Program-made: the position numbers and the translations under genes | Part shown: one piece after another, positions 1-40,599 of the stretch | How positions within the stretch are numbered: the first letter of the stretch is position 1 | Layout of the letters: each line of letters begins with the position of its first letter | Source of the DNA: a virus | Lineage: Duplodnaviria > Heunggongvirae > Uroviricota > Caudoviricetes | Strand: one strand, 5' to 3' | DNA length: 40,599 nucleotides | IMG/VR virus record: IMGVR_UViG_2537562012_000007 | Coordinates: 1-40,599 of that record | Notes under the pieces: generated by a model | The model's input: only the letters and a program-made list of their open reading frames with translations | What the model was told of the DNA's origin: nothing | Databases searched by the model: none

Positions 1-1119
1 TCAAATAACCAACTTAACCCATTCCTGACCTCGAGTATCGTTATAGCGATCGGTGGTTGCCTGGACTTTATGCCCTAGTAATGTTTTTGTATCGATACCC
101 TGTGCACGGTACAGCCGTTCTGATAGAGAGCGTTGTTCATGAAATGTTGGCGGAGTTTTTCCTGCTGGTGGAATTATCCCAGCCAGATCCCGTGCTTTGG
201 CAAAGTAGTCGCTCAGGTTGTCTTTACTCATCGGCTTCGGTTGTTTCTGGTGCCGACTATGGATTAGATATGGACTTAATATTCTGTCTCGGCACCCATC
301 AATAACTTCTTTTAACGTTATCCCAATGGCATCACAGCGTAGTGTAAGCGGTAACGCCAGACGCATTCCGGTTTTTCCCTGGGTGATATGCAAGTGTTCG
401 TTCCACACATCTGAAAAACGCATGTGGCAAATGTCATCACGGCGCTGACCAGTAACAATCGCAAGAAGCATTGCGTTACGGATAAAGTGTTTTTCAGGCG
501 TTGCATTGTAAATTTTTTGCCAGTCTTCCATGGTGAGCCTGGCTCTGGTTACTTTAGGGATCGGTTTACGGGTAGCCTCCGGAGGATTCCATCCAGGAGG
601 AACTTCCCCTGCATGCTGTGCTTCTTTATAAATATCAACCCATAATCCACGATTTACTCTCGCTGTGCTGACCATGTCTTTATCCAGCCACTCATCCAGT
701 ATTAATGCAAAGTCTCTTACTTCCAGTTCTTTCAATGGGTGGTTTCCCAGACGGGAAACCAAGTATGCAGCCATTCGAGTTTTTTCTTTGTGAGTTGTAG
801 CTGCAATATCTCCATTTTTCAGTCGCGTGTCCTGTATTTTCAGATATCGATCAACCCATGCCTTTAATCTGATACCCCGACGTTTTGTTGCTGACGGACT
901 TTCATCAATTTTGCGCATGAAATATTCAGCTTCTGCTGCAGCTATTCGCTGATTGGCTGTGGAAGCGATTTTTTCTGCCTTACCTTTGTCTGTTCCGAGT
1001 CCGTGAAATTTTCCAGTCACAGGATTTTTATACTGGTAGTAAACTCTGCCAGTTCTGCGATCAAACTTTTCGTAAAGACCGGCTACGTCAGTGCTGTTTT
1101 TTCGTGGCCTCGGTGACAT
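1..1119 (-). CDS. int: Tyrosine site-specific integrase
   Basis: 372 aa ORF with lambda-Int-like C-terminal catalytic region (TGQRRDD ... HEQRSLSERLY); overlaps the upstream xis-like gene as is typical. Confidence 0.9.
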   Translation of the reverse strand: MSPRPRKNSTDVAGLYEKFDRRTGRVYYQYKNPVTGKFHGLGTDKGKAEKIASTANQRIAAAEAEYFMRKIDESPSATKRRGIRLKAWVDRYLKIQDTRLKNGDIAATTHKEKTRMAAYLVSRLGNHPLKELEVRDFALILDEWLDKDMVSTARVNRGLWVDIYKEAQHAGEVPPGWNPPEATRKPIPKVTRARLTMEDWQKIYNATPEKHFIRNAMLLAIVTGQRRDDICHMRFSDVWNEHLHITQGKTGMRLALPLTLRCDAIGITLKEVIDGCRDRILSPYLIHSRHQKQPKPMSKDNLSDYFAKARDLAGIIPPAGKTPPTFHEQRSLSERLYRAQGIDTKTLLGHKVQATTDRYNDTRGQEWVKLVI

Positions 1120-1357
1120 GAGTTAAAATCTCCTTCAGTGCATCATCATCGCCAGTATGAATTTCCGGCGCAATTCCCGTTTCACCAGGCCCAACAAATA
1201 CTGCTCGGCGATCTATCAGCCAACGCCCACGAATTTTTTGTGGCCTTGGAACGATGTATCCTAGTTTTCCGTATTTCACCAGGGTAGTGTTTGTTATTGG
1301 GAGACTGAACCGTTTTGGTTTCCACTCGTCGAGCGTTATCAGGTACTGTTCGCTCAT
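1088..1357 (-). CDS. Excisionase-like small DNA-binding protein
   Basis: Small ORF directly upstream of and overlapping int; ATG at 1357 preceded by GGAG at about 9 nt spacing. The track start at 1366 is a GTG. Confidence 0.6.
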   Translation of the reverse strand: MSEQYLITLDEWKPKRFSLPITNTTLVKYGKLGYIVPRPQKIRGRWLIDRRAVFVGPGETGIAPEIHTGDDDALKEILTHVTEATKKQH

Positions 1358-1418
1358 GGCTATCACTCCGGAACGCGCCAGTTGCAGAATATCAACGACA
1401 ACTGGCGACGGTTGAACA

Positions 1419-3890
1419 TTAAAAATCAGCCTGACTCGGGATCAGTTTTTGCCAGATAACTGAAACGTATTTTGCCTGGTAACGGGCGTCATCAAGTGCA
1501 TTATGGCGCTCACCTTCGAATGGAATAGCCGTTCTGGCATCGAAGTCTATGGCTTTCCCCAGCTCAACGATTGTGCGTACATCGCGATCGTTGTAGTAAC
1601 GCCACGGGCAGGGGATCCCCTGCCGTTCGTATGAACGGCGCAAAATCGTGTTGTCGAAGTTGGCTCCATTTCCCCAGACCTGAACAAAAAATTCATCGGA
1701 GTTTTCGTCGATAAATTCCCGCAATTGTAACAGTGCATCATCTAACGGGATTTCATCGGTCATAATGGCAGATTGCGCCTCGCGTGATTGCTTAAGCCAC
1801 CATTTAATGGTGTCACGATCAATGACTCCGCCAGCAGTTTCCAGATCGATAGTCTTACTAAATTCCGGTCCCATATCTCCGGTTTGCGGATCGAAAAATA
1901 TTGCACCTATTGAGATAATCGGGGCATCAGGATTTTTTCCCATGGTTTCAAGGTCGATCATTAGATGGTCACACGTCCTGCTGGTGGATGTGATAACGCG
2001 ATGACCGTTCACCGTAATTAAGGGATCTGCCGTCTCGCCAGTTTCACTATCGCTGGCGTGATCCTGAGCGCTGCCAGCATTCTCCTTGTGTGGGTGTTCA
2101 GCGCCTTCCATTTTCTCCGAATCGTCTTCCTGAACTTCAACCTGGTTCTTGTCATCGAATGTTTCCTGGTATGTTGCGTCGCCCATCACCGCACCACAAT
2201 CAGGGCAGTTGCCACCACCGCTCTGACCGCAGGCGGTGCAGATTTTTTCCGGTTCCTGTTGCACTACTGGTTCAGGTTGTTTCGTTTCTGGCTCGTTTTG
2301 TTGCGTATTTGGGCTGTTTTGTTCCGCTTTCTGGTCGTTCTGTTCCGTTTCTTGCTGGTTCTGGTTCACAGTATCGCGGGTCTGGATCCCCTTAACCCAT
2401 TTCGGATCATTCGGGTCGCTAATCCCTTCAATAAATTCACCACGTGATGCAGCAAGCAACTTATCGGCGTCAGGCTGGCTGATATTGGCTGCCTGCATAA
2501 TTTTGTTTACTTCGTCAGCGGTAACTTTTACCGGTTCTGGCTGTGCGGTCGTGTCAGATGCACCAGTATTTTGTTGTGAACCTGAGTATGTACTGTTTTT
2601 GCGGGCGAAATATTCTTCTTTCGTGATTTCAGTAGCCCCGGCAGCCAGCGCCTTATCCAGACCAGAAAGTTTGTTTGCGCGACCGTATTTTTCGCCATCC
2701 TTGTCGGTGAAGAGGAAGTAGAACGGCCCCTCACGCTCTACAGATGGTTCGACTTCCACTTTGCATTCGGTTTTTTCGTTGTCCGGAATTGCCGTTTCCA
2801 CTGCATCAGTTTCTGGTACTGGCGACGAGAGAGTATCAGTTGCGCTCTGATTTGTTCCTTCATCTTCAAACACGCCCTTTGTAGTCAGGTATTCAGTAAT
2901 GTATTTGTTCAGTGCCACAGGATCTTTGTGAATGTCGATCGGACGTCCACGGACAAGGCCAAAAATAGTCTGGCGGTCGTAGCGAAGGGCATCAGGCTGT
3001 TTGCGCATCGATGCCGAGATACGCTTCCAGTCTTCGCGGTCGTTGTCGATAACTTCATTTTTTGCCCAGCGATGGATGCTGCCGTCAATGTTTCCGGCAT
3101 CCACATCACCAGGCCAGAGAGCGTAGGCCAGTTCGTCATCCAGTGTTTTCCATGTCTGCTTGTATTCGCGATGAATGACTGCAGTGACAGGGGAGATATT
3201 TTCTGCTGAGTTTTCAGTGTGCTGTCGGTTGACTCTGGCGCGGGCGAGATCAACAGCAGACGTGTATTTTCCGGTTTCCTTGCGTTCACCTTCGCGACGT
3301 TTTTTCCAGATGCGCATCTCTGCCTGAATTTCGGGCCATTTAGCTCCAGGCTTACATTTATGCTTAACCCACCCGATGGCATGCAACTTAAGTTCTGGAT
3401 ACATGGCGTTAACTTCTGGCATTTTCATCAACGCTTCAACGATATGTCCGTCGAATGTTGCCATGTCTTCCTGCAACAATTCCTGCGCGCTAATCACCAT
3501 ATCAACGGTGATGTTTTCACATGTGTCGAACTTAACCATGACAGCGTTCTGTACTTCAGGGGCCAGCTTGTCAAAAGTGACGTTCATCGGATCTGATTCA
3601 GTCTCAACCGGGACAAAGGAAGCAGACTCCTCATCCCAGCGGTTTTCCTGCATATATTCAGCATCCCAGGAATCGAGGGCAGGGCGGGGTATACCGGGTT
3701 TATCCTCGCAAACAAGAAATTTATAAGCGCAGTCCTGAGCAGCCGGATAATGCTCCAGGAATTGCCAGTGAAATTTTGCGCGGGCGCGACGTTCATCACC
3801 GGCTTCAATGGCAGTGGCTACAGCGACTGCACCTTCTTCCTTTATTGCCTGTTCGTCCGGAATGGCGGCGCAAATAAAGACTTTACTCAT
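1419..3890 (-). CDS. Large exonuclease: RecE-like central region, Zn-ribbon, C-terminal DnaQ-like (DEDDh) 3'-5' exonuclease domain
   Basis: 823 aa. C-terminus has DLETMG ... H-x4-D motifs; a central stretch ([33 protein letters not shown]) resembles RecE as I recall it; CxxC-x9-CxxC ribbon; Q/E/N-rich linker. GAGGT RBS upstream of the ATG at 3890. Confidence 0.75.
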
Positions 3891-3982
3891 TTTGTTTTAC
3901 CTCATTACAGATTTAAGGGTGAACAAATCCCTGCCATTGCTGGCATATAAGAATGAAAGCGGATGTTTATTACGGAACTGTT

Positions 3983-4174
3983 TTAAAGACCTGCCGGGAT
4001 TTCGTTATTATCCTGGTGAATAACTTTATCGACCGGGTAACAGTTACCGGGAATTTTCTGTTCGGTTGCTGCAGTCATACATTCCTGCATTGTCCTGTGA
4101 ACACTGACTGCAATATCAACTGGCTCTCCGGAAACAAGATAAACTGTCAGAACAAGCGCAAATGCTGAATTCAT
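3983..4174 (-). CDS. ydfD: YdfD-like small lysis-associated protein
   Basis: 63 aa, MNSAFALVLTVYLVSGEPVD..., closely matches my recollection of E. coli Qin YdfD; start overlaps the dicB stop (ATGA coupling). Confidence 0.7.
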   Translation of the reverse strand: MNSAFALVLTVYLVSGEPVDIAVSVHRTMQECMTAATEQKIPGNCYPVDKVIHQDNNEIPAGL

Positions 4175-4359
4175 TGTGCACATCCTTTTGGCATCAGACG
4201 TAAACGAGCCAGCATTGAAACAATGCATATTTTATTTAATAGCTCCCCTTCTTGTTTTCTCTTGTTAATGGCATCTTCAGTAAATACTGAGTTACTGATA
4301 GTGACACCAATTTCAAAACAACCTTCAGACGTATTAACGTTTGGTAATAACGTTTCCAT
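4171..4359 (-). CDS. dicB: Cell division inhibitor DicB
   Basis: 62 aa, METLLPNVNTSEGCFEIGVTISNSVFTEDAINKRKQEGELLNKICIVSMLARLRLMPKGCAQ, near-identical to Qin DicB as recalled; GAGGA RBS. Confidence 0.8.
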   Translation of the reverse strand: METLLPNVNTSEGCFEIGVTISNSVFTEDAINKRKQEGELLNKICIVSMLARLRLMPKGCAQ

Positions 4360-4533
4360 TATCGCGTCCTCAACAATGAATTTTGTGATGCGGTGCCTGG
4401 TGCCTCCAGGTGACGTTAACCAGTTAACAATTAACGCCGGATACAGAGAACCCACCCATAACACTGTTTTTGGTTTTAACTGTTCCGCGTGCGCTTAGCC
4501 GCATTCACCGCATCACAAAATTCACTTTAAAAA

Positions 4534-4586
4534 GGGCGGCAGAGCAGTCACGGAGTAAAACTGATACCGCTAAACGCCACCAGAAA
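4534..4586 (-). ncRNA. dicF: DicF small regulatory RNA
   Basis: Minus-strand 53 nt TTTCTGGTGGCGTTTAGCGGTATCAGTTTTACTCCGTGACTGCTCTGCCGCCC followed by a T-run; differs at about 2 positions from my recollection of E. coli DicF; lies immediately upstream of dicB as in Qin. Confidence 0.75.
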
Positions 4587-4917
4587 ATTGATAACAGAGG
4601 GCGTTGCAGCGGGGTTGTCACTTAAGCGTATGGTCAACCTGACAACCCGGTGTCCTCAACGGGGAAGGAATAACCCCGCCATACTTACCGCCGCGCCATT
4701 TCGCGGATTGCCACAACCGGAAGCGCACGGTCGAATTAAATTTAACGACACCGTACAGACAGAATAACTTCGCCGTGCGCTTTCGCGTTATGTCCTGATT
4801 TTTCAGGGATATATCCTTCCAGTAAACTGCCAGTGCCGGATGCTCACCCGTGTCCGGCGCACGCACTCCACCTGACCCGTGGAGAACTCCTTAATTACCA
4901 ACCCTCAGGAGGGGGAA

Positions 4918-5139
4918 ATGACTAGTAAAAATGTAAATATCCAGTTTAACCACGATGTTTCTCCTGCTGGACTTGCGGATGAGCTCACTGCTATAAAAAC
5001 GGCAATTATGCTACTTGCTGCTAAGTTGCCTGCGTCATCAAAGCCAGCGGAAATTTGTGACTCATTGCGTAAGATGAATTCAACAAAATGCAATGAGATG
5101 GCATCACTTATTGAAAGTGCAATTGATTTTAATGATTAA
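4918..5139 (+). CDS. Hypothetical small protein (73 aa), convergent with the early-left operon
   Basis: ATG at 4918 with AGGAGG 6 nt upstream; no recognisable domain. Confidence 0.4.
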   Translation: MTSKNVNIQFNHDVSPAGLADELTAIKTAIMLLAAKLPASSKPAEICDSLRKMNSTKCNEMASLIESAIDFND

Positions 5140-5503
5140 TCGAAATTTCATGGCTAACTGTAACACTCCCATCTGTGGCGGGATGGTTTAAATCGCTGGG
5201 ATTAATGCCGCACTCAGTAAAATGGTTCTTAAGGGGTTCTATCCGAATCCCTTTCTTTTTCATTAACAAGCCAAACCCCTTATCAATGATATCCATTAAT
5301 TCCAGGAGGTATTTTTCATGTAAATCCTGGTTATCAGAGAGCTGCTTCTCTTCGTACAGACCGATAAAGGCACGACGCACGTTACCGGATATAGTATCGA
5401 TGGTTTCTTTTTCTACGGTACTCAGGTCAAGAGTCGCCAGTTGGGAACGAACTATATTCGCTGCCATTTCCTGGAATTGCATTGGTAAATCTTTAAATTC
5501 CAT
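5129..5503 (-). CDS. Hypothetical protein (124 aa), early-left operon
   Basis: ORF with GAGG RBS about 7 nt upstream of the ATG at 5503; no recognisable domain. Confidence 0.55.
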   Translation of the reverse strand: MEFKDLPMQFQEMAANIVRSQLATLDLSTVEKETIDTISGNVRRAFIGLYEEKQLSDNQDLHEKYLLELMDIIDKGFGLLMKKKGIRIEPLKNHFTECGINPSDLNHPATDGSVTVSHEISINH

Positions 5504-5525
5504 TATTAGCCTCGTTGGTTAGCTA

Positions 5526-5744
5526 TTAACGTGGGTATGTAATCATTCTGGCAATGCTTAATGCCGCTGCTTTTTCCAAATTGGTGATATCCTGCTCCAG
5601 AGCGGACAGATTTTCAGCCTGCTTAGCCTTGGCTTCATTGGCCCATTTCAGGTCCTGCGCGGCCTTAATTTTCTGGCGCATCCACTCATAAAGCTCATCA
5701 TCGGTATAGTCTGGCGCGATGATGACGGGTTCTCGTTTCTGCAT
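5526..5744 (-). CDS. Small early protein, YdfC-like by size and position (72 aa)
   Basis: 72 aa ORF in the operon upstream of dicF; family assignment is by position and size only. Confidence 0.55.
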   Translation of the reverse strand: MQKREPVIIAPDYTDDELYEWMRQKIKAAQDLKWANEAKAKQAENLSALEQDITNLEKAAALSIARMITYPR

Positions 5745-5773
5745 ACTGATTCCTCGCGGTGCTGTTTCGCTTA

Positions 5774-5902
5774 TCAGCCGTTAGATTTTGCCGAGCTGGA
5801 AAGCGCCCGTTTAAATTCGCTGAAGCTGAGAGCTTCTTCGCCTTCGGCAAGGCCTTCGAAGTATTCTTCGTAAGCCTTTTCCATGATTGTGTCGAAATCC
5901 AT
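5774..5902 (-). CDS. Small early protein, YdfB-like by size and position (42 aa)
   Basis: Below the 60 aa track cutoff; found by manual translation (MDFDTIMEKAYEEYFEGLAEGEE...); AGGTGA RBS upstream of the ATG at 5902. Confidence 0.4.
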   Translation of the reverse strand: MDFDTIMEKAYEEYFEGLAEGEEALSFSEFKRALSSSAKSNG

Positions 5903-5903
5903 A

Positions 5904-6059
5904 TCACTCACCTGAGTTTCTTTCCAGCCAGCGACGGGCACCATTTTCGGTTTTAAACGTTTTGCTTTTGGTATACGTCATCGCGGTGAACGTACCGTCC
6001 TGGTTGGGGAACACGCCACATACCAGAGATTCGCTGTTGCCAAGATCGATAGTATCCAT
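5904..6059 (-). CDS. Small early protein, YdfA-like by size and position (51 aa)
   Basis: Internal ATG at 6059 with GAGGT RBS gives a 51 aa product (MDTIDLGN...); the 78 aa track ORF starts at an alternative codon further upstream. Confidence 0.45.
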   Translation of the reverse strand: MDTIDLGNSESLVCGVFPNQDGTFTAMTYTKSKTFKTENGARRWLERNSGE

Positions 6060-6351
6060 GCTGACCTCATTTCCCCTTAACGCCGGGGTAGCGGAACAAA
6101 AACCTGCTGCATAGTTATTAAAGTTGAACCCTGCCGTCATGTTCTTACGCCTCGGGCTGGCTACTTAACCCCTGACCACTGCCTGGTAACTCGAAGTATT
6201 GCCCTGCATTCTGTGGGGTGGGGTGAGGGAATGAATTGAGTTTAGAAAAATGAACTTTTCAGGTCAATGTTTTTTTATCAAAACATTTTAGGCAGGCAGC
6301 TGTTAAGCCATCACCACGATGGCATACAGTTAATCAAATAGATGAGGTTGG

Positions 6352-6990
6352 TTAAATATCTTGTTGAATTTTAAAGCATACGCCCAATATGCAAGATAGA
6401 TCATCCAGCATAATTGAAGGGTAGCGAGGATTCGTGGGGACTAAAAGAATATCCGGCCCTTCTATCTCCAGTTTACGAATGACAGGTGTTGTGGTCCCTT
6501 TGGGTAAGGCAAGGACAATATTTCCTGGTTGTACGGTTCGATCGGGATCAACAAAAACTGTTGAACCATTTGGGATGGAAACTCCCCCACCAGATGTTGA
6601 CATACTGTCACTCTCTAGAACAACTGCAAAGGTATTGGCCGGGATTTCTCCGACAAGCTGCACACAAGAGGTTATTGAGGAATTTTTCATATAATCACTC
6701 CAGCTTGCTGCCTGCTGAAGTGATAGTAGCGGAACCGTTTTTATCGGCGGTAAAGATAGATCAAGCGAATCACCTGTATTTAACTCTCCTCCATTAAGAA
6801 GCCAATTTTCGTTTACTTTCAATATCTTTGCCAGTGAACTTATGTAACGCGAGGACGGCGCTCCTCCACCGTTCATCCATTGACTTACGGAGCCTTTTGA
6901 TGCGCCAGTGGCATTGACAAGGTCTTTGCCTTTCAGGTTTAGCGCATGCATACGTTGGGTTATGCGTTCAGATATTGTTTGCTTGCTCAT
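6352..6990 (-). CDS. cI-like prophage repressor (XRE-type HTH plus LexA/S24 autopeptidase domain)
   Basis: 212 aa; N-terminal HTH (GASKGSVSQWMNGGGAPSS), C-terminal S24-like region with ESDSM serine motif; no SD sequence before the ATG at 6990, consistent with a leaderless PRM-type transcript; divergent from the cro-like gene. Confidence 0.85.
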   Translation of the reverse strand: MSKQTISERITQRMHALNLKGKDLVNATGASKGSVSQWMNGGGAPSSRYISSLAKILKVNENWLLNGGELNTGDSLDLSLPPIKTVPLLSLQQAASWSDYMKNSSITSCVQLVGEIPANTFAVVLESDSMSTSGGGVSIPNGSTVFVDPDRTVQPGNIVLALPKGTTTPVIRKLEIEGPDILLVPTNPRYPSIMLDDLSCILGVCFKIQQDI

Positions 6991-7081
6991 GTTTTGATTT
7001 TAAAACACAGATGGTTTTGTTTCTTGACTTTCTTTGGTTTTGATTATTAAACTTTTGGCGTTCAGTTTTATGGAGCGACTC

Positions 7082-7324
7082 ATGAAAAAATCAGAAGTAT
7101 TAGGCTATTTTGGCGGAGTTGTTAAAACAGCCGCAGCTCTAGGAACGTCAAAAACCACAGTCAGCATGTGGGGGGAAGAGGTTCCGTGGAAATGGGCGTT
7201 GCTAATTCAGGCAGTCACTGCCGGGGCGCTCAAATATGAGTTACACATACCGACGGTTGTCATTCCCGGTTCTGATCATAATCCGCCTTCTAACCAAGGG
7301 GGGATTCATGAAAATCAAGCATGA
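7082..7324 (+). CDS. Cro/DicC-like small DNA-binding protein
   Basis: MKKSEVLGYFGG...TAAALGTSKTTVSMWGEEVP, resembles P22-type Cro; GGAG RBS; first gene of the rightward operon opposite the repressor. Confidence 0.7.
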   Translation: MKKSEVLGYFGGVVKTAAALGTSKTTVSMWGEEVPWKWALLIQAVTAGALKYELHIPTVVIPGSDHNPPSNQGGIHENQA

Positions 7325-7733
7325 ACACATCCGCATGGCGATGAATGCCTGGGCGCGTCCTGATGGCGAAAAAGTTCCAGCAGCTGGAATAACCCAGGCT
7401 TATTTTGAGTTGGGTATGACGTTTCCTGAACTGTATGACGACAGCCATCCGGAAGCCCTGGCTCGCAATACCCAGAAAATTTTCCGCTGGGTAGAGAAAG
7501 ACACCCCTGATGCAGTTGAAAAAATTCAGGCGTTGTTACCAGCGATCGAAAAAGCAATGCCACCTCTGCTGGTGGCCCGAATGCGCAGCCACAGTTCAGC
7601 CTATTTTCGGGAGCTGGTGGAGACGCGGGAACGACTGGTGAGAGACGCTGATGATTTTGTCGCAGTGGCGATCGCTGGTTTCAACCAGATGAATCGTGGT
7701 GGCCCTGCAGGAAATATTGTGGCTGTGCATTGA
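7308..7733 (+). CDS. YdaT-like protein (cII position)
   Basis: Starts MKIKHEHI like Rac YdaT as I recall it; GGGGGG RBS; sits between cro-like and the replication gene. Confidence 0.65.
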   Translation: MKIKHEHIRMAMNAWARPDGEKVPAAGITQAYFELGMTFPELYDDSHPEALARNTQKIFRWVEKDTPDAVEKIQALLPAIEKAMPPLLVARMRSHSSAYFRELVETRERLVRDADDFVAVAIAGFNQMNRGGPAGNIVAVH

Positions 7734-7804
7734 CTCGCAATATTCATACCGGATCACTTCCGGCAATTTGTGAGTAAAAAGATTCGGTATCAAAAGAGGT
7801 GAGT

Positions 7805-8875
7805 ATGGCTAACGCCTGGCTCAGATTATGGCATGACATGCCAAATGACCCTAAGTGGCGAACAATTGCCAGGGTGTCAGGGCAGCCAATTGCAACAGTG
7901 ATGGCAGTGTATATCCACCTCCTGGTGAGCGCGTCACGAAATGTCACGCGAGGTCACATTGATGTCACGACAGAAGATTTGGCAAGTGCGCTCGACGTGA
8001 CAGAAGAGGTAATTGATTCAATTTTGCAGACGATGCAGGGGCGGGTACTTGATGGTGATTTAATCACTGGATGGGAAAAACGCCAGGTGCTGAAAGAGGA
8101 CAACGGCAATATTTCGCAAACCGCAAAATCTCCGGCAGAGCGCAAGAGGGCGCAGCGAGAGAGGGAAAGAAAGCGGGAACAAAATGGCGATTGTCACGGC
8201 GAGTCACGAAATGTCACGCACATGTCACGACGAGTCACGACAGATAAAGATACAGATAAAGATACAGATCAAGAAGATCAAAACACTATGGTCCATGGCG
8301 TAAAAAACGCCACGAACCAGGCAGGGGATGTTCAGACCGTCACTCCTGGCCAGCCCGCAGGCACGACACCGGAAGCCGATTCAGCGTATGCGCTGAAAGC
8401 CGATTCGGGCGCTGTGCAGCAGGTGATGACCGCAAGGCAGGAGCAATCACACCAACTTCAGCAGCCTGAAGCCGATTCCGCCATTCAGCGGGAAGCCGAT
8501 CGGGTAGTCCCGGAAAACACCGGGCAGCCTGTGGGACGAGTGGATTATCCTGATGTGTTCGAACAGGTCTGGCGGGAATACCCGTTGCGTGCCGGGGCAA
8601 ACCCGAAGAAATCCGCTTTCAGTGCCTGGAAGGCCAGATTACGCGAGGGGGTGCCACCAGAGGCCATGCTGGATGGCGTGAGGCGTTACGCAAGATACTT
8701 GGCGGCTACCGGGAAAACGGGAACGGAATTTGTTCAGCGAGCGACGACGTTTTTTGGACCGGACCGGAATTTTGAGAACCCCTGGTTGCTCCCGGTAAGC
8801 GGCACGAACAACCAGCGTTGTGTGAATCATATTTCTGAACCGGATAACGAAATTCCGCCGGGCTTCAGGGGGTAA
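7805..8875 (+). CDS. Replication initiator, O-like / replisome-organiser N-terminal domain
   Basis: N-terminus MANAWLRLWHDMPNDPKWRTIARV...; the gene body contains iteron-like GTCACG repeats (see repeat features); AGAGG RBS 5 nt upstream of the ATG at 7805. Confidence 0.7.
   Translation: MANAWLRLWHDMPNDPKWRTIARVSGQPIATVMAVYIHLLVSASRNVTRGHIDVTTEDLASALDVTEEVIDSILQTMQGRVLDGDLITGWEKRQVLKEDNGNISQTAKSPAERKRAQRERERKREQNGDCHGESRNVTHMSRRVTTDKDTDKDTDQEDQNTMVHGVKNATNQAGDVQTVTPGQPAGTTPEADSAYALKADSGAVQQVMTARQEQSHQLQQPEADSAIQREADRVVPENTGQPVGRVDYPDVFEQVWREYPLRAGANPKKSAFSAWKARLREGVPPEAMLDGVRRYARYLAATGKTGTEFVQRATTFFGPDRNFENPWLLPVSGTNNQRCVNHISEPDNEIPPGFRG
7931..8006. repeat. Iteron cluster 1 inside the replication gene (GTCACGA / TGTCACG units)
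   Basis: GCGTCACGAAATGTCACGCGAGGTCACATTGATGTCACGACAGAAG ... CGACGTGACAGAAG. Confidence 0.6.
8191..8267. repeat. Iteron cluster 2 inside the replication gene, plus a GATAAAGATACA direct repeat
   Basis: TTGTCACGGCGAGTCACGAAATGTCACGCACATGTCACGACGAGTCACGACAGATAAAGATACAGATAAAGATACAGATC; the 15-mer TCACGAAATGTCACG is shared with cluster 1. Confidence 0.6.
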
Positions 8876-8915
8876 GTGTTAATTTCTGGTCATGAGGTAA
8901 TTTTCAGGAGGGCTT

Positions 8916-9371
8916 GTGGCAAAAGTTTTTACACAAGAAGAGCGGGAAAAAATTAAAGGGCAGGTTGTTGAACTCGTACGCCAGAGTGGGCGCGAGACGT
9001 TACGACAACTGGAAACTAAAACTGGGGCAACAAGATATCTGATGAGCGTTCTGGCCAGAGAGCTGGTTGCCAGTGGCGATGTATACAACTCTGGTTACGG
9101 GTTATTCCCGTCTGAACAGGCGCGTAAGGACTGGCAAAATGCCCGTAAAAAGCTCTCAAGGGCAAAGCTGAAGAAACCATCTGCGGTTGATCCGGACCTT
9201 ATCTGGTCATTACCTGACGGAGAAATACGTCGCTACGACAGGCGTCAGAACATAATCTGTCGCGAGTGCCGGAAGAGTGAAGCTATGCAGCGTGTACTGG
9301 CATTTTACCAGAATGGTTTTCGAGAGACATTCGGTGAACAGGTTGTGCATGAGGGAAATCATGGCGCTTAG
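8916..9371 (+). CDS. Hypothetical protein (151 aa), replication module
   Basis: GTG start with AGGAGG 5 nt upstream; no recognisable domain. Confidence 0.5.
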   Translation: MAKVFTQEEREKIKGQVVELVRQSGRETLRQLETKTGATRYLMSVLARELVASGDVYNSGYGLFPSEQARKDWQNARKKLSRAKLKKPSAVDPDLIWSLPDGEIRRYDRRQNIICRECRKSEAMQRVLAFYQNGFRETFGEQVVHEGNHGA

Positions 9372-9799
9372 GCAATTGTGTAGACGCGTTGACGGTCGAA
9401 AGCATAGGAGGGTTGATTGATCGTTCTAGTTATGCTGTCAGAGCGAAAGCGCAGGAACTGGGTATCAATAGGATGTTAAGAGGGGGGGGGGGTATAACCA
9501 ATCAAAAAAACATCCGCAAAGCGATATTGAGCTAGTGCGGAAGCTTCATCAGTGTGGAGTTCCCCGCCGTGATATCGCTGTAAAACGCGAAATGTCCTTG
9601 GGCATGATTAATCAGTACGTTTATTTCGACAGGAGAGCGCATGAAGTTTGACATCTAGACAACTGGGGGAGCGCTGAAAACGTTCTTAATTGATGTTGGA
9701 TTCGCTTTACATACTGAACTGTTTGGCTGAAAGACACGGTAGTATCACCAATCAAGGTGCTTTTGATAAACGCTTGTGTGTTTGTTTTTTAATCCATTG

Positions 9800-9828
9800 T
9801 TGACAACTAGGTTAGTTTTCCATATCAT
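9800..9828 (+). promoter_or_regulatory. Sigma70-like promoter upstream of the ParA-like gene
   Basis: TTGACA (9800-9805), 17 bp spacer, TATCAT (9823-9828). Confidence 0.5.
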
Positions 9829-9858
9829 CAATAAAAGTGTAAAACTAATGGTGGCGAT

Positions 9859-10905
9859 ATGACTAGTGAATCAAATGTTAATGCTCTGATAGAGCGTCAA
9901 TTCGAAGTTGCTGACGGTAATGTAAGAAGTCTTAATTTGCCGAAATATGATAAATATACAGTATGTAATTTACGGGGAGGCATTGGTAAGACATCTTTAA
10001 CTTTTAATCTGTCATATTTGGCGGATAACGCATTAATCGTGGATACGTGCCCGCAAGGAAATTTATCATATTTTTTTGACAATAATTATGCATCTTCGTC
10101 TAGCACAACTGCAAATGACCTCTTAATGCCTTATTTTGTTCCAGGGCTTGGATTTGCAACGCGTGCTGCAAAGCTAGTATCATCAACTAATGCTTGGTTT
10201 GCGGGCAAGAATAACTATTTTATTCAATCTGATAGTCAACTTTATCTTCTACCTACGCAAATGGCGAATGCTCTGGCTCAAGCCAGAACAATTTCTGGGG
10301 CTACTCAGCAGGTTGTTATTGATACAATTCTTTTTTCTCTGAAGAAAGAAATAGCCAGAGAAATGGTTGAAACTGGTACTACAAAAGCGTTAATTGATAC
10401 ATCACCTTTTTTCTCTGGAGCGACGCATTTATCTTGGCATGCAACAGATGCTTTAATAGTTCCAGTGAGGACAGATCAGCAATCGATTAATTCATTAAGA
10501 TTACTTATTGATACTCTGACTAAACCAACATCAGAATTTAGAAAGATAATGCCGTCTGATGGCCATACACCAAAAATTCAGATGGTGGTTATTACCCATT
10601 GCGGATGGTCAACAGTGGCAGGAGCAAGGAATAAACCAAATCAACAGACAAAAATGTACATCGAAGCTGTAAGAGAGGTAATTCGACAAAATATTAGTAA
10701 TTTTACAACAGATGATCCTAATAATCACATTGTGATTCTTGATGATTTTCTGGGTAGTGGCAGAATGTCAAGTGCTAAGTCTAAACCATTAGAGTTGTTA
10801 AATCCAGGAGATGCAATGACTGTGAATAGAGTTAGGACATCCGTGAATTTATCTGTTAACAAAATAAAAAATGAATTAAAGTTCATTCACAACTCCATAT
10901 GGTAA
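9859..10905 (+). CDS. ParA/MinD-family P-loop ATPase with C-terminal extension
   Basis: Deviant Walker A CNLRGGIGKTSLT followed by DTCPQGN, as in ParA/Soj; 348 aa; markedly AT-rich codon usage by eye relative to the phage backbone. Confidence 0.75.
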   Translation: MTSESNVNALIERQFEVADGNVRSLNLPKYDKYTVCNLRGGIGKTSLTFNLSYLADNALIVDTCPQGNLSYFFDNNYASSSSTTANDLLMPYFVPGLGFATRAAKLVSSTNAWFAGKNNYFIQSDSQLYLLPTQMANALAQARTISGATQQVVIDTILFSLKKEIAREMVETGTTKALIDTSPFFSGATHLSWHATDALIVPVRTDQQSINSLRLLIDTLTKPTSEFRKIMPSDGHTPKIQMVVITHCGWSTVAGARNKPNQQTKMYIEAVREVIRQNISNFTTDDPNNHIVILDDFLGSGRMSSAKSKPLELLNPGDAMTVNRVRTSVNLSVNKIKNELKFIHNSIW

Positions 10906-11250
10906 ATGACATTTTATTTGAATAATCTGGATTGATAATCATTGTTACATTAATTGTTATTAATTCTAAATAATCCTATCGTTCTTCAGGATGAGATAAT
11001 TTATATTTATTTGTGTTGTGATTTTTTGAATTTATTTAGGTTTATGAACTGTTTTAGATGAAATGAATCATGAATACGAAATTGTTGCGGTACTGATAAC
11101 GAGGAAAGACCTCTGCGAGGTACGAATCCGAACCGGCCAGACGGAGGTCGCTGTCTTCACAGCTTACGAACCTGAGGAGTAAGAGACCAGGCGAGGGAGA
11201 AATCCCTCGCCACCTCTGATGTGTCAGGCATCCTCAACGCACCCGCACTT

Positions 11251-11273
11251 AACCCGCTTCGGCGGGGTTTTTA
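11251..11273 (+). terminator. Rho-independent terminator
   Basis: ACCCGC-TTCG-GCGGG stem-loop followed by a T-run. Confidence 0.6.
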
Positions 11274-11355
11274 TTGGTTGACAAAATTATGAATATGCAC
11301 CAATATCTTGGTTGACAAAAGTCGTTTTTTGCACGGATTAGGCGGAGAAGTGTCT

Positions 11356-11949
11356 ATGCAGAACCATCCATTCCCTTGGGAGTTCTTTCCTGAGTTAACA
11401 GAGGAGCGTTTAACCATTATAGCTGAGGAGTTGCTCAGGATACAGGATATTACTCATGAGTTATTGTCATCGCCCTATGATGATAATTACACTCGTGGTG
11501 GTTGTACATTTGGGCGTCAGCGGCAGGCGTTGCTACAAATGTGCGTACGAAAGACATATGACTGGTTAAGACTACTTAATCCTGGCATGGATCTTACGTT
11601 TTCAATTGGGAATGTCCCTATTCGTTTCTTTACTGATGACGCAGATAACCCCAAGAAACGCGGTTTTTTCAAAAGAAATGATGCTGATCGACTCTTCGAG
11701 TCAGAGGAGACTACTCCAACTATGCATCGCTTTGTGGTTGAAAAGCCTGAATTTGAAGGCGAGGGTGGTAGAGTCATTTTTAATGGCTATAACGTGTTTG
11801 GTGAGATCGTGTCAACTTGGACATATGGTGCGGACCGTGTTGTTATGCTGAACTCTGTCGATGATGTACCTCCAGCACCGGTACCTATCGAACTAGAACC
11901 TATCAGTGCGTCTAAGACTGAGAAGGAAAAGAAACAAAATAGCAAATAG
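11356..11949 (+). CDS. Hypothetical acidic protein (197 aa), accessory cassette
   Basis: ATG at 11356 with GGAG RBS; the TTG at 11308 used by the track lies inside a promoter-like repeat; no recognisable domain. Confidence 0.6.
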   Translation: MQNHPFPWEFFPELTEERLTIIAEELLRIQDITHELLSSPYDDNYTRGGCTFGRQRQALLQMCVRKTYDWLRLLNPGMDLTFSIGNVPIRFFTDDADNPKKRGFFKRNDADRLFESEETTPTMHRFVVEKPEFEGEGGRVIFNGYNVFGEIVSTWTYGADRVVMLNSVDDVPPAPVPIELEPISASKTEKEKKQNSK

Positions 11950-11959
11950 TGGGTGAAAT

Positions 11960-13081
11960 GTGTTTAACGGTACTAATTTAAGACTTGCTCGTCTGTATCA
12001 CGAGCTATCTCTGGAGCAGGTTGCTGAGAAGGTTGAAAAAACACGCCAGTATGTACAGCGACTGGAGTCTGGTTCAGCTACTCCATCCCCAGAGCTTATA
12101 AATAAATTAGCCGAGGTTTTGCGCGTGAAGCCCGCCTTTTTCGAAGGGCAGGAACATTCTCCTGTTAATGAAGAGATTGTACATTTTCGTAAACGCGCCT
12201 CGACAAGGATGTCAACGAAGCTATCAACACTCGCTAAGGCTGAGTTTTATCGTCGTTTTATTGATGTATTTGAAGATAACCTTAATTTGTCACCTGTTCG
12301 ATTTCCTGAATTTCGTGTCCATACACAAGAAGATATCGAGCGAGCGGCAGAAAAATGTCGTATTGAGTGGGGCTTAGGCTTTGGCCCAATTGAAAATATG
12401 ACTCGCCTTGCCGAGAAACTTGGGGCGTTTGTTACTTCATTTGACTCCGTTTCGGATGAAGTAGATGCACTGTCTGTTCCTCTACGAAGGCCTTTTATTG
12501 TTCGAAATACAGCTAAAAATTCACCTTGTAGGCAACGCTTTGATATTGCTCATGAGGTTGCCCATTTGATTCTTCATGAAGGAATTTCTACTGGGGATAG
12601 ATTAACTGAATCCCAGGCAAACCGTTTTGCCTCTGCTCTGTTGCTTCCCAGAACGTCGATGGCGAAATATTTTCCAAGACCTGTGGGGGGGAGGATAAAT
12701 TGGCAGGGACTAAGCCAATTTAAGTTGACATGGAAAGTAAGTAAGGCTGCCATTGTTTACAGGGCTCATCAATTAGGACTTTTGACTGATGAGCAGTACA
12801 GAACTGCATTTATGGGGTTGAAACGGAAAGGGGAAGCTATTGATGAAAAAGAAGATTATCTAATCCCTCATGAGCGTCCTGAGTTATTCCGTCGGGCTTT
12901 ATCGTTTTTATTTGAAGAGTTAGGATACGACCCACAGCGTATAGCTGATGAAATGGATATAGAAGTGGACATTTTTTATGAGTTAGTAGGAGATGATCTT
13001 CCTGCGGTTCATGAACTGCCAGGAAGTGGTGATGTTGTTTCACTACAATCTTACCGAACTCTTAGAGGCAAAATTCACTAG
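11960..13081 (+). CDS. XRE-family HTH fused to ImmA/IrrE-type zinc metallopeptidase
   Basis: N-terminal HTH (LRLARLYHELSLEQVAEKVEKTRQYVQRLESG), central HEVAHLILHE (HExxH) motif typical of ImmA/IrrE (COG2856-like); GTG start. Confidence 0.8.
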   Translation: MFNGTNLRLARLYHELSLEQVAEKVEKTRQYVQRLESGSATPSPELINKLAEVLRVKPAFFEGQEHSPVNEEIVHFRKRASTRMSTKLSTLAKAEFYRRFIDVFEDNLNLSPVRFPEFRVHTQEDIERAAEKCRIEWGLGFGPIENMTRLAEKLGAFVTSFDSVSDEVDALSVPLRRPFIVRNTAKNSPCRQRFDIAHEVAHLILHEGISTGDRLTESQANRFASALLLPRTSMAKYFPRPVGGRINWQGLSQFKLTWKVSKAAIVYRAHQLGLLTDEQYRTAFMGLKRKGEAIDEKEDYLIPHERPELFRRALSFLFEELGYDPQRIADEMDIEVDIFYELVGDDLPAVHELPGSGDVVSLQSYRTLRGKIH

Positions 13082-13085
13082 GCAT

Positions 13086-13108
13086 AACCCGCTTCGGCGG
13101 GTTTTTTG
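13086..13108 (+). terminator. Rho-independent terminator, near-identical to the one at 11251
   Basis: ACCCGC-TTCG-GCGGGT followed by TTTTTT; shares the core TAACCCGCTTCGGCGGG with 11249-11267. Confidence 0.65.
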
Positions 13109-13182
13109 TTTTACGTATTCTGGTTTACAATCTACAGGCCAGCCTGAACAACTGGCACCTGCTGCGCCAGCAGAGAAAACCG

Positions 13183-13455
13183 ATGGCGCACAATACCAAA
13201 CATCACAATTCTGATACCGACCTTGCCAGCTGGCACGGGCGGCGTTCTCATACATTCAAATATGACTGGTACCAGCATGCCCCATGCACTGAAGAACAGG
13301 CCGAATGGCTGATTCAGAACTACCGCAGGCGTGGGTACGACTTTCAGAAAGACCTCGGCCCTGACTTCCGACACTGGATAATTTCTGTCAGGCTCCCTTA
13401 TTCCGAACGCCCACCGCGTCCGTCCCGCACATTCCAGCAACGCATCTGGAGGTAA
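13183..13455 (+). CDS. Hypothetical protein (90 aa), nin-like region
   Basis: ATG-initiated ORF; no recognisable domain. Confidence 0.45.
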   Translation: MAHNTKHHNSDTDLASWHGRRSHTFKYDWYQHAPCTEEQAEWLIQNYRRRGYDFQKDLGPDFRHWIISVRLPYSERPPRPSRTFQQRIWR

Positions 13456-13456
13456 C

Positions 13457-14506
13457 GTGCGGGTATTACTTCGACCTGTTCTGGTGCCGGAACTTGGGGT
13501 GGTTATCGTTAAGCCAGGTCGTGAATCCATGCAGGTATTCCATAACGGCAGAGTGCTGGTTGAACCGGAGCCAAAAAGCATGCGCGGTCTGCCGTCCGGG
13601 GTCGTTCCTGCCGTTCGCCAGCCGCTGGCGGAGGATAAATCATTACTGCCATTTTTCAGCGATGAGCGGGTGATTCGTGCTGCTGGTGGTGCTGGTGCAT
13701 TGTCTGACTGGCTGTTGCGCCATATTAAATCCTGCCAGTGGCCACACGGCGATTATCATCACAGCGAAACCGTCATTCACCGTTATGGTACCGGCGCAAT
13801 GGTGTTGTGCTGGCACTGCGACAACCAGCTGCGTGACCAGACATCCGAATCACTCGAGCAACTTGCTCATCAAAACCTGTCAGCATGGATGATTGACGTC
13901 ATCGGTCACGCAATAAGCGGTACGCAGGAGCGTGAATTATCTCTGGCTGAATTATCCTGGTGGGCGGTCCGCAATCAGGTGGCGGACGCGCTACCGGAAG
14001 CGGTATTACGTCGTTCGCTGGGGTTGCGTGTGGAAAAAATCCGCTCCATGTACCGTGAAAGCGACATCGTACCGGGAGAGCAGACCGCCACCAGCATACT
14101 GAAACAGCGCACAAAAAATCTTGCGCCGCTGCCTCACGCCCACCAGCAACAGAACCCACCACAGGAAAAGACGGTGGTCAGCATTGCCGTTGATCCTGAG
14201 TCTCCGGAATCTTTCATGAAACGACCTAAACGTCGCCGCTGGGTTAACGAGAAATACACTCGCTGGGTGAAGACACAGCCGTGTGCGTGTTGTGGTAAGC
14301 CAGCCGACGATCCCCATCACCTGATTGGTCATGGTCAGGGCGGAATGGGGACAAAATCTCACGATATTTTCACGCTACCGCTGTGTCGGGAGCATCACAA
14401 CGAGCTTCATGCGGATCCGCTGGCGTTCGAAGAAAAGCATGGTTCTCAGGTTGATTTAATTTTTCGTTTTCTTGATCACGCCTTTGCAACTGGCGTGCTT
14501 GGGTAA
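13457..14506 (+). CDS. DUF968-like prophage protein (YdfU-like)
   Basis: 349 aa; C-terminal CxxC ... HH-rich region (CACCGKPADDPHHLIGHGQGG ... CREHHNELH) as in Qin YdfU-type proteins by recollection; GGAGG RBS before the GTG start. Confidence 0.55.
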   Translation: MRVLLRPVLVPELGVVIVKPGRESMQVFHNGRVLVEPEPKSMRGLPSGVVPAVRQPLAEDKSLLPFFSDERVIRAAGGAGALSDWLLRHIKSCQWPHGDYHHSETVIHRYGTGAMVLCWHCDNQLRDQTSESLEQLAHQNLSAWMIDVIGHAISGTQERELSLAELSWWAVRNQVADALPEAVLRRSLGLRVEKIRSMYRESDIVPGEQTATSILKQRTKNLAPLPHAHQQQNPPQEKTVVSIAVDPESPESFMKRPKRRRWVNEKYTRWVKTQPCACCGKPADDPHHLIGHGQGGMGTKSHDIFTLPLCREHHNELHADPLAFEEKHGSQVDLIFRFLDHAFATGVLG

Positions 14507-14518
14507 AAGAGGTGACTG

Positions 14519-14890
14519 ATGCTCATAGATTTGGTTTTACCTTCCCCGCCGACGGTGAACACTTACTGGCGACGCCGTGGCAGCACATATTTTATCTCGG
14601 AGGAGGGAAAGCGTTATCGCCGGGCTGTGGCGCTTATTGTTCGCCAGCAGCGGCTGAAATTAAGCCTGTCCGGAAGGCTGGCGATAAAGGTGATTGCAGA
14701 GCCACCGGATAAGCGCCGCCGCGACCTGGACAATATCCTGAAGGCACCACTGGATGCGCTGACGCATGCCGGACTACTTATAGACGACGAGCAGTTTGAT
14801 GAAATCAATATTGTGCGCGGTCAGCTCGTTCCTGGTGGGCGGCTGGGCGTGAAGATTTGCGAAATCAGAGGCGATGGTAATGGGGCGTGA
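14519..14890 (+). CDS. rusA: Holliday junction resolvase RusA
   Basis: 123 aa; PSPPTVNTYWRR ... DKRRRDLDNILKAPLDALTHAGLLIDDEQ matches the RusA family. Confidence 0.85.
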   Translation: MLIDLVLPSPPTVNTYWRRRGSTYFISEEGKRYRRAVALIVRQQRLKLSLSGRLAIKVIAEPPDKRRRDLDNILKAPLDALTHAGLLIDDEQFDEINIVRGQLVPGGRLGVKICEIRGDGNGA

Positions 14891-15230
14891 TATGTATGAG
14901 GTTTTAGATCGCTGGGGGGCATGGGCTGCAGCAGAAAATAGCGGTGTCGATTGGCAACCGATAGCAGCGGGCTTCAAGGGGCTTTTGCCACATGGCAAAA
15001 AGTCACGTCTCCAGTGTGATGATGATGAAGGCATCATGATAGACGGTTGTGTGGCTCGGTTGCGAAAGGATAAACCAGAGGAATATGAGCTGCTCATAGC
15101 TCACTTTGTTATTGGTGTTTCTCTACGCTCAATCGCGAAGAAACGCAGGTGCTCAGATGGAACTATAAGAAAGGAGCTGCAAACTGCATTAGGCTTTATT
15201 GATGGATGTATATGCTTGATTCTATCATAA
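14880..15230 (+). CDS. Late-gene antiterminator Q (quuD/phage-82 type)
   Basis: MGRDMYEVLDRWGAWAAAENSGVDWQPIAAGFKGLLP...CDDDEG closely resembles DLP12 QuuD as recalled; the start may instead be the ATG at 14874. Confidence 0.8.
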   Translation: MGRDMYEVLDRWGAWAAAENSGVDWQPIAAGFKGLLPHGKKSRLQCDDDEGIMIDGCVARLRKDKPEEYELLIAHFVIGVSLRSIAKKRRCSDGTIRKELQTALGFIDGCICLILS

Positions 15231-15243
15231 GTTATGACTGTTA

Positions 15244-15630
15244 CTACTCGTTTGCTTGAGCTTTCGATTCGGCGTCAGATAAAGCATCAATACGAATATT
15301 TATGTTTTTTAATAGCTTATTGTCTAGATCGATAAGACATTGGTTGTAGTGCGCAATTTGGTCTGGTGTTAGGTTAGGGTTGGCCAGGCAGTTCGTGATG
15401 AATTTTCTGGCCGTTTTTATTTCCCTTTTCATTCTTACATCATTAAGCGTAGGCAAACCTATGTAAGCGATAAGAAGAATTACCACATGAGATAAGCCGA
15501 CAGCAGCTCCAGGCGCCAATGATTTGAAGAAGGCTAATTGAGGAAGCCAGTCAAAAAGGAAATTCAATCCCGCAGTGATAAGGGTGGTAAACCATGCCTG
15601 CATTGCCAGGTAGGATTTAGTGTTCGCCAT
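15244..15630 (-). CDS. Predicted membrane protein (128 aa; two hydrophobic helices), moron operon gene 3
   Basis: GGAAGGTGA RBS; start overlaps the upstream gene stop; hydrophobic segments FTTLITAGLNFLF and GLSHVVILLIAYIGL. Confidence 0.6.
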   Translation of the reverse strand: MANTKSYLAMQAWFTTLITAGLNFLFDWLPQLAFFKSLAPGAAVGLSHVVILLIAYIGLPTLNDVRMKREIKTARKFITNCLANPNLTPDQIAHYNQCLIDLDNKLLKNINIRIDALSDAESKAQANE

Positions 15631-15876
15631 TCACCTTCCTGCACTTGCTTCGTTGCGAGTTTTGAGTTCGCGTAGCAGTAGCGCCAACTCTTCTGCGTCA
15701 TTTTCGTTTCTAACGCTGACTTTCCTTTTAGCGGTTCTGCCTTCAGGATCGGTGTAGGTTAGTTCAATATACGCATTCGGCTTTACCCAAACCAAGAACC
15801 TAAGCACAGCATATCTGACCGTCGCTGCGACAGCCATGAATACAGTGATGTAAAGCATAATGCTTAGGATTGACAT
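15631..15876 (-). CDS. Predicted small membrane protein (81 aa; N-terminal TM), moron operon gene 2
   Basis: AGGAAA RBS; N-terminal hydrophobic helix ILSIMLYITVFMAVAATV. Confidence 0.55.
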   Translation of the reverse strand: MSILSIMLYITVFMAVAATVRYAVLRFLVWVKPNAYIELTYTDPEGRTAKRKVSVRNENDAEELALLLRELKTRNEASAGR

Positions 15877-15879
15877 GAT

Positions 15880-16758
15880 TTAAAGTAGTTTCCTATCTGC
15901 CGCCGCTCTGTGGCGTATAACCTTAGTAATACTATAGCGTGGTTTAGACAGCGCGCCATTTGTTTCTTTTGTTGTTTCTGTCAGTTCTACAACAAAAAGA
16001 TCACCCTTACAGAATGCTGCTTGGTTGTGTTCAACCCGTTCAAGAAAAGCCTCATCTTTCATAGATGCACTAACTTCTTCGCCATTTGGCAGGATGATAT
16101 CCCAGCTTTTGCCTTGCTTGAATCGAACATTAGCAAAATGTACATTAGCTTGGCGTGTCGTTACGTGCGTTTTCTCGACAAAGGTGGATTTTGCAGTTTT
16201 AAAACTTACTGCTTCAGCTTGCGTCACCCTGACTACCTTATGCTTCTGCTGTGAAACTGAGAACGTGGATGGTTTTTCAGTCTGCAGGGGTTTATAGATT
16301 AATTTATCCAGTTCTTTTCGGATGATTGGACTGGTTATTAATTTTTGAATGTCGTTACTGCATTTAACCTTCTCACCATCCACTTCGATTTCTGCTGTAT
16401 CTTTTTGTTCATCGACGACAATGGAGCTGATTTTACGCCCTTTGAGCCATTCGATTATCCCGAGTACGCCACCTGCGGCAACTCCACCACCTGCAACGAG
16501 GCCAAGGGCGTTAATAGTTTTTATGCTCCCCATCACAGCAACAAGCAAAGTAAATGAACCTTCTTTTGTTGCCTTGATGTTGACTTTCGGCTCTGCTGTT
16601 TCGCCATTAATTATTTTTTCGGCGTGTTCAATCAGGGCACTAAGAGAGGTTAAGGCTTCGCCTAATGTTTTCGCGTCGATCTGATTATCTGCGTATGCCT
16701 CTCCACCGTAGGCAATTTCGATTTCTGTTATTGGCATGTTTTCGAGTTGCTGCGTCAT
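15880..16758 (-). CDS. Hypothetical protein (about 292 aa) with central glycine-zipper hydrophobic segment, moron operon gene 1
   Basis: Likely start is the ATG at 16758 (AGGA about 10 nt upstream); the track uses a GTG at 16791; central LGLVAGGGVAAGGVLGIIEW segment. Confidence 0.6.
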   Translation of the reverse strand: MTQQLENMPITEIEIAYGGEAYADNQIDAKTLGEALTSLSALIEHAEKIINGETAEPKVNIKATKEGSFTLLVAVMGSIKTINALGLVAGGGVAAGGVLGIIEWLKGRKISSIVVDEQKDTAEIEVDGEKVKCSNDIQKLITSPIIRKELDKLIYKPLQTEKPSTFSVSQQKHKVVRVTQAEAVSFKTAKSTFVEKTHVTTRQANVHFANVRFKQGKSWDIILPNGEEVSASMKDEAFLERVEHNQAAFCKGDLFVVELTETTKETNGALSKPRYSITKVIRHRAAADRKLL

Positions 16759-16878
16759 CAAAAGCATCCTTTGCGCAAGAGAAATAGCCACAGGATACAG
16801 ATAATTATGAAAAAATCACTAACGCGTACGCAAAAACTATCTTAATCTGTTAAGAGTGGTCGCTTCGCCACACAACTT

Positions 16879-16903
16879 AAACCCGCATCAAGCGGGTTTT
16901 TTT
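16879..16903 (+). terminator. Rho-independent terminator, possibly bidirectional
   Basis: ACCCGC-ATCAA-GCGGGT followed by TTTTTTT; A-rich on the 5' side. Confidence 0.6.
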
Positions 16904-16985
16904 GTGTCACTTATCTCGGATAGACATGGTGAATGCGCTGGTGGAGGAGATAAGGGTGATTTTTAACCAGGTGATTTTTGAATGC

Positions 16986-17014
16986 TTGCAACATTGATTT
17001 CGTAACGTTATTAT
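16986..17014 (+). promoter_or_regulatory. Strong sigma70-like promoter upstream of the tRNA cluster; candidate late promoter (pR' analogue)
   Basis: TTGCAA (16986-16991), 17 bp spacer, TATTAT (17009-17014); predicted start just before tRNA 1. Confidence 0.5.
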
Positions 17015-17023
17015 CCTGCGCCC

Positions 17024-17099
17024 GGCCCTTTAGCTCAGTGGTGAGAGCGAGCGACTCATAATCGCCAGGTCGCTGGTTCAAATCCAGCAAGGGCCACCA
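17024..17099 (+). tRNA. ileZ: tRNA-Ile2-like (anticodon CAU)
   Basis: Manual cloverleaf: acceptor GGCCCTT/AAGGGCC, D-arm GCTC/GAGC, anticodon loop CTCATAA, T-loop TTCAAAT, CCA end; resembles E. coli tRNA-Ile2 more than elongator tRNA-Met by recollection. Confidence 0.8.
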
Positions 17100-17100
17100 A

Positions 17101-17177
17101 CCGCCACTAGCTCATCAGGAAAGAGCGTCAACCCTTTAAGTTGAGTGTGCGAGGTTCGAGTCCCCGGTGGCGGTCCA
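17101..17177 (+). tRNA. tRNA-like gene, anticodon apparently UUU (Lys-like), atypical
   Basis: Acceptor CCGCCAC/GTGGCGG, anticodon stem TCAAC/GTTGA with loop CCTTTAA (C at position 33), T-loop TTCGAGT, CCA end; D-loop lacks the usual GG. Confidence 0.55.
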
Positions 17178-17179
17178 GT

Positions 17180-17255
<76 letters not shown>

Positions 17256-17258
17256 TAT

Positions 17259-17333
<75 letters not shown>

Positions 17334-17540
17334 GTCAGAGTCTTTCAGTCTGCGATGATGGGAAATCCCGGAGTGACTGAAGGACGTTTAAGTTATGAAT
17401 GATCGCCTTTTTTTGCAAAATTGCTGTGCAGAAATACTAACCTTCGGGCAGGCGATCATTCATAAGCACTCTGCTTTTATTCCGATTAACTGTGGGTGGT
17501 TTGTTGGATAGAGTGCTTTCCTTACTGTATATATTGTTTC

Positions 17541-17565
17541 GCCCGCTTTTGCGGGCTTTTCTTTT
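17541..17565 (+). terminator. Rho-independent terminator upstream of the holin gene (candidate tR' analogue)
   Basis: GCCCGC-TTTT-GCGGGC followed by TTTTCTTTTC. Confidence 0.6.
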
Positions 17566-17625
17566 CAAATCCCTTTCATTTCTCAGTGTAAAACTACGCC
17601 ATCCGTTATTTGCGGAGGTGAGGCT

Positions 17626-17841
17626 ATGAAATCCATGGACAAAATTTCAACGGGCATTGCCTATGGCACCTCCGCAGGCAGTGCTGGCTACTGGTTTTTA
17701 CAGTGGCTTGATCAGGTCAGTCCGTCACAGTGGGCTGCGATTGGTGTACTGGGGAGTCTGGTTCTGGGCTTCCTGACTTATCTGACAAATCTGTACTTCA
17801 AAATCAGAGAAGACAAGCGTAAGGCTGCACGGGGAGAGTAA
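17626..17841 (+). CDS. Phage-21-type pinholin S21 (dual-start S71/S68)
   Basis: [30 protein letters not shown]... matches S21 as recalled; Met1 and Met4 (17635) give the antiholin/holin dual-start arrangement. Confidence 0.9.
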
Positions 17842-17845
17842 TTCA

Positions 17846-18160
17846 ATGACTCAAAACTATGAACTGATTGTGAAAGGGATCCGCAATTTTGAGAATAAAG
17901 TTACGGTAACTTTAGCGTTACGGGACAAAAAACGCTTTGACGGTGAAATTTTTGACCTGGACATCTCGCTGGACCGTGTTGAAGGTGCAGCGCTGGAGTT
18001 TTATGAGGCAGCAGCCAGAAGGAGCATCAGACAGGTCTTCCTGGATGTTGCTGCCGGGTTATGTGAAGGGGACGAGCTGTTGCCAGAAACGCGCCCCTGT
18101 TCAGAGGCGCGGTATACCATAAAAATTAACAGTTCTGATAACTCGATTACGGGTTGTTAG
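17846..18160 (+). CDS. Hypothetical protein (104 aa) between holin and endolysin
   Basis: ATG 4 nt after the S21 stop with GGGGAGAG RBS; no recognisable domain. Confidence 0.5.
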   Translation: MTQNYELIVKGIRNFENKVTVTLALRDKKRFDGEIFDLDISLDRVEGAALEFYEAAARRSIRQVFLDVAAGLCEGDELLPETRPCSEARYTIKINSSDNSITGC

Positions 18161-18215
18161 CTTTTTGCAGTTGGCTTTCCAGTATCTTTCATTGGTAGCA
18201 TCCTGATAAATATCC

Positions 18216-18749
18216 ATGAGCGCAAAAATCAAATACGGCCTGTCAGCTGCTGTTCTGGCGCTGATTGCTGCAGGCGCGTCTGCTCCTCAAATACTTGACC
18301 AGTTTCTGGATGAAAAAGAGGGTAACCACACTACGGCATACCGCGATGGTTCCGGTATATGGACCATCTGTCGTGGTGCCACAATGGTGGATGGTAAGCC
18401 CGTCATACCGGGAATGAAGCTGTCGAAGGAAGAATGCGACCAGGTTAACGCCATTGAGCGTGATAAGGCGCTGGCATGGGTGGAGAAAAACATCAAAGTG
18501 CCATTGAGCGAACCCCAGAAAGCGGGTATAGCGTCATTTTGTCCCTATAACATTGGCCCCGGTAAGTGTTTCCCGTCGACGTTTTATAAGCGGCTGAATG
18601 CCGGTGATCGTAAGGGTGCATGCGAGGCGATTCGCTGGTGGATAAAAGATGGTGGGCGCGATTGCCGCATACGTTCAAATAACTGCTATGGACAGGTTAT
18701 TCGCCGTGACCAGGAAGCGGCACTGGTGTGCTGGGGTATCGACAGCTAG
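18216..18749 (+). CDS. Endolysin, T4-lysozyme-like muramidase with N-terminal signal-anchor (SAR)
   Basis: N-terminal hydrophobic LSAAVLALIAAGASA followed by an E-x8-D-x5-T catalytic triad pattern (EGNHTTAYRDGSGIWT); follows a pinholin, as in phage 21. Confidence 0.85.
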   Translation: MSAKIKYGLSAAVLALIAAGASAPQILDQFLDEKEGNHTTAYRDGSGIWTICRGATMVDGKPVIPGMKLSKEECDQVNAIERDKALAWVEKNIKVPLSEPQKAGIASFCPYNIGPGKCFPSTFYKRLNAGDRKGACEAIRWWIKDGGRDCRIRSNNCYGQVIRRDQEAALVCWGIDS

Positions 18750-19451
18750 CAGAATATTTTGCTGAAAAATGGCGTGTGCTCCCGCGAGCGGATAACACGA
18801 AATCCTGCAAACTGGCAAAAGGTAAGTGAATAAAAGTAAAACCCCGGCTGGGGGAACAGTCCGGGGTTGCATTTTGACAAATCAGACATGGATATAATTC
18901 ATGCAGGTAAAGGATAACAATAAAACCTTTCTGAGTATAGGGTGCAGTATGACACCTAAAGCAGCAAATATTGCCGGAATTATTCTTGCATTATCGGCAA
19001 TGATCGGGGCAATTGGTTTTGCGGTTGCAGCGATAGCATATGTTTGTAGATAAGACAGAAAATACGGCGAATCTCTGCCTTATCCGGGCGGTGGCTTTTG
19101 CCATTAAGTGGGTGGCGGTTGGCATCGCCGTGTCTCCGATGCTGTATGGGCTGGCAAAATTGATTGTTGCTCTGAAATCGTGAGTGGTGATGGGTGTCAT
19201 GAGGGACATGGCAACTGATGATAAAAGCAGAAACAACTTCGCAGGGTGCTGACGATGCCGCAAAAATCATCGCGGTATGCCGGGGCATCAGACATATACT
19301 GACGCCAGTTGCATGGATTATTTGTACTGCACTGGTTGCATACACAACAATTTATTTAAACAGATGAGTGCTGATTTTATTCGGGCAACGGCCTTTGCAA
19401 TTCGCCTTGTGGCGGTCGCTGTTCTGGTCTGGGCAATCCGTTGGTGGTGAT

Positions 19452-19919
19452 ATGAACCGTGTTCTGTATGTAGTGATTGCTATGCTGCTGGTGGCCTGTG
19501 TTGTGCTTAGTCTGGGGCTGAATCATTACCGTGATAACGCCATCGCCTACAAAGAACAGCGTGATAAAAAAGTCAGTGAGCTGAAGCAGGCGACCGCCAC
19601 CATCGCTGACATGCAGCAGCGTCAGCGTGATGTTGCTGCGATCGATGCAAAATACACGAAGGAGTTAGCCGATGCGAAAACTGAAAATGAAACTCTGCGC
19701 GCTGATGTTGCCGCTGGTCGTAAGCGCCTGCGGGTCAATGCCAGTTGCTCCGCAGCCGTGCGTGAAGCCACCGGACCCACCAGCATGGATAATGCAACCA
19801 GCCCCCGACTGGCAGACACCGCTGAACGGGATTATTTCACCCTCAGAGAACGGTTGATGACGATGCAGAAGCAACTGGAAGGGGCGCAGGAATATATCCG
19901 CACCCAGCGCATTAAGTAG
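19452..19919 (+). CDS. Spanin, inner-membrane subunit Rz
   Basis: MNRVLYVVIAMLLVACVVLSLGLNHYRDNAIAYK... aligns to lambda Rz along its length. Confidence 0.85.
   Translation: MNRVLYVVIAMLLVACVVLSLGLNHYRDNAIAYKEQRDKKVSELKQATATIADMQQRQRDVAAIDAKYTKELADAKTENETLRADVAAGRKRLRVNASCSAAVREATGPTSMDNATSPRLADTAERDYFTLRERLMTMQKQLEGAQEYIRTQRIK
19672..19857 (+). CDS. Spanin, outer-membrane lipoprotein subunit Rz1 (embedded in Rz, +1 frame)
   Basis: MRKLKMKLCALMLPLVVSACGS... lipobox and proline-rich body, as in lambda Rz1. Confidence 0.8.
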   Translation: MRKLKMKLCALMLPLVVSACGSMPVAPQPCVKPPDPPAWIMQPAPDWQTPLNGIISPSENG

Positions 19920-19940
19920 CTGGAGAAAAAACACGAATCT

Positions 19941-20303
19941 GTGGTTTTTACTGAGCGCGGTGTACACGGTGGAACATATGGCGGGAAGTTTGTTGCTTAT
20001 GATTATGCAGCATGGCTAAACCCCGGATTTAAATATGCAGCCTATAAAGTCCTGGATGACTACTTCACCGGAGAACTTCAGCATCGCAACAGCTTAAGTG
20101 CGCAGCTCAATATGAAGTGTCATGAGTTTGATCAGAAAAAAGATATGGCGAGCTTCTGTGGACAAGGGCTGGCGGCATGGCGCTATACGAAGCCAGTGTT
20201 GGTCGCTGAGATTAACTCCCTGGCTAACCAGCTGCAGATAACGATCCCCGGGCTGTCCGGTATTTGCCGGTATGAAATTACCGGAAGGCGCGGTCGTTAC
20301 TGA
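19941..20303 (+). CDS. KilA-N-like domain protein, possibly 5'-truncated
   Basis: GGTYGGKFVAYDYAAWLNPGFKYAAY resembles the conserved C-terminal half of KilA-N domains; the frame opens directly after the Rz stop and the only start is a GTG. Confidence 0.4.
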   Translation: MVFTERGVHGGTYGGKFVAYDYAAWLNPGFKYAAYKVLDDYFTGELQHRNSLSAQLNMKCHEFDQKKDMASFCGQGLAAWRYTKPVLVAEINSLANQLQITIPGLSGICRYEITGRRGRY

Positions 20304-20559
20304 GTAACAGCAGGCATTACAGCAGCCCTTCACTGAGGGGCTGCGATAATGTGAGGAATAAAAAACCGGCAGGGGAAATCCATTGAAGATTTGCCGGTGG
20401 CAAAAGATGGCCATGCTTTTAACCTTAGTAGCAGAGTTACGGAGTTCAACAACGACCGTCGCCGTTATCTTGCTGAAAGGCGTTTCAATGATTTTCATCA
20501 ATTTATTCATCAGCAATGGTGATAATCACTCTCATTTTGGCGGGTCCTTCCGGTGGGGT

Positions 20560-20640
20560 GGCCTGCCACGGGGCGGGAGCGTCGCGGATTTTCGCTATTT
20601 ATGAAAATTTTTCGGGAAAAAGCGTGTCGGTACTTCTCGT
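20560..20640. other. cos site (cosN and adjacent cosB-like region)
   Basis: GGGCGGGAGCGTCGCGGATTTTCGCTATTTATGAAAATTTTTCGG is highly similar to the lambda left end as I recall it (GGGCGGCGACCTCGCGGGTTTTCGCTATTTATGAAAATTTTCCGG); about 180 bp upstream of Nu1. Confidence 0.6.
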
Positions 20641-20758
20641 GTATAACTCATTGTTTTTTCATCAATCACATCCGTAAAAGGTCCGACATGAAAGTGCCCG
20701 AAAAAGACGTTTTTGAGCACTTCCATGTCGGACCCTGCATTTGATATGGAAATGTTTT

Positions 20759-21307
20759 ATGAAGGTTAATAAAAAGAAGCTCGCGGAAATTTTCAACGTG
20801 GATCCACGAACGATTGAACGCTGGCAGTCTCAGGGGCTCTCTTGTGTCTCTGGTGGTAGTAAGGGGGTTGAATCTGTATTTGATACCGCCATGGCAATTC
20901 AGTGGTATGCGCAGCGCGAAGCCGATATTGAAAACGAAAAACTCCGCAAAGAGACCGAGGATTTGCGTGCGGCTGCGGAATCAGATTTACAACCCGGCAC
21001 CATTGACTATGAGCGCTACCGACTCACAAAAGCACAGGCTGATGCACAGGAACTGAAAAATGCCCGCGAAGAAGGGCTGGTACTGGAAACGGAATTGTTT
21101 ACCTTCATTCTGCAACGTGTGGCACAGGAGATTTCGGGGATACTTGTACGTGTGCCGCTGACATTACAGCGTAAATATCCGGATATTTCACCGTCACACC
21201 TTGATGTGGTGAAAACTGAAATCGCAAAAGCCTCCAACGTTGCAGCTAAAGCTGGTGAGAACGTAGGCGGGGGGATTGATGATTTCAGACGCACAGAAGG
21301 CAGCTAA
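20759..21307 (+). CDS. Terminase small subunit (Nu1)
   Basis: [27 protein letters not shown]... aligns with lambda Nu1. Confidence 0.9.
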
Positions 21308-23195
21308 TGCAGCCGGTGCGATAGCAACAGGGCTTGTATCTCTCAATATTCCGGTACCACTGACGACAGTTCAGTGGGCTGATCAGCATTATTATCTGCC
21401 AAAAGAGTCTTCATATACTCCCGGGCAATGGGAAACACTGCCGTTTCAGGTTGCCATCATGAACAGCATGGGGAATGACCGGATCCGCACCGTTAATCTG
21501 ATTAAATCGGCGCGTGTTGGTTACACCAAAATGCTGTTGGGGGTGGAGGCTTATTTTATTGAACACAAATCCCGTAACAGCCTGCTTTTTCAGCCGACAG
21601 ATTCTGCGGCAGAAGATTTTATGAAATCCCATGTCGAACCAACGATAAGAGACGTTCCTGTATTACTGGAGCTGGCTCCGTGGTTTGGCAGAAAACATCG
21701 GGACAACACGCTTACCCTGAAACGTTTCTCCTCCGGTGTGGGATTCTGGTGTCTGGGCGGAGCTGCTGCCAAAAACTACCGTGAAAAATCTGTGGATGTG
21801 GTCTGCTATGACGAACTCTCCTCGTTTGAACCGGATGTGGAAAAAGAAGGTTCACCAACTCTGCTTGGCGATAAGCGTATCGAAGGTTCGGTATGGCCTA
21901 AATCCATACGCGGCTCAACGCCCAAAATTAAAGGTTTTTGCCAGATTGAAAAAGCCGCGAACGAATCTGCACATTTTATGCGGTTTTATGTGCCATGCCC
22001 TCATTGTGGTGAAGCCCAGTATCTGAAGTTTGGCGATGATGCGACAACCTTTGGCCTGAAATGGGAGAAGGGCAAGCCGGAGACGGTGTATTACCTGTGT
22101 GAACATAATGGCTGCGTGATCCGTCAGTCGGAACTTGACCAGACCGACGGGCGGTGGATTTGTGACAATACCGGGATGTGGACGCGTGACGGTCTGACAT
22201 TTTACAGCGCCGGTGATGAGGAAATCCCGCCACCGCGCTCAATCTCGTATCACATCTGGACGGCATACAGCCCGTTCACCACCTGGGTACAGATTGTTTA
22301 TGACTGGCTTGATGCACTGAAGGATCCGAATGGCGTCAAGACGTTCATTAACACCACGCTGGGGGAGCCTTATGAAGAGGCTGTGGCAGAAAAACTGAGC
22401 TTTGAGTTGTTGCTGGAAAAAGTCTGCCACTATGATGCGCAGGTTCCCCTGCGGGTGGTTTACCTGACCGCAGGGATCGACTCTCAGAAAAACCGTTATG
22501 AGATTTATGTCTGGGGCTGGGCTCCTGGCGAAGAAGCTTTTCTGATTGACAAGCAGATCATCATGGGGAGACCGGAAGATGAGGACACCCTTAAACGCGT
22601 TGATGCCGTGATCCGGAAAAAATACCGTCATGCAGATGGCACTGAAATTTCCATTTCCCGCGTCTGCTGGGATACCGGTGGTATTGACCAGGACATTGTG
22701 TATCAGCGATCCAGAAAACACGGCACTTTTTTTGTGCTCCCCATCAAAGGGGCGTCGGTGTACGGCAAGCCGGTGATCACCATGCCAAAAAAGCGAAACC
22801 AGCGTGGGGGGTTTTTGTGTGAGGTGGGTTCCGATACCGTCAAGGAAATGCTGTATGCGCGTTTTGCCCTGCCGGTGGTATCTGCCAGTGAAGTCGCACC
22901 GTATACCTTCCGTTTTCCGGATAACCCGGACATTTTTTCTGATGTTGAAGCTAAACAACTCGTGGCAGAAGAGCTGGTTGAAAAAGTTGTGAACGGGCGG
23001 GTGAAACTCCAGTGGGATGCCAGAAAACGGCGTAATGAAGCTCTGGACTGTCTGGTGTATGCCTATGCAGCGCTGCGCATTTCCGTTCAGCGGTGGCAAC
23101 TGGATCTGGATGCACTGGCCCGCGCCAGAAGAGATGAACAGGACGACGATGAAATGACTATTGAAGAAATCGCGGCTGCTCTGAGTGGAGGATAA
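21279..23195 (+). CDS. Terminase large subunit (gpA)
   Basis: Aligns with lambda gpA over its whole length (e.g. [42 protein letters not shown]). Confidence 0.95.
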
Positions 23196-23198
23196 GTG

Positions 23199-23408
23199 AT
23201 GATTTATACGCATGAAATGCTATGCGATGCCCGCCGGGCGTTACATGAACTGATGATCGGACGTGCTGTGGTTTCCGTCAGCAAGGACGGGCGTCAGGTT
23301 CAGTATTCGCGGGCGACAATTGGTGAACTGCGTCAGTATATTGAAGAGCTGGAAAGTGCGCTGGGTGTATCCGGACGGCGTCGTGGCCCGGCAGGAGTGG
23401 GGCTGTGA
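23199..23408 (+). CDS. Head-tail joining protein (gpW)
   Basis: ARRALHELMIGRAVVSVSKDGRQVQYSRATIGELRQYIEELE ... RRRGPAG matches lambda W. Confidence 0.85.
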   Translation: MIYTHEMLCDARRALHELMIGRAVVSVSKDGRQVQYSRATIGELRQYIEELESALGVSGRRRGPAGVGL

Positions 23409-24976
23409 ACGGGGAACTGGTGGATATTCATGGGCAGCCTTTACGGCAAAGCATGGGATATTCTGGTGGTGGTTCCGGGTTCGGTGGGCAAATGGCAGAA
23501 TGGCTGCCTGCACCGGAAAGTGCCGACGTGGCGCTCTTACCTTCCATTCAGCTGGGTAACGCCCGTGCGGATGATCTGGTCCGTAACAACGGTATTGCCG
23601 CAAATGCTGTGGAAATTCATAAAGACCATATCGTCGGCCACATGTTTCGCCTGAGCTATCGACCCAACTGGCGCTGGCTGGGGATGTCGGAAGCTGATTC
23701 GCATGCCTTTATTGAAGATGTGGAGGCGGCGTGGATGGAATATTGCGATCCTGTGTTTGGTTCGATGGATGTGGAGGGACGTCGTTCGTTTACCGAATTT
23801 ATTCGTGAAGGGGTGGGCGTTCATACGTTTAACGGTGAAATTTTTGTCCAGCCCGTATGGGATACGGAATCCACGTCATTATTCAGAACAAAATTCAAGA
23901 CCATCAGTCCGAAGCGCGTCAGCACGCCCGGTTATGGCATCGGCGATCGTTTTATGCGTGCCGGAGGGGAAATCAACCGTTACGGAAAGGCGATGGCTTA
24001 TCATGTTCAGAACGATGACTGGCCTGGCTACGGTGTCAGTAACTGGACACGGATTGCGGCGACGCTGCCCTCCGGGCGGCCGGGAATGATCCATGTGTTT
24101 CAGCCACAGGAGGACGGACAGACGCGCGGGGCCAACCAGTTTTATTCCGTGATGGAGCGCCTCAAGATGCTCGACACACTGCAGGCTACGCAACTGCAGT
24201 CGGCGGTGGTGCGGGCGATGTATGCCGCGACGATTGAATCCACACTGGATTCGGAAAAAGCATTTGAATATATCGCCGGGGTGGGAAATGGCGGTAAAAA
24301 TCCCCTGAACACCATCATGAAAGGCTATGCGCGCTATTACGCCACCAATACGGTAAAGATGGGTGGGGTTCGTATTCCGCATCTTTATCCGGGGGATTCA
24401 CTGAATCTGCAGACAGCACAGAATGCGGATAATGGTTTCTCTGAACTGGAAAAGGCGCTGTTACGTTACATTGCTGCCGGACTGGGCATGTCCTATGAGC
24501 AGCTTTCCCGTGATTATTCACAGGTCAGTTATTCCAGTGCCAGGGCATCCGCCAATGAGTCGTGGCGGTATTTTATGGGGAAACGAAAATTTGTGGCCAG
24601 CCGACTGGCGTCACAGATGTTTGCCTGCTGGCTGGAGGAAGCCCTTATTCGCGGTGTGATCCGCCCGCCGAAATCCCGTTTCTCATTCTGGGAGGCCCGT
24701 TCCGGGTGGTGTCGTGCCGAGTGGATTGGTGCCGGCCGCATGGCGATTGATGGCCTTAAGGAGGTGCAGGAGGCGGTGATGCGTATTGAAGGTGGCCTGA
24801 GTACATACGAGAAGGAGCTGGCCCTGATGGGAGATGACTATCAGGAGATTTTCCGCCAGCAACTGCGTGAAAGCCAGGAGCGACAGGCTGCCGGTCTTCC
24901 CCGCCCCATCTGGATAAAGGATACGTTTCAGCAGCAGATCCGACAGACAACGGGAGGAAAAGGCGATGCGTCGTAA
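23405..24976 (+). CDS. Portal protein (gpB)
   Basis: Aligns with lambda gpB (GGGSGFGGQ, NARADDLVRNNG, SYEQLSRDYSQVSYSSARASANESW); GTG start overlapping the W stop. Confidence 0.9.
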   Translation: MNGELVDIHGQPLRQSMGYSGGGSGFGGQMAEWLPAPESADVALLPSIQLGNARADDLVRNNGIAANAVEIHKDHIVGHMFRLSYRPNWRWLGMSEADSHAFIEDVEAAWMEYCDPVFGSMDVEGRRSFTEFIREGVGVHTFNGEIFVQPVWDTESTSLFRTKFKTISPKRVSTPGYGIGDRFMRAGGEINRYGKAMAYHVQNDDWPGYGVSNWTRIAATLPSGRPGMIHVFQPQEDGQTRGANQFYSVMERLKMLDTLQATQLQSAVVRAMYAATIESTLDSEKAFEYIAGVGNGGKNPLNTIMKGYARYYATNTVKMGGVRIPHLYPGDSLNLQTAQNADNGFSELEKALLRYIAAGLGMSYEQLSRDYSQVSYSSARASANESWRYFMGKRKFVASRLASQMFACWLEEALIRGVIRPPKSRFSFWEARSGWCRAEWIGAGRMAIDGLKEVQEAVMRIEGGLSTYEKELALMGDDYQEIFRQQLRESQERQAAGLPRPIWIKDTFQQQIRQTTGGKGDAS

Positions 24977-26582
24977 TTTATCGCATATTGCCGCCATGGC
25001 ATTTAATGAGCCGCTTTTACTGGAACCCGCCTATGCGCGGGTTTTCTTTTGCGCGCTGGGTAAGGAGATAGGGGCCGGCAGCCTTGCTGTTCCTCAGCAG
25101 GCTGTTCAGCTTGATGCTGATGGTATGCAACTGGCTGTGACTGACTATATGGCGGGTGGGCAGCGTCCGGCAAAGAGTTACCAGGTGAAGAATGGCATCG
25201 CCATTCTGCCGGTGAGCGGCACGCTGGTGCATAAACTGGGTACCCTGCGCCCTTACTCCGGCATGACAGGTTATGACGGCCTGACAGCCCGTCTTCAGAT
25301 GGCGGTGAATGATCCGGATGTGCGCGGCATTTTGCTGGATATCGACAGCCCGGGCGGTCAGGCTGCCGGGGCGTTTGACTGTGCTGACATGATTTACCGC
25401 CTGCGGGAACAGAAGCCCGTGTGGGCGCTGTGCAATGACATGGCCTGTTCAGCCGCCATGTTGCTGGCGGCAGCCTGTACGCGTCGGCTGGTCACGCAGA
25501 CGGCAAAAATTGGTTCGATTGGTGTGATGATGGCGCACACCAGTTACGAGAAACAACTGGCACAGGAAGGGGTGGACATCACGCTGATTTACTCCGGGCG
25601 GCACAAGGTTGACGGCAACAGTATTCAGGCATTGCCGGCAGGTGTGCGTGCAGATTTTCAGCGCCGTATTGATGAGGCCCGCCGGATGTTTGTCGACAAG
25701 GTGGCGCTTTATACGGGGCTGAGTTCAGAGGCGGTGATGAATACCGAGGCTGCCGTTTATGACGGTCAGGCAGGCATTGATGCAGGTCTGGCTGATCAAC
25801 TGATTAATGCTGCAGATGCCGTTGAAGTGATGGTTTCTGCACTGAATGACTCTGTTACGAAGGAGAATGCAATGACTGTTAAAAATCTCACCGTTGCTGA
25901 AGCGGTGGCCCAGGAAAATCAGCGCGTGATGGGGATCCTGAATTGTCAGGAGGCGAAAGGGCGCGAGCAACTGGCGCAAATGCTGGCAGGTCAGCCTGGA
26001 ATGACGGTTGAGCAGGCGAAAACGTTGCTTGCAGCTGCGCCGGTTGCCGGTACTGACAGCACGGGTGATCAGATTATGGCGCTGCCGGAAGCAAAGGGGC
26101 GTGAGCAACTGGCACAGATGCTGGCAGGTCAACCTGGGATGACGGTGGAGCAGGCGAAAGCGTTTCTGGCGGCAGCCCCTGCTGCCAGTGCTGCAGGCAC
26201 AGGCGATCAGATTATGGCGTTGCCGGAAGCTAAAGGGCGTGAACAACTCGCGCAGGCGCTGGCTGAACAGCCGGGAATGACCGTTGACCAGGCAAAAACG
26301 TTACTGGCGGCGGCACCGGTTGCCGGTTCTGCAAGTGTCGGCGATCAGATTATGGCGCTGCCGGAGGCGAAAGGGCGCAAGCAACTTGCACAGGCACTGG
26401 CAGAACAACCGGGAATGACGGTGGCGCAGGCGAAAAAGTTGCTGGCAGCCGCACCGGCGGCATCGCAACCGTCACAGGAAACACTTTTTGATCGCTTTAT
26501 GGCACAGCATGCTGCCAGTGCGGTTTCCGGAGGCGGAACTGCCGGACACGGAGAAGAAGATCTGCTGATGAGTATGCCGTAA
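24966..26582 (+). CDS. Head maturation protease (gpC, ClpP/S49-like) with C-terminal scaffold region
   Basis: Aligns with lambda gpC (MAFNEPLLLEPAYARVFF, PYSGMTGY, GSIGVMMAH); the C-terminus carries four tandem 46-aa repeats. Confidence 0.9.
   Translation: MRRNLSHIAAMAFNEPLLLEPAYARVFFCALGKEIGAGSLAVPQQAVQLDADGMQLAVTDYMAGGQRPAKSYQVKNGIAILPVSGTLVHKLGTLRPYSGMTGYDGLTARLQMAVNDPDVRGILLDIDSPGGQAAGAFDCADMIYRLREQKPVWALCNDMACSAAMLLAAACTRRLVTQTAKIGSIGVMMAHTSYEKQLAQEGVDITLIYSGRHKVDGNSIQALPAGVRADFQRRIDEARRMFVDKVALYTGLSSEAVMNTEAAVYDGQAGIDAGLADQLINAADAVEVMVSALNDSVTKENAMTVKNLTVAEAVAQENQRVMGILNCQEAKGREQLAQMLAGQPGMTVEQAKTLLAAAPVAGTDSTGDQIMALPEAKGREQLAQMLAGQPGMTVEQAKAFLAAAPAASAAGTGDQIMALPEAKGREQLAQALAEQPGMTVDQAKTLLAAAPVAGSASVGDQIMALPEAKGRKQLAQALAEQPGMTVAQAKKLLAAAPAASQPSQETLFDRFMAQHAASAVSGGGTAGHGEEDLLMSMP
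25872..26582 (+). CDS. Nu3-like scaffold protein, in-frame internal start within gpC
   Basis: In-frame ATG at 25872 preceded by AAGGAG at about 6 nt; analogous to lambda Nu3 nested in C. Confidence 0.5.
   Translation: MTVKNLTVAEAVAQENQRVMGILNCQEAKGREQLAQMLAGQPGMTVEQAKTLLAAAPVAGTDSTGDQIMALPEAKGREQLAQMLAGQPGMTVEQAKAFLAAAPAASAAGTGDQIMALPEAKGREQLAQALAEQPGMTVDQAKTLLAAAPVAGSASVGDQIMALPEAKGRKQLAQALAEQPGMTVAQAKKLLAAAPAASQPSQETLFDRFMAQHAASAVSGGGTAGHGEEDLLMSMP
25945..26475. repeat. Four tandem copies of a 138-bp (46-codon) unit within C/Nu3
   Basis: Protein repeats ALPEAKGREQLAQ(M/A)LA(G/E)QPGMTV(E/D/A)QAK..LLAAAP...GDQIM; lambda C has one such unit as far as I recall. Confidence 0.8.
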
Positions 26583-26619
26583 GCGTTATCCGTGATTCAG
26601 ATAAATCAGGAGACTGAAA

Positions 26620-26955
26620 ATGATTAAAACCACCACAGAAAAGCGCGCGGACAGGCGCATTTTTGCCGGAAGCGATCCGGTGTATACCGCAACAGGTACC
26701 AGTGGTATCAGTGTTGCCACGCCTTCACTGACGCCACTGATGCTGGATGACGCCAGCGGAAAACTGGTGGCATGGGATGGTCAGAAAGCCGGAACGGCTG
26801 TGGGGGGGCTGGTACTGGCGCTGGCCGGGACCGAGCCCACACTGACGTACTACAAAAGCGGTACGTTTGCCACCGAATCGCTGGTCTGGCCGGATTCGGT
26901 GGATGCAGTGAAAAAAGCCAACGCGTTTGTGGGAAGTGCCATCAGCCACGCCTGA
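26620..26955 (+). CDS. Head decoration protein (gpD)
   Basis: TPLMLDDASGKLVAWDG ... TYYKSGTF ... AFVGSAIS matches lambda D. Confidence 0.9.
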   Translation: MIKTTTEKRADRRIFAGSDPVYTATGTSGISVATPSLTPLMLDDASGKLVAWDGQKAGTAVGGLVLALAGTEPTLTYYKSGTFATESLVWPDSVDAVKKANAFVGSAISHA

Positions 26956-27024
26956 TGGTGAAGTGATTAACTGAAAAAACGGGTCGTGATGCGGCCCGTT
27001 TGTGTTTTTAAAGGAAAGTCAATT

Positions 27025-28053
27025 ATGGGGTTATTTACCACGCGTCAGTTGCTCGGCTACACCGAGCAGAAAGTGAAATTCCGTGCGCTGTTTCTGGAGC
27101 TGTTTTTTCGTCGTACGGTCACTTTCCATACTCAGGAAGTGATGCTGGATAAAATCACCGGAAAAACACCGGTTGCGGCATATGTGTCTCCGGTTGTGTC
27201 AGGTAAGGTACTGCGCAGTCGTGGTGGTGAAACCCGCGTGTTACGCCCCGGCTATGTTAAACCAAAACACCGGCTGGATTATCAGCAGGCGGTGGAGCGT
27301 CTTCCGGGGGAAGATCCGGCCCGTCTTAATGACCCGGCCTACCGTCGCCTGCGTATTCTGACGGACAACCTGAAACAGGAAGAGCAGGCGATTGTGCAGG
27401 TGGAAGAAATGCAGGCGGTCAGCGCTGTTCTGCAGGGTAAGTACACCATGAGCGGTGAACAGTTTGAGACGGTGGAAGTGGATTTTGGTCGTTCTGCCGC
27501 CAATAACATTACGCAGGCAGGGGGACGCGAATGGTCAAAACAGAATGCTGACACCTTTGATCCGACGCATGATCTGGATGCGTACTGCGATTTTGCTTCC
27601 GGTACCATCAATATTGCGATTATGGACGGTACTGTCTGGCGTATGCTGAACGGTTTTAAGCTGTTTCGTGAAAAACTGGATACCCGCCGTGGCTCAAAAT
27701 CTGAACTGGAAACCGCGCTGAAAGATCTGGGTTCCGTGGTTTCTTTTAAAGGTTATTACGGTGATCTGGCCATCATGGTGGCGAAAACAACGTATGTTGA
27801 TGAAAACGGGGATGAGCAGCGTTATCTGCCGGAAGGCACACTGATTCTTGGAAACACTCAGGTGGAGGGTGTCCGTTGTTATGGCGCAATCCAGGATAAC
27901 CAGGCGCTGAGTGAAGGGATCACCTCTGCAATTCGTTATCCGAAACACTGGTTAGAGGTGGGGGACCCGGGGTGCGAATATACCATGACGCAGTCTGCGC
28001 CGTTGATGGTGTTGCCGGATCCGGACGCGTTTGTGGTAGTTCAGGTGAAATAA
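27025..28053 (+). CDS. Major capsid protein (gpE)
   Basis: Aligns with lambda E throughout (YVSPVVSGKVLRSRGG, VEEMQAVSAVLQGKYTMSGE, SAPLMVLPDPDAFVVVQV). Confidence 0.9.
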   Translation: MGLFTTRQLLGYTEQKVKFRALFLELFFRRTVTFHTQEVMLDKITGKTPVAAYVSPVVSGKVLRSRGGETRVLRPGYVKPKHRLDYQQAVERLPGEDPARLNDPAYRRLRILTDNLKQEEQAIVQVEEMQAVSAVLQGKYTMSGEQFETVEVDFGRSAANNITQAGGREWSKQNADTFDPTHDLDAYCDFASGTINIAIMDGTVWRMLNGFKLFREKLDTRRGSKSELETALKDLGSVVSFKGYYGDLAIMVAKTTYVDENGDEQRYLPEGTLILGNTQVEGVRCYGAIQDNQALSEGITSAIRYPKHWLEVGDPGCEYTMTQSAPLMVLPDPDAFVVVQVK

Positions 28054-28057
28054 GGTC

Positions 28058-28083
28058 AGGCGGGATATTCCCGCCTTTTTCTT
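28058..28083 (+). terminator. Rho-independent terminator (partial) after the capsid gene
   Basis: GGCGGG-ATATT-CCCGCC followed by TTTTTCT. Confidence 0.55.
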
Positions 28084-28103
28084 TATCGCACAGGAGAGAT
28101 GTG

Positions 28104-28484
28104 ATGACAAAAGAAGAAATAACAGCGCGTCTTCAGGAGCTGGCGGCAGTACTCGGGCGCGATGCCGATATTTCAGGCTCTAAAGCTGATCTTGAACAAC
28201 GTCTGGCGGAGTGGGAAGAAGAATTAAGTGATGGTTCAGACGGCCTGTATAAGGATGATGAAGAACCACAACAAAAAAACGAAACAGGATCCGAACGTGG
28301 GGAGAGTGAGAACCGAAATTCTGTGGATATGGTCATGGTCAAAGCTGTGGTGATGTTACATGTCAATGCACTCCACGCCACACGGGATAACCCCGTGGCA
28401 TTTGTACGTCCGGGAGAAGTGTTTCGTGTATCTGCTGTGGTGGCAGCCAGCATGGCAGAAAGTGGCCTCGTGAAAATGTGTTGA
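28104..28484 (+). CDS. DNA packaging protein FI
   Basis: MTKEEITARLQELA ... LHATRDNPVAFVRPGEVFRVSAVVAASMAESGL matches lambda FI. Confidence 0.85.
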   Translation: MTKEEITARLQELAAVLGRDADISGSKADLEQRLAEWEEELSDGSDGLYKDDEEPQQKNETGSERGESENRNSVDMVMVKAVVMLHVNALHATRDNPVAFVRPGEVFRVSAVVAASMAESGLVKMC

Positions 28485-28497
28485 ATGTGGGGGAAAG

Positions 28498-28872
28498 GTG
28501 GCAGATTTCGATAATCCGTTTGATGCCGCCGTCGCCATGGCTGACGAGGTCATTCTTTGTCATATGGGGATTACGGCGGTAATTACGTCCGGTCAGCTTG
28601 AAGGAAAAACACTCAGGGGTGTTTTTGATGATCCTGAAAAAATTTCGTTCGTTGCCGGAGGAGTACGGTTTGAAGATTCTTCACCGTCTTTGTTTGTGAA
28701 AACAGCAGATATTACGGGACTGCGCCGTCTGGATACGCTGGAGGTTGGTGGGGATCTTTTTCGGGTGGATCGCATTACTCCGGACGACGGGGGATGCTGT
28801 TATATCCGCCTGCAACGGTGTGACAGTTCCCGGGGTGATATCAGTACGGGGCGATATTATGAAAGGTCTTGA
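28498..28872 (+). CDS. Head completion protein FII
   Basis: (M)ADFDNPFDAAVAMADEVI ... RGVFDDPE ... SPSLFV ... SPDDGG matches lambda FII; GTG start. Confidence 0.85.
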   Translation: MADFDNPFDAAVAMADEVILCHMGITAVITSGQLEGKTLRGVFDDPEKISFVAGGVRFEDSSPSLFVKTADITGLRRLDTLEVGGDLFRVDRITPDDGGCCYIRLQRCDSSRGDISTGRYYERS

Positions 28873-29449
28873 AAACGCCATCCGTAATCTGGACATCCTT
28901 GATACCCGTATGGTGCCACAGGCCAGCGCCTGGGCAATAAATCGTGTGGCACAGAAAGCCATTTCTCAGGCTACCCGACAGGTTGCCCGCGATACCGTAG
29001 CCGGTGATAACCAGGTGAAGGGGATCCCCCTGAAACTGGTCAGGGGGCGCGTCAGGATGCTGAGTGCCAGCCCTTCCGGAAAAATGTATGCCAGGATCCG
29101 CATTAACCGTGGCAACCTTCCCGCCATCAAACTGAACACAACGCGACGGCGTGCCGGTGACGGGCTGAGGGTGGGGAAATATTTTTTCCGTGGCGCGTTT
29201 ATCCGGCAACTGGCGAATGGTCGCTGGCATGTTCTGAGACGTCTTCCTGAAGCGCGTTTCGCAACAGGGCGCGACCATCAGGGCAGACCGAAAAAAAATC
29301 GTCTACCTGTGGAGGTTGTGAAAATCCCGCTGGCCGGAGCGCTGACACAGGCATTTGAGGATGCCCGTAAAAGCGTCATTGATAACGAGATGCCGAAACA
29401 GCTGGGGTATGCCCTGAAACACCAACTGAGGTTATATCTGACCCGATGA
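28859..29449 (+). CDS. Tail completion protein Z
   Basis: MKGLENAIRNLDILDTRMVPQASAWAINRVAQKAISQAT matches lambda Z; overlaps the FII 3' end. Confidence 0.85.
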   Translation: MKGLENAIRNLDILDTRMVPQASAWAINRVAQKAISQATRQVARDTVAGDNQVKGIPLKLVRGRVRMLSASPSGKMYARIRINRGNLPAIKLNTTRRRAGDGLRVGKYFFRGAFIRQLANGRWHVLRRLPEARFATGRDHQGRPKKNRLPVEVVKIPLAGALTQAFEDARKSVIDNEMPKQLGYALKHQLRLYLTR

Positions 29450-29847
29450 ACCGACACACACAAATTCGTCAGGCCGTACTTTCGCGCCTGAAAACGACGT
29501 GCGGGGAGAAGACCGTCCTGTTTGACGGCCTTCCTGCCTTTATTGATGCGCAGGAGCTGCCTGCCGTGGCGGTGTGGCTGAGTGATGCACAGTACACCGG
29601 AAAAATGACGGATGAGGATGACTGGCTGGCAGTTCTGCATGTCGCCGTCTTTATCCGTGCACAGGCACCGGATTCTGATCTGGATACGTGGATGGACAAC
29701 ATTATTTACCCGGCACTGGAGGATATTCCGGCGCTTTACGGCCTTATCGATACCATGATCCCACGGGGATTTAACTATCAGCGTGATAACGATATGGCAA
29801 CATGGGCGATGGCGGAAATCACGTATCAAATCACATATACAAATTAA
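29446..29847 (+). CDS. Tail terminator protein U
   Basis: Aligns with lambda U (FDGLPAFIDAQELPAVAVWL, YGLIDTMIPRGFNYQRDNDMATWA). Confidence 0.9.
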   Translation: MNRHTQIRQAVLSRLKTTCGEKTVLFDGLPAFIDAQELPAVAVWLSDAQYTGKMTDEDDWLAVLHVAVFIRAQAPDSDLDTWMDNIIYPALEDIPALYGLIDTMIPRGFNYQRDNDMATWAMAEITYQITYTN

Positions 29848-29857
29848 GGGGTGGGAA

Positions 29858-30598
29858 ATGACGACACCGAATCCACTTGAAAAAATGAAAGGGGCGGGGA
29901 CGACGTTCTGGATGTATACCGGCAAGGGCGACGCATTTGCGAATCCTTTGTCAGATACGGACTGGCTGCGCCTCGCGATGGTGAAGGATCTGCAGCCGGG
30001 GGAAATGACTGCAGATGCGGAAGATGACGATTATCTCGATGATGAAAATGCTGACTGGAAAACGACAACTCAGGGGCAAAAATCTGTTGGTGATACATCC
30101 GCGACGCTGGCCTGGCGTCCGGGTGACAGCGGACAGAAAAAACTGATTCAGTTGTTTGATTCCGGTGAAGTTCGTGCATTCCGCATTAAATACCCTAACG
30201 GTACCGTTGATGTGTTCCGCGGCTGGCTGAGTTCGCTGGGTAAAACCATTACGTCAAAAGATGTGATGACCCGTACGGTTAAAATCAGCGGTGTGGGGCG
30301 TCCGTATCTGGCTGAGGAGGGGACTGAAATTGTGGGGGTGACCGGGCTGACAGTAATGCCGGTTTCCGCCAGTGTCAGAGTGGGGGCAACGACGACGCTG
30401 ACATTCAGCACAGTACCGGAAGATGCTTCTGATAAAACGGTGAGTGTGGCGTCATCATCTCCTGATATCGCCACGGTTACGCTGAGTGGCATGGTGGCCA
30501 CGGTGAAAGGTGTGAAAGCGGGCAGCACCTCGATTGTGGGGATGACTGCGGGTGGTGCGCAGGTTGCTGTGGCCGGTATTACCGTTAATGGTGATTAA
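29858..30598 (+). CDS. Major tail protein V with C-terminal Ig-like domain
   Basis: MKGAGTTFWMYTGKGDAFANPLSD ... FRGWLSSLGKT matches lambda V; the C-terminus is Big2-like. Confidence 0.9.
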   Translation: MTTPNPLEKMKGAGTTFWMYTGKGDAFANPLSDTDWLRLAMVKDLQPGEMTADAEDDDYLDDENADWKTTTQGQKSVGDTSATLAWRPGDSGQKKLIQLFDSGEVRAFRIKYPNGTVDVFRGWLSSLGKTITSKDVMTRTVKISGVGRPYLAEEGTEIVGVTGLTVMPVSASVRVGATTTLTFSTVPEDASDKTVSVASSSPDIATVTLSGMVATVKGVKAGSTSIVGMTAGGAQVAVAGITVNGD

Positions 30599-30616
30599 CC
30601 TGGCAGTCTGTTTTTT

Positions 30617-30640
30617 ACCCCGGTATGCCGGGGTTTTTTG
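30617..30640 (+). terminator. Rho-independent terminator after V
   Basis: CCCCGG-TATG-CCGGGG followed by TTTTTTG. Confidence 0.65.
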
Positions 30641-30654
30641 TTTACGGAGGGGAC

Positions 30655-31044
30655 ATGTTTCTGAAACAGGACACATTTAACTACGGTAATCAGTCTGTGG
30701 TACTGACGGAATTATCCGGACTTCAGCGGGTGGAGTATCTGGCGTTTGTCCAGAAACGGACAGCTGAGTTTGACGCCCTGGATGATGCCATGCCAGTGGC
30801 GGATCGTCAGATTGAATTTCTGCGTATGGGGATGGATATCAATGCCTGGCTGGTTTCCCGGTCAATGTGGAATACGGACCCGTCACAGGATGTGGATGCG
30901 CTGAATGAGGATGTAAAAAACACCTGGTCTTATGACGCGCTTGGCGACGGGGGCAGTCTGGTTTTATCCCTGAGTGGTATGCCGGTCTCCACCGGTGATG
31001 TTCAGAACGGTGAACAGGTTCCCCTGACACCGGAAAAGTCCTGA
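30655..31044 (+). CDS. Tail assembly chaperone G
   Basis: MFLKQDTFNYGNQSVVLTELSGLQRVEYLAF resembles lambda G; GGAGGGG RBS. Confidence 0.85.
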   Translation: MFLKQDTFNYGNQSVVLTELSGLQRVEYLAFVQKRTAEFDALDDAMPVADRQIEFLRMGMDINAWLVSRSMWNTDPSQDVDALNEDVKNTWSYDALGDGGSLVLSLSGMPVSTGDVQNGEQVPLTPEKS

Positions 31045-31367
31045 CGCGGGAGATGCAGTTTGTGATGCAGCTTGCCCGTGAGTTCCGGCGGGCAGACTGG
31101 CGGCGGATGTTATCAGAAATGTCAGCGTCAGAACTGGGCGAATGGGGGGATTTCTTCCGGAAGCAGAGTTTCGGGGATATCTGGCTGGATGCACAGATTT
31201 CCACACTGAAGTCGCTGATGGTTCAGATGGTGTCCGGTGAACGTATTCCGGCGGATGATTTCAGTCTGGTTACGGATGACAGGGTGATCCCTGAACGCAC
31301 GGATGAAGAGCTGATGCATCTGGGGGAAGGTATATCGGGAGGAATGAGATTTGGACCAGATTGCTGA
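31014..31367 (+). CDS. T-frame portion of the G-T tail assembly fusion (made by -1 frameshift from G)
   Basis: The -1 frame is open from 31014 and overlaps the G 3' end; candidate slippery heptamer G GAA AAG at 31032-31038, at the position of lambda's G GGA AAG. Confidence 0.6.
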   Translation, partial: TGSPDTGKVLTREMQFVMQLAREFRRADWRRMLSEMSASELGEWGDFFRKQSFGDIWLDAQISTLKSLMVQMVSGERIPADDFSLVTDDRVIPERTDEELMHLGEGISGGMRFGPDC

Positions 31368-34300
31368 CCTTGTCATTGATTTAAGCATTGATACCGCCGA
31401 TTTTAAAGAGCAGCTTCCGCGTGTAAAAAATCTGCTGAATGGTACAGCAAGGGAGGCGGAGCGGGCCGAAGCCCGTATGAAACGGTTTGAGGAAAGTCAG
31501 AAACAGGCTGCCAGCGCGACGGTGATACAGACTCAGGCCGTGGTGAAGCATGCGCAGGGGCATGTTTCGCTGGCGGAAGATGTGGAAAGGGCGCGCCTGC
31601 GGATGGAGGCCCTGAGTCGTCAGATGCGGGAGGAGCAGGTTCAGGCGGCTGCGCTGGCTGCGGCGCAGGATAAGATGGCAGCCGCATTTTATCGTCAGAT
31701 CGACAGCGTAAAACAGGCCAGTGCGGGGCTGCAGGAGTTACAGCGTATTCAGCAGCAGATCCGACAGGCCAGAAACAGTGGCGGGATTGCTCAGCAGGAT
31801 TATCTGGCCCTGATTTCTGAGGTGACAGCGAAAACCCGCGTTCTGACACAGGCAGAGGAAACGGCCACCCGCCAGAAAACCGCATTTATTCGTCAGCTGA
31901 AAGAACAGACAAGTCGCCAGAAAATGACCACGACGGAACTGCTTCGGGCAAAGGCGGCACAACTTGGGTGCAGCAGTGCCGCGGAGGTGTACATCCGTAA
32001 AATGGAGAAAGCTGGAAACACCACACATTCGCTGGAACTGAAAAGTGCGGCAGCCCGTCGGGAGCTGGGGGTCATGATTGGTGAACTGGCGCGTGGTAAT
32101 TTCGGTGCGCTTCGTGGCTCCGGGATCACCCTGGCTAACCGTGCCGGCTGGATTGATAAATTAATGACTCCGAAAGGCCTGGCGGTGGGGGGAGTTATCG
32201 GAGGGATCACTGCTGCGGTTATTGGTCTGGGTAAAGCCTGGATGGAGGGGCGGGAAGAAGGCGAAGCCTTTAACCGGCAGCTTGAGCTCACCGGACACTA
32301 TGCCGGTGTGACAGCCGGGCAGTTGTGGGCGCTCAGTAAAAATCTTTCCGGTAATGGCATCACGCAACATGCCATGGCGGGGTCACTGGCGCAGGTAGTG
32401 GGGAGCGGTGCATTTCACGGTAACGATATTGGTATGGTGGCGAAAGCTGCCGCACAGATGGAACGCTCGGTAGGGCAGTCTGTCAGTGACACCATCAGTC
32501 AGTTTAAACGGCTGAAGGATGATCCGGTCAGTGCTGCGAAGGCGCTGGATGATGAACTGCATTTTCTGACAGCCACCCAGCTTGAACAGATCCGTGTGCT
32601 CGGAGAGCAGGGGCGCACCAGTGACGCCGCCCGGATAGCCATGTCTGCACTGGCAGAGGAAACCGGTAAACGTACGTCGGATATTGATAATAACCTCAAT
32701 GCGCTGGGCAGTACGCTGCAAACCTTGTCTGACTGGTGGAAGCAGTTCTGGGATGCGGCCATGAACATTGGTCGGGAAGATTCCCTTGATGCGCAGATTG
32801 CGTCGCTGCAGGAAAAAATTCAGCGGGCGAAGAAATTTCCGTGGACTAAGGTGTCCACCACGGGGGAATACGATCAGCAACAACTGGATGCGCTGCAAGA
32901 GCGAAAACGCCAGCAGGATTTGCAGGATGCAAAAGAGCAGGCTGAGCGAAATTATCAGGAGCAGCAGAAACGCCGGAATGCTGAAAATGCCGCGCTGAAC
33001 CGGATGAACGAAACGGAAGCAGCACGACATCAGCGTGAAATTGCGCGTATTAATGCCATGCAGTACGCCGATCAGGCGGTCAGGGACGCAGCGATACAGC
33101 GTGAAAATGAACGTTACGAAAAAGCCATTAAGAAAAAAACGCCTGCCACCCGTAATGATGAGGCCACCCGGTTATTGCTGCAGTACAGTCAGCTACAGGC
33201 ACAGGTGGAAGGACAGATTGCTGCTGCCAGACAGTCAGCAGGCATTGCCACGGAAAGGATGACAGAAGCGCATAAACAGCTTCTGGCTCTGCAGCAGCGC
33301 ATCAGCGACCTGGACGGGAAAAAACTGACGGCAGATGAAAAGAGTGTGCTGGATCACAAGGATGAGCTGATTCAGGCACTGACGCTGCTGGATGCAAAAC
33401 AGCAGGAGCTGCAGAAGCAGACGGCGCTGAATGATTTGAAGAAAAAATCCATTCAGCTTTCCAGCCAGCTGGCGGAAGAGGAGCGGGCTCTGCGTCAGCA
33501 ACATGACCTGGATATCGCCACGACAGGGATGGGGGATAAACAGCGTCAGCGATACCAGGCACAGTTCAGTCTGCAACAAAAATATCAGCAGCAGCGGGAA
33601 CAGCTGGAGCGTGACAGTAAGCAGAAAGGAACATATGGCACAGATGAATACCAGAATGCTGAGCAGATGCTGACAGACAGTCTTAACCGGCAACTGAACG
33701 AAAACAGACGTTACTGGCAGGAGCAGGAACTGATGCAGGCAGACTGGAAAAACGGTGCCATGCGGGCGTTTCAGAATTTTACAGAGAGTGCGGATAACGC
33801 GGCAGGTACCGCTGAGCAGATGTTTACAGCGGCATTTAACAGCGCAGGTAATGCACTGGCGACGTTCTGTACCACCGGAAAACTGAACTTCAAATCTTTT
33901 ACCGCCTCGCTCCTTTCTGATCTGGCAAAAATCATGTCGCAGATGGCCATGATGCAGGCAGTTAAGGGGATTGGTTCGGCGTTTGGCTGGGGGAGTGCAG
34001 CAACTGCCAGTGTGACGCCCAATGCTGATGGTGGTGTTTATCAGTCTGCTGATTTGAGTCGCTACAGTGGCACGGTGGTTAACCGTCCGACGTTTTTTGC
34101 TTTTGCAAAAGGCGCGGGTGTGATGGGAGAAGCGGGGCCTGAAGCCATTCTGCCATTGCGTCGTGGTGCTGATGGCAAGCTGGGTGTTGTGGCGGATATT
34201 GGTGGTTCAGGTATGGTGATGTTTGCCCCGCAGTACAACATCGAGATCAATAACGATGGTACGAACGGGCAGATAGGTCCGGCTGCCCTGAAGGTGGTTT

Positions 34301-34383
34301 ATGACCTCGGGAAAAAAGCAGCAGCGGACTTTATGCAACAGCAGTCCCGTGATGGTGGTCAGTTAAGCGGAGCATATCGGTAA
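31351..34383 (+). CDS. Tail tape measure protein H
   Basis: 1010 aa; N-terminus DLVIDLSIDTADF and C-terminus INNDGTNGQIGPAALKVVYD match lambda H; TTG start with GGAGG 9 nt upstream. Confidence 0.9.
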   Translation: MDQIADLVIDLSIDTADFKEQLPRVKNLLNGTAREAERAEARMKRFEESQKQAASATVIQTQAVVKHAQGHVSLAEDVERARLRMEALSRQMREEQVQAAALAAAQDKMAAAFYRQIDSVKQASAGLQELQRIQQQIRQARNSGGIAQQDYLALISEVTAKTRVLTQAEETATRQKTAFIRQLKEQTSRQKMTTTELLRAKAAQLGCSSAAEVYIRKMEKAGNTTHSLELKSAAARRELGVMIGELARGNFGALRGSGITLANRAGWIDKLMTPKGLAVGGVIGGITAAVIGLGKAWMEGREEGEAFNRQLELTGHYAGVTAGQLWALSKNLSGNGITQHAMAGSLAQVVGSGAFHGNDIGMVAKAAAQMERSVGQSVSDTISQFKRLKDDPVSAAKALDDELHFLTATQLEQIRVLGEQGRTSDAARIAMSALAEETGKRTSDIDNNLNALGSTLQTLSDWWKQFWDAAMNIGREDSLDAQIASLQEKIQRAKKFPWTKVSTTGEYDQQQLDALQERKRQQDLQDAKEQAERNYQEQQKRRNAENAALNRMNETEAARHQREIARINAMQYADQAVRDAAIQRENERYEKAIKKKTPATRNDEATRLLLQYSQLQAQVEGQIAAARQSAGIATERMTEAHKQLLALQQRISDLDGKKLTADEKSVLDHKDELIQALTLLDAKQQELQKQTALNDLKKKSIQLSSQLAEEERALRQQHDLDIATTGMGDKQRQRYQAQFSLQQKYQQQREQLERDSKQKGTYGTDEYQNAEQMLTDSLNRQLNENRRYWQEQELMQADWKNGAMRAFQNFTESADNAAGTAEQMFTAAFNSAGNALATFCTTGKLNFKSFTASLLSDLAKIMSQMAMMQAVKGIGSAFGWGSAATASVTPNADGGVYQSADLSRYSGTVVNRPTFFAFAKGAGVMGEAGPEAILPLRRGADGKLGVVADIGGSGMVMFAPQYNIEINNDGTNGQIGPAALKVVYDLGKKAAADFMQQQSRDGGQLSGAYR

Positions 34384-34712
34384 TGGAAACTTTTCACTGG
34401 AAAATTCGCCCTGATATGACTGTGGCATCGGAACCGAAGGTGTTGACGGTAAAGCTGGGGGATGGCTATGAGCAGCGGCGACCGGCAGGGCTGAATAATG
34501 TATTGCCCGTTTACAGTGTGACTATCCGGATACGTAAAGGAGAACATCAGTCGCTGGAGGATTTTCTGGTGCGACATGGCGGTGTCAGAGCGTTTCAGTG
34601 GACACCACCTTATGGCTGGAAACCTGTCAGGGTGGTTTGTCGTAAATGGTCGGCAAGCGTTGGTGCGTTATGGGTAACTGTAACGGCAGATTTTGAGCAG
34701 GTGGTAAACTGA
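34383..34712 (+). CDS. Tail tip protein M
   Basis: METFHWKIRPDMTVASEPKV ... FEQVVN aligns with lambda M. Confidence 0.9.
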   Translation: METFHWKIRPDMTVASEPKVLTVKLGDGYEQRRPAGLNNVLPVYSVTIRIRKGEHQSLEDFLVRHGGVRAFQWTPPYGWKPVRVVCRKWSASVGALWVTVTADFEQVVN

Positions 34713-35410
34713 TGCAGGATATACAGCAGGAAACACAGAATGAGTGTACAAAATCGGAGCAATCCGCGCTGGTCGATCTCTGGGAAATCGATCTGACAGA
34801 GGTCGGTGGAGAACGTTATTTTTTCTGTAATGAGCAGAACGAAAAAGGTGAGCCGGTCACCTGGCAGGGGCGACAGTATCAGGCGTATCCCATTCAGGGG
34901 AGCGGTTTTGAACTGAACGGCAAGGGCAGTGCTGCCCGTCCGACACTGACGGTCTCTAACCTGTACGGTATGGTCACCGGGATGGCGGAAGATCTGCAGA
35001 GTCTGGTCGGCGGAACGGTGGTCAGGCGTAAGGTTTACGCCCGTTTTCTGGATGCGGTGAACTTCGTCAACGGAAACAGTGACGCCGATCCGGAGCAGGA
35101 GGTGAGCAGCCGCTGGCGCATTGAGCAGTGCAGCGAACTGAGCGCGGTGAGTGCCTCTTTTGTACTGTCCACGCCGACGGAAACGGACGGCGCTGTTTTT
35201 CCGGGACGTATCATGCTGGCCAACACCTGCACCTGGACTTATCGCGGCGATGAGTGCGGTTATCACGGTCCGGCGGTCGCGGATGAATATGACCAGCCAA
35301 CGTCCGATATCACGAAGGATAAATGCAGCAAATGCCTGAGCGGTTGTAAGTTCCGCAATAACGTCGGCAACTTTGGCGGCTTCCTTTCCATTAACAAACT
35401 TTCGCAGTAA
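34712..35410 (+). CDS. Tail tip protein L
   Basis: Near-identical to lambda L as recalled (MQDIQQETQNECTKSEQSALVDLWEIDLTEVGGERYFF...). Confidence 0.9.
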   Translation: MQDIQQETQNECTKSEQSALVDLWEIDLTEVGGERYFFCNEQNEKGEPVTWQGRQYQAYPIQGSGFELNGKGSAARPTLTVSNLYGMVTGMAEDLQSLVGGTVVRRKVYARFLDAVNFVNGNSDADPEQEVSSRWRIEQCSELSAVSASFVLSTPTETDGAVFPGRIMLANTCTWTYRGDECGYHGPAVADEYDQPTSDITKDKCSKCLSGCKFRNNVGNFGGFLSINKLSQ

Positions 35411-35414
35411 TCCC

Positions 35415-36158
35415 ATGACACAGACAGAATCAGCGATTCTGGCGCACGCCCGGCGATGTGCGCCAGCGGAATCGTGCGGCTTCGTGGTGAGAACGCCGGA
35501 GGGGGAAAGATATTTTCCCTGCGTGAATATTTCCGGTGAGCCGGAGGATTATTTCCGGATGGCTCCGGAGGACTGGCTGCAGGCAAAGATGCAGGGTGAG
35601 ATTGTGGCGCTGGTCCACAGTCATCCCGGTGGTCTGCCCTGGCTGAGTGAGGCCGACCGGCGGCTGCAGGTACAGAGTGATTTGCCGTGGTGGCTGGTCT
35701 GCCGGGGTGAGATTCATAAATTCCGATGTGTGCCGCATCTCACCGGGCGGCGCTTTGAGCACGGGGTGACGGACTGTTACACGCTGTTCCGGGATGCTTA
35801 TCATCTGGCGGGAATTGAGATGCCGGATTTTCATCGCGGGGATGACTGGTGGCGTCACGGCCAGAATCTCTATCTGGATAATCTGGAGGCCACAGGGCTG
35901 TATCAGGTGCCGTTGTCCTCAGCACAACCGGGCGATGTGCTGCTGTGCTGTTTTGGTTCATCGGTGCCGAATCACGCCGCAATTTACTGCGGCGACGGCG
36001 AGCTGCTGCACCATATTCCTGAACAACTGAGCAAACGAGAGAGGTACACCGACAAATGGCAACGACGCACACACTCCCTCTGGCGTCACCGGGCATGGCG
36101 CGCATCTGCCTTTACGGGGATTTACAACGATTTGGTCGCCGCATCGACCTTCGTGTGA
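35415..36158 (+). CDS. Tail tip assembly protein K (MPN/JAB and NlpC/P60-like)
   Basis: MTQTESAILAHARRCAPAESCGFVV ... HSHPGG matches lambda K. Confidence 0.85.
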   Translation: MTQTESAILAHARRCAPAESCGFVVRTPEGERYFPCVNISGEPEDYFRMAPEDWLQAKMQGEIVALVHSHPGGLPWLSEADRRLQVQSDLPWWLVCRGEIHKFRCVPHLTGRRFEHGVTDCYTLFRDAYHLAGIEMPDFHRGDDWWRHGQNLYLDNLEATGLYQVPLSSAQPGDVLLCCFGSSVPNHAAIYCGDGELLHHIPEQLSKRERYTDKWQRRTHSLWRHRAWRASAFTGIYNDLVAASTFV

Positions 36159-36697
36159 AAACGGGGGCTGAAGCCATCCGGGCACTGGCCACACAGCTCC
36201 CGGCGTTTCGTCAGAAACTGAGCGACGGCTGGTATCAGGTACGGATTGCCGGGCGTGATGCAGGCGAAAATGAATTATCAGCCCGTCTTAATGAACCGCT
36301 GGCAAATGGTGCTGTGATCCATATCGTGCCGCGTCTGGCAGGAGCCAAAAGTGGCGGTGTGTTTCAGGCTGTGCTGGGGGCGGCTGTTATGGCGGTTGCT
36401 ATATGGATGCCGGGGGTAGGAATTATGGCGAGTAATCTGCTGTTTTCTCTCGGTGCCAGTATGACGCTTGGCGGTGTTGCACAGATGCTGGCCCCTAAAC
36501 CCAAAACCCCCCGCACACAGACAACGGATAACGGCAAACAGAACACCTATTTTTCTTCACTGGATAATATGGTTGCCCAGGGCAATGTTCTGCCCGTTCT
36601 GTACGGTGAAATGCGCGTGGGATCACGTGTGGTATCTCAGGAGATCAGCACAGCAGACGAAGGGGACGGTGGTCAGGTTGTGGTGATTGGTCGCTGA
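36056..36697 (+). CDS. Tail assembly protein I
   Basis: MATTHTLPLASPGMARICLYGDLQRFGRRIDLRVKTGAEAIRALATQLPAFRQK... near-identical to lambda I as recalled. Confidence 0.85.
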   Translation: MATTHTLPLASPGMARICLYGDLQRFGRRIDLRVKTGAEAIRALATQLPAFRQKLSDGWYQVRIAGRDAGENELSARLNEPLANGAVIHIVPRLAGAKSGGVFQAVLGAAVMAVAIWMPGVGIMASNLLFSLGASMTLGGVAQMLAPKPKTPRTQTTDNGKQNTYFSSLDNMVAQGNVLPVLYGEMRVGSRVVSQEISTADEGDGGQVVVIGR

Positions 36698-36716
36698 TGA
36701 AAAACGTTTTATGTGA

Positions 36717-36740
36717 AACCGCCTCCGGGCGGTTTTGTCG
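36717..36740 (+). terminator. Stem-loop with short T-run between I and J (weak terminator or attenuator)
   Basis: ACCGCC-TCCG-GGCGGT followed by TTTG. Confidence 0.4.
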
Positions 36741-36757
36741 TTTATGGAGCATGACGA

Positions 36758-39700
36758 ATGGGTAAAGGCAGCAGTAAGGGGCATACCCCGCGCGAAGCGA
36801 AGGACAACCTGAAGTCCACGCAGTTGCTGAGTGTGATCGATGCCATCAGCGAAGGGCCGATTGAAGGTCCGGTGGATGGATTAAAAAGCGTGCTGCTGAA
36901 CAGTACGCCGGTGCTGGACAGTGAGGGGAATACCAATATATCCGGCGTCACGGTGGTGTTCCGGGCAGGTGAGCAGGAGCAGACACCGCCGGAGGGATTT
37001 GAATCCTCCGGCTCCGAGACGGTGCTGGGTACGGAAGTGAAATATGACACGCCGATCACCCGGACCATCACGTCGGCAAACATTGACCGTCTGCGTTTTA
37101 CTTTCGGCGTGCAGGCACTGGTGGAAACCACCTCAAAGGGGGACAGGAATCCATCGGAAGTCCGCCTGCTGGTTCAGATACAACGTAACGGTGGCTGGGT
37201 GACGGAAAAAGACATCACCATTAAGGGCAAAACCACCTCACAGTATCTGGCCTCGGTGGTGGTGGATAACCTGCCGCCGCGCCCGTTTAATATCCGGATG
37301 CGCAGGATGACGCCGGACAGCACCACAGACCAGCTGCAGAACAAAACGCTCTGGTCGTCATACACCGAAATTATCGATGTGAAACAGTGCTACCCGAACA
37401 CGGCACTGGTCGGCGTGCAGGTGGACTCGGAGCAGTTCGGCAGCCAGCAGGTGAGCCGTAATTATCATCTGCGCGGGCGTATTCTGCAGGTGCCGTCGAA
37501 TTATAACCCGCAGACGCGGCAATACAGCGGTATCTGGGACGGAACGTTTAAACCGGCATACAGCAACAACATGGCCTGGTGTCTGTGGGATATGCTGACC
37601 CATCCGCGCTACGGCATGGGGAAACGTCTTGGTGCGGATGTGGAAAATGGCGCTGTATATCGGCCAGTACTGCGACCAGTGTCCGAGGTTTGGCGGCACG
37701 GAGCCGCGCATCACCTGTAATGCTCTGACCACACAGCGAAGGCGTGGGATGTCTCAGTGATTTCTGCTCGCGATGCGCTGTATGCCGGTATGGAACGGGC
37801 AGACGCTGACGTTCGTGCAGGACCGACCTCGATAAGGTTGGACCTATAACCGCAGTAATGTGGTGATGCCGGATGATGGGCGCCGTTCCGCTACAGCTTC
37901 AGCGCCCTGAAGGACCGCCATAATGCCGTTGAGGTGAACTGGATTGACCCGAAAACGGCTGGGAGACGGCACAGAGCTTGTGAGAACGCAGGCCATTGCC
38001 CGTTACGGTCGTAAGTCACGAAGATGGATGCTTTGGCTGTACCAGCCGGGGGCAGGCACACCGCGCCGGGCTGTGGCTGATTAAAACAGAACTGCTGGAA
38101 ACGCAGACCGTGGACTTCAGCGTGGGTGCTGAAGGGCTTCGCCATGTACCGGGCGATGTCATTGAAATCTGCGATGATGACTATGCCGGTATCGCACCGG
38201 CGGGCGCGTGCTGGCGGTAACACCAGACCCGGACGCTGACGCTCGACCGTGAAATCACGCTGCCATCTCCGGACCACGCTGATAAGCCTGGTTGACGGGC
38301 AGGGGAGTCCGGTAGCGTGGAGGTCAGTCCGTCACCGACGGCGTGAAGGTGAAAGTGAGCCGTGTTCCTGACGGCGTTGCTGAATACAGCGTTGGGGGCT
38401 GAAGCTGCCGACGTGCGCCAGCGCCTGTTCCGCTGCGTGAGTATCCGTGAGAACGAGACGGCACGTATGCCATCACCGCCGTGCAGCATGTCCGGAAAAG
38501 AGGCCATCGTGGATAACGGGGCGCACTTTGACGGCGACCAGAGCGGCACGGTAATGGTGTCACGCCGCCAGCGGTGCAGCACCTGACCGCAGAAGTCACC
38601 GCAGACAGCGGGGAGTATCAGGTGCTGGCGCGCTGGGACACGCCGAAGGTGGTGAAGGGCGTGAGCTTCCTGCTTCGCCTGACCGTGGCAGCGGATGACG
38701 GCCGTGAGCGGCTGGTCAGCACGGCCCGGACGACGGAAACCACTTACCGCTTCACACAACTGGCTCTGGGGAACTACAGGCTGACAGTCCGGGCAGTAAA
38801 TGCGTGGGGGCAGCAGGGCGATCCGGCGTCGGTATCGTTCCGGATTGCCGCACCGGCAGCGCCGTCGCGGATTGAGCTGACGCCGGGCTATTTTCAGATA
38901 ACCGCCACGCCGCATCTTGCGGTTTATGACCCGACGGTACAGTTTGAGTTCTGGTTCTCGGAAAAACGGATTGCGGATATCAGGCAGGTTGAAACCAGCG
39001 CGCGTTATCTTGGTACGGCACTGTACTGGATAGCCGCCAGTATCAATATCAAACCGGGCCATGATTATTATTTTTACGTTCGCAGTGTGAACACCGTTGG
39101 CAAATCGGCATTCGTGGAGGCTGTCGATCAGCCGAGTGATGATGCATCAGGCTATCTGGATTTTTTCAAAGGCGAGATAGGGAAAACCCATCTGGCTCAG
39201 GAGCTGTGGACGCAGATTGATAACGGTCAGCTTGCGCCTGACCTGACTGAAATCAGGACGTCCATAACGGATGTCAGCAATGAAATAACACAGACCGTCA
39301 ATAAGAAACTGGAAGACCAGAGTGCAGCGATCCAGCAGATACAGAAGGTTCAGGTTGATACAAATAATAACCTGAACAGCATGTGGGCAGTGAAGCTGCA
39401 GCAGATGCAGGACGGACGCCTTTATATTGCGGGTATCGGTGCCGGTATTGAGAACACCCCTGACGGCATGCAGAGTCAGGTGCTGCTGGCAGCAGACAGG
39501 ATTGCGATGATTAATCCTGCGAATGGCAACACAAAGCCGATGTTTGTTGGTCAGGGCGATCAGATATTCATGAATGAAGTGTTCCTGAAACGCCTGACGG
39601 CCCCCACCATTACCAGCGGCGGTAATCCTCCGGCATTTTCCCTGACATCAGACGGGAGACTGACGGCGAAAAATGCGGATATCAGTGGCAGTGTGAATGC

Positions 39701-40211
39701 GAACTCAGGAACGCTCAACAATGTCACGATTAACCAGAACTGTACGATTAAGGGCATGCTGGAGGCGACCCAGGTCAGAGGAGATTTCGTTAAAGCTGTA
39801 TCAAAAGCCTTCCCGAAAAAAGTCGGTACGTGGGGTAACACGGAAACACCAAACGGTACGGTTACAGTCACCATCAGCGATGATCATAACTTTGACCGCC
39901 AGATTATTATTCCGCCCATTATTTTTAACGGTATAGCGTATGACGATCCGGGGAGCGGAAATAACCCAGGAGGCACGCGATACACGGGTTATGGTTTTGA
40001 AGTTCGCAAAAACGGCGTATTAATCGCATCCAGAGAAACTAAAGGGGCCATTCCCGGTAGTTACAGTGCAGTTATTGATATGCCGAGTGGCAGGGGAAGC
40101 GTCACTCTGGAGTTTAAGATTTTCCAGAAAGGCAATCAGGGGGCAGGCAATATCACCGACTGTACGGTGATTGTGACCAAAAAAGCCGCTTCCGGCATCA
40201 GTATTCGTTGA
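36758..40211 (+). pseudogene. Tail tip / host-specificity protein J, split by multiple frameshifts in its middle section
   Basis: ORFs 36758-37720, 37996-38220, 38362-38586 and 38574-40211 each match consecutive parts of lambda J as recalled; between about 37640 and 38600 the reading frame changes repeatedly. Confidence 0.75.
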
Positions 40212-40232
40212 CATATTTATAACCCCAATAAA

Positions 40233-40257
40233 GGGCGTCAGGAATGACGCCTTTTTT
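40233..40257 (+). terminator. Rho-independent terminator after J
   Basis: GGCGTCA-GGAA-TGACGCC followed by TTTTTT. Confidence 0.7.
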
Positions 40258-40281
40258 ATTGCAGAAAAGCGAGAGGTAATT

Positions 40282-40599
40282 ATGCGTAAAGTTTGTGCAG
40301 CAATTTTGTCCGCAGCCATTTGTCTGGCCGTATCCGGTGCGCCTGCATGGGCGTCTGAACATCAGTCCACGCTGAGCGCGGGGTATCTTCATGCCTCGAC
40401 GAACGTTCCCGGCAGTGATGATCTGAACGGGATTAACGTGAAATACCGTTATGAGTTTACGGACACACTGGGGCTGGAGACGTCGTTCAGCTATGCAGGA
40501 GACAAGAATCGCCAGCTGACCCGTTACAGCGATACCCGCTGGCATGAAGATTCCGTTCGTAACCGCTGGTTCAGCGTAATGGCGGGGCCGTCTGTGCGC
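40282..40599 (+). CDS. lom: Lom/Ail/OmpX-family outer membrane protein (3' end beyond window)
   Basis: MRKVCAAILSAAICLAVSGAPAWA signal peptide, then GINVKYRYEF ... SVMAGP resembling lambda Lom; GAGAGG RBS; absent from the track because no stop lies within the window. Confidence 0.7.
   Translation, partial: MRKVCAAILSAAICLAVSGAPAWASEHQSTLSAGYLHASTNVPGSDDLNGINVKYRYEFTDTLGLETSFSYAGDKNRQLTRYSDTRWHEDSVRNRWFSVMAGPSVR

Follow-up and report, generated by a model that had tools for sequence, protein, structure and literature searches.

The window analysed here is the whole 40,599-nucleotide stretch of viral DNA, which carries an integrase, an excisionase, Cro, an immunity switch, a terminase and tRNAs; long rightward open reading frames run through the rest of it. 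On its minus strand, downstream of a PL-like promoter, lies a module that is collinear with ydfABC-dicF-dicB-ydfD of the Qin prophage of E. coli K-12 and around 95% identical to it. An earlier note on this DNA had described a Qin-type module in the early-left operon, and every coordinate given there was correct; its reading was supported in every part, with the refinements given below. The following features were assigned:

3922-3945, minus strand: weak terminator-like hairpin after ydfD, UGCCAGCAAUGGCA followed by GGGAUUUGUU (terminator scan)
3983-4174, minus strand: ydfD, 63 aa, DUF1482 lysis protein (PF07358)
4171-4359, minus strand: dicB, 62 aa (PF05358, NF049927)
4360-4533, minus strand: structured dicF-dicB spacer, dicB 5' UTR (MFE -77.4 kcal/mol, z = -5.8 versus shuffles)
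4534-4586, minus strand: DicF sRNA, 53 nt, allele G10/A16 (Rfam RF00039)
4587-4903, minus strand: non-coding leader from the cassette to dicF, corresponding to the K-12 ydfC-dicF spacer (alignment with K-12, Tritos and 640R1; 53.6% G+C)
4710-4792, minus strand: helix of about 22 bp (4769-4792 with 4710-4733) with apical loop 4734-4768 (consensus fold of 46 unique leaders)
4834-4917, plus strand: conserved ORF-B 5' region with hairpins at about 4833-4860 and 4866-4884 and a possible anti-Shine-Dalgarno sequence (DNA homology, folds)
4918-5139, plus strand: ORF-B, 73 aa, convergent with ORF-A (11-nt overlap; phrog_7249; AGGAGG Shine-Dalgarno sequence)
5129-5503, minus strand: ORF-A, 124 aa, first part of the cassette (phrog_6937, full length)
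5526-5744, minus strand: ydfC, 72 aa, two substitutions compared to K-12 YdfC (phrog_1744)
5774-5902, minus strand: ydfB, 42 aa, one substitution compared to K-12 YdfB
5904-6059, minus strand: ydfA, 51 aa, two substitutions compared to K-12, in a 95.8%-identical block
6239-6286, minus strand: PL-like promoter TTGACC-17-TAAACT (6267-6239) with an adjacent or overlapping operator at 6267-6286 (promoter scan, repeats)
6352-6990, minus strand: lambda-cI-like repressor, 212 aa, N-terminal HTH and C-terminal S24 peptidase domain (Pfam HTH_3, Peptidase_S24)

A DicF sRNA had been claimed for positions 4534-4586 of the minus strand, and a covariance-model search had been named beforehand as the check that could refute it. 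In this search (cmscan, Rfam 15), the segment scored as DicF: model RF00039, whose gathering score is 48 bits, matches at 4534-4585 of the minus strand with 68.6 bits (E value 3.4e-13, model positions 1-52 of 52). About two differences from E. coli DicF had been expected, and exactly two are present compared to K-12, namely A10G and G16A. From nucleotide 17 to 53, a stretch that includes the ftsZ-pairing region, the K-12 sequence is retained unchanged, and the canonical 3' hairpin is found with one A.C mismatch at its base, which results from G16A, followed by UUUUU. The proposed 62-aa DicB and 63-aa YdfD are both full-length and intact and score above the cut-offs of their family models. DicB reaches 133 bits with PF05358 (cut-off 27) and 130 bits with NF049927 (cut-off 100) over residues 1-62 of 62. 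It differs from its K-12 counterpart by K2E, P24S and R38G (59/62 residues identical), of which P24S and R38G occur in none of the twelve commonest alleles of a 119-locus sample, and the exact protein is encoded on 183 public contigs. YdfD reaches 88.4 bits with PF07358 (cut-off 25), carries three substitutions compared to K-12 (60/63 residues identical) and is found in exact form on 691 public contigs under the name lysis protein YdfD. The dicB stop codon overlaps the ydfD start codon in the sequence ATGA. In K-12, DicB blocks division in a MinC-dependent manner and inhibits ManYZ (PMC10448788, PMC6832061), and lysis by YdfD through IspG is known for K-12 only (PMC8835842).

The leader upstream of dicF aligns to the K-12 ydfC-dicF spacer within a block of 94.7% overall identity. 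Positions 4587-4890, which had been described as GC-rich with several hairpins, indeed contain 54.6% G+C, compared to 40% in dicB-ydfD and 41% in the upstream cassette, and form several helices on folding. The helix of about 22 bp pairs across 46 unique leaders, in which its pairs either do not vary or differ in one partner only, and its apical loop is hypervariable. The 5' end of a 190-nt species would fall at approximately 4717-4723, within this helix, which presumably carries the RNase III site that generates the 190-nt DicF precursor, by analogy to DicF processing in K-12 (PMC10448788). The suggestion that roughly 300 nt upstream of dicF belong to the DicF precursor holds for the proximal 131-137 nt, whereas the remainder lies outside the experimentally defined 190-nt precursor. 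DicF is conserved in its synteny, in the putative RNase III helix and in the sequence at its mature 5' end, and the context of the RNase E site, UUAUCAAU/UUUCUGG, is the same as in K-12. Two further candidates in the leader were rejected. An 82-aa open reading frame (4618-4866, phrog_8854 match) was not accepted as coding: of 46 unique homologues, only two, namely the window and one near-identical locus, keep the frame open, and in 40 of the 44 others, K-12 among them, a stop follows codon 15. Long-range pairing between DicF and the distal leader, as suggested by the consensus fold, was no better than shuffles (z = -0.1).

The spacer between dicF and dicB is closed by a helix of about 28 bp (4506-4533 with 4367-4395; consensus fold of 39 unique sequences), which ends beside the dicB Shine-Dalgarno sequence. 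Two compensatory pairs were found among these spacers and none in the helices of the 46 unique leaders; the sequences are too similar for covariation to lend more than weak support to the helices of leader and spacer. The spacer resembles STnc100/PasD, to which it aligns end to end with a CACC-hairpin-GGCACC core and compensatory changes; however, the match to STnc100 (RF02076) at 4327-4536 of the minus strand scores 38.4 bits, below the gathering score of 47, and is absent from the Rfam run at gathering thresholds, so that the spacer was not accepted as a member of this family. Canonical STnc100 copies are located elsewhere, for instance downstream of stx2 (PMC12370729). The terminator-like hairpin after ydfD probably coincides roughly with the end of the ydfABC-dicFB-ydfD transcript, which comprises 1,608 nt in K-12 (PMC10448788).

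The operator half-site GTTTTGAT of the PL-like promoter occurs three more times in the cI/cro intergenic region, and the repeats D2, D3, I1 and I2 connect 6240-6286 with 6989-7056 between cI and cro. This operator sharing supports control of the dicBF operon by the cI-like repressor, as judged from sequence, and the terminator scan found no minus-strand terminator-like site between PL and dicF, cassette included. Residues 13-204 of the repressor align with lambda cI (3bdn). At the position of the scissile bond, where Ala-Gly (or Cys-Gly) is required, QAAS is aligned to lambda QAGM (Ala111-Gly112). The dyad is present as the Ser of ESDSM and the Lys of IRKL, which align with Ser149 and Lys192 of lambda cI. 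The statement of the earlier note that the module is under a cI-like repressor is thus borne out by the shared operators, but as Ala-Ala replaces the Ala-Gly of lambda, it is not certain that this repressor is cleaved in the SOS response.

Compared to the dicBF operon of Qin, the gene order ydfA-ydfB-ydfC-dicF-dicB-ydfD is the same, DNA identity amounts to 94.7% and 95.8% on the two sides of the cassette, 51 of 53 DicF nucleotides are identical, and the leader, the RNase III helix, the RNase E context and the structured spacer are common to both. In contrast, Qin lacks the 602-bp insert with ORF-A and the antisense ORF-B, is controlled by the 135-aa DicA without an S24 domain (PMC10448788) instead of a 212-aa lambda-cI-type repressor with S24, and is cryptic, whereas the element in the window looks complete. 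The phages Tritos, mEp460_ev081, vB_EcoS-640R1 and PhiR42_1 are 94-96% identical and have dicF, dicB and ydfD upstream of an exonuclease gene, but they do not possess the cassette; dicF, dicB and ydfD are annotated in Tritos and 640R1, to which the window aligns at the nucleotide level, and the cI of 640R1 is the same as that of the window (98.9%). ETEC prophages such as F9792, TW10598, B2C and others are 99.7% identical over 3900-5800, cassette and DicF allele included, but have a DicA-type immunity region in place of the cI of the window. The window thus combines known pieces into a mosaic. A functional analogue is kil of the PL operon of phage lambda, an early-left product that transiently blocks FtsZ rings on induction; it is not known to be related in sequence and is a single small protein, as opposed to an sRNA and two proteins here.

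The 602-bp cassette (4904-5505) is inserted between ydfC and the leader, 20 nt after ydfC, and sits just outside the region covered by the earlier note. ORF-A has 239 homologues, all of which are hypothetical proteins with a conserved N-terminus of about 53 aa and variable C-termini, and its substitutions show a third-codon-position bias. ORF-B runs opposite to the PL operon and is preceded by its Shine-Dalgarno sequence 5 nt ahead of the ATG. Neither protein has a match in Pfam, NCBIfam or PADLOC, the PHROGs to which they belong are of unknown function, the AlphaFold models are helical with low confidence (pLDDT 60 and 65), and no solved structure was found among relatives of ORF-B. The ORF-B family comprises about ten diverged cluster representatives of approximately 73 aa; a search with a closer alignment returned only E. 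coli prophages. In an unrelated Salmonella prophage, a homologue with the same hairpins is again the sole gene that runs against the early operon. A 62-aa open reading frame on the sense strand opposite ORF-B (4905-5093) was rejected as coding since it has only a TTG start and no Shine-Dalgarno sequence, and since its frame contains three to four stops in the ORF-B homologues of Salmonella (74% identity) and of a metagenome (67% identity); substitution patterns cannot separate the two reading frames because third-codon positions are shared. As a convergent gene inside the operon, ORF-B could interfere with transcription from PL.

With the parts identified and syntenic, the reading frames intact, the processing helix and site conserved and operators shared with the immunity switch, we estimate a probability of roughly 0.9 that the module is a functional dicBF division-inhibition operon of the Qin type, forming part of the early-left operon in a lambdoid prophage that appears to be complete. 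Speaking against it are the rare DicF allele, the convergent ORF-B, the DicB substitutions P24S and R38G and the Ala-Ala linker of the repressor. Its processing, targets and phenotypes can be proposed from experiments in K-12, for which the mechanisms are documented (PMC10448788, PMC5069750, PMC8835842). Once the PL operators are free of the cI-like repressor, transcription would yield a polycistronic RNA of ydfA-ydfB-ydfC-ORF-A-leader-dicF-spacer-dicB-ydfD. RNase III would cut the helix of about 22 bp approximately 131-137 nt upstream of dicF to give the 190-nt species, RNase E would generate the 5' end of the 53-nt DicF at UCAAU/UUUCUGG, and the terminator hairpin and U-run would define its 3' end. 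The 3' half of DicF would then pair with the ribosome-binding site of ftsZ and the 5' end with xylR and other mRNAs, while read-through of the leaky DicF terminator would deliver dicB and ydfD. DicB would recruit MinC to block Z-rings and would also inhibit ManYZ, and YdfD may cause lysis through inhibition of IspG.

Alternatively, the module might sit in the remains of a decayed prophage, with the operon either silent or cut off from its promoter; after all, Qin itself is cryptic, and the cassette interrupts the operon relative to Qin. However, all reading frames are intact and ribosome-binding sites are present, the terminator scan detected no sense-strand terminator-like site in the cassette, the window holds the integrase, excisionase, immunity switch, terminase, tRNAs and long rightward reading frames mentioned above, and the same module is present in the sequenced phages Tritos, mEp460 and 640R1. 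Decay of this kind is already disfavoured and appears highly improbable. It was also considered that the module is present, but that its DicF allele is functionally shifted, so that targets of the 5' seed (xylR, pykA and others) would be regulated less and repression of ftsZ via the 3' half would be retained. In structure predictions, A10G lets the seed GGUGGCG pair with the terminator 3' arm UGCCGCC, and G16A abolishes the G-C pair at the base of the canonical hairpin. The predicted MFE structure of K-12 DicF is the canonical hairpin (-15.9 kcal/mol), whereas for the allele of the window this hairpin reaches -13.2 kcal/mol compared to -18.5 kcal/mol for a competing MFE fold, in which the 5' seed (nt 6-12) is paired with the terminator 3' arm; nt 4-14 are paired with a mean probability of 0.63, compared to 0.09 in K-12. 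The G10/A16 allele is furthermore rare, being found at 1 of 119 dicF loci of IMG/VR and, as an exact match over 81 nt, in 16 of 3958 E. coli records. However, linkage to one haplotype accounts for this rarity, as the allele is present at 9 of the 16 ORF-B-bearing loci with a strict DicF match, and G10 seems to be tolerated because it recurs in several natural DicF alleles. The predicted pairing with xylR is preserved with both substitutions (-20.3 versus -20.0 kcal/mol), A10G giving a G.U pair and G16A converting a G.U into an A-U pair, and folds of this type can be opened by Hfq and target binding. The predicted duplex of DicF nt 22-53 with positions -28 to +1 of ftsZ amounts to -27.9 kcal/mol for both alleles; pairing of the 3' half with the ribosome-binding region of ftsZ has been demonstrated experimentally in K-12 (PMC5069750). 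The seed-occluding fold could alter target use or termination, but what supports a functional shift is thermodynamic prediction, and such a shift appears distinctly unlikely.

A different reading concerns the distal 70 nt of the dicF leader (4834-4903), which, read on the opposite strand, form part of the region in front of ORF-B. They might primarily serve as promoter-proximal 5' UTR of ORF-B rather than as DicF precursor, with ORF-B being a lysogen-expressed moron that opposes PL read-through into dicF and dicB. ORF-B represents a real protein family, DNA homology to the loci L124 and L126 starts at 4834, and the 84 nt preceding the ATG are conserved in the Salmonella and metagenome homologues, beside which DicF was sought and not found. 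In addition, compensatory changes affect three pairs of the region, of which two belong to hairpin 2, and hairpin 1 has three G.U pairs that are standard on the plus strand only. A -10-like TAAACT with TTTTCA 17 nt upstream precedes hairpin 1 in 46 of 46 leaders, a plus-strand terminator-like hairpin follows ORF-B, and DicF lies about 330 nt from ORF-B on the other strand at all 24 loci examined of the 29 E. coli loci with ORF-B. The convergent transcript envisaged here would start near 4832; the terminator-like hairpin is located at 5231-5253. However, the distal 70 nt do not depend on ORF-B, since K-12-type leaders without ORF-B keep them, the candidate promoter, which the promoter scan did not list, agrees with the consensus at only 8 of 12 positions, and the covariation comes from three sequences. 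Moreover, a K-12 study, which covered the sense strand only, reported no extra promoter in the operon (PMC10448788). Taken together, a primary role of the distal leader in ORF-B expression is rather unlikely. It is unlikely, and put forward tentatively, that 4834-4917 is a structured ORF-B 5' UTR and that TAAACT-driven transcription in the lysogen, as a moron, would gate PL-driven dicF/dicB by convergent transcription and antisense RNA; if this were true, the K-12 leader would keep a relic of an ORF-B control element.

The dicF-dicB-ydfD module of the window, read as a dicBF division-inhibition operon, is real and intact, but ordinary and already known: a similar DicF segment was matched in 3949 of 5426 complete E. 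coli genomes (approximately 73%), and public databases already contain all four exact proteins. The module itself leaves current understanding unchanged, and three incremental local variants are added, namely the antisense small gene in the operon, the rare DicF allele and the Ala-Ala repressor linker. Its value lies in annotation, as it identifies a prophage in which intact DicF, DicB and YdfD are placed under an immunity switch of the lambda type, and induction of such a prophage should therefore lead to filamentation, to a rewired metabolism (xylR, pykA, manX) and possibly also to phage exclusion that depends on ManYZ, as in K-12.

The dicF-dicB-ydfD module, a division-inhibition set that the earlier note had assigned to the Qin type and placed in the early-left operon, is a real and already-known system, and both the observation and the interpretation of that note hold, the observation in all its particulars. 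In phage Tritos, among others, dicF, dicB and ydfD have already been annotated. On the minus strand, 6097-3802 is collinear with ydfA-ydfB-ydfC-dicF-dicB-ydfD-(ydfE) of Qin, the cryptic prophage of E. coli K-12, with an identity of 95.8% for 6097-5506 and 94.7% for 4903-3802, and a PL-like promoter lies 5' of the operon. The relevant features are as follows.

1-1119: lambda-type integrase, found together with an excisionase
1419-3890, minus strand: 823-aa exonuclease, 'exonuclease VIII-like', 3' of ydfD
3983-4174, minus strand: ydfD, intact 63-aa ORF
4171-4359, minus strand: dicB, intact 62-aa ORF
4534-4585, minus strand: DicF sRNA
4769-4792 paired with 4710-4733, minus strand: predicted leader helix of about 22 bp
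4918-5139, plus strand (opposite to the operon): ORF-B, 73 aa, start preceded by AGGAGG
5129-5503, minus strand (sense to the operon): ORF-A, 124 aa
5231-5253, plus strand: terminator-like hairpin 3' of ORF-B
6267-6239, minus strand: PL-like promoter, TTGACC-17-TAAACT
6352-6990, minus strand: lambda-cI-type repressor, 212 aa, HTH and Peptidase_S24 domains
17024-17333, plus strand: four clustered tRNAs (Met-CAT, Lys-TTT, Thr-TGT, Gly-TCC)
21276-23195: large terminase; beyond it, long rightward ORFs span the remaining window

A scan of the whole window with Rfam 15 at gathering thresholds gave five matches, the four tRNAs and DicF (RF00039). The comparison with the DicF covariance model, which the earlier note had named as its refuting test, was favorable: the full-length model matched with 68.6 bits (gathering score 48, E 3.4e-13). 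The predicted two or so differences from DicF turned out to be exactly two between the 53-nt dicF (4534-4586) and its K-12 counterpart, A10G and G16A. Both protein predictions were borne out as well, with DicB scoring 133 bits for Pfam DicB (cut-off 27) and 130 bits for NCBIfam CellDivInhibDicB (cut-off 100), and YdfD scoring 88 bits (cut-off 25) for its own Pfam family, DUF1482. Each protein differs from K-12 by three residues; the two genes overlap by ATGA, and dicB is preceded by the Shine-Dalgarno sequence GAGGA.

The K-12-type A10/G16 DicF accounts for 113 of 119 IMG/VR matches, the G10/A16 allele of the window for one. An 81-nt dicF-region query had matches in 3949 of 5426 complete E. 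coli genomes; only 16 records, mostly ETEC strains, were identical to the window. The G10/A16 allele is linked to the ORF-B haplotype, being present in 9 of the 16 ORF-B loci that have a strict DicF match. Positions 10 and 16 both belong to the 5' part of the sRNA, and the ftsZ-pairing 3' half is unchanged. With target regions as defined in PMC5069750, the 13-bp xylR duplex is kept, one A-U pair becoming G.U and one G.U pair A-U (-20.3 versus -20.0 kcal/mol). The intramolecular fold, by contrast with K-12, is predicted to be altered: with G10, nucleotides 6-12 could be paired to the terminator's 3' arm (-18.5 kcal/mol), and the canonical hairpin, weakened by A16, would reach -13.2 kcal/mol.

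The cI-like control proposed for the module is well in line with the operator-like sequences found. ATGTTTTGATAAAAAAACAT, which contains the half-site GTTTTGAT, flanks the PL-like promoter, and the same half-site occurs three times, with a spacing of about 23 nt, between the repressor gene and a P22-Cro-like gene (7034-7324); this shared half-site argues that the operon is very probably controlled by the 6352-6990 repressor. In an alignment with lambda cI (PDB 3bdn), the catalytic Ser/Lys dyad is kept; however, the repressor has Ala-Ala (QAAS) at the position of the scissile Ala-Gly (QAGM) of lambda cI. [quoted passage not shown] The control logic in the window is thus lambda-like in architecture, with SOS cleavage of the repressor uncertain. 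The nearest ETEC prophages with the same dicBF haplotype have a DicA-type repressor, which argues that the immunity region has been swapped.

Given the integrase, excisionase, tRNAs, terminase and long rightward ORFs, the window looks like a near-complete lambdoid prophage. It also encodes a YdaT-family and a DUF968 protein. A 373-aa protein that has both an HTH and an M78 peptidase domain of IrrE/ImmA-like type (11960-13081, plus strand) and a nearby ParA/MinD-like AAA_31 ATPase (9859-10905, plus strand), both 3' of the immunity switch, look like accessory genes. The tRNA cluster lies 5' of ORFs that resemble lysis genes by position and size alone; in a related prophage, the first tRNA is annotated as Ile by PGAP. 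The 823-aa exonuclease has a C-terminal Rv2179c-like 3'-5' exoribonuclease domain (228 bits), and K-12 ydfE is a truncated pseudogene of its gene.

The 174-nt spacer between dicF and dicB folds with -77.4 kcal/mol (z = -5.8 versus shuffled controls) and is closed by a helix of about 28 bp (4506-4533 with 4367-4395), which reaches from the DicF U-tail to beside the dicB Shine-Dalgarno sequence. Positions 4327-4536 (minus strand) align end to end with STnc100, a prophage sRNA family related to PasD by a 2026 preprint, at 38.4 bits, below the gathering score of 47; by this score, the spacer shows a resemblance and no family membership.

The stretch of about 300 nt 5' of dicF is indeed GC-rich (54.6% G+C versus about 40% on either side) with predicted helices, and the K-12 homolog of the leader is the 340-nt ydfC-dicF spacer. 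An 82-aa ORF within the leader was rejected as coding, since 40 of the 44 other unique homologs, K-12 among them, have a stop following codon 15. In K-12, DicF is released from a polycistronic RNA by two enzymes, RNase III setting where a 190-nt species begins and RNase E setting the 5' end of the 53-nt sRNA (PMC10448788). Counted back from the DicF terminator, the 5' end of such a 190-nt species would lie at about 4717-4723, within the predicted leader helix, whose pairs are invariant or show one-sided changes only in the consensus fold of 46 unique leaders and whose apical loop (4734-4768) is the sole hypervariable patch of the leader. The 5'-end context of mature DicF (UUAUCAAU/UUUCUGG) is the same as in K-12. 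Together, these two sites support the precursor reading for the proximal leader, but the distal 70 nt, most of which the earlier note had included, have a second role.

Relative to K-12, Tritos and phage 640R1, 602 bp (4904-5505) are inserted 20 nt 3' of ydfC, carrying the convergent ORF-A and ORF-B, which overlap by 11 nt. The ydfC-leader junction is a variable site: among the 62 IMG/VR dicF loci with both flanks present, 49 have the 20-nt gap of K-12, six a 381-nt insert (ORF-A alone) and seven inserts of 610-654 nt. The relatives of ORF-A are hypothetical proteins of Escherichia and Salmonella, a family in which about 53 N-terminal residues are conserved and the C-termini vary. Neither ORF matched Pfam, NCBIfam or PADLOC, AlphaFold models of both are of low confidence, and a search for ORF-B relatives among solved structures found none.

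The third-position bias of ORF-B is ambiguous because the antisense frame has the same third positions. The plus-strand frame is settled by homologs with 74% and 67% identity, found in a Salmonella Muenchen prophage (L124) and a metagenome contig (L126), which keep it open and have three to four stops in the antisense frame. A profile search of 1.84 billion representatives retrieved about ten diverged proteins; their lengths run from about 71 to 107 aa, mostly close to 73, and they have the motif ELxAIKxAIxLIAAKxP...ICDSLR in common. At the Salmonella locus, as in the window, the ORF-B gene is the only one opposing the surrounding early operon. That prophage, integrated beside pheL/pheA, also has a C4 antisense RNA (RF01695, 71.8 bits; L124 1900-1987, minus strand) and a sub-threshold isrK-like match.

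DNA homology with L124 (2862-2944) and L126 (884-969) begins at 4834, 84 nt 5' of the ORF-B ATG, and these conserved 84 nt (4834-4917, plus strand) span the distal 70 nt of the dicF leader, which are also present in K-12. They form two hairpins; compensatory changes occur at three pairs of this stretch, two of them in hairpin 2, and three G.U pairs of hairpin 1 are standard in the plus-strand reading only. This start of homology and the hairpins indicate that the distal leader is, as judged from sequence conservation, also the 5' region of the antisense gene ORF-B. No DicF was found at the Salmonella and metagenome ORF-B loci; of 29 E. coli prophage loci with ORF-B, 24 include the stretch expected for dicF, and all 24 have DicF about 330 nt from ORF-B on the other strand. 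A candidate ORF-B promoter (TTTTCA-17-TAAACT) is weak but conserved. That ORF-B and its 5' region, which overlaps the DicF leader, act as an antisense control element for dicBF expression appears rather unlikely.

ETEC genomes contain prophages that match 3900-5800, together with the cassette, at 99.7% identity, and their annotation lists ORF-A and ORF-B as hypothetical proteins. For the immunity region, 728 complete genomes have a counterpart of about 98% identity. The exact proteins are found on public contigs (DicB on 183, YdfD on 691, ORF-A on 815, and at least 999 for ORF-B). By these comparisons, the window combines known modules in a mosaic.

Follow-up and report, generated by a model that had tools for sequence, protein, structure and literature searches.

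[quoted passage not shown] In phage SPP1, the direct repeats bound by the protein G38P likewise lie in the gene that encodes it, beside an A+T-rich element at which the DNA unwinds, and G38P brings in a loader and helicase (PMC6316719). Initiators of the RepA_N family bind Rep boxes located inside their own gene, and a chimera of the pSK41 and pPR9 Rep proteins revealed the modularity of the N- and C-terminal parts (PMC5703833); the iterons of this family are typically semi-palindromic around a poly-A tract, and the family is reported to be rare in Gram-negatives (PMC7145576). Origin repeats and an A+T-rich element inside the initiator gene are a classic design, and ori-lambda, SPP1 oriL in gene 38 and the pSK41 RepA_N origin are the closest analogues of the locus described here, although its initiator family is distinct from the lambda O family. 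Two sets of one short repeat, both served by one initiator, are also known from phage P4 (ori/crr) and from the iteron plasmids P1, F and RK2.

The window (the whole stretch of 40,599 nt that was analyzed, IMG/VR record IMGVR_UViG_2537562012_000007) is a lambdoid E. coli prophage according to its ORF list and to Pfam and PHROG annotation. Segment 7933–8319 of the window is likely to be the phage's origin of vegetative (theta) replication, contained in its own initiator gene. The initial annotation had put forward the repeats of this segment as a candidate origin of the replicon, and comparison with homologous genes supports that reading: the layout is conserved, the repeat motif switches jointly in both clusters, synonymous sites are frozen within the repeats, and the whole arrangement is inherited as a block.

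Gene Content of the Locus

The window begins with an integrase gene (1–1119). Farther right it carries an S24/HTH repressor gene on the minus strand (6352–6990), a cro-like gene (7034–7324), a YdaT/CII-like gene (7236–7733) and, on the plus strand, the initiator gene (7805–8875); the order repressor, cro, cII-like gene, initiator is shared with lambda. The initiator gene, identified from the ORF list and PHROG and named 'phage replisome organizer' by NCBI, encodes 356 aa and starts with an ATG at 7805, preceded by AGAGGTGA. It is followed by a DUF977 gene (8916–9371) and a ParA-like gene (9859–10905), with RusA and Q farther to the right; unlike in lambda, no P-like gene adjoins the initiator, this place being taken by DUF977. 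GC skew reaches its minimum at about 5–7 kb, where transcription diverges, and is uninformative on the origin because its turn coincides with the switch of transcription direction. A scan of 6800–9600 against Rfam matched zero RNA families, and a promoter scan did not find a convincing internal promoter.

The 1.2 kb around the initiator (7700–8900) are 97–99% identical in phages vB_EcoS-689R5, Evi and Tritos, where this ORF is labeled 'DNA replication protein O', 'Primosomal protein I' or 'N-terminal phage replisome organiser'. Both phage records inspected, Tritos and Evi, lack an origin feature; more generally, the public records inspected carry no origin annotation and label the gene 'replication protein O', 'primosomal protein I' or 'hypothetical protein'. 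The Rac protein YdaU, a DUF1376 protein, presumably belongs to a different family. A search of open-access full texts found no published account of the present origin or of binding, melting or initiation in any relative, and the paper on the 'Eru' replication region contains none of the terms 'iteron', 'origin of replication' and 'direct repeat'.

The Initiator Protein and Its Domains

The protein belongs to phrog_3729, 'replication initiation protein' (E 7e-257); PHROG 'replisome organizer' families match it at E 7e-6 and 1e-4, and phrog_1701, 'DnaD-like helicase loader', matches aa 128–356 (E 1e-61). Its homologues begin with MANxWLRLWHDM. In Pfam, zero matches were obtained above threshold: Phage_rep_org_N (PF09681) aligns over the whole model but weakly (E 0.1, 12.8 bits compared to a cut-off of 23.3), the lambda O family Phage_rep_O and RepA_N (PF06970) give no match even at E up to 10, and Rep_3 (PF01051) does not match the initiator. 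NCBIfam yielded a weak match of 24 residues to the DnaT tail, far below the cut-off, and a search of the sequences of solved structures with the family profile gave no match. A DnaT domain in the window protein was considered and rejected, the Pfam DnaT domain of its relatives being a different C-terminal module.

The AlphaFold model (13-sequence alignment) comprises three regions, a folded N-terminal domain, a disordered stretch (aa 127–245) and a helical C-terminal domain. The N-terminal domain (aa 1–89, encoded by 7805–8071 on the plus strand) is predicted to adopt a winged-helix fold and presumably binds the iterons; it is modeled as helices plus a beta hairpin with a pLDDT of 60–89, and its predicted fold resembles that of DnaD-NTD and of a RepA_N initiator. 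Evidence from the fold is moderate. The C-terminal domain (aa 246–317, encoded by 8540–8755 on the plus strand), the presumed contact with helicase or primosome, was predicted by AF2 from a 23-sequence alignment with a pLDDT of 77 and three main helices; comparison of this model with the PDB returned no fold match, and since the domain is without structural relative, recruitment of a helicase by it remains an analogy.

The earlier description of the protein as O-like is therefore valid by analogy only, given the missing Phage_rep_O match and the resemblance of the N-terminal fold to DnaD-NTD and RepA_N. With the latter two it shares the predicted winged-helix N-terminal domain, a putative origin placed in a poorly conserved central linker and a modular C-terminal domain. 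It differs from RepA_N by simple direct hexamers, by a repeat cluster that overlaps the coding region of the N-terminal domain and by the missing PF06970 match; moreover, the present family is abundant in proteobacterial prophages whereas RepA_N is rare in Gram-negatives. With SPP1 G38P/oriL it has in common direct repeats and an A+T-rich element within its own gene, as well as the NCBI and PHROG names for replisome organizers or replication initiation; SPP1 and the lactococcal replisome organizers differ from it in that the hosts here are Proteobacteria and the partner genes variable.

Two Clusters of Phased Repeats

GTCACG occurs on the plus strand of the initiator gene at 7933, 7943, 7964, 8193, 8203, 8213, 8224 and 8234. 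Between 7933 and 8239 there are nine GTCACG and one GTCACA, compared to 14 GTCACG in the other 40 kb of the window; 9 of the 23 matches of the window (both strands) thus fall within 307 bp, where about 0.17 are expected (Poisson P ~3e-13, before correction for ~130 windows). The total of 23 is not unusual with respect to the 18.6 expected, so that the signal is one of clustering, and no second repeat cluster was found outside the initiator gene in the 40.6-kb window. Sequence and counts alike bear out the initial annotation in that GTCACG units form two clusters inside the initiator gene.

Cluster 1 (7933–7969, plus strand) consists of units at 7933, 7943, 7953 (GTCACA) and 7964, spaced by 10/10/11 bp, and encodes aa 43–55, namely the end of a helix and a low-confidence loop (46–55). 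An inverted unit (7996–8001, minus strand, reading CGTGAC on the plus strand) lies 26 bp to its right. Cluster 2 (8193–8239, plus strand) comprises the five units at 8193, 8203, 8213, 8224 and 8234 with spacings of 10/10/11/10 bp; Tandem Repeats Finder describes it as a 10-nt period in 4.9 copies, and it encodes aa 130–145 within the disordered linker (pLDDT <50). The 15-mer TCACGAAATGTCACG said to be shared by both clusters is indeed present in each, as part of what is really a 17-mer, GTCACGAAATGTCACGC, at 7933 and 8203. The strict 10/10/11 phasing and the degenerate and inverted units of cluster 1 are additions to the first description, as are two GATC sites and a hairpin at 8289–8319.

All of these elements (7933–8001 and 8193–8239, together with the A+T-rich run at 8240–8285) are inside the initiator gene, as in ori-lambda. 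The comparison of the repeats with lambda iterons made at the outset holds for this arrangement, repeats followed by an A+T-rich run in the initiator gene, and fails for the units themselves: the initiator is no O homologue, and instead of 19-bp units with internal dyad symmetry there are short phased direct hexamers, with 6-bp cores every 10–11 bp. Unlike lambda, there is also a second cluster, situated where the DNA-binding domain is encoded. The presence of two repeat sets recalls P4 ori/crr, P1, F and RK2, but there the sets are kilobases apart or flank rep, and the initiators are unrelated (the primase-helicase alpha in P4; Rep_3 proteins). SPP1, for its part, has a distant second origin, oriR, whereas both clusters lie here within 300 bp.

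The A+T-Rich Run, GATC Sites and Hairpin

Directly joined to cluster 2 is an A+T-rich run with a purine-rich top strand (8240–8285), the presumed DNA-unwinding element. It is made of ACAGATAAAGAT repeated 2.9 times (8240–8274) and then CAAGAAGATCAAAAC. The first part contains the 12-mer direct repeat GATAAAGATACA, which exists as described, though at 8243–8266, one base to the left of the coordinates originally claimed. At 46 bp the run is short. The 40 bp after the last iteron are 70% A+T compared to 46% for the whole initiator gene. Two of the gene's three GATC (Dam) sites are found at the right end of the run (8267–8270 and 8276–8279). Just right of it is an inverted repeat with arms of 13 nt and a 5-nt loop (8289–8319); DNA folding of this hairpin gave z-scores of -4.9 (top strand) and -6.3 (bottom strand), none of 200 shuffled sequences being as stable, and a terminator scan scored it as terminator-like on the minus strand. 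Cluster 2, the run and the hairpin all fall within the region coding for the disordered linker, in which natural in-frame deletions occur; in P0019 such a deletion affects the presumed origin.

Conservation Among Homologues

Absence of the repeats from homologous initiator genes had been named beforehand as an observation that would speak against an origin. The repeats are present: about 45 homologues retain both clusters and the A+T-rich run at the same gene positions, in Enterobacterales, Pseudomonas, Bordetella, Chromobacterium, Acidovorax, Sphingomonas and other Proteobacteria. Divergent homologues of all three main groups, compared at the DNA level, share this plan, and the counts refer to 46 genes. 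In these, 309 motif copies were found within the two zones as against 6 in the remainder of the genes, and 181 of 211 unit-to-unit intervals measure 10 or 11 nt. Cluster 1 has 2–6 units and starts at gene nt ~129–163; in genes of the canonical GTCACG class its units are at nt 129/139/149/160, exactly as in the window. Cluster 2, also of 2–6 units, occupies nt ~360–500 and is always just left of the run. The inverted unit is kept as CGTGAC or TGTGAC in many homologues. Iteron number thus varies naturally and with it the length of the protein, as in lambda (including the Stx-phage variants with six iterons); in the homologue L087, for example, cluster 1 is longer by 21 bp, that is, by two units with the frame kept, and cluster 2 has six units.

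The run is conserved along with the clusters. A AGATAAAGATA-type run was found in 43 genes, in 27 of which it starts no more than 4 nt from the final unit; three further genes lack such a run within 30 nt. In 38 of the 46 homologues, A+T makes up 65% or more of the 40 nt that follow the final iteron, while the genes themselves range from 32 to 62% A+T, and the A+T-rich zone is present even in genes of 65–68% G+C. GATC sites occur in this zone in 10 of 14 Enterobacterales homologues compared to 3 of 29 others (Fisher 1e-4, the lineages not being independent). Enteric homologues possess equivalent hairpins (z -3.9 to -6.6); in other homologues the hairpins are weaker, and shuffling showed them to be mostly not significant in distant homologues outside the enteric group.

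The core motif differs by lineage, always switching jointly in both clusters, and three classes can be distinguished. GTCACG is found in E. coli, Salmonella, Serratia, Pseudomonas, Bordetella, Chromobacterium, Acidovorax and others; GTAACG in three of the compared loci (L082–L084), Pantoea, Enterobacter, Marinobacter and Sphingomonas; and (C)GAACGC in Methylibium, Variovorax, Rhodoferax, Janthinobacterium, Collimonas and others.

The replication module is very common in E. coli: of 5426 complete E. coli genomes, 2036 carry the 430-bp origin segment, some of them in as many as four copies. The module also has relatives in Salmonella and Shigella, in O157-type prophages, in phages of Pseudomonas aeruginosa and in many other Proteobacteria. 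A plasmid collection gave 11 matches, mostly to large plasmids and chromosome-sized records, and these matches provide no independent proof of autonomous replication; two of them are circular 50.9-kb P. aeruginosa records, and the one inspected (CP137943) shows the 4+4 layout as well, together with early genes of a phage.

Selection on DNA Rather Than Protein

Owing to their spacing of 10–11 nt, the repeat units occupy all three reading frames (GC[G TCA CG]A, [GTC ACG] and G[GT CAC A]). Codon usage was examined in 23 homologues of the GTCACG class with canonical layout, whose gene G+C content extends from 42 to 68%. Inside the hexamers, the third positions of four-fold degenerate codons show a mean entropy of 0.15 bit (n = 7), compared to 1.61 bit at the remaining conserved four-fold sites in the N-terminal domain (n = 25; Mann-Whitney p 9e-5), and R49, a codon situated between two units, is free (1.72 bit). 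The sole frozen four-fold site that had not been assigned to a hexamer in advance is V65, GTG in 20 of 20 sequences, and this codon coincides with the inverted unit. Across 40 distinct near-identical IMG/VR alleles 93 positions are variable, and the 60 nucleotides of the cores account for just one of them. The repeats occupy protein segments that tolerate change, the low-confidence loop (cluster 1) and the disordered linker (cluster 2), which are exactly the indel-rich spots of the protein alignment; new units are added two at a time, as 21 bp, and the frame is preserved. These data show that the repeats are conserved as DNA and that selection acts on this DNA rather than on the protein.

Co-inheritance With the N-Terminal Domain

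In O157-type prophages, the initiator P0057 (locus L145) is about 90% identical to the window gene from nt 1 to ~470, a part that includes the N-terminal domain, both clusters and the run; thereafter comes an unrelated C-terminus, in which Pfam recognizes a DnaT domain, and the next gene is lambda-P-like. In Stx phage 75/02, on the other hand, only the C-terminal 160 residues are shared, the N-terminus is different, and the gene has no GTCACG repeats. The N-terminal domain, both clusters and the run therefore recombine as one block onto unrelated C-terminal domains. In lambda O, too, the region separates an N-terminal half that is specific to the origin from a C-terminal half that can be exchanged, and modularity of this kind is known both for lambda O and for the pSK41/pPR9 Rep chimera (PMC5703833). 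The genes on the 3' side of the initiator vary by locus (DUF977, IstB/DnaC-like, lambda-P-like, DnaB-like helicase, DUF6475), the lambda-P-like gene adjoining the initiator only in some relatives (L086, L145), and so do those on the 5' side (YdaT-like, CII, unrelated ORFs). The initiator, specifically its N-terminal half, is the sole constant partner of the repeats among the loci compared.

Residues of the N-terminal domain that discriminate the iteron classes were sought, and no clean signal was obtained. A neighbor-joining tree of this domain with the iteron-encoded residues masked, which is weak at 75 columns, did not separate the three classes. Simple co-evolution of domain and iterons would not predict such an unsorted tree; the tree may be too weak, the classes may have switched repeatedly, or specificity may lie in the loop encoded by the iterons.

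Alternative Explanations

The hexamers might be initiator sites that serve mainly for control (autoregulation through a block to transcription of the gene, or copy-number control by pairing, 'handcuffing'), with replication starting elsewhere, or else with cluster 2 and the run as the origin and cluster 1 as a purely regulatory element. There are indeed two separate clusters, and an array bound to the one that overlaps the sequence coding for the DNA-binding domain would stand in the way of RNA polymerase; iteron plasmids are known to use additional sets of iterons for control. Lambda requires only two iterons beside the A+T tract in vitro (PMC7466680). Cluster 2 nevertheless invariably abuts the A+T-rich run, an arrangement that is the hallmark of origins, the window offers no other repeat cluster, and the N-terminal domain, both clusters and the run are inherited as a single block. 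We consider this explanation unlikely; its partial form, which assigns a regulatory role to cluster 1 alone, is compatible with an origin at 7933–8319.

Binding by a protein other than the initiator, such as a host regulator of the OmpR/PhoB type or the phage YdaT/CII-like or DUF977 product, appears very improbable. Direct repeats phased at 10–11 bp with a TGTCAC core do recall response-regulator boxes, the Pho box having a similar TGTCA core and 11-bp spacing, and a YdaT-family gene is located upstream in all enteric loci inspected. A host factor is however difficult to reconcile with the motif classes, since GTCACG and GTAACG both occur within Enterobacterales phages and one class spans hosts as different as E. 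coli and Bordetella; the flanking genes differ in distant loci that retain the repeats, which are always inside the initiator gene and move with its N-terminal domain. Even harder to sustain is the view that the repeats have no function as DNA and represent a low-complexity repeat of the protein or a slippage-prone stretch in a tolerant linker. Their position in a loop and a disordered linker, their variable copy number and the in-frame 12-bp repeat of the run (TDKD TDKD) would fit it, but the 10–11 nt spacing places the units in three frames that encode unrelated peptides (SR, VT, GH), their synonymous positions are frozen across hosts with a gene G+C of 42 to 68%, and the hexamer persists where the surrounding protein sequence of the linker does not.

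Proposed Mechanism of Initiation

If the segment is the origin, derepression would lead to synthesis of the 356-aa initiator from the rightward early operon, and its N-terminal winged-helix domain would bind the GTCACG hexamers. The 10–11 bp spacing puts all sites on the same face of the helix, so that the bound initiators would form head-to-tail arrays on cluster 2 and on cluster 1, and the two arrays, which lie about 230 bp from each other, may be brought together by a DNA loop. Strain from the arrays would then open the adjacent 46-bp A+T-rich run (8240–8285), and the C-terminal domain might, as a guess, recruit the replicative helicase. As no loader or helicase gene adjoins the initiator in the window, host DnaB and DnaC are presumed to be the helicase and loader; in relatives, a phage-encoded DnaC-like, P-like or DnaB-like protein would serve instead. 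Binding, looping, melting and helicase recruitment are all inferred from lambda O/ori-lambda, SPP1 G38P/oriL and pSK41 Rep.

Cluster 1 could also act as a built-in brake, the bound initiator blocking transcription of its own DNA-binding domain. A further and rather doubtful idea is that the iteron-encoded loop of the N-terminal domain (aa 44–56, NVTRGHIDVT) is itself a part of the surface reading the iterons, so that specificity and site would reside in the same nucleotides. A switch of the hexamer from GTCACG to GTAACG or GAACGC would then change the site and its reader together, and this would explain why the rest of the N-terminal domain does not sort by iteron class.

Implications for Proteobacterial Prophages

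An origin at 7933–8319 would mean that the DnaD/RepA_N-like initiator with an origin in its own gene, so far described from plasmids and phages of Firmicutes, also exists in a large group of Gram-negative prophages. Knowledge of this origin could explain the in situ amplification of neighboring virulence genes, and it could flag replication-dead prophages such as the one with the in-frame origin deletion in P0019. It would be usable for annotation and for the construction of small replicons of defined specificity, the family representing a compact set of orthogonal origin-initiator pairs. Finally, the three specificity classes could predict which co-resident prophages fire each other's origins.

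Natural deletion alleles of the initiator gene

Naturally shortened forms of the initiator were found. An imperfect 36-bp direct repeat, with copies 96 bp apart, lies at 8369–8404 (PEADSAYALKAD) and 8465–8500 (PEADSAIQREAD), and exactly the 32 residues between these copies are missing from 324-aa alleles (the homologous protein P0004 and others), which look like products of recombination between the repeat copies. A further shortened form is P0019, a 302-aa initiator (locus L148, 1501–2409) read on seven contigs, with carriers that include one contig of 5.1 Mb. Its in-frame deletion of 162 bp, equivalent to about 8208–8369 of the window, takes out iterons 3–5 and part of iteron 2 of cluster 2, the A-rich run (the presumed unwinding element) and the adjoining hairpin, while the N- and C-domains are both retained. 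This allele looks like an origin deletion and the mark of a replication-dead prophage.

Hairpin and GATC sites near the A-rich run

A strong inverted repeat with 13-nt arms and a 5-nt loop (8289–8319) adjoins the A-rich run on its right side and in single-strand DNA folding gives z values of -4.9 for the top strand and -6.3 for the bottom strand. Equivalent hairpins occur in enteric homologues, within the stretch coding for the conserved peptide LVHGEKxAS, and in distant homologues the equivalents are weaker. In the minus-strand direction, the window hairpin has a T-rich tail and a terminator-like score. It may act as a signal for the primosome or primase, as an antisense terminator, or as a binding site of a dimeric protein. 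Two of the three GATC sites of the initiator gene (8267–8270 and 8276–8279) are located at the right end of the same run. Of 14 Enterobacterales homologues, 10 carry GATC in this zone, compared to only 3 among 29 homologues of other hosts (Fisher 1e-4, with lineages that are not independent). This placement and enrichment hint at a role for Dam/SeqA at the candidate origin, similar to oriC and the P1 origin.

Related initiator genes and downstream genes

The initiator of Shigella phage 75/02 Stx (locus L146, 1894–2982) has only its C-terminal module in common with the window protein, and its gene lacks GTCACG repeats; its linker contains (GAACAG)x5, which codes for EQEQEQ and precedes the LVHGEK-coding palindrome that the window gene also has. 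CP137943, a 50.9-kb circular record from P. aeruginosa filed as a plasmid, carries phage-type early genes in the stretch examined (S24 repressor, CII, NinB and NinG). Its initiator gene has 4+4 GTCACG units in the layout of the window, a AGATAAAGATA run and a C-rich hairpin, and a DnaB-like helicase gene comes after it.

Relatives have a DnaC-like, lambda-P-like or DnaB-like gene in the position downstream of the initiator. In the window, the region after the initiator (8916–13081) contains neither a helicase gene nor one for a helicase loader; located there instead are a DUF977 gene (8916–9371), a ParA-like ATPase gene (9859–10905), an ORF without a family match (11308–11949) and a gene for an HTH + ImmA/IrrE protein (11960–13081). 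The ParA-like gene is unexpected for a prophage with an integrase (1–1119).

Iteron classes, and the candidate origin segment in E. coli

In a neighbour-joining tree of 42 homologues (residues 5–100, iteron-encoded residues masked), the GTCACG, GTAACG and GAACGC classes did not group by N-domain, mean identity being 0.67–0.72 within classes compared to 0.65–0.67 between them. Possible reasons are that the tree is weak, that the class has switched repeatedly, or that specificity resides in the iteron-encoded loop.

Among 5426 complete E. coli genomes, 2036 carry the candidate origin segment (7900–8330), in up to four places per genome and nearly always on the chromosome. Prophages of one iteron specificity are often housed together in a cell, such that a single initiator might fire several origins.

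Follow-up and report, generated by a model that had tools for sequence, protein, structure and literature searches.

In a lambdoid prophage of E. coli, of the Rac/Qin-like kind, three adjacent genes of the variable region raise the question of whether they form one undescribed defence system or separate pieces of accessory cargo. They lie at 9859-13081 of the whole stretch of DNA that was analysed (40,599 nucleotides, hereafter the window) and are, as first described, neighbouring, AT-rich and all on the + strand: gene 1 at 9859-10905, gene 2 (rmrT) at 11356-11949, and gene 3 (rmrA) at 11960-13081. The coordinates of gene 2 follow the ATG start used by PGAP; the program-made ORF list starts the rmrT frame further 5', at a TTG at 11308. 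The initial annotation took the three genes for a single inducible anti-phage or abortive-infection module, in which an HTH-peptidase regulator would control an orphan ParA-like NTPase and a small protein. We consider it highly probable that they are instead two independent accessory insertions, a RosmerTA operon and a stand-alone ParA-type ATPase gene, split by a dead hokD.

Composition and junctions of the variable slot

Against a GC baseline of 0.505 (sd 0.05) for the whole 40.6-kb window, the unit carrying gene 1 (9700-11080) has a GC content of 0.345, the minimum among 1.4-kb stretches, and rmrTA, at 0.431, falls within the bottom 6% of windows, with the flanks of the cargo region at 0.51-0.53. 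The low GC content claimed for the genes is therefore borne out for both pieces. However, the hokD pseudogene remnant that lies between them is GC-rich (0.562), and together with the hok terminator it splits gene 1 from gene 2, and the interval is not one unit. The cargo is located downstream of a replisome-organiser/DUF977 gene pair, in a variable hokD-DUF968 slot, which in related prophages is occupied by other toxin-antitoxin (TA) or defence-type cargo. It had been thought to sit where the helicase-loader gene should be, but two relatives without these genes, phage Tritos and strain Ec-U5, have the same replisome-organiser/DUF977 pair and also lack a loader.

The hokD (Hok/Gef) remnant (11081..11182, + strand) retains the C-terminal 33 codons and is labelled by PGAP as 'Hok/Gef family protein, incomplete, missing N-terminus'. 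From 11081 on, hokD/gef sequences from many phages and E. coli prophages match at 96-98% identity, and homology upstream of this position stops, so that both a complete hok frame and the upstream control region of a Hok/Sok system are absent. Alignment with intact hokD places codons 1-18 and everything upstream of them among what was replaced by the gene-1 insertion, and indicates that the arrival of gene 1 deleted the 5' half of hokD. No Rfam families were found in the interval.

The insertion can be delimited on both sides. On the left, similarity to other prophages ends at 9311, and the following junction segment (9312..9699, +) is confined to the gene-1-bearing prophage lineage. A 48-aa ORF in it (9389-9535) includes 13 consecutive G (about 9482-9494), and positions 9434-9635 have weak, 68% similarity to a 'DNA-binding protein' gene in another locus (L004); this ORF is probably what is left of a gene for a small DNA-binding protein. 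On the right, gene 1 is followed by an AT-rich 3' tail (10906..11080, +), that shows no terminator of its own and meets hokD at 11080/11081. The terminators reported for the region are represented by terminator-like hairpins at 11253-11266 and 13086-13103, each followed by a T-run. These are the two copies of a duplicated TAACCCGCTTCGGCGGG-T-run: the left copy is the hok 3'-UTR terminator (11245..11272, +), and the right copy is the rmrTA terminator (13083..13110, +). The duplication brackets rmrTA, and the corresponding empty site is seen in locus L118.

The rmrT-rmrA operon and its independence from gene 1

Profile searches identify genes 2 and 3 (11356-13081) as an already named system, a RosmerTA toxin-antitoxin defence module, because the PADLOC RmrT and RmrA models match them over their full length. 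The product of rmrT (11356..11949, +; WP_001179381.1) is a toxin of 197 aa that matches RmrT PDLC03929 (7e-93, model positions 1-197 of 198) and phrog_5786 (1e-92). It is indeed small and acidic (pI 5.0), and the family alignment reveals a conserved motif, DDNYT46R, which includes T46. Its AF2 model (pLDDT 81.8) gives a weak hint of a restriction-endonuclease-like fold. The product of rmrA (11960..13081, +) is a 373-aa antitoxin, identical to WP_000481765.1, that matches RmrA PDLC03943 (4e-201, model positions 1-368 of 370). It combines an XRE HTH (HTH_3, residues 7-61, 1.5e-12) with an ImmA/IrrE-type peptidase (Peptidase_M78, residues 151-269, 8e-17) whose HExxH is HEVAH at residues 198-202, as had been read from the sequence. 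The two genes are adjacent on the same strand, separated by 10 bp (11949 to 11960), with a single promoter and a single terminator, and the order RmrT then RmrA is kept, with co-varying identities, in 33/35 IMG/VR loci. An HTH-M78 antitoxin, matches to curated models and an adjacent same-strand operon are among the features by which RosmerTA is recognized. The view of the cassette as an undescribed gene combination does not survive these searches, which had been chosen beforehand as its test and which leave gene 1 apart.

The promoter and operator region of rmrTA (11277..11334, +) consists of blocks that are invariant across 16 loci, even though RmrT is just 45-100% identical and the flanking DNA is not conserved. 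It includes a -35 element (TTGACA, 11278-11283), a -10 element (CAATAT, 11301-11306), and two GTTGACAAA-N10-TTGCAC units (11277-11300 and 11311-11334) positioned over the -35 element and the start of transcription. We infer that the RmrA HTH binds these two units, and their occupancy would lead to autorepression of the operon. The RosmerTA defence module rmrT-rmrA spans about 11276-13107 and is equipped with a promoter and a terminator of its own. In it RmrA, aided by ClpP-dependent proteolysis, would hold RmrT inactive. Phage infection or another loss of control would free RmrT, which would arrest the cell before the phage finishes, that is, abortive infection. The proposal of an inducible anti-phage or abortive-infection module stands in kind for genes 2 and 3 and falls for gene 1.

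Could all three genes nonetheless make up one inducible defence system, where the HTH-peptidase controls both the ParA-like NTPase and a small effector? The genes are adjacent and on the same strand, both pieces are AT-rich, and among 5426 complete E. coli genomes that we surveyed gene 1 DNA is present in 14, with rmrTA adjoining it downstream in all of them (14/14). However, these 14 co-occurrences correspond to a single lineage, because the loci are 99.9% identical. The same survey found rmrTA DNA in 23 genomes, in nine of which gene 1 is missing (the three inspected all have an intact hokD), and rmrTA also occurs without gene 1 in at least 25 viral loci. Conversely, one viral contig (L070) carries gene 1 and the hok stump without rmrTA, and in the other sampled taxa rmrTA is never adjacent to gene 1 homologues. 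Moreover, rmrTA comes with a conserved promoter and operators of its own, as predicted above, and is set off from gene 1 by the hokD pseudogene and an intrinsic terminator. We therefore regard a three-gene system as extremely improbable. As a dead hokD and a terminator intervene, as each piece occurs without the other, and as gene 1 homologues elsewhere are never beside rmrTA, gene 1 is not part of RosmerTA, and the apparent control of an orphan NTPase by an HTH-peptidase is an accident of adjacency between independent pieces. The conservation of gene neighbourhood, proposed as a check on the cassette, is that of the rmrT-rmrA pair and does not extend to gene 1, although the two may interact functionally within the 99.9%-identical lineage.

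A stand-alone ParA-type ATPase

Gene 1 (9859..10905, +) codes for a 348-aa stand-alone ATPase of the ParA/MinD fold, named ParA family protein by PGAP (WP_000200161.1) and matched by Pfam AAA_31 (8e-10) and, over residues 32-334, by phrog_164 (3e-30). The two motifs initially noticed, CNLRGGIGKTS at residue 36 and DTCPQGN at residue 62, are both present. Compared with the ParABS Walker signature KGGxxK[ST], the fold and P-loop are there, and a family-invariant Arg (NLRGGIGKTS; Arg39 of the Walker A RGGIGKTS) occupies the position of the signature Lys. Structure prediction, another check suggested at the outset, agreed with a ParA/MinD fold for gene 1 (pLDDT 87.8), and for RmrT went as far as the hint given above; the best Foldseek matches of gene 1 are McdA, Soj and ParA at E about 1e-9. 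The discrete C-terminal extension of roughly 90 aa that had been described is not apparent: the model aligns to ParA/Soj/McdA over about 320 columns, and in the predicted structure the whole protein is ParA fold with no effector domain.

By sequence, gene 1 reaches Soj only at E 6e-4, and among 1.84 billion cluster representatives only 179 match it at E 1e-3 or better. It belongs to a small, sequence-isolated family scattered over many phyla, whose members can be over 60% identical between distant phyla and whose alignment has a mean column identity of 66% across phyla. Homologues are found at an integrative-element border, with an integrase or a resolvase, on conjugative plasmids, and as solo islets. 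In accessory slots, their neighbours include HicA, ParE, an AAA_15/DUF2813 protein, RhuM/PDC-S05 and, here, RosmerTA; no neighbour family recurs among 57 neighbours at 15 non-redundant loci. The reported lack of a partition partner was confirmed, with no gene for ParB or another centromere-binding protein beside gene 1 in the window and no centromere-like repeat arrays (parS/parC) at 9540-11090. The family is present in 5/72,556 plasmid records and is near-absent from phage databases too. Such rarity is unexpected for a routine partition gene.

The promoter proposed for gene 1 (9800..9828, +), with a -35 TTGACA (9800-9805), a 17-nt spacer and a -10 TATCAT (9823-9828), is the best match in the region, at 11 of 12 consensus positions, where promoter-like sites are in no excess over chance (8 found, 9.1 expected). 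Its -10 element is flanked by a conserved inverted repeat (9811..9849, +) with 13-bp arms, GTTAGTTTTCCAT at 9811-9823 and GTGTAAAACTAAT at 9837-9849. As an inverted pair, this is the sole site in the window, the remaining matches being at chance level. Upstream of gene 1 homologues the repeat core was observed 25 times against 0.66 expected, and 24 times against 1.85 in an independent GTDB set (P about 7e-19); 24/46 distinct upstream regions score above 99% of controls. Arm spacing among homologues is 26-27 or 46-47 bp, and the arrangement of a promoter between the arms recurs in many phyla. The bracketing of the promoter by a conserved inverted repeat suggests that gene 1 regulates itself through this candidate operator.

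What, then, might such a protein do? A leftover of an ordinary partition ATPase, functionless in the prophage after loss of ParB and the centromere, would have the ParA fold and P-loop motifs of gene 1 and would lack ParB/parS nearby, as observed. This origin is nevertheless quite improbable to us, as the family is solo everywhere and not just in this prophage, and small Aeromonas plasmids hold a homologue on top of an ordinary and complete ParA/ParG pair. Furthermore, the column identity of the family points to strong constraint, the compared locus has an unbroken and identical ORF, and gene 1 retains its own conserved cis element. A role as a single-gene defence or inter-element conflict factor, for example by interfering with how incoming plasmids or phages replicate or are partitioned, would be consistent with a solo gene that is well conserved between distant phyla, rare on plasmids, and found in accessory slots beside TA and defence-type genes. 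It seems unlikely, however: PADLOC models gave nothing beyond noise for gene 1, no effector domain interrupts the ParA fold, and the adjoining defence genes do not recur. Many of its contexts are also elements with an extrachromosomal stage, for which a maintenance role is simpler. We thus favour gene 1 (unit about 9700-11080) as a separately acquired, very AT-rich single-gene insertion, from a family that travels between phyla on plasmids, integrative elements and prophages and as single-gene islets. Apart from RosmerTA, it would be an ATPase that positions or maintains mobile DNA.

Relatives of the two insertions among known systems

Gene 1 shares with Soj/ParA, McdA and MinD its fold (target TM about 0.7 over the aligned columns) and the P-loop, switch and Walker B motifs. 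It differs from these proteins of about 250 aa by its length, with an extra N-terminal helix and insertions, by the Arg in place of the signature Lys, and by the absence of a ParB, McdB or MinE-type partner. Its promoter with a palindromic putative operator would liken it to type Ia ParA (P1 ParA, F SopA). However, proteins of that type begin with an HTH domain of about 100 aa and use ParB as co-repressor, whereas the N-terminus of gene 1 is a 30-residue helix alone, and its binding to the operator is putative. The closest known relative of the sequence between the two insertions is hokD (relF), the Hok/Gef type I toxin gene of the Qin prophage: 11081-11272 matches the 3' part of hokD/gef loci at 96-98%, including the 3' UTR and terminator, but the window copy is truncated.

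For rmrTA, a near counterpart is E101_02645/E101_02644 of E. coli E101, a prophage TA pair that makes clpP essential (Rousset et al., bioRxiv 10.1101/2020.05.25.114553). In both, the pair is prophage-borne with the toxin gene first. The antidote of the upstream toxin, E101_02644, has the accession of the window RmrA (WP_000481765.1), and the toxins, likened by accession alone, have neighbouring numbers (WP_001179380.1 in E101). The same authors reported TA behaviour in E101 and K-12, with a toxin that kills upon ClpP depletion and whose toxicity is abolished by T46S. A distant orthologue is vmi480/vmi470 of Vibrio mimicus MGIVmi1, where a 198-aa toxin lies upstream of a 362-aa HTH and Zn-peptidase antidote; by itself the toxin kills E. 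coli, and the antidote rescues (Luo et al., 2015, PMC4671572). Rousset et al. (bioRxiv 10.1101/2020.05.25.114553) put the two proteins at 33% and 42% identity to those of E. coli; the Vibrio pair is encoded on a mobilisable genomic island rather than a prophage.

These relatives bear on whether rmrTA is mainly an addiction module that stabilises the prophage rather than a source of anti-phage immunity, a possibility that seems to us less likely than not. Three of four clones suppressing clpP essentiality lost the entire prophage (Rousset et al., bioRxiv 10.1101/2020.05.25.114553), which suggests that the module penalises certain host states; the Vibrio homologue lies on a mobilisable island, and we found no published phage assay of the RmrT subtype of the window. 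On the other hand, two RosmerTA systems whose antitoxin is built like RmrA do confer phage protection, namely that of OLC-716 (Millman et al., 2022) and that of Gordonia phage Kita (Ernits et al.), albeit with toxins different from the window RmrT, and the hokD-DUF968 slot of related prophages carries other cargo of TA or defence type. The two roles are mutually compatible. OLC-716 RosmerTA is, like rmrTA, a two-gene operon with the toxin upstream and a match to curated RmrA models, and its RmrA, of about 370 aa, also joins an XRE HTH to a Zn-peptidase (31% identity to the window RmrA over 311 residues, E 2e-38), although its toxin is unrelated to RmrT by BLASTP.

Finally, RmrA shares an M78 HExxH peptidase and an XRE-type HTH with ImmR/ImmA (ICEBs1), DdrO/IrrE and CapH/CapP (CBASS). 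Its matches to PADLOC capP (3e-17) and capH (5e-10) are far below that to the RmrA model, and a two-protein switch of the CapP/CapH or ImmA/ImmR kind was ruled out. Those systems encode the repressor and the peptidase separately and act by derepressing other genes, whereas RmrA is a single antitoxin, with a toxin as its partner, that unites both domains.

Two unrelated cargoes between 9780 and 13110

The interval 9780-13110 does contain the three plus-strand ORFs described in the initial annotation, i.e. a gene coding for a ParA-like ATPase (gene 1, 9859-10905, 348 aa), rmrT (gene 2, 11356-11949, 197 aa counted from an ATG that is also the start chosen by PGAP), and rmrA (gene 3, 11960-13081, 373 aa), and the motifs quoted for them were all found in the translated genes. 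However, their interpretation as an undescribed three-gene defence system stands only in part: genes 2 and 3 are a defence-type toxin-antitoxin (TA) pair, but homologous to an already named system, RosmerTA, as indicated by model matches and by published genetics on the same antitoxin protein. The candidate new defence system is already explained.

The cassette is AT-rich, as had been noted, but unevenly so. The gene 1 unit (9700-11080) has a GC content of 0.345, the lowest of any 1.4-kb stretch in the whole 40.6 kb, followed by 0.562 at 11081-11272 and 0.431 in rmrTA, with flanks at 0.51-0.53. Three different compositions within 3.3 kb argue against a single origin.

At 11081-11272 lies the 3’ part of hokD/gef, with 96-98% identity to numerous copies in phages and prophages, and PGAP labels it as a Hok/Gef pseudogene with a missing N-terminus. 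Alignment with intact loci places the break within the hokD reading frame, all upstream DNA being replaced by AT-rich sequence. Homology to related prophages (Tritos and Ec-U5) is lost past 9311, close to the end of the DUF977 gene, and restarts at 11081. This gap, together with the broken hokD, indicates that gene 1 arrived with a replacement of 1.8 kb, by which hokD was destroyed; between gene 1 and rmrTA, the hok terminator is still in place. What looks like a frameshifted gene stump lies at the left end of the insertion: a 48-aa ORF (9389-9535) that contains a run of 13 G (about 9482-9494) and weakly resembles a ‘DNA-binding protein’ gene in another prophage (L004, 1904-2221).

The rmrTA pair is delimited by two copies of a terminator (TAACCCGCTTCGGCGGG plus a T-run), on the left that of hok (11251-11272) and on the right a second one at the end of the unit (13084-13107, hairpin 13086-13103). 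Module-less prophages (contig L118) have one copy, with the DUF968-side sequence straight after it. The duplicated terminator and the single-copy empty site represent the footprint of a self-contained accessory insertion at the terminator. Within 9300-13400, Rfam models (E up to 1) identified no hok/sok or other RNA family, the only two sub-threshold matches (rsmX and isrK) being caused by the terminator hairpin.

Among 5426 complete E. coli genomes, gene 1 DNA is present in 14 and rmrTA DNA in 23. The 14 co-occurrences are mutually 99.9% identical and thus represent one lineage, while nine genomes have rmrTA without gene 1, and the three of these that we inspected all have an intact hokD preceded by varied genes. 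The IMG/VR contig L070 lacks rmrTA and carries gene 1 with the same hokD junction, followed by other DNA past the terminator. Gene 1 and its homologues adjoin rmrTA only in the single E. coli lineage, and the assignment of gene 1 to the same system has to be abandoned.

The proposal that this region is an accessory-gene hotspot is upheld, the same slot carrying varied cargo in related prophages. In phage Tritos (L001, 5269-7025), the slot between hokD and DUF968 holds a different, distantly related toxin/HTH-ImmA pair (RmrA 32% identical), with an unrelated minus-strand gene at the place of gene 1, and other E. coli prophages have a Doc toxin or hypothetical genes there. The hokD-DUF968 slot is a recombination hotspot for TA-type cargo, and adjacency in such a prophage hotspot is no evidence of a functional unit. 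Nor does the cassette lie where a helicase loader should be: similar prophages have a replisome organiser and DUF977 and no DnaC-type gene, with or without cargo. Elsewhere in the window, three minus-strand genes of 128, 81, and 303 aa (15244-16791, GC 0.41-0.45) are located just past the Q antiterminator gene. The 303-aa protein has no Pfam domain and matches the PADLOC defence candidate PDC-S42 (3e-53), and this region may be a second, separate defence-type cargo.

The ParA-like ATPase and its upstream inverted repeat

Sequence searches with the gene 1 product retrieved only AAA_31 (8e-10), phrog_164 ‘ParA-like’ (3e-30), and a marginal Soj match (E 6e-4). Its AlphaFold2 model is confident (pLDDT 87.8, pTM 0.89) and matches McdA, Soj, pNOB8 ParA, and ParA2 (~320 aligned columns, E ~1e-9, target TM ~0.7). 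The signature-Lys position is occupied by Arg39, which is invariant throughout the family. The extra length of the protein, previously described as a C-terminal extension of ~90 aa, in fact consists of an N-terminal helix, internal insertions, and a terminal helix. A relationship to PRTase_III-A/ShosT, hinted at by weak PADLOC matches (E 1e-4 to 2e-3) over residues 262-311 (IVILDDFLGSGR), was rejected; these residues belong to a portion of the model alignable to ParA structures, and are therefore probably ParA core.

The family is compact and isolated: it comprises 706 clusters at 90% identity, the best 120 of the 706 being all more than 60% identical, and among 1.84 billion 50%-identity representatives 179 are retrieved at E 1e-3 and only 30 at 1e-30. 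Of 100,044 GTDB species genomes covered by a pattern-based scan, only 34 have a member of the family, and their titles include Clostridia (89% identical to the E. coli protein), Bacteroidetes, Planctomycetes (Thermoguttaceae), Chloroflexi, Leptospira, Bdellovibrionales, Desulfovibrionaceae, Zetaproteobacteria, Magnetococcales, Vibrio, and Pseudomonas, but most of these sequences are contigs of MAGs, in some cases very short ones, and the taxon labels can be trusted no further than the binning. The homologue carrying the Clostridia MAG label (L119, contig SAAB01000110.1, 3.9 kb) has the same promoter/operator layout, and results from either a very recent cross-phylum transfer or a binning error. 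Five of 72,556 plasmid records harbor a member, all from Aeromonas and all also with a normal ParA/ParG pair. We could not find any close relative in phage records, and literature searches gave no paper on this ParA-like family.

Genomic contexts of the homologues are varied. In Enterobacter the gene is the first of an integrated conjugative element beside proA, in Yersinia it lies beside a resolvase on plasmid-like contigs, in a gut metagenome amid conjugation genes, and in Massilia beside an integrase, while in Burkholderia, Desulfovibrio, and locus L032 it is found alone between housekeeping genes or by small TA pairs. At 15 non-redundant loci with 57 neighbours in all, any given Pfam or PADLOC family is represented at most twice, and BLAST clustering of neighbours and tblastx of the flanks revealed no conserved partner or small ORF. 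The largest neighbour cluster consists of generic CI/LexA-type phage repressors, beside a distant, 35%-identical subfamily. The absence of a recurrent neighbour and of a conserved small ORF indicates that gene 1 is a true solo gene. The 35%-identical subfamily (L084-L117, IMG/VR) keeps N[LF]RGGIGK and adjoins such repressor genes in many temperate-phage contigs.

The upstream regions of gene 1 homologues in unrelated taxa share an inverted repeat of consensus ATTAGTTTTCCAT ... ATGGAAAACTAAT, whose arms bracket promoter-like hexamers, the second arm abutting the ribosome-binding site. Here the 13-bp arms (9811-9823 and 9837-9849) lie around the -10 of the TTGACA-17-TATCAT promoter, and in the rest of the window the motif occurs at chance level. 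The repeat is also present upstream of homologues at L014, L119, L121, L124, L125, L129, L132, L134, L140, and L151. A core pattern derived on the first loci was observed 25 times there against 0.66 expected, and, applied unchanged to GTDB loci fetched afterwards, 24 times against 1.85 expected (P ~7e-19). The arm pair beats 99% of control windows in 24 of 46 distinct upstream regions, and other loci have co-varying arm variants of the TTCCAC or TTCCGC types. The arms are spaced at either 26-27 or 46-47 bp, two values that differ by two turns of the helix.

The promoter-like hexamers between the arms make a DNA operator likelier than an RNA hairpin, and since only gene 1 itself is conserved at these loci, its own product is the simplest candidate binder. 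From these sequence patterns, the repeat is probably an autoregulatory operator of gene 1. In the N-terminal helix of the close family, R13 is near-invariant and Q14 invariant; the 35%-identical subfamily has N-H at these positions, and the operator motif is absent.

A search for centromere repeats around gene 1 gave short repeats at chance level only. On the 5.9-kb Aeromonas veronii plasmid pWP8-S18-ESBL-11_2 (L011), about eight 11-bp direct repeats TGTCCCnnTTn (2902-2989) lie upstream of the homologue. This plasmid has no annotated Rep protein and possesses an ordinary ParA/ParG pair, and the array could represent iterons or a centromere. As a common feature of the gene 1 family it was rejected, being absent from other loci.

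Our best guess is that gene 1, here present as cargo, codes for a mobile-element ATPase that regulates itself and serves in DNA positioning or maintenance. From Enterobacteria to MAGs labelled Clostridia, Bacteroidetes, Planctomycetes, and Desulfovibrio, members of the family are more than 50-60% identical and share the cis element; they are carried by plasmids, integrative elements, prophages, and single-gene islets. As a live rival to this maintenance function, gene 1 may act in defence or inter-element conflict. It is conceivable, though we consider it rather unlikely, that gene 1 is a ParA/MinD ATPase of an undescribed kind, i.e. a self-regulating module of one gene, the product of which would recognise ATTAGTTTTCCAT/ATGGAAAACTAAT bracketing its own promoter. 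If this operator doubled as a cargo site, such a module would be a single-protein DNA anchoring/partition device, or else a new element-conflict gene. In this locus, the solo ParA-like family with its conserved operator stays of interest, and such an uncharacterised cross-phylum family is a cheap and well-defined experimental target.

The rmrTA pair and its relationship to RosmerTA

Genes 2 and 3 match the PADLOC models of RmrT (PDLC03929, 7e-93, model positions 1-197 of 198) and RmrA (PDLC03943, 4e-201, model positions 1-368 of 370), respectively. Pfam identifies HTH_3 and Peptidase_M78 in RmrA. No Pfam, NCBIfam, or PDB sequence match was obtained for RmrT, whose structural model gives a weak hint of a restriction-endonuclease-like fold, which we keep as a hint only because no canonical PD-(D/E)xK motif was confirmed. 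The RmrT family is small (80 clusters in Enterobacterales and Aeromonas, every one labelled hypothetical). RmrA follows RmrT in 33 of 35 IMG/VR loci, one of the two exceptions being cut by a contig end, and identity varies in parallel for the two proteins across these loci.

Upstream of rmrT, two invariant units GTTGACAAA-N10-TTGCAC, 34 bp apart, are conserved in 16 loci, where the toxins are only 45-100% identical and the DNA surrounding the units is not conserved. In the window they overlap the rmrT promoter (11277-11300 and 11311-11334): unit 1 provides the -35 TTGACA, with CAATAT 17 nt later, and unit 2 covers the expected transcription start. Judging by this arrangement, the units are candidate RmrA operators through which the operon would be autorepressed, and they are directly testable for RmrA binding. 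RmrA would moreover neutralise RmrT in a proteolysis-dependent manner, and phage infection may release the toxin and lead to abortive infection.

RosmerTA was described as a pair in which a Zn-peptidase antitoxin accompanies a toxin of unknown function, the E. coli OLC-716 system being verified and its rmrA refractory to deletion (Millman et al.). RmrA of the window is 31% identical to that of OLC-716 over 311 residues (E 2e-38), and the two toxins are unrelated by BLASTP. Unrelated toxins are consistent with RosmerTA, as RmrA pairs with many different toxins (Ernits et al.).

The RmrA translation is identical to the PGAP-labelled WP_000481765.1, which is E101_02644, the antidote to the prophage toxin E101_02645 (WP_001179380.1) (Rousset et al., bioRxiv 10.1101/2020.05.25.114553). 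This pair makes clpP essential in strain E101, where suppressors had either lost the prophage or carried a T46S change in the toxin; transferred to K-12, it makes clpP knock-down harmful, except with the T46S toxin (Rousset et al.). In our alignment of 56 family members, T46 belongs to the most conserved RmrT motif, D42-D-N-Y-T46-R47. On this partly published evidence, rmrTA is a toxin/antitoxin pair that becomes toxic when ClpP is depleted and loses its toxicity through T46S.

A different named system, PD-lambda-2 (HigB, an HTH-peptidase, and a P4 antitoxin-like protein; Vassallo et al.), was rejected, as it is a three-component system with HigB as its toxin. The E101 pair is 33% and 42% identical to vmi480/vmi470 of Vibrio mimicus (Rousset et al.), which code for a lethal toxin of 198 aa and an HTH-peptidase antidote of 362 aa and serve as a counter-selection marker (Luo et al. 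2015, PMC4671572). The value of these results for the proposed cassette is thus mainly corrective, a ‘new defence system’ being replaced by a catalogued RosmerTA and an unrelated neighbour, and the locus ties the named RosmerTA family to the published genetics of ClpP-dependent toxin control and T46S inactivation.

Follow-up and report, generated by a model that had tools for sequence, protein, structure and literature searches.

Two tandem bipartite sites form a candidate promoter-operator of the rmrT-rmrA (RosmerTA) anti-phage operon

RosmerTA is an anti-phage toxin–antitoxin system whose proteins and defence phenotype have been reported (Millman et al. 2022 preprint, 10.1101/2022.05.11.491447; Ernits et al. 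2023, PMC10440598). The same papers suggest an ImmR/ImmA-like regulation through HTH cleavage, and describe no promoter or operator (10.1101/2022.05.11.491447; PMC10440598). CapH–CapP, of which fusions exist, regulate CBASS and further defence operons, with CapH bound at a conserved promoter element of 22 bp (Lau et al. preprint, 10.1101/2022.04.27.489752). In the DdrO–IrrE (Deinococcus) and ImmR–ImmA (ICEBs1) modules, the repressor is inactivated by a COG2856 protease (PMC6868357; PMC10440598).

CapH, DdrO and ImmR work with M78 peptidases and, like classical type II antitoxins, repress their own operon, as we propose here for the Rosmer antitoxin RmrA. HipB, the XRE-type antitoxin of hipBA, occupies multiple spaced operators across the −35 and −10 of the promoter that drives its own gene; these operators have an evident inverted symmetry, TATCC-N8-GGATA, and the antitoxin is the first gene of the operon. 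DdrO recognizes a palindrome. At rmrTA, in contrast, the candidate sites are bipartite direct repeats and the toxin gene comes first. The cis element described below is an addition to the published descriptions of RosmerTA.

The rmrTA cassette and its boundaries

The window, that is, the whole stretch of 40,599 nucleotides that was analysed, carries, within a lambdoid prophage, both genes of a known defence system, RosmerTA (rmrT and rmrA); all features given here lie on the + strand. The 197-aa toxin RmrT, encoded at 11356..11949 (gene 2 of an earlier, sequence-only reading), is matched by PADLOC model RmrT PDLC03929 (E 5.5e-93) over positions 1–197 of 198, and has no Pfam match. The 373-aa antitoxin RmrA (11960..13081), read earlier as an HTH–ImmA regulator, matches PADLOC RmrA PDLC03943 (E 4.3e-201). 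The two genes are co-oriented with a gap of 10 bp, and rmrA directly follows rmrT in nearly every one of 80 loci. By its predicted proteins the locus thus has the constituents of a RosmerTA system, an RmrT-family toxin and an RmrA with Zn-peptidase and HTH domains in an adjacent two-gene operon. It agrees with the published systems in its full-length PADLOC matches, in the order of toxin first and HTH plus Zn-peptidase antitoxin second, and in being prophage-borne.

RmrA contains the only DNA-binding domain in the cassette, an XRE-type HTH at aa 7–61 with its recognition helix at 29–37 (Pfam HTH_3, PF01381, 1.5e-12). The M78/ImmA-IrrE peptidase domain (aa 151–269; Peptidase_M78, PF06114, 8.4e-17) carries H198-E199-x-x-H202, in which H198, E199 and H202 are invariant. 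The AF2 model of RmrA has a pLDDT of 88.4. In Foldseek comparisons the HTH was closest to the CapH NTD (7t5u, TM 0.84), the DdrO NTD (6rnz), SinR and C.AhdI, and the peptidase to CapP (7t5t) and IrrE (3dti); a search of solved structures by sequence gave a single match to the HTH, 9sf2.

RmrA therefore shares with CapH–CapP the combination of an XRE HTH repressor fold and an M78 peptidase (7t5u, 7t5t), and both folds of DdrO–IrrE and ImmR–ImmA (6rnz, 3dti) are found in it. CapH and CapP, however, come from two genes that lie upstream of the operon they control and diverge from it, and the CapH site lies upstream of the −35, whereas RmrA is one protein, encoded last in its operon, which is also the antitoxin and whose candidate sites overlap the −35 and +1. 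DdrO–IrrE and ImmR–ImmA are likewise separate proteins, and have no toxin partner. In modules of this kind, DNA damage or ssDNA prompts the protease to cleave the repressor. By analogy, RmrA may well work like these modules. Because it is one fused protein of 373 aa, made from the last gene of the operon, and not a pair of separate proteins with XRE HTH and M78/COG2856 folds, we do not file it as a member of them.

Upstream of rmrT, and outside the Rosmer cassette, lies a truncated hokD remnant with the hok 3′ region and a terminator (11063..11272; Pfam HOK_GEF 2.8e-16). The remnant is a 39-codon frame at 11063–11182; hokD is intact in locus L004. Megablast alignments to hokD loci cover 11081–11275 of the window, and the homology ends at ∼11272; in the comparison with a Rosmer-free hokD locus it stops in the terminator T-run. 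In P2 contexts, unit 1 of the repeat pair described below abuts the end of the replication-endonuclease gene. The Rosmer cassette begins at the repeat pair, which forms its very 5′ edge, and is closed by an intrinsic terminator at 13086..13109.

The closing terminator is almost identical to that of hokD (11253–11272), so that near-duplicate terminators flank the cassette, an arrangement suggestive of recombination at the hokD terminator. A simple insertion at that terminator could not be demonstrated, the downstream flank differing from that of the Rosmer-free locus.

A pair of bipartite repeats upstream of rmrT

The sequence-only reading had placed a direct repeat just upstream of rmrT, with correct coordinates and sequences; the exact repeat is the 13-nt TTGGTTGACAAAA, found at 11274–11286 and 11308–11320 with a 34-bp spacing; the window has just one other local direct repeat that is 100% identical over at least 12 nt. 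The count of its 8-mer GTTGACAA in the window is not significant on its own (three against 1.68 expected, with three reached in 22 of 100 shuffles). The composite unit is bipartite and ∼24 bp long, GGTTGACAAA-N10-TGCA(C), with copies at 11276–11299 and 11310–11333 (11276..11300 for unit 1 and 11310..11334 for unit 2 when the final C is included), and has two matches in the window against 0.00 expected from 100 shuffles. We conclude that this longer bipartite unit, and not the 8-mer, is the real repeated element. Both TTGACAA and TGCA are self-complementary, but the unit of 24 bp as a whole shows no clear inverted symmetry, and all copies have the same orientation.

The TGCAC that follows each copy at a fixed distance had been overlooked in the earlier reading.

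Far from being absent from homologous cassettes, the outcome that would have counted against an operator, the pair occurs in every one of the 34 non-redundant cassettes whose RmrA is at least 49% identical, on the same strand and with its position kept. Its spacing is quantised, at 31–37 bp overall and 33–34 bp in 32 of the 34, while the spacer sequence diverges. TTGACA and TGC are invariant columns in both units (for unit 1, in a 25-sequence alignment). Three E. coli Rosmer cassettes from a P2-prophage hotspot, 68–70% identical in nucleotide sequence, keep TTGACAAA-N10-TGCAC twice, with different spacers. In a wider sample of loci selected by RmrA from 80 species, at least two copies occur in 58 of 71 cassettes and none on the opposite strand; over the 150 bp upstream the motif reaches 12.2 hits/kb, compared with 0.138 per kb-strand elsewhere. 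Distant cassettes have same-strand GGTTGACAAA arrays with 19-bp spacing, including extra copies at about −54 and −73. The motif accompanies rmrTA in Gamma-, Beta- and Alphaproteobacteria, Geobacter and Nitrospirae, and in P2, lambdoid and chromosomal contexts.

The association also holds in the reverse direction. An exact dual-motif scan of viral contigs returned 51, of which 34 have rmrT downstream, with rmrA next in 33. The distance to rmrT is 17–41 bp, apart from 232 bp in one contig in which only a partial rmrT match aligned. Searching the viral contigs for three copies of GTTGACA spaced 19 bp apart was uninformative: the five matches, none with rmrTA, were four simple tandem repeats and one orphan (L160).

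The pair overlaps the predicted rmrTA promoter. Unit 1 takes in the spacer and supplies the −35 hexamer TTGACA (11278..11283), 17 bp upstream of the predicted −10 hexamer CAATAT (11301..11306), whose A2 and T6 are conserved in homologues (A..AT in the unit-1 logo, and not at the corresponding position of unit 2). As a sigma-70 promoter, unit 1 of the window has a 6/6 −35 and a weak, 3/6 −10, and was not listed by the promoter scan. Its homologues score 10/12, as TTGACA-17-CATCAT or GATTAT, and are called as promoters, while unit 2 is not. We infer from the −10 that transcription starts near 11313, so that unit 2 would cover +1 to +20, upstream of the rmrT RBS, GGAG at 11344..11347, which ends 8 nt before the ATG at 11356. 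An N-terminal extension of rmrT through unit 2 (in-frame TTG at 11308, LVDKSRFLH) was rejected: it is not conserved, an in-frame TGA interrupts it in L002, and the PADLOC model begins at ATG 11356.

Autorepression by RmrA and its alternatives

We think it likely that RmrA contacts the two units through its HTH and acts as repressor of the operon that encodes it. The two tandem composite sites would then constitute the promoter-operator of the rmrT–rmrA toxin–antitoxin and anti-phage operon. RmrA, probably as an oligomer, would most likely sit with its N-terminal XRE-type HTH on both units, occluding the −35 and blocking the start region, so that the operon represses itself; the fused peptidase or a phage trigger might take part in relieving this repression. 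As expected of an autoregulatory operator, the element overlaps the promoter core of its own operon and is invariant in 25 to 34 cassettes. The proposal of the sequence-only reading that the repeats are an operator for the HTH–ImmA regulator is upheld to the extent that both copies upstream of rmrT behave as a conserved, putative protein-binding element of the RmrA operon, given their occurrence in 34 of 34 cassettes, the invariant recognition helix and a unit 2 that lacks a −10. No RmrA operator was described in the literature searched.

In the recognition helix, R29, Q30, L35 and E36 do not vary in any aligned homologue, even at 33% identity. K29 is confined to one lineage, Brenneria alni (L044) and a metagenome relative (L159), in which the repeats read TTGACT/TTTACG; the R29 sister of this lineage (L158) retains TTGACA. 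Relatives of the K29 variant were absent from viral contigs, and five were found in metagenomes, two of them usable. HTH and motif are thus mostly co-conserved rather than co-varying, and the R29K change with altered repeats is a single event in one lineage, which we take as a hint of covariation.

Several observations weigh against RmrA as the reader. Direct repeats without clear dyad symmetry are unusual for XRE dimers and, because 17 of the 51 viral contigs carry the exact pair without rmrA nearby, another protein could recognize it, be it a host factor, RmrT or a phage protein. The 17 contigs have no rmrT, rmrA or RmrA-like HTH within the ∼7 kb examined on each side, and the pair lies mostly inside ORFs. 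In 14 of them, all of high GC, it falls within unrelated ORFs, and its translation gives repeats of (L/V)VDKxxx(L/M)Q; when the pair was sought with degenerate codons, the exact DNA version alone turned up. In these contigs the pair is under constraint at the DNA level. Homologues of these ORFs that lack the pair have an ELEARKPLP linker instead. The ORFs that contain the pair belong to no Pfam or PHROG family, and nothing in annotated phage genomes matched them. In Photorhabdus, rmrA genes that stand as orphans are retained in the absence of the pair. RmrT itself has no recognized fold or function. On the other hand, the motif follows rmrTA across phyla and contexts, for which no single host factor is obvious; the sole DNA-binding domain of the cassette is that of RmrA, with its invariant recognition helix; the K29 lineage has an altered motif; and rmrA could lie elsewhere in the host or phage, beyond the ∼7 kb covered. 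We therefore regard a different binder as rather unlikely.

The caution attached to the earlier reading, that TTGACA is also the −35 consensus, could be extended to the view that the motif is promoter sequence and nothing else, in which two −35 boxes in tandem serve rmrT and another serves gene 1, with no regulator. It is justified for unit 1, which doubles as a predicted sigma-70 promoter, TTGACA-17-CAnnAT, and for the copy at gene 1, a plain 11/12 promoter. Promoter function cannot explain unit 2, however, because no −10-like hexamer follows it at 17 bp in any of 32 cassettes; that position runs into the RBS, and tandem promoters were rejected on these grounds. In addition, GG, AAA and the TGCA box 10 bp further on are conserved although sigma-70 needs none of them, distant cassettes have their extra copies at about −54 and −73, and the same pair occurs inside phage ORFs with no −10 after it. 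An explanation by promoter sequence alone is thus quite improbable.

The sequence-only reading had also joined gene 1 to the cassette, with a copy of the motif at its promoter, which would make RmrA a co-regulator of a three-gene unit. Gene 1 (9859..10905) encodes a ParA/AAA_31-like ATPase (Pfam AAA_31 8.4e-10) and is an independent accessory gene (moron). The promoter scan placed a sigma-70 promoter, TTGACA-17-TATCAT (11/12), at 9800..9828; this contains the third GTTGACAA, an exact copy of the 8-mer core at 9799–9806 within TTGTTGACAAC (9797–9807). Only the 8-mer matches, with no TGCA at N10 and no second copy, and ten-mers with at most two mismatches occur at 0.138 per kb-strand, so that ∼11 are expected in the window. 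The truncated hokD and its terminator stand between gene 1 and rmrT. Gene 1 was found in only 14 E. coli genomes, in each of them beside Rosmer (14/14), but these count as one lineage because all are at least 99% identical. It is absent from nine near-identical and six diverged E. coli Rosmer loci (15 genomes), of which three diverged and one near-identical locus were also read in their annotation; among the genome loci, the search for a ParA-like gene covered these E. coli ones. Neither the shared regulon nor the single three-gene cassette is supported by these comparisons, and co-regulation of gene 1 by RmrA seems to us very improbable. The gene-1 site is, by its sequence, only the −35 of an unrelated gene's promoter, outside the Rosmer element; gene 1 and the remnant of hokD are insertions in their own right, outside RosmerTA, and the gene model of the locus is corrected accordingly.

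Finally, it is very unlikely that unit 2, predicted to be transcribed between the inferred +1 and the RBS, acts in RNA, as a 5′ leader whose structure or bound protein controls translation of rmrT, since the leader fold (−14.8 kcal/mol) is no more stable than shuffles (z −0.23), the region has no Rfam match, and the same sequence recurs in unit 1, outside the predicted transcript, and, in distant cassettes, ahead of the −35; a leader structure was rejected on the first two counts. Several boxes judged by eye were also dropped for misfits of spacing or symmetry: an NtrC half-site (TGCACCA), sigma-54 −24/−12, LexA and FNR/CRP boxes, and a 434-type ACAA-N6-TTGT.

Implications for Rosmer regulation

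RosmerTA is a validated anti-phage system, and its regulation and trigger are absent from the literature searched. The two 24-bp sites provide a concrete cis element at the 5′ edge of the cassette, for which the RmrA HTH, with R29/Q30, is the candidate reader. For a candidate operator, conservation over several phyla is unusually deep. The element defines a minimal native promoter for cloning or transplanting Rosmer systems, and offers a handle for reporter and titration work.

The operator pair might also be a free-standing DNA signal outside Rosmer, the phage sites, if bound, acting as triggers or decoys that titrate the antitoxin-repressor while the phage replicates; we consider this unlikely. 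The phage-borne pairs, if bound by RmrA, would raise the question of how RosmerTA senses infection. Were they bound by RmrA or by a protein of the same specificity, activation of Rosmer would be linked to the DNA sequence of the invader.

The repeat upstream of rmrT and the limits of its cassette

A 13-nt exact repeat, TTGGTTGACAAAA, is present at 11274–11286 and 11308–11320, upstream of gene 2, where the sequence-only reading had placed it; just one other local direct repeat in the 40.6-kb window is both perfect and 12 nt or longer. The number of GTTGACAA 8-mers is not in itself significant (3 in the window against 1.68 expected), because 22 of 100 shuffles attain at least 3. Both gene-2 copies are followed, after a gap of exactly ten variable bases, by TGCAC, which extends the repeat to a bipartite GGTTGACAAA-N10-TGCA with two matches (11276–11299 and 11310–11333; units 1 and 2), compared with 0.00 in shuffles.

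Gene 2, rmrT (11356–11949), and the HTH-ImmA gene, rmrA (11960–13081), gave full-length matches to the PADLOC RmrT and RmrA models (5.5e-93 and 4.3e-201 respectively), and by sequence are a RosmerTA toxin–antitoxin defence system. RmrA combines an XRE HTH (HTH_3, 1.5e-12) with an M78 peptidase domain (8.4e-17) in which HExxH is invariant. The lambdoid prophage also carries an integrase, DicF, a cI-like HTH+S24 repressor, Cro, YdaT, DUF977, DUF968, RusA and four tRNAs. Directly after Cro and YdaT, a 358-aa ORF without a Pfam match (7799–8875) holds clustered short direct repeats at 8192–8263 and 8462–8500 (TGTCACGNCGAGTCACGA, ACAGATAAAGAT and CAGCNNGAAGCCGAT, each twice); by analogy, these may be origin iterons inside a replication-initiator gene, like lambda O.

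Between gene 1, which encodes a ParA/AAA_31-like ATPase (9859–10905), and rmrT lie a truncated hokD, the hok 3' region and a terminator (11063–11272; HOK_GEF, 2.8e-16). Similarity to ordinary hokD loci ends at ∼11272, within the terminator T-run, and the Rosmer cassette therefore starts essentially at the first GGTTGACAAA. Gene 1 is a separate insertion outside the cassette. Only 14 complete E. coli genomes contain it, all at least 99% identical; Rosmer is found without gene 1 in nine near-identical and six diverged E. coli genomes, and at one such locus (L004) hokD is intact and different genes lie upstream. In this prophage lineage, the gene-1 insertion cut off the 5' end of hokD (window 11063–11272 compared with L004 2254–2500), and in related prophages an intact hokD lies immediately 5' of the cassette. 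Near-identical terminators, TAACCCGCTTCGGCGGG(G)TTTTT, are present on both sides of the cassette (11250–11272 and 13086–13109), and the downstream one, taken together with GTTTT, has a match in the hokD terminator of L154, a prophage that lacks Rosmer; this suggests that Rosmer may have been acquired through terminator recombination. Gene 1 has its own strong promoter and only weak PADLOC matches; it could be a single-gene accessory or defence candidate.

Conservation of the motif pair

RmrA homologues of 51–92% identity were aligned and 80 loci from different species retrieved; rmrT is immediately 5' of rmrA in nearly all of them. The repeats were looked for in these homologous cassettes and were present, with two same-strand copies in 34/34 non-redundant cassettes whose RmrA is at least 49% identical (Enterobacterales, Burkholderiales, Gallionella, Marinobacter and Halomonas) and a spacing of 33–34 bp in 32. 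TTGACA and TGC are invariant columns of both units in an alignment of 25 promoter regions. Across 71 cassettes, the 10-mer reached a density of 12.2 per kb within 150 bp upstream, compared with 0.138 per kb-strand in other positions, and no opposite-strand copies were found. Where RmrA is 40–46% identical (Vibrio, Thiothrix, Mesorhizobium, Caulobacter, Nitrospirae), the GGTTGACAAA-like copies number two or three and are spaced 19 bp apart, the final one coinciding with a good −35.

Three E. coli cassettes of 68–70% nucleotide identity contain TTGACAAA-N10-TGCAC twice, ∼34 bp apart, with different spacers; unlike that of the window, they occupy a P2-prophage hotspot after the replication-endonuclease gene. 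This hotspot, between the endonuclease and portal genes, holds diverged Rosmer at L001 2501–4307, L002 2501–4305 and L003 2200–4016, and likewise in L007, L009 and L040; in several of its cassettes unit 1 starts directly at the end of the endonuclease stop codon (e.g. TAG-TTGACA). Some loci have decayed. The rmrA annotation of L002 (E. coli ET650) is split into separate HTH and ImmA ORFs. Three Photorhabdus loci (L014, L016, L017) have an intact rmrA, a deleted or replaced rmrT and no motif pair; another locus, L012, keeps the pair and has an internally deleted rmrT.

Viral contigs carrying the pair

When 2.9 million viral contigs were scanned for exact occurrences of the dual motif, 51 contained it. 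In 34 of these, rmrT lies 17–41 bp downstream of the pair (232 bp in one, with only a partial rmrT match), and rmrA is then present in 33. In the other 17, rmrT, rmrA and any RmrA-like HTH were all absent from the flanking DNA searched (∼7 kb per side), and these contigs make it possible, though unlikely, that a protein other than RmrA binds the pair. Fourteen are high-GC (L086, L088, L091, L092, L094 at 10691–10747, L102, L103, L106, L114, L119, L121, L128, L130 and L133); the others are L089 (5312–5367), L126 and L120. In two low-GC P2-like contigs the pair is intergenic and adjoins the replication-endonuclease gene.

In the high-GC contigs the period is 33 bp and the motif takes its beta-proteobacterial form, GGTTGACAAA-N10-TGCAAG (three copies in L102), with no −10 downstream. 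The pair lies within ORFs of unrelated hypothetical proteins and translates to (L/V)VDKxxx(L/M)Q repeats; in homologous proteins that lack it, another linker takes its place. A codon-degenerate scan (GTN GAY AAR N9 YTN CAR, twice) yielded only five contigs, all five with the exact DNA motif, and the constraint is therefore on DNA rather than peptide. In these five the motif is made of AT-ending codons, though the phages are 54–67% GC.

RmrA as candidate regulator

The recognition helix of RmrA comprises residues 29–37 (AlphaFold model, pLDDT 88.4); R29, Q30, L35 and E36 are invariant in all aligned homologues, to 33% identity, in parallel with the motif. K29 occurs in a single lineage, Brenneria alni (L044, 1650–1810) and a metagenome relative (L159, 680–835), whose repeats are GCTTGACTnAT and GCTTTACGAT (TTGACT/TTTACG, not TTGACAAA) in an unchanged architecture; an R29 sister (L158, 700–830) retains TTGACA, as GCTTGACA(A/T)A. 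This apparent single covariation of helix and motif is suggestive only. In structure comparisons of the model, the HTH is nearest the CapH NTD, DdrO NTD, SinR, C.AhdI and 434 repressor, and the peptidase nearest CapP and IrrE. CapH, a repressor that CapP cleaves, acts on a conserved promoter element of 22 bp, and fused CapH–CapP proteins occur (10.1101/2022.04.27.489752). ImmR/ImmA-like regulation of Rosmer has been suggested, with nothing further on regulation (Ernits et al., PMC10440598), and our literature search found no RmrA operator described.

In unit 1, A and T are conserved at positions 2 and 6 of the hexamer 17 bp past TTGACA. In homologues, the promoter scan picks out unit 1 (TTGACA-17-CATCAT and -GATTAT, 10/12); the window's own −10 hexamer, CAATAT, scores 3/6, under the promoter-scan threshold. 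Unit 2 has a −10-like hexamer in no cassette of the promoter-region alignment and is followed by the ribosome-binding site. An N-terminal extension of rmrT from an in-frame TTG at 11308, reading LVDKSRFLH through unit 2 (11308–11358), was rejected as not conserved in homologues; the phage VDK repeats share this frame.

We propose that the HTH of RmrA, which is probably oligomeric, would bind both units, covering the −35 and spacer in unit 1 and the presumed +1 to +20 in unit 2, and that RmrA so bound would repress rmrTA transcription. Sequence, conservation, position and folds make such binding and repression probable. We infer a start site near 11313 and, likewise, the manner in which repression would be lifted.

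The sequence-only reading had included the gene-1 promoter in this operator. The third GTTGACAA copy, at 9799–9806, lacks both the TGCA box and a partner and is the −35 of the gene-1 promoter, TTGACA-17-TATCAT (9800–9828; 11/12 sigma-70 match). Co-regulation of gene 1 by RmrA is unlikely, the 8-mer being the sole part of the site that matches and near-matches being common (∼11 expected per window at ≤2 mismatches); the operator proposal is partly supported, holding for the rmrTA pair, kept in homologous cassettes, and not for gene 1. Action at the RNA level is not supported by the leader fold (z = −0.23) or by Rfam, which gave no matches in this region. Promoter sequence alone does not account for unit 2, for the further copies that distant cassettes carry upstream, or for conservation at the GG, AAA and TGCA positions.

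The pair, with its unexplained copies in phage genomes, is thus best described as a putative autoregulatory promoter–operator, ordinary in kind, of an already known defence system; it is newly delineated for RosmerTA and its conservation is unusually deep.

Follow-up and report, generated by a model that had tools for sequence, protein, structure and literature searches.

A frameshifted DNA-binding protein gene with a length-variable G-run at an accessory cassette junction of a lambdoid prophage

The segment at positions 9372–9858 of IMG/VR record IMGVR_UViG_2537562012_000007, whose entire 40,599-nucleotide stretch is referred to here as the window, is a frameshifted accessory phage gene at a cassette junction, which is an ordinary kind of feature. 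It has one mildly notable property, a G-run that is found as at least seven alleles and that decides whether the gene is seen. The segment has three parts: a damaged HTH gene (9361–9651), the stub of the next gene (9641–9673), and the leader and promoter of a ParA-like gene (9674–9858). We give a probability of roughly 0.7 to this explanation, in which the G-run is a mutational hotspot, the length changes are mostly neutral knock-outs, and no helicase loader gene ever lay here. Homology, reading frames, junctions, and allele diversity on identical flanks are direct observations. The HTH gene and its fragments, the G-run, the stub, the leader, and the DUF977, ParA-like, and initiator genes all lie on the plus strand.

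Homology to a family of small phage DNA-binding protein genes

According to the ORF list, the longest ORFs between 9372 and 9858 encode 48, 38, and 37 aa (9389–9535, 9535–9651, and 9690–9803, respectively), in agreement with a preliminary description of the segment, which had reported no ORF of note there. The HTH-like fragments that it mentioned are genuine, as GLIDRSSYAVRAKAQELGI sits in the 48-aa ORF and intact homologs match the segment by tblastn. Three of these homologs, namely D6 orf90 and two genes from O157-type prophages, match it in two frames each, at 9359/9368–9484 and at 9487–9645/9648, with joint E values of 1e-23 to 2e-22, and the joint match spans residues 2/3 to 93/105 of the intact proteins. 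By this homology, 9361–9651 is a full-length homolog of a phage gene of about 93 aa annotated as a DNA-binding protein. The DNA identity to D6 orf90 and to a P1-like plasmid is 74–76% over 9390–9651 (blastn), and the amino acid identity to intact homologs, once the frame is restored, is 63–72%. The intact homologs include WP_050571723.1 from the P1-like plasmid and WP_072140318.1 from an O157 prophage, in addition to D6 orf90.

A protein search with the frame-restored protein returned 24 homologs with E values down to 1e-46, including an 87-aa protein (P0001) that is 98% identical. In an alignment of 25 sequences, the restored protein retains all 19 invariant columns, while the conserved N-terminal segment is missing. 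With a more sensitive search, homologs were found in 698 complete E. coli genomes out of 5,426, chiefly within prophages of the chromosome; in the records listed they are annotated as "DNA-binding protein" or "hypothetical protein". When the restored protein was searched by tblastn against phage records, D6 alone was found. The family matches the middle of phrog_323 and has a weak HTH of the Sigma70_r4_2/HTH_23 type. Pfam returned only Sigma70_r4_2 for the protein, below threshold, and searches of the family against NCBIfam and PADLOC gave no match. The predicted model (pLDDT 67.5) has two helical halves joined by a low-pLDDT linker at residues 32–41, where the Gly run falls. Its best structural matches by Foldseek against the PDB are HTH domains only, none of them significant (E ≥ 0.1), and a PDB sequence search with the protein yielded nothing significant, so that no related solved structure was found by either search.

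The natural stop codon of the gene overlaps the ATG of the next gene (ATGA), an arrangement shared with the intact homologs. In the O157-type prophages inspected (n = 2), the HTH gene stands between DUF1627 and DUF4406 downstream of the initiator and P genes; the full order is repressor, Cro/YdaS, YdaT, initiator, replication protein P, DUF1627, and the 93-aa gene, followed by DUF4406, DUF4752, Ea22-like genes, hokD, DUF968, RusA, and Q. Since the 93-aa gene precedes the DUF4406-to-Q stretch in these prophages, it is the first gene of the variable, nin-like region. The HTH gene normally opens the variable accessory region that comes after the replication and Ren-like genes, both in Rac/lambda-like prophages and in P1/D6-like phage-plasmids.

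Judged by sequence, the gene in the segment appears to be a damaged member of the uncharacterized D6 orf90-like HTH family. It shares with the D6 orf90-like proteins homology over the whole gene, the stop/ATG overlap, and the genome position. It differs from them in that the original ATG and the N-terminal ILRQCAG are out of frame, and in that the linker GD(Y/F)H has become a poly-Gly stretch encoded by the G homopolymer, at which the frame is broken.

Reading frame lesions in the window

Alignment with the intact genes of ATCC 43894, E400634, D6, and a P1-like plasmid locates the ancestral start codon at ATG 9361, preceded by GAGGGAAATC, and behind it an out-of-frame N-terminal remnant of 19 codons (9361–9420). 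In this DNA alignment, one extra base within 9374–9377 throws the first 19 codons out of frame and leads to a stop at 9418–9420; the MALRQ of the window aligns with the MILRQ of the intact genes, and the frame is then lost. ETEC1701, a diverged relative, has the same additional base. The ancestral ribosome-binding site and ATG are conserved and overlap the end of the DUF977 ORF, the last 11 bases of which overlap the ancestral start codon of the HTH gene. The present frame can begin only at TTG 9389, where the intact homologs shown have an ATG, and no Shine-Dalgarno sequence stands before this TTG. The original start was lost in this lineage through a single extra base near 9375, and what is left of the gene is readable only from TTG 9389.

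The second lesion is at the G-run. The 5′ fragment runs from the TTG to a premature TAG (9389–9535, 48 aa), as seen in the ORF list, by tblastn, and by recoding, and the corresponding residues 3–41 of the intact ATCC 43894 and E400634 homologs match 9368–9484 (tblastn). The 3′ part (9487–9651), detected by both tblastn and blastn, is in another frame and ends at the natural stop TGA 9649–9651; residues 41–93 of the intact homologs match 9487–9645 at 62–67% identity (tblastn). The frame stops in the window are thus at 9418–9420, caused by the extra base, and at 9533–9535, caused by the shift at the G tract. In the DNA alignment, the ancestral TTA CGG GGT GAT TAT CAC stands where the G-run now is. 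The run, which the preliminary description had counted correctly as exactly 11 Gs at 9482–9492, derives from the ancestral CGG GGT GAT, codes for a Gly-rich linker, and is the site of the frameshift.

Programmed recoding was considered at two places and set aside at both. A −1 frameshift from DUF977 into the HTH gene could have used the heptamer G GGA AAT at 9353–9359, from which the −1 frame is open (from 9353). It found no support, as the downstream RNA fold is unremarkable (z −1.35), the heptamer is the old ribosome-binding region and is conserved in intact homologs, and the protein search showed no DUF977–HTH fusion among the homologs. The second candidate, +1 shifting at the tandem AGG AGG (9406–9411), is not conserved in ETEC1701.

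Alleles of the G-run

The next longest run of G or C in the window is 7, and the number of runs of at least 11 G or C expected from the base composition is about 0.025. Across related blocks we found seven tract alleles: G6, G7, G8, and G9 followed by TT, and G9, G11, and G12 followed by T. The blocks that bear them differ by 0–1 SNP per ~500 bp. Of 32 loci compared from the end of DUF977 to the start of ParA, 31 were identical or had a single SNP outside the tract. The exception, locus L032, has one further 1-nt indel, A7 to A6 at a nearby run. This was considered as a compensating change for its G9TT tract and was rejected, since a TAA follows at once and the ORF is not restored.

Seven alleles on near-identical flanks mean that the tract mutates far faster than its surroundings, which bears out the earlier suggestion that it is a slipped-strand hotspot or a sequencing artifact. 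Slipped-strand mispairing is known at long runs, with a rate excess of ~1,000-fold for a poly-A tract (PMC2831843), and we infer that the length changes arise in this way. The linker-coding region would have been turned into a G-run that slips during replication, copies of the block carrying 6 to 12 Gs.

Recoding showed that only G5, G8, or G11 followed by TT, or G9 or G12 followed by T, are in frame. The open alleles seen are G8TT, G9T, and G12T, with an ORF of 86–87 aa, and the out-of-frame alleles are G6TT, G7TT, G9TT, and G11T, the last being that of the window. With its 11 Gs, the window stops at 48 codons; one more G would give the open G12 allele. The segment had been called gene-free and degenerate, which is accurate for 11 Gs but not for 12, with which an 87-aa ORF is open; a single base decides. 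What separates G9T from G8TT is a synonymous change, GGT to GGG, by which the run becomes longer, and the window belongs to this G(n)T line.

Open alleles are a minority, about 5–8% of blocks, a figure that has to be read with the knowledge that they were mostly found by protein look-up, which can see open alleles only, and that the allele counts include clonal ETEC lineages, a confounding factor. Three samples are free of a bias toward open alleles. Of the 14 complete E. coli genomes with the block, 12 have G7TT (read directly or inferred from match length), one has G9TT, and one has G6TT, so that none is open. Five contigs from IMG/VR and two from metagenomes (one of these a duplicate of an IMG/VR contig) contain no open allele either (0/6; G6, G7, or G9). 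Among the ParA-anchored places, two of ten carry open alleles. The 86-aa open-allele protein P0025, which is NCBI-named in E. coli and Salmonella Cerro and clusters with P0001, is found in 44 index blocks, against 827 for the linked ParA protein; the proteins of this cluster correspond to G12T, G8TT, and G9T. An exact look-up of the short OFF-state peptides in the protein collection found none. In one group of human ETEC genomes, G7TT appears to have reached fixation.

Several alleles were encountered repeatedly, in many assemblies of independent origin: G7TT was read in nine loci and inferred by match length in nine further RefSeq genomes, G8TT occurs in eight loci, and G9T in three. The polymorphism as a whole is therefore real. 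Part of the spread in tract length may be technical, given that L032 differs at the nearby A run as well and that the length of RmrT also varies among assemblies (180, 186, and 197 aa in L037, L040, and L034, respectively). A near-isogenic pair of genomes, CP122775 (G8) and CP122784 (G7), differs at the tract, which hints at switching within a clone; neighboring gene lengths differ as well in this pair, and sequencing error is possible.

Long G runs are error-prone on most sequencing platforms, and the length recorded at this particular locus could be an artifact, the true tract being G12 (or a mixture of G11 and G12) and the 87-aa ORF being open here. A Logan contig (L020, run SRR11281040) corresponds to window positions 9249–11126 over 1,879 bp of otherwise identical sequence, with zero mismatches and one gap, namely G12 instead of G11. 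In addition, G11T was seen in no other assembly examined, and the protein collection contains no entry for the exact 48-aa product. That absence says little, however, as short ORFs are rarely called as genes. Relatives often carry out-of-frame lengths, and do so reproducibly (G7TT, for example, in many genomes of independent origin), so that an OFF allele here would not be unusual. We regard a miscounted tract at this locus as possible but doubtful.

Coding capacity of the in-frame alleles

The in-frame alleles are open for 86 codons up to the natural stop. The dN/dS ratio between an open allele and intact homologs is 0.22–0.30, compared with 0.11–0.25 among the intact genes. In the predicted model, extra glycines in the linker between the two helical halves should be harmless. 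The in-frame alleles may make an N-terminally shortened protein, a possibility to which we give about even odds.

The gene could also have died long ago, at the extra base near its start, in which case the in-frame lengths would be irrelevant and no allele would make a protein. Both in the window lineage and in ETEC1701, neither the ATG nor the conserved N-terminal segment is in frame, TTG 9389 lacks a Shine-Dalgarno sequence, the next gene is destroyed, and most alleles are out of frame, all of which would fit. However, a gene dead at 14% divergence should have gathered stop codons, whereas the in-frame alleles keep 86 codons open with the dN/dS values given above. A comparison of the window with ETEC1701 points in the same direction, with ~5 synonymous against 3–4 nonsynonymous changes and an in-frame 3-nt deletion, although the 30 comparable codons are a very small sample. 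On balance, an early death of the gene seems rather improbable, though not strikingly so.

The opposite proposal would make the run a contingency (phase-variation) locus, a reversible ON/OFF switch of an HTH regulator, encoded immediately before the ParA-like gene and the Rosmer defense genes, through which populations of lysogens hedge between two states. A run of at least 8 Gs in a coding sequence, with ON and OFF alleles on identical haplotypes, is what such a locus would present. The tract lies in a predicted flexible linker, where in-frame changes only add or remove Gly, the run of the G9T/G11T/G12T line has grown through the synonymous change from GGT to GGG, and the dN/dS values suggest an ORF under purifying selection until recently. 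Moreover, the tight DUF977–HTH–ParA block travels through at least four different replication-module backgrounds. This linkage of the HTH gene to ParA is explained, however, by a single insertion beside a gene that elsewhere is followed by unrelated genes. The ON alleles, at ~5–8% of blocks, fall below the one-third expected even without selection, the OFF allele G7TT appears fixed across the human ETEC group, and the original start and conserved N-terminus are lost as well. We consider a switch unlikely. As open alleles are the minority, a neutral hotspot fits better than a selected switch, and the length changes would mostly be neutral, recurrent knock-outs of a gene that is dispensable to the resident prophage.

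Boundaries with the neighboring genes

Upstream of the HTH gene lies a DUF977/Ren-like gene of 151 aa (8916–9371), identified by Pfam DUF977 (E 8e-29) and by phrog_142, "Ren-like exclusion protein" (E 4e-47). The match to phrog_142 fits the lambda order O, P, ren, nin. Homology to the DUF977 genes of phages Evi, Tritos, and 640R1 ends at 9311, and the homology of the HTH gene region begins at 9336.

Downstream, a 5′ stub of the next gene (9641–9673; ATG AAG TTT GAC ATC TAG) can be recognized when the window is aligned with D6 orf91 and with the gene that follows the HTH gene on the plasmid. The stub contains a stop codon and has lost 8 bp, and its homology runs out near 9673. Next comes the AT-rich leader of the imported ParA-like gene (9674–9858), recognized from a promoter scan, GC content, and an inverted repeat. 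The GC content falls from ~0.48 to 0.34, the promoter-like site consists of TTGACA (9800) and TATCAT (9828) separated by 17 nt (11 of 12 matches), and the small inverted repeat is at 9812–9822/9838–9848. Apart from block-bearing prophages, the leader was unmatched in the complete E. coli genomes and phage records. An Rfam scan of 8800–11500 gave no ncRNA match at E values up to 1, and a search upstream of ParA for parS-like or iterated repeats gave only short two-copy matches of chance size.

The cassette gene itself (9859–10905) encodes an orphan ParA-like ATPase (Pfam AAA_31; phrog_164) with ~70% amino acid identity to the ParA of small Aeromonas plasmids, its closest plasmid relatives. An identical ParA-like protein is present in the 827 index blocks mentioned above. 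Homology to ordinary prophages resumes at 11081–11088, inside a hok gene whose 5′ end is missing, and the ParA cassette therefore replaced the genes between the HTH gene and hok, not a loader gene. The arrival of this horizontally acquired gene would have destroyed the gene next to the HTH gene and the 5′ end of hok. It had been suggested that a cassette overwrote phage DNA and left a remnant. This part is upheld, but the remnant is the stub at 9641–9673 of the gene after the HTH gene and not a loader.

The setting is the usual mosaic, moron- and defense-rich ren-nin interval of lambdoid phages. Like the ren-nin region of lambda, it has an initiator, a Ren-like gene, small variable genes, hok, DUF968 (YdfU)/RusA, and Q, and it contains cassettes with their own promoters and junctions inside genes. 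It differs in carrying the orphan ParA from an Aeromonas-plasmid-like source as well as a Rosmer system. This Rosmer defense system lies in the same ren-nin interval. The equivalent genes of Tritos (HokD, and ImmA/IrrE with its neighbor) are expressed in the lysogen (PMC9928086).

Replication module and the absence of a helicase loader

The segment had been placed where a helicase loader is expected, and it had been suggested that the cassette may have replaced the loader gene and left a remnant of it. A gene of the P or DnaC type is indeed absent from the window, as had been stated, and a cassette did overwrite phage DNA here. With the P protein of ATCC 43894 (itself phrog_109, E 5e-55) as the tblastn query, the best lambda-P match in the window had an E value of 0.74, with none in 9372–9858, and with the YdaV-like protein of UMNF18 the best match of the DnaC/IstB AAA+ type had an E value of 5.0. 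PHROG scans of the other early-region ORFs returned repressor, RusA, Q, and proteins of unknown function, and no loader.

The segment, however, belongs to a different gene family over its whole length: the translated comparison with replication proteins showed no similarity to P or DnaC and matched the small HTH gene instead. Nor is its position that of a loader. In seven loci (L002, L004, L007, L008, L009, L021, and L026), the loader gene is found between those for the initiator and DUF1627, upstream of DUF977, and no loader-bearing relative has it after DUF977. These loaders are of the P type in ATCC 43894 and E400634 and of the IstB/DnaC-like type (248 aa) in UMNF18, ETEC4090, ETEC1701, L021, and L026. 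Initiator and DUF977 are 40 bp apart in the window, and likewise in Tritos, Evi, and 640R1, all of which share the initiator. In comparison with the lambda P and DnaC-like (YdaV, IstB-type AAA+) loaders, the segment has in common with them only the early right operon neighborhood of a lambdoid prophage; it has no sequence similarity to them, and its position, size, and fold class are wrong for a loader. A loader remnant is rejected on homology and synteny, and we consider it extremely improbable.

For the replication initiator (7799–8875, 358 aa), phrog_3729, "replication initiation protein", gives an end-to-end match (E 7e-257), while the C-terminal half of the protein also matches phrog_1701, "DnaD-like helicase loader" (E 1e-61). 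Over its first 195 aa it has 75% identity to the DnaT-like initiator that goes with P. As a whole it shows 98–99.7% amino acid identity to its counterparts in phages vB_EcoS-640R1, Evi, and Tritos, in which the initiator, a 40-bp gap, and DUF977 follow each other without a loader. Tritos was plaque-purified and propagated on MG1655 hsdR− (PMC9928086), and Evi is described as a coliphage isolated from infant feces (PMC10910852). From the PHROG annotation and the synteny in these phages, which have literature support, the replication module can be classified as a type without a loader of its own. It probably uses host loading factors through the initiator.

Discussion

The G-run invites comparison with the homopolymeric-tract contingency genes of Neisseria, Haemophilus, and Bordetella and with the poly-A tract of inlA in Listeria (PMC2831843). 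As in those genes, a long mononucleotide run lies within a coding sequence, and multiple lengths, some in frame and some not, occur on identical haplotypes. The differences are that the ON state is not enriched, that the gene has already suffered damage to its 5′ end, and that it resides in an E. coli prophage. Two features of contingency loci, the long in-coding run and length polymorphism with both in-frame and out-of-frame alleles, are found here; what defines a contingency gene beyond these is reversible switching within a clone and a phenotype tied to the ON state.

Known phase variation in E. coli prophages works by inversion or Dam methylation and not by long G runs. If the run were nevertheless a switch, turning an N-terminally remodeled HTH regulator on and off, we would have an unusual instance of phase variation driven by a homopolymer in an E. 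coli prophage, beside defense genes, and the lysogens would be mixed for traits such as expression of the ParA cassette, induction, or exclusion of other phages.

The result also bears on annotation. One base more or less in a long homopolymer settles whether a pipeline calls a gene here; some genomes list an 86-aa protein for this block, and others show it as empty. The G-run is also a handy hypervariable marker in a widely spread prophage block, as judged from the 827 index blocks with the ParA protein.

The main value of the analysis lies in correcting the reading of this segment as the trace of a lost helicase loader. The prophage is not crippled by such a loss; since its loader-less module is common to the plaque-forming phage Tritos, calling the prophage defective on that ground would be wrong.

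The replication module and the end of the DUF977 gene

The replication initiator (7799-8875) is a mosaic. Its residues 1-195 share 75% identity with a DnaT-like initiator that is paired with the helicase loader P; the C-terminal half is of a different type, phrog_1701 ('DnaD-like helicase loader'), and the final 20 residues match, at 95% identity, the tail of an HTH_36-type initiator that is paired with a DnaC-like loader. Despite lacking a loader, the replication module is also found in the plaque-forming phage Tritos.

The heptamer G GGA AAT is found at the end of the Ren-like DUF977 gene (8916-9371), at positions 9353-9359. From 9353 the -1 frame continues without a stop into the adjoining small DNA-binding (HTH) gene (9361-9651), so that, formally, -1 frameshifting could fuse DUF977 to the HTH product. 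RNA folding revealed no structure that would stimulate a shift at 9353-9359 (z -1.35), and the heptamer corresponds to the former ribosome-binding region of the HTH gene. Its likeness to a frameshift signal is probably a coincidence.

Sequences flanking the G-run

An A7 run (9504-9510) lies 12 bases 3' of the G-run (9482-9492) that breaks the HTH frame. One relative (CP098955.1; locus L032, about 1150) has A6 instead, alongside the G-run allele G9TT (nine G followed by two T); either the A7 run is a second place where slippage occurs, or the assembly of this relative contains homopolymer errors. The G-run is also adjoined by one copy (9492-9505) of a 14-nt direct repeat (GTATAACCAATCAA / GTATCACCAATCAA), the other copy of which (9742-9755) is located within the leader of the ParA-like gene (9674-9858) and is similar to the ancestral HTH-gene sequence TATCACCAGTCA. 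A repeat of this length is roughly what chance alone would give.

The Rosmer insertion and the ParA cassette

An RmrT/RmrA Rosmer anti-phage system was detected at 11308-13081 (with 11251-11277 and 13087-13112; PADLOC E 7e-93 and 4e-201). It is a clean 1.8-kb insertion with a promoter-like sequence of its own, and the same terminator-like hairpin (AACCCGCTTCGGCGGG followed by a T-run) is present on each side of it, while Rosmer-less prophages carry a single copy through which the sequence is uninterrupted. In the porcine ETEC relatives L004, L022, L037 and L040, RmrA is broken into two pieces of 245 and 118 aa, and RmrT is not of constant length (180, 186 or 197 aa), which indicates either Rosmer decay in this lineage or assembly errors.

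At its right end the ParA cassette cuts into hok, of which a remnant lacking the N-terminus is left (11063-11182); the homology of the window to prophages with an intact hokD begins at window positions 11081-11088. The cassette encodes an orphan ParA-like ATPase of 348 aa (9859-10905), with ~70% amino acid identity to ParA of small Aeromonas plasmids, in AT-rich DNA (GC 0.24-0.42). No ParB-like partner is encoded in its immediate neighbourhood. An 11-nt inverted repeat (TTAGTTTTCCA / TGTAAAACTAA; 9812-9822 / 9838-9848) surrounds the -10 element of the ParA promoter and is a candidate operator. The identical ParA-like protein occurs in 827 index blocks, always accompanied by DUF977 and the HTH gene, in at least four different replication-module backgrounds.

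Follow-up and report, generated by a model that had tools for sequence, protein, structure and literature searches.

A GC-rich structured stretch in a Qin-like prophage is very probably the 3' half of a hok/sok locus

The locus studied here raises the question of what lies between gene 1 and genes 2 and 3 of a tailed-phage record, where a GC-rich stretch with several hairpins and a terminator interrupts AT-rich DNA. All positions refer to the window, i.e., the whole stretch of 40,599 nucleotides that was analysed (IMG/VR virus record IMGVR_UViG_2537562012_000007), unless another locus is named. A sequence-only reading had treated the three genes as one cassette and had interpreted the stretch as a small RNA, a processed 3' UTR of gene 1, or a leader peptide/attenuator controlling genes 2 and 3. 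It overlooked the identity of the element, which is a 5'-truncated hok gene, an ordinary prophage pseudogene that is already known and annotated as such in RefSeq, and neither a new small RNA nor a leader peptide. Very probably, the structured stretch is the 3' half of a hok/sok locus in which an incoming module with a ParA-like gene took the place of the front half.

Structure and identity of the GC-rich stretch

The features named in the sequence-only reading were all found, their positions being accurate to 1-2 nt. The GC content is 0.54 at 11100-11299 as opposed to 0.24 at 10900-11099, and the ATG-initiated ORF of 39 codons is located at 11063-11182 on the plus strand (39 aa, MNHEYEIVAVLITRKDLCEVRIRTGQTEVAVFTAYEPEE), with no GGAG-like Shine-Dalgarno (SD) sequence 5' of it on direct reading. 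In the minimum free energy (MFE) structure, the perfect 9-bp stem GGCGAGGGA-GAAA-TCCCTCGCC is formed at 11190-11211, as is the pairing of GACCTC (11108-11113) with GAGGTC (11144-11149). CTTAC (11163-11167) and GTAAG (11179-11183), which had been proposed as a further helix, are both present in the sequence but are unpaired in the MFE structure. The stretch ends in an intrinsic terminator with the stem CCCGC (11253-11257)/GCGGG (11262-11266), the loop TTCG, and a G followed by TTTTT at 11268-11272. The segment 11063-11275 folds with an MFE of -78.2 kcal/mol compared to -60.5 ± 4.4 kcal/mol for dinucleotide shuffles (z = -4.0), and none of the 200 shuffles was equally stable. Its structure exceeds chance because it has inherited the structure of a hok mRNA.

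This origin is evident from the homology searches. When 11040-11300 was compared with phage records by blastn, 102 matches with up to 97.8% identity were obtained, all of which start at 11081 or 11088, end at about 11254-11276, and sit under features annotated as hok, mok, gef, hokW/mokW or "host killer protein". The segment from about 11081/11088 to 11275 is 95-98% identical to the 3' half of the hokD/gef/hokW loci of lambdoid prophages, and in alignments with PPompW gef, Rac hok, 933W hokW and three E. coli prophages, the similarity is confined to the last ~190 nt of hok, with unrelated AT-rich DNA 5' of ~11081-11088. At the protein level, 30 of 33 residues of the ORF (91%, BLASTP) are identical to HokD residues 19-51, and six unrelated residues stand in place of HokD residues 1-18. 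The Pfam family HOK_GEF (PF01848) matches the ORF with an E-value of 2.8e-16, only over positions 14-42 of the 42 in the profile, and the PHROG family of MokW-like host killing proteins matches with 2.2e-17. The coding remnant of the hokD/gef type at 11081-11182 (+) comprises HokD codons 19-51 and the stop codon, a pseudogene without its N-terminus. In the RefSeq-annotated E. coli locus L004, which is 99.9% identical to the window, the corresponding positions (4482-4583) carry a PGAP pseudo-CDS described as "Hok/Gef family protein; incomplete; missing N-terminus". Of 5,426 complete E. coli genomes, 14 carry this "missing N-terminus" pseudogene, all with the ParA-like arrangement; among the carriers are ETEC TW10598, B2C, FMU073332 and UMNF18. 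Homology to part of the locus is significant at both the nucleotide and the protein level, the start and the regulatory elements are absent, and nothing contradicts the identification as a hok remnant.

The GC-rich island and its hairpins consist of what remains of hok, namely 33 codons, the stem-loop of the 3' UTR, fbi and the terminator. The ORF at 11063-11182 is chimeric, with six unrelated codons (MNHEYE) from the inserted DNA in frame with the hok remnant; its ATG comes from the incoming DNA and is in frame by chance. The hok coding-region hairpin GACCUCUGC...GGAGGUC (11108-11149, +) is formed in the MFE structures of both the remnant and the intact hok locus, and the 3' UTR stem-loop GGCGAGGGA-GAAA-UCCCUCGCC lies at 11190-11211 (+). 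The processed hok mRNA is described as having a last stem-loop 8-30 nt past the stop codon which protects it from 3' exonucleases (PMC9841398), and by its position the 11190-11211 hairpin appears to be the equivalent of this stem-loop. It is followed by the terminator hairpin and T-tract (11253-11272), the complete hok terminator AACCCGC-TTCG-GCGGGG-TTTTT extending over 11251-11275 (+). The fbi-like (fold-back inhibitory) segment CCUCAACGCACCCGCA at 11232-11247 (+) is orphaned, its 5' tac partner being deleted. In the intact locus L007, the MFE structure joins the equivalent segment (2943-2958) to the 5' end (2565-2579), and this predicted fold agrees with the published concept of the tac/fbi fold-back of hok mRNA (PMC9841398); the long-range pairing was not found in the window, where the counterpart of L007 2565-2579 is absent. 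A CAG/CUG mini-hairpin with the loop CUUACGAAC is located at 11160-11174 (+; RNAalifold consensus pairs 61-75, 62-74 and 63-73). Its UUACGAA loop holds the Tyr codon UAC, which corresponds to HokD Tyr46, and the motif persists in the pseudogene. As A-to-I editing by TadA is reported for codon 46 in the mRNAs of hokC/D/E (bioRxiv 10.1101/2025.08.07.668861), we infer that this hairpin contains the editing position.

The 5' part of hok appears to have been replaced and not just mutated. A local alignment of 10906-11087 with the 5' 240 nt of the intact hok locus scored 16 as opposed to 15.3 ± 1.9 for shuffles, and an internally deleted hok was ruled out, since the residual homology 5' of the breakpoint is no better than in shuffles. 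A 9/12 match of ATGAATCATGAA to the hok start ATGAAGCAGCAA was treated as chance. The Rfam sok family (RF01794) is detected in intact loci, with 118.6 bits in L007 (2568-2743) and 113.5 bits in L003 (933W), whereas it gave no match at the gathering threshold in the whole window, or at E <= 10 in 10850-11400. Neither a mok start nor an SD lies upstream of or overlapping hok, the DNA 5' of 11081 being AT-rich and unrelated, and there is no complete Hok toxin ORF of ~50 aa with an N-terminal membrane helix and a C-terminal domain. The longest apolar run of the ORF is 7 aa compared to 20 aa in HokD, which is too short to span a membrane. The remnant therefore lacks the promoter of hok and its tac/ucb leader, sok together with the Sok target, the start of mok, the SD and ATG of hok, and most of the membrane helix (18 of ~20 residues).

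Compared with 11 other hok alleles, T 11091, A 11096, A 11194 and G 11267 are private to the remnant. Four mismatches to all intact alleles are grouped in 11081-11104, the 24 nt to the right of the junction, and are also found in the IMG/VR contig L019, which shares the junction. Further mismatches of the remnant lie at 11081-11090, the junction-proximal ones being common to L019. The T-tract of the terminator begins at 11267 with a G that is seen only in the window and not even in the 99.9% identical L004. A scan of IMG/VR for the junction variant, as a possible diverged intact hok donor, gave only contigs with the same ParA-hok junction.

Modules around the hok remnant

Gene 1 (9859-10905, +) encodes an orphan ParA-like ATPase (Pfam AAA_31, E 8e-10; PHROG ParA-like, E 2.8e-30) with a GC content of 33-42% in 200-nt windows, and a near-consensus promoter-like site, TTGACA-17-TATCAT, is located 5' of it at 9800-9828. 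The DNA unique to the ParA-like module extends over ~9312-11080 and includes the AT-rich spacer (24% GC) at 10906-11080 (+), whose right end is the breakpoint inside hok. Gene 1 occurs in 14 of the 5,426 complete E. coli genomes, each time together with the truncated hok, and the 14 genomic copies of the remnant are 99.9% identical. It was also observed in 5 IMG/VR contigs. No relatives of gene 1 were found in the phage records, and its sole relative among 185,579 GTDB species-representative genomes is 59% identical and stands alone, with no partner gene, hok or similar spacer. L019 contains an identical ParA-like gene and an identical hok junction, followed by rem rather than by rmrTA, and in this second backbone the length of the 39-codon ORF is kept.

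Genes 2 and 3, rmrT (11356-11949) and rmrA (11960-13081), form a Rosmer defence/toxin-antitoxin (TA) pair on the plus strand (11356-13081). PADLOC, whose Rosmer model consists of the two components RmrT and RmrA, gave E-values of 5.5e-93 for RmrT (197/198 positions) and 4.3e-201 for RmrA, and the Pfam domains HTH_3 and Peptidase_M78 were found. The order is that of Rosmer (RmrTA), with the predicted toxin RmrT followed by the predicted antitoxin RmrA (HTH and M78/ImmA peptidase). With at least 99.5% identity, rmrTA is present in 23 of the 5,426 complete E. coli genomes, nine of which lack gene 1; in all three examined of these nine, an intact hokD lies directly 5' of rmrTA with the same 174-nt spacing. 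One such arrangement, L007, is 99.64% identical to window 11088-13599; there are 9 differences over these 2,512 nt, 5 of them within the first 188 nt. Since each occurs without the other (14 versus 23 genomes, and gene 1 without genes 2-3 in L019), gene 1 and genes 2-3 are modules independent of each other, and the idea of a single cassette has to be abandoned. A three-gene system was likewise ruled out by the independent distributions; the PADLOC matches for gene 1 were only weak. In strain G6/7 (L022), the same slot holds a diverged rmrTA allele (RmrT E 4.6e-25, RmrA E 6e-105).

Between the hok terminator and the start of rmrT, two direct repeats of TTGGTTGACAAAA, each with TTGACA, are located at 11274-11286 and 11308-11320, 34 nt apart, and TGGTTGACAAAA, which is similar to TTGGTTGACAAAA, follows the terminator of the diverged rmrTA locus L022. 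The TTGGTTGACAAAA repeats are candidate promoter/operator sites for the HTH protein RmrA.

The window represents the nin region of a Qin/PPompW-like lambdoid prophage, with a replisome organiser, DUF977, the hok region, a small ORF, ydfU/DUF968, rusA, Q and tRNAs. In related prophages, the order is DUF977 - cargo A - hokD - cargo B - small ORF - ydfU, with QueH, Paa/AdfO, hypotheticals or relBE (K-12) as cargo A, and none, rem, HTH+ImmA/IrrE or rmrTA as cargo B. The hok 3' end is present in 4,734 of the 5,426 genomes, nearly all of which lack rmrTA. The ancestral order would then have been DUF977 - variable cargo - intact hok/sok - variable cargo - small ORF - ydfU (DUF968) - rusA - Q, into which recombination would have imported the low-GC ParA-like gene with its AT-rich tail and replaced everything 5' of hok codon ~19. 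Judged from these arrangements, the truncation appears to have arrived with the ParA-like module, and the hok 3' end appears to be the shared boundary at which modules reassort.

Other RNA genes of the window were also recorded. The DicF sRNA at 4534-4585 (-; Rfam RF00039, 68.6 bits) fits a Qin-like prophage. Four phage-borne tRNAs (Met-CAT, Lys-TTT, Thr-TGT and Gly-TCC) are located at 17024-17333, downstream of the Q antiterminator region, and the tRNA/tmRNA scan of the window found nothing beyond these four. The tRNA sets of related prophages differ, with Met-Lys-Arg in PPompW and Ile-Thr-Gly in strain 504239.

Two copies of the terminator core ACCCGCTTCGGCGGGTT, in direct orientation, flank the rmrTA pair. 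The left copy (11251-11268) belongs to the hok terminator, and the second (13086-13103, +) marks the right end of the rmrTA cargo. Four cargos downstream of hokD lie between two ACCCGCTTCGGCGGGTT copies, namely rmrTA, its diverged allele, an HTH+ImmA/IrrE pair and a 130-aa hypothetical protein, three of the four being unrelated to one another. The copies are located at 2671/4020 in L005, 2962/4797 in L007-L009, 871/1536 in L021 and 871/2706 in L022, and the empty site L006 has a single copy at 2671; the sequence past the second copy is the sequence past the single copy of the empty site. None of the four bracketed cargos encodes a recombinase gene. The rem cargo and the cargo of L023 have no second copy. 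The hok 3' end may persist as a module boundary rather than for what it encodes, with the ACCCGCTTCGGCGGGTT hairpin serving as a specific insertion or recombination anchor for small promoter-gene-terminator cassettes, among them defence systems like Rosmer, an idea that we put forward tentatively and regard as rather unlikely.

Present role of the remnant

At present, the remnant is probably a passive 3' UTR and terminator of the ParA-like transcript. A passive role is the most likely one because promoter-like sites are absent from the plus strand at 10538-11463, terminator-like sites are absent from 10905-11253, and a good promoter-like site lies 5' of gene 1. ParA-like transcripts would traverse the remnant and end at the hok terminator, which would insulate the downstream rmrTA promoter region. 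Of the proposals of the sequence-only reading, the processed 3' UTR of gene 1 comes closest to this; its position fits, with no terminator-like site between the stop codon of gene 1 at 10905 and 11253. In a weaker variant of the boundary reading, the remnant may act as a stabilising 3' UTR for the ParA-like mRNA.

It is improbable that the remnant now serves as a co-opted functional RNA, either as an independent sRNA or as a stable fragment derived from the 3' UTR of the ParA-like mRNA and stabilised by the hok stem-loops. The significantly stable fold (z = -4.0) and the retention of the remnant in two backbones are consistent with such a role. In addition, the relF part is the most abundant fragment of the relBE-hokD/relF co-transcript in K-12 (PMC3598666), and the hok 3' structure can thus give stable 3' fragments. 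However, the structure is fully explained by inheritance from hok, no Rfam 15 family matches at the gathering threshold (the best sub-threshold hit, rsmX, reaches 19.3 bits as opposed to 56 and is driven by the terminator), and no target or seed region is evident. An sRNA gene, as proposed from the sequence alone, would also have to be transcribed from the plus strand, on which no promoter-like site was found upstream. The 14 genomic copies are 99.9% identical and therefore give no independent sign of selection.

The pairing pattern of the hairpins had been named as a further means of deciding on a functional RNA. In 11 hok 3' halves, the pairs of the 11108-11149 hairpin are almost invariant, and covariation in these coding-region helices is uninformative either way. 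The 3' UTR hairpin at 11190-11211 does show compensatory changes: the window has A-U where Rac has G-C, and L019, with GGCGGGAGA/UCUCCCGCC, differs from the window by two compensatory changes and retains perfect pairing. The original covariation work on hok mRNA reportedly described a conserved architecture, consistent with double changes in the 3' UTR hairpin. The compensatory changes do not point to a new function in the remnant, since alleles of this kind are also found in intact hok, e.g. hokW. The L019 alleles match the hokW type and may have been imported by recombination from an intact hok, rather than selected in the remnant.

It is very improbable that the truncated Hok peptide is translated and active, be it as a residual toxin or as a dominant-negative modulator of other Hok toxins. 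Over the 33 C-terminal residues, the identity to HokD is 91%, with the conserved Cys and the codon context of Tyr46 preserved, and the reading frame is open in the window as well as in L019, the two known versions of the remnant. However, Hok is described as a small hydrophobic toxin of the inner membrane whose translation needs the translation of mok (PMC9841398), and the remnant has neither an SD nor mok-coupled translation and retains 7 apolar residues of the ~20-residue membrane segment. Since SD, mok coupling and membrane helix are all missing, the 39-aa peptide is unlikely to be made or to act: the absence of an SD suggests that it is not translated, and the short apolar run that it would be incapable of membrane insertion.

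That the 39-codon ORF and the hairpins form a leader peptide/attenuator of read-through into rmrTA is hardly credible; a short ORF followed by a terminator does lie directly upstream of rmrTA, but the ORF has no SD with its start, the remnant and the operon do not co-occur consistently (L019 has the remnant followed by rem, the three examined rmrTA genomes without gene 1 have a complete hokD with identical downstream sequence in its place, and most genomes with a hok 3' end have no rmrTA), rmrTA has an upstream region of its own with the two TTGGTTGACAAAA repeats and their TTGACA, and Rosmer as defined in PADLOC comprises RmrT and RmrA only.

Significance and comparison with known hok loci

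Loci of the hok type are found in most E. coli genomes and are enriched in prophages (bioRxiv 10.1101/2025.08.07.668861). The truncated copy described here is of little importance in itself, and the standard annotation pipeline already flags it as a pseudogene. It is a caution that fossil pieces of structured toxin mRNAs can mimic a novel structured RNA with a small ORF and a terminator if no homology searches are made. The wider interest is modest and lies in the hok neighbourhood and in the duplication of the terminator around the downstream cargos: the flanks of hok are cargo slots for defence/TA modules, with relBE, the ParA-like gene, QueH and Paa upstream, and rem, Rosmer and HTH+ImmA/IrrE downstream.

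The hokD of the K-12 Qin prophage, also known as relF, the third gene of relBEF, shares with the window both the prophage framework (hokD - rem - small ORF - ydfU) and the type of hok allele, with 96% identity over 11088-11275. Its upstream cargo is relBE instead of the ParA-like gene, and a comparison of L015 (1068-1140) with L007 (2724) shows that relBE replaced the whole sok/mok/tac leader, the homology to L007 starting only 14 nt 5' of the hokD ATG. In K-12, hokD/relF is co-transcribed with relBE, and the hok RNA arises solely as the 3' portion of the transcript of the upstream operon (PMC3598666). However, K-12 Qin keeps the SD and the full 51-aa toxin ORF, whereas in the window the break falls within the ORF, at codon ~19, and has destroyed the toxin. 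With its different breakpoint, K-12 Qin provides an independent precedent for the erosion of the 5' side of hok by a cargo.

The intact lambdoid loci, i.e., 933W hokW/sokW, PPompW gef, Rac hok/mok and L007-L009, show 90-98% nucleotide identity to the window over the last ~190 nt. They share with it the C-terminal codons, the 3' UTR hairpin, fbi and the terminator, the latter with the exception of 933W. In contrast, the ~240-nt 5' part of these loci, with the sok match, the mok start, the hok SD and ATG and the codons of the membrane helix, has no counterpart in the window. The 3' end of the remnant also has the architecture of hok/sok (parB) of plasmid R1, the reference type I toxin-antitoxin system, in which the stop codon is followed by the protective stem-loop ~8-30 nt further on and by fbi, which folds back on the 5' tac (PMC9841398). 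However, hok/sok of R1 is a complete, regulated killer system, whereas the window contains a non-functional fragment of its chromosomal or prophage relative of the hokD type.

Follow-up and report, generated by a model that had tools for sequence, protein, structure and literature searches.

The segment from about position 11274 to position 13101 of the window (the whole 40,599-nt stretch of phage DNA analyzed) is probably, at a rough probability of 0.68, a moron-type cassette which carries a RosmerTA operon from promoter/operator to terminator, occupies a slot next to the terminator of a hokD-type gene, and is bounded by two copies of a terminator hairpin (hereafter T) doubling as recombination joints. 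The hairpin, RosmerTA and hok are, taken individually, not new. No description of the hok-T slot or of terminator-bounded cassettes was found in the literature, the coverage of which was incomplete, so that the result is no proof of novelty.

Two copies of TAACCCGCTTCGGCGGG reside on the + strand of the window, at 11250-11266 and 13085-13101. No further copy was found in the 40.6 kb, even at 2 mismatches; the chance expectation is 0.01 copies, and none of 100 shuffled sequences reached two. A repeat search extends the direct repeat to 26 nt at 92% identity (24/26; 11250-11275 vs. 13085-13110), with a spacing of 1835 bp, and genes for a 197-aa and a 373-aa HTH/Peptidase_M78 protein lie inside. 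The flanking of this gene pair by direct repeats about 1.8 kb apart, noticed in the sequence-only reading, is confirmed; both sites had been located correctly, except that the left hairpin starts at 11250 and not, as stated there, one base earlier at 11249. Both copies are called terminator-like by a terminator scan (GC stem, TTCG loop, T-run); as in intrinsic terminators, a U-tract follows a GC-rich stem-loop, at the 3' end of a transcription unit. The left T (11250..11273, + strand) has the core CCCGCTTCGGCGGG at 11253-11266 and the tail GTTTTT at 11267-11272, the right T (13085..13112, + strand) the core at 13088-13101 within an extended 7-bp stem (13086-13103), followed by the tail TTTTTTGTTTT. 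Predicted RNA folds feature a C(UUCG)G tetraloop in both hairpins, with 5 bp, -10.3 kcal/mol and the tail GUUUUU on the left, a 7-bp core, -13.8 kcal/mol and the tail UUUUUUGUUUU on the right. The first tail base of the left copy, 11267, is G in the window but T in close relatives (L001); the ancestral repeat was therefore exact over 23 nt, TAACCCGCTTCGGCGGGTTTTTT. Among Rfam families, only rsmX and isrK overlap the right hairpin, both far below the gathering score; neither identity was accepted, the matches being driven by the generic terminator itself.

The left hairpin is contiguous with the 3' UTR of a hokD-type (Hok/Gef) locus remnant (11063..11249, + strand; Pfam HOK_GEF, relatives and PGAP), which is exactly the arrangement of K-12 hokD and of empty sites. 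Judged by this arrangement, the hairpin belonged to hok from the outset, as its terminator, and forms the left border of the putative cassette. The remnant contains a 39-aa ORF matching Pfam HOK_GEF (E=2.8e-16); the match to intact hokD of relatives (H15-H22, L001) starts at about 11088, and the toxin stop is found at 11180-11182. The promoter, the mok/sok region and the first ~20 codons are missing, and what is left are the last ~30 codons and the 3' UTR, including a stable stem at 11190-11211 (predicted fold). The window contains no complete Hok CDS with a mok/sok regulatory region and no Rfam match to Sok or the hok family, and PGAP labels the remnant a partial Hok/Gef pseudogene.

The cargo is, by predicted function, a RosmerTA toxin-antitoxin defence system. 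The first gene, rmrT (11356..11949, + strand), encodes the 197-aa toxin component, matches the PADLOC profile RmrT PDLC03929 over its full length (E=5.5e-93, positions 1-197 of 198) as well as phrog_5786, and has CDS limits in agreement with the PGAP annotation of relatives; a Pfam search assigned its product to no family. The second gene, rmrA (11960..13081, + strand), encodes the 373-aa antitoxin/regulator, matches RmrA PDLC03943 (E=4.3e-201, positions 1-368 of 370), and features an N-terminal HTH_3 domain (Pfam, 1.5e-12) and a central Peptidase_M78/ImmA-IrrE domain (8.4e-17). RosmerTA (RmrT/RmrA) anti-phage toxin-antitoxin systems have been described (PMC10440598); their hallmarks, an RmrA with HTH and ImmA/IrrE (M78) domains and an adjacent, upstream RmrT-family gene, are both present, and the gene pair is conserved in orthologues. 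The window proteins do not look unusual; both PADLOC profiles are matched full length, the RmrA architecture is that described for the family, and what is new is the genomic packaging.

The cargo starts with a putative promoter/operator region (11274..11342, + strand), recognized by its repeats and by conservation in orthologues. The 13-nt direct repeat TTGGTTGACAAAA is found, exact, at 11274-11286 and 11308-11320, each copy being followed after ~10-11 nt by TGCAC, and the doubled GTTGACAAA-N10/11-TGCAC pattern is kept 5' of rmrT in 10 orthologous loci of other genera, the homology to which begins 5 nt or less past the left T-run. A simple sigma-70 scan calls no promoter at 11274-11342, while the TTGACA-containing repeats are kept in all orthologues; the best candidate (TTGACA at 11279-11284, 17 nt, CAATAT) falls below the threshold of the sigma-70 consensus scan. 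At the other end, the right hairpin begins 4 nt past the rmrA stop (13081), and its stem 5 nt past (13086). This hairpin is the predicted rmrTA terminator and, by its position, the right edge of the cassette; a homologous T-like terminator is found at the same place in orthologues of other genera, so that the unit owns a terminator, as a moron does. Foreign base composition, another moron trait, is also evident, the GC content being 0.40-0.46 in the cargo vs. 0.51-0.58 in the backbone.

The tail of the right hairpin is backbone sequence. The right flank, of type R1a (13113..14506, + strand), is made up by a post-T spacer with CTGGTTTACAAT (13120-13131), a 90-aa ORF (orf90, 13183-13455, + strand; phrog_1212) and the DUF968/YdfU gene (ydfU, 13457-14506, + strand), followed by RusA and Q, and the same order is found in empty-site relatives and in K-12 Qin. 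A match to the Rfam snoRNA sR55 within ydfU is spurious. In the empty locus L002, which reads hok 3'UTR-T-TTTTTTGTTTTACGTATTCTGGTTTACAA, a single hairpin leads straight into the right flank of the window, and tail and following bases are identical to those found here. The slot is empty in 43 of 60 sampled hok-bearing IMG/VR loci, in which the gap of 24-26 nt corresponds to one hairpin, and of 5,426 complete E. coli genomes, 2,745 have the hok-hairpin-flank junction empty or with an insert shorter than ~700 nt. Right flanks R1, R2 (the K-12 hokD-rem arrangement) and R3 were all observed in an empty form. The insertion is thus located between genes adjacent in related phages, in which hok-T is directly joined to orf90/ydfU, and the slot is, on comparison of these alleles, a recurrent insertion site of Qin-like lambdoid prophages, after the hokD terminator and upstream of orf90-ydfU-rusA-Q. 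Related prophages retaining the hairpin but having the two genes absent or replaced, which the sequence-only reading had proposed to look for, therefore exist in both forms, most of the unrelated replacing cassettes being hairpin-bounded. Single-hairpin empty sites and replaced-cargo loci support its view of duplicated terminators as cassette edges, and its suggestion that the hairpin provides recombination homology is supported by the finding of one cassette in different backbones, with the junction within the hairpin every time.

Cargos bounded by T on both sides in the hok slot are RmrTA, a strongly diverged RmrTA, a Fic/Doc pair, HTH + ImmA + Zn-ribbon sets (two diverged versions), and a 130-aa lipoprotein. 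Tandem arrays were also observed, with three T copies in L371 and a T-cargo-T-rem-like order in L065 and L077. The duplicated length varies, being limited to the core in some cassettes, 23 nt in RmrTA and ~60 nt in L371. Occupants lacking a right T count against a requirement for T: these are L066 (64-aa class), L031 (110-aa class), rem in K-12, and the HicAB + 142 aa occupant of L080, which has a different terminator of its own and a left T cut at TAACC. T may thus not necessarily be required for slot occupancy. Elsewhere, only 2 of 120 T-bearing phage loci, retrieved at random, had an exact T-T pair, and this scarcity also counts against the explanation preferred here.

In the cassette loci compared, the tail past the right core invariably belongs to the local backbone. 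The RmrTA cassette resides in R1a (window, L001) and R1b (L027) backbones; the cargo is 99.7% identical, the 400-nt right flanks 87%, and the drop in identity coincides exactly with the right T. Six unrelated right-flank families adjoin the Fic/Doc cassette (at least 93% aa identity), in which T lies always 19 nt past the stop, except in L295 (25 nt). HTH-ImmA cassettes in the hok slot and in non-hok loci are 80-84% identical, while the 200-nt flanks on both sides are unrelated (46-50%), T being the only sequence common to the two contexts. In L366, L367 and L368, left and right flanks are reassorted around a cargo 96-98% identical. A second slot consists of a small membrane-peptide gene followed by T. 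It is empty, with one T, in 16 of 18 loci; in the other two, it contains the HTH-ImmA cassette, and 1345 nt downstream there is another T, after which the same flank family begins.

These contexts bear on a purely vertical history, in which one ancient duplication of the hok terminator formed a T-T pocket, and the cargo was later replaced via the long hok and ydfU flanks, T never being a crossover site. The wide conservation of the hok and orf90/ydfU flanks makes replacement of the whole slot feasible among R1 backbones, and the two diverged RmrTA versions share the same T-to-T spacing of 1835 nt. Such a history fails to explain a Fic/Doc cassette beside six unrelated right-flank families, HTH-ImmA cassettes in loci where neither flank is related to the hok slot, a sharp fall in identity at the right T of RmrTA, or T-like terminators in orthologues of other genera, where hok is absent. 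Taken as the sole explanation it is largely refuted already by the unrelated-flank contexts of the Fic/Doc and HTH-ImmA cassettes, and we hold it very unlikely.

The left junction is looser. A lineage-specific spacer of 5-60 nt separates the left T-run from the conserved putative cargo promoter, and homology at T alone therefore does not explain this junction. Selection for intact terminators on both sides could moreover make the junctions look sharper than the underlying events. A longer duplication including a promoter-like box was considered, since CTGGTT[TG]ACAA is common to the R1 backbone and to cassettes A, A' and E, above shuffled controls. The sharing is limited to 10-15 nt and does not extend to cassettes B, C and F, and the box in RmrTA is native to the operon in all orthologues; it was not counted as evidence.

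T is a generic terminator. An identical 22-mer ends two genes of the E. coli core genome, rpsI and rpoC, ~90 of 122 exact IMG/VR matches of the hairpin are in unrelated phage contexts, and the hairpin probe matches 3-14 places in every E. coli genome. RmrA orthologues located away from hok have native T-like terminators (CTCCCGCTTCGGCGGGATTTTTT in Yersinia, ATCCCGCTTTGGCGGGATTTTTT in K. oxytoca, ATCCCGTCACGGCGGGAT in Enterobacter), and distant Fic orthologues a TAA-CCCRC-N4-GYGGG-T6 terminator with compensatory changes. Each unit might hence simply end in a popular terminator of its own, the illegitimate joints being kept by selection and the repeat having no role; the generic hairpin, the T-like terminators of RmrTA and Fic orthologues, and the slot occupants with no right T are all in line with such a coincidence. 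We regard it nevertheless as unlikely. In more than 10 independent backbone/cassette combinations the switch from cargo to backbone falls inside the 14-nt core, and neither leftover cargo tail nor missing backbone bases are seen; flanks reassort on both sides of one cassette, and one cassette, with its T duplication, occupies two slots of which T is the only common sequence. Further, no other copies of the core reside in ~800 kb of the hok-slot prophage loci, and a sequence this rare locally, in the window as in these loci, is most implausibly reused by chance in five or six cassettes. A common terminator at unrelated host loci, which the sequence-only reading had named as grounds for abandoning the idea, is literally what was found, but a generic terminator is portable homology, and its commonness explains the cassette reading rather than refuting it.

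In the preferred reading, the rmrTA operon would have brought its own T-like terminator, identical to the resident one of hok over ~14-23 bp, and homology-dependent exchange at T would have set cargo and T beside the resident T, to give T-cargo-T. This could occur by integration of a circular cargo+T molecule through a single crossover, or by repair of a break with a T-cargo-T donor as the template, probably with the help of phage Rad52-type recombinases. The same short homology would allow the cassette to move between diverged or unrelated backbones owning T, and to be cleanly deleted, T acting as ~18-23 bp of portable homology for promoter-to-terminator morons. As to transcription, the left hairpin would end the hok transcript (here the remnant and ParA-like) and insulate the rmrTA promoter, the right one would end rmrTA and shield the downstream Q-antiterminator region from prophage-state transcription. 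Homology-driven recombination, the enzymes acting in it, and the origin of the very first T-cargo-T are steps that we infer from sequence comparison. Efficient pairing requires at least 23-27 bp with Red-beta and 31-34 bp with RecA (PMC3945230). The ancestral exact repeat of 23 nt is near the Red-beta threshold, and speaks in favour of the proposed exchange; 14-23 bp are at or below efficient pairing even for Red-beta, and speak against it. No obvious RecT or Red-beta is annotated in a near-identical prophage, where a RecE-like exonuclease is listed. Two finer models were set aside. In a Campbell model the left tail is predicted from the tail of the native terminator of the cargo; the RmrTA match TTTTTTAT is suggestive, but too short, and no match was found for Fic cassettes. 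Cruciform resolution would duplicate only the palindrome, while the asymmetric T-run is present at both copies, and it is left as a speculation.

Terminators are known targets of some mobile elements. A dedicated enzyme recognizing the hairpin (an integron-like integrase, an IS200/IS605-type or other ssDNA transposase, a group II intron-like element) might accordingly insert DNA at the terminator, the repeat being a target site duplication or an attC-like site. The topology resembles that of integron arrays, with one 3' hairpin per cassette, tandem arrays (L371, L065, L077), one-copy empty sites and presence or absence at a fixed site, and a circular intermediate is a plausible route here too. 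Against this, no recombinase or transposase ORF was found in or beside any cassette examined, and no integrase but the phage Int at the attachment site is annotated within 12 kb on either side in the near-identical prophage. A transposon was rejected likewise, as ORF and repeat searches of the cargo detected neither transposase nor terminal inverted repeats, and the repeat length varies between cassettes. The attC sites are 57-141 nt long, with conserved boxes and extrahelical bases, whereas T is a 14-nt perfect stem-loop plus U-tract, devoid of attC-like bulges (repeat of 17-26 nt, perfect 5-7 bp stem); cassettes here have predicted promoters of their own, a duplicated length that is not fixed, and no IntI integrase. 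The rpoC and rpsI copies, two loci inspected, were not seen occupied. Such an enzyme is therefore highly improbable.

It is conceivable, though doubtful, that CCCGCTTCGGCGGG plus U-tract is a "universal docking site", recombinase-independent or Red/RecT-assisted, for promoter-to-terminator cassettes of temperate phages. If so, any cassette ending in T would integrate at, hop between, and excise from any resident T; defence and toxin-antitoxin cassettes would form an integron-like economy with no dedicated integrase, and the popularity of T in phages would be due in part to its value as exchange currency. Independently of this, new defence or toxin-antitoxin cargo could be sought in the slot after the hokD terminator, for which no earlier description was found and whose junction, mostly unoccupied, is present in roughly half of the complete E. 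coli genomes, and repeated rpoC-type hairpins in engineered constructs or phages would create recombination joints.

The idea of modular evolution, with short boundary or linker sequences, is reportedly due to Susskind and Botstein, and to Clark and co-workers in 2001. As at lambdoid linkers, modules are exchanged between diverged temperate phages at short identity, and the 23-nt repeat is close to the 23-27 bp of Red-beta; Rad52-like recombinases are known to contribute to lambdoid mosaicism by relaxed homologous recombination (De Paepe et al. 2014, PMC3945230). The linker is here, in contrast, a functional, generic intrinsic terminator, found in host core operons too, and not a phage-specific gene end, and there is a direct duplication around the insertion instead of a simple mosaic joint. 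Defence hotspots of P2/P4 prophages and satellites (Rousset et al. 2022, PMC9122126) similarly offer a fixed temperate-phage position between conserved genes, filled by alternative defence or toxin-antitoxin systems in each isolate. The present slot differs in phage family and position: it lies in the nin-like region of Qin-type lambdoid prophages, where it follows the hokD terminator. Most genomes have it unoccupied, and its cassettes are delimited by the repeated terminator. [quoted passage not shown]

A moron is an additional transcription unit, equipped with a regulatory region and a factor-independent terminator of its own and located between genes that are adjacent in related phages. Morons were reportedly described in phages HK97 and HK022 by Juhala and co-workers in 2000. 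Shared with them are the putative regulatory region and the terminator, the differing base composition, the predicted expression in the prophage, and genes of predicted benefit to the host (defence). Morons are also treated by Cumby, Davidson & Maxwell (2012), as cited in PMC5630979. In the classical description the mechanism of insertion is left open, and identical terminators are not mentioned as joints; the concept describes a product and not a mechanism, and how morons or defence systems enter precise phage positions is a long-standing gap, for which the locus offers a testable answer for one class, a short, common, functional terminator doubling as homology for gain, exchange and loss. 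Here, many unrelated morons of one slot end in the very terminator sequence of the resident upstream gene, the joints fall inside the terminator, and a given moron recurs at this hairpin in contexts that are not related to each other.

The 17-mer TAACCCGCTTCGGCGGG occurs on the + strand at 11250-11266 and 13085-13101 of the window, and has no third copy anywhere in it, even with 2 mismatches tolerated (chance expectation about 0.01 matches). The sequence-only reading had described a pair of hairpins directly repeated some 1.8 kb apart; both copies are there, their starts separated by 1835 bp, the left one beginning at 11250 rather than 11249, and the direct repeat reaches 26 nt at 92% identity. 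Both hairpins score as terminator-like in a scan of the window, and are predicted to fold around C(UUCG)G tetraloops (left -10.3, right -13.8 kcal/mol), each followed by a U-run. The first tail base of the left hairpin (position 11267) is G in the window and T in close relatives (TTTTTT in loci of the L001 and L005 type), which sets the ancestral repeat at 23 exact nt. The G shortens the U-tract and removes an A-U extension of the stem; the left terminator, now serving a hok remnant only, may be weakening. Functionally, both hairpins look like ordinary intrinsic terminators, the left one predicted to close the upstream hok-remnant transcript, the right one rmrTA, and, judging from lambdoid gene order, the latter would insulate the Q-antiterminator region. 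In structural terms, they bound a moron-type cassette.

The left hairpin is the end of a hokD-type locus, its 3' UTR and hairpin being collinear with intact hokD loci, K-12 Qin included. The window retains a Hok/Gef remnant ORF of 39 aa (11063-11182; Pfam HOK_GEF, E=2.8e-16); it lacks the hok promoter, the mok/sok region and roughly the first 20 codons, and in place of the 5' half of the locus stands an AT-rich module (9600-11087; GC 0.35-0.39 upstream of 11088) with a ParA/AAA_31-like ATPase of 348 aa (9859-10905). Among the complete E. coli genomes searched, just 14 show this arrangement and, since an intact hokD with the same RmrTA cassette also occurs in relatives, the ParA-like module represents a separate, second insertion or replacement that adjoins the slot, the position directly after the hokD-locus terminator. 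The cargo between the hairpins matches RmrT (11356-11949, 197 aa; PADLOC E=5.5e-93) and RmrA (11960-13081, 373 aa, HTH_3 plus Peptidase_M78; PADLOC E=4.3e-201), and is by these profiles a predicted RosmerTA toxin-antitoxin defence system, a family described in PMC10440598. After the right hairpin come a 90-aa ORF (phrog_1212), DUF968/YdfU, RusA, Q and a tRNA cluster, together the nin-like region of a Qin-type lambdoid prophage. The four tRNAs downstream of Q (17024-17333) are CAT, Lys-TTT, Thr-TGT and Gly-TCC, the first called Met by ARAGORN and tRNA-Ile in the annotation of relatives, among which tRNA subsets vary. An Rfam hit to sR55, an archaeal C/D-box sRNA (13845-13906, - strand; 23.9 bits vs. 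a gathering threshold of 35), lies inside the DUF968/ydfU CDS and is almost certainly spurious.

It had been proposed to look among related prophages for loci with the hairpin in which the two genes are absent or replaced, and both kinds were found. In the empty locus L002 the hok 3' UTR is followed by a single hairpin and then by TTTTTTGTTTTACGTATTCTGGTTTACAA, the exact sequence past the second hairpin of the window. Among the 60 hok-bearing IMG/VR loci retrieved via the 90-aa ORF, 43 have no cargo and a single hairpin; the junction is empty, or holds a short insert only, in 2,745 of 5,426 E. coli genomes. Occupied slots hold unrelated cargos, and RmrTA, a strongly diverged RmrTA, a Fic/Doc pair, an HTH, ImmA and zinc-ribbon trio (two diverged versions) and a 130-aa lipoprotein all have the hairpin on both sides, the left copy being decayed or truncated in some. 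Single hairpins in empty alleles and two in filled ones bear out the suggestion that duplicated terminators mark cassette edges. RmrTA is a rare module: in complete E. coli genomes the best 23 records (at least 96.8% identity) all have it in this slot, between hok/hokD and DUF968. The diverged RmrTA (L065, L068, L069, L091, L102) resides in a rem-type, K-12-like backbone; its RmrT matches the profile at E=4.6e-25 vs. 5.5e-93 for the window copy, and its hairpin-to-hairpin spacing is 1835 nt, identical to that of the window cassette. A second hairpin is missing from slots occupied by HicAB plus a 142-aa protein, a 64-aa ORF, a 110-aa reverse-strand ORF, and rem in K-12. The HicA/HicB occupant (L080, 4603-5930) has its own, different terminator, GCCCGCCGATGTGGGC, and the hok hairpin is broken off after TAACC, an example of replacement independent of the hairpin.

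Bases after the right core, from the tail onward, are those of the empty allele of the local backbone. RmrTA is found in two backbones, R1a (window, L001) and R1b (L027), the cargo being 99.7% and the 400-nt right flanks 87% identical. Six right-flank families with no relation to one another, and several R1 variants besides, adjoin the Fic/Doc cassette, whose copies share at least 93% aa identity; its hairpin comes 19 nt past the stop codon, or 25 nt in a single locus. Where the contig extends far enough and the hok hairpin is intact, that hairpin lies 327-343 nt upstream. Between the hok slot and loci with unrelated flanks on either side (46-50% over 200 nt), the HTH-ImmA cassette keeps 80-84% identity, and in three of these non-hok loci (L366-L368) left and right flanks are reassorted around a 96-98% identical cargo. 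A second slot (L380-L397; L366-L368) follows a small hydrophobic-peptide gene ending in ...VLILLVVLAMRRIDY*, then TAAGCACTTA and the hairpin; of 18 loci, 16 have a single hairpin and no cargo, and two carry the HTH-ImmA cassette, a second hairpin 1345 nt downstream and the same flank family after it. This hairpin is directly preceded by GCACTTA, just as in the hok 3' UTR, though the peptide gene is not hok. In L371 (IMG/VR 2537561876_000002, 3300-5000) three cassettes and three hairpins are in tandem: an HTH-ImmA-Zn-ribbon cassette, a GNAT acetyltransferase (147 aa) and a 106-aa secreted or lipoprotein-like ORF, each ending in the exact hairpin with AGCATGA(T/G)AAA just before it. The last two units are absent from the single-hairpin relatives compared (L370, L372). 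Duplication of a target of fixed length is disfavoured, as the repeat in L371 reaches some 45 nt further upstream than the core; a spacer of variable length (5-60 nt) follows the left hairpin.

Homology among rmrTA orthologues begins at most 5 nt from the left T-run, and the cassette is therefore exactly the unit from regulatory region to terminator. Two exact copies of TTGGTTGACAAAA, 34 nt apart, lie at 11274-11342, with TGCAC about 10-11 nt after each, and two copies of GTTGACAAA-N10/11-TGCAC are kept upstream of rmrT in all orthologues (10 other loci). These repeats are probably tandem operators for the RmrA HTH domain, overlapping a promoter, and we infer that rmrTA has its own. CTGGTT[TG]ACAA is found 15-25 nt past the hairpin in R1 backbones (13120-13131 in the window) and, in cassettes A, A' and E (L065, L028), close to the left end, in excess of shuffled controls; it may be a common -35-like element or the trace of a longer duplication.

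The hairpin might simply be a common terminator scattered through unrelated loci, the finding against which the cassette idea had been set. This is literally the case: in the E. coli core genome the exact 22-mer AACCCGCTTCGGCGGGTTTTTT comes after both rpsI and rpoC, a 30-nt probe matches 3-14 places (median 7) in every complete E. coli genome, and about 90 of 122 among the IMG/VR matches listed for the exact 18-mer are in unrelated, non-hok phage contexts. The cassette reading is still supported. The core was not found in the other ~800 kb of lambdoid loci sampled, so that its recurrence as the terminus of five or six different slot cassettes is not due to chance. In Yersinia, Klebsiella oxytoca, Enterobacter and Pectobacterium, RmrA orthologues of 67-77% aa identity have no hok beside them and end in homologous, similar terminators, that of Yersinia with the exact core; distant Fic orthologues end in TAA-CCCRC-N4-GYGGG-T6, with compensatory stem changes. 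Cargos thus seem to have brought such a terminator with them into the slot.

Homology-dependent recombination at the terminator itself would best explain the comparative pattern, with a probability of about 0.7. It is suggested by the single hairpin in the empty and two direct copies in the filled slot, by switch points from cargo to backbone inside the core, by moves between contexts having only the hairpin in common, and by native terminators of this type in orthologues. Junctions inside the core in otherwise unrelated contexts likewise favour the earlier proposal that the hairpin may provide homology for module exchange. The direct duplication would arise if a circular molecule made of cargo and hairpin integrated by a single crossover, or if a break in the hairpin were repaired by copying a hairpin-cargo-hairpin donor. 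The minimal pairing segment is 23-27 bp for Red-beta and 31-34 bp for RecA (PMC3945230), and the ancestral 23-nt repeat falls at the bottom of the Red-beta range.

A literature search found no description of a slot after the hokD terminator, nor of terminator-bounded cassettes, and a recent hok survey (bioRxiv 10.1101/2025.08.07.668861) reports that hok is not enriched near defence systems. Integron cassettes are similar in topology but differ in their defining attC and IntI features, absent here, and the window cassette lacks the defining features of transposons. The window unit fits the definition of a moron, an extra phage transcription unit between genes adjacent in related phages, its own promoter being a prediction only. 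The slot resembles the defence hotspots of P2 and P4 (PMC9122126), and exchange at short identity agrees with the relaxed recombination carried out by phage recombinases (PMC3945230).
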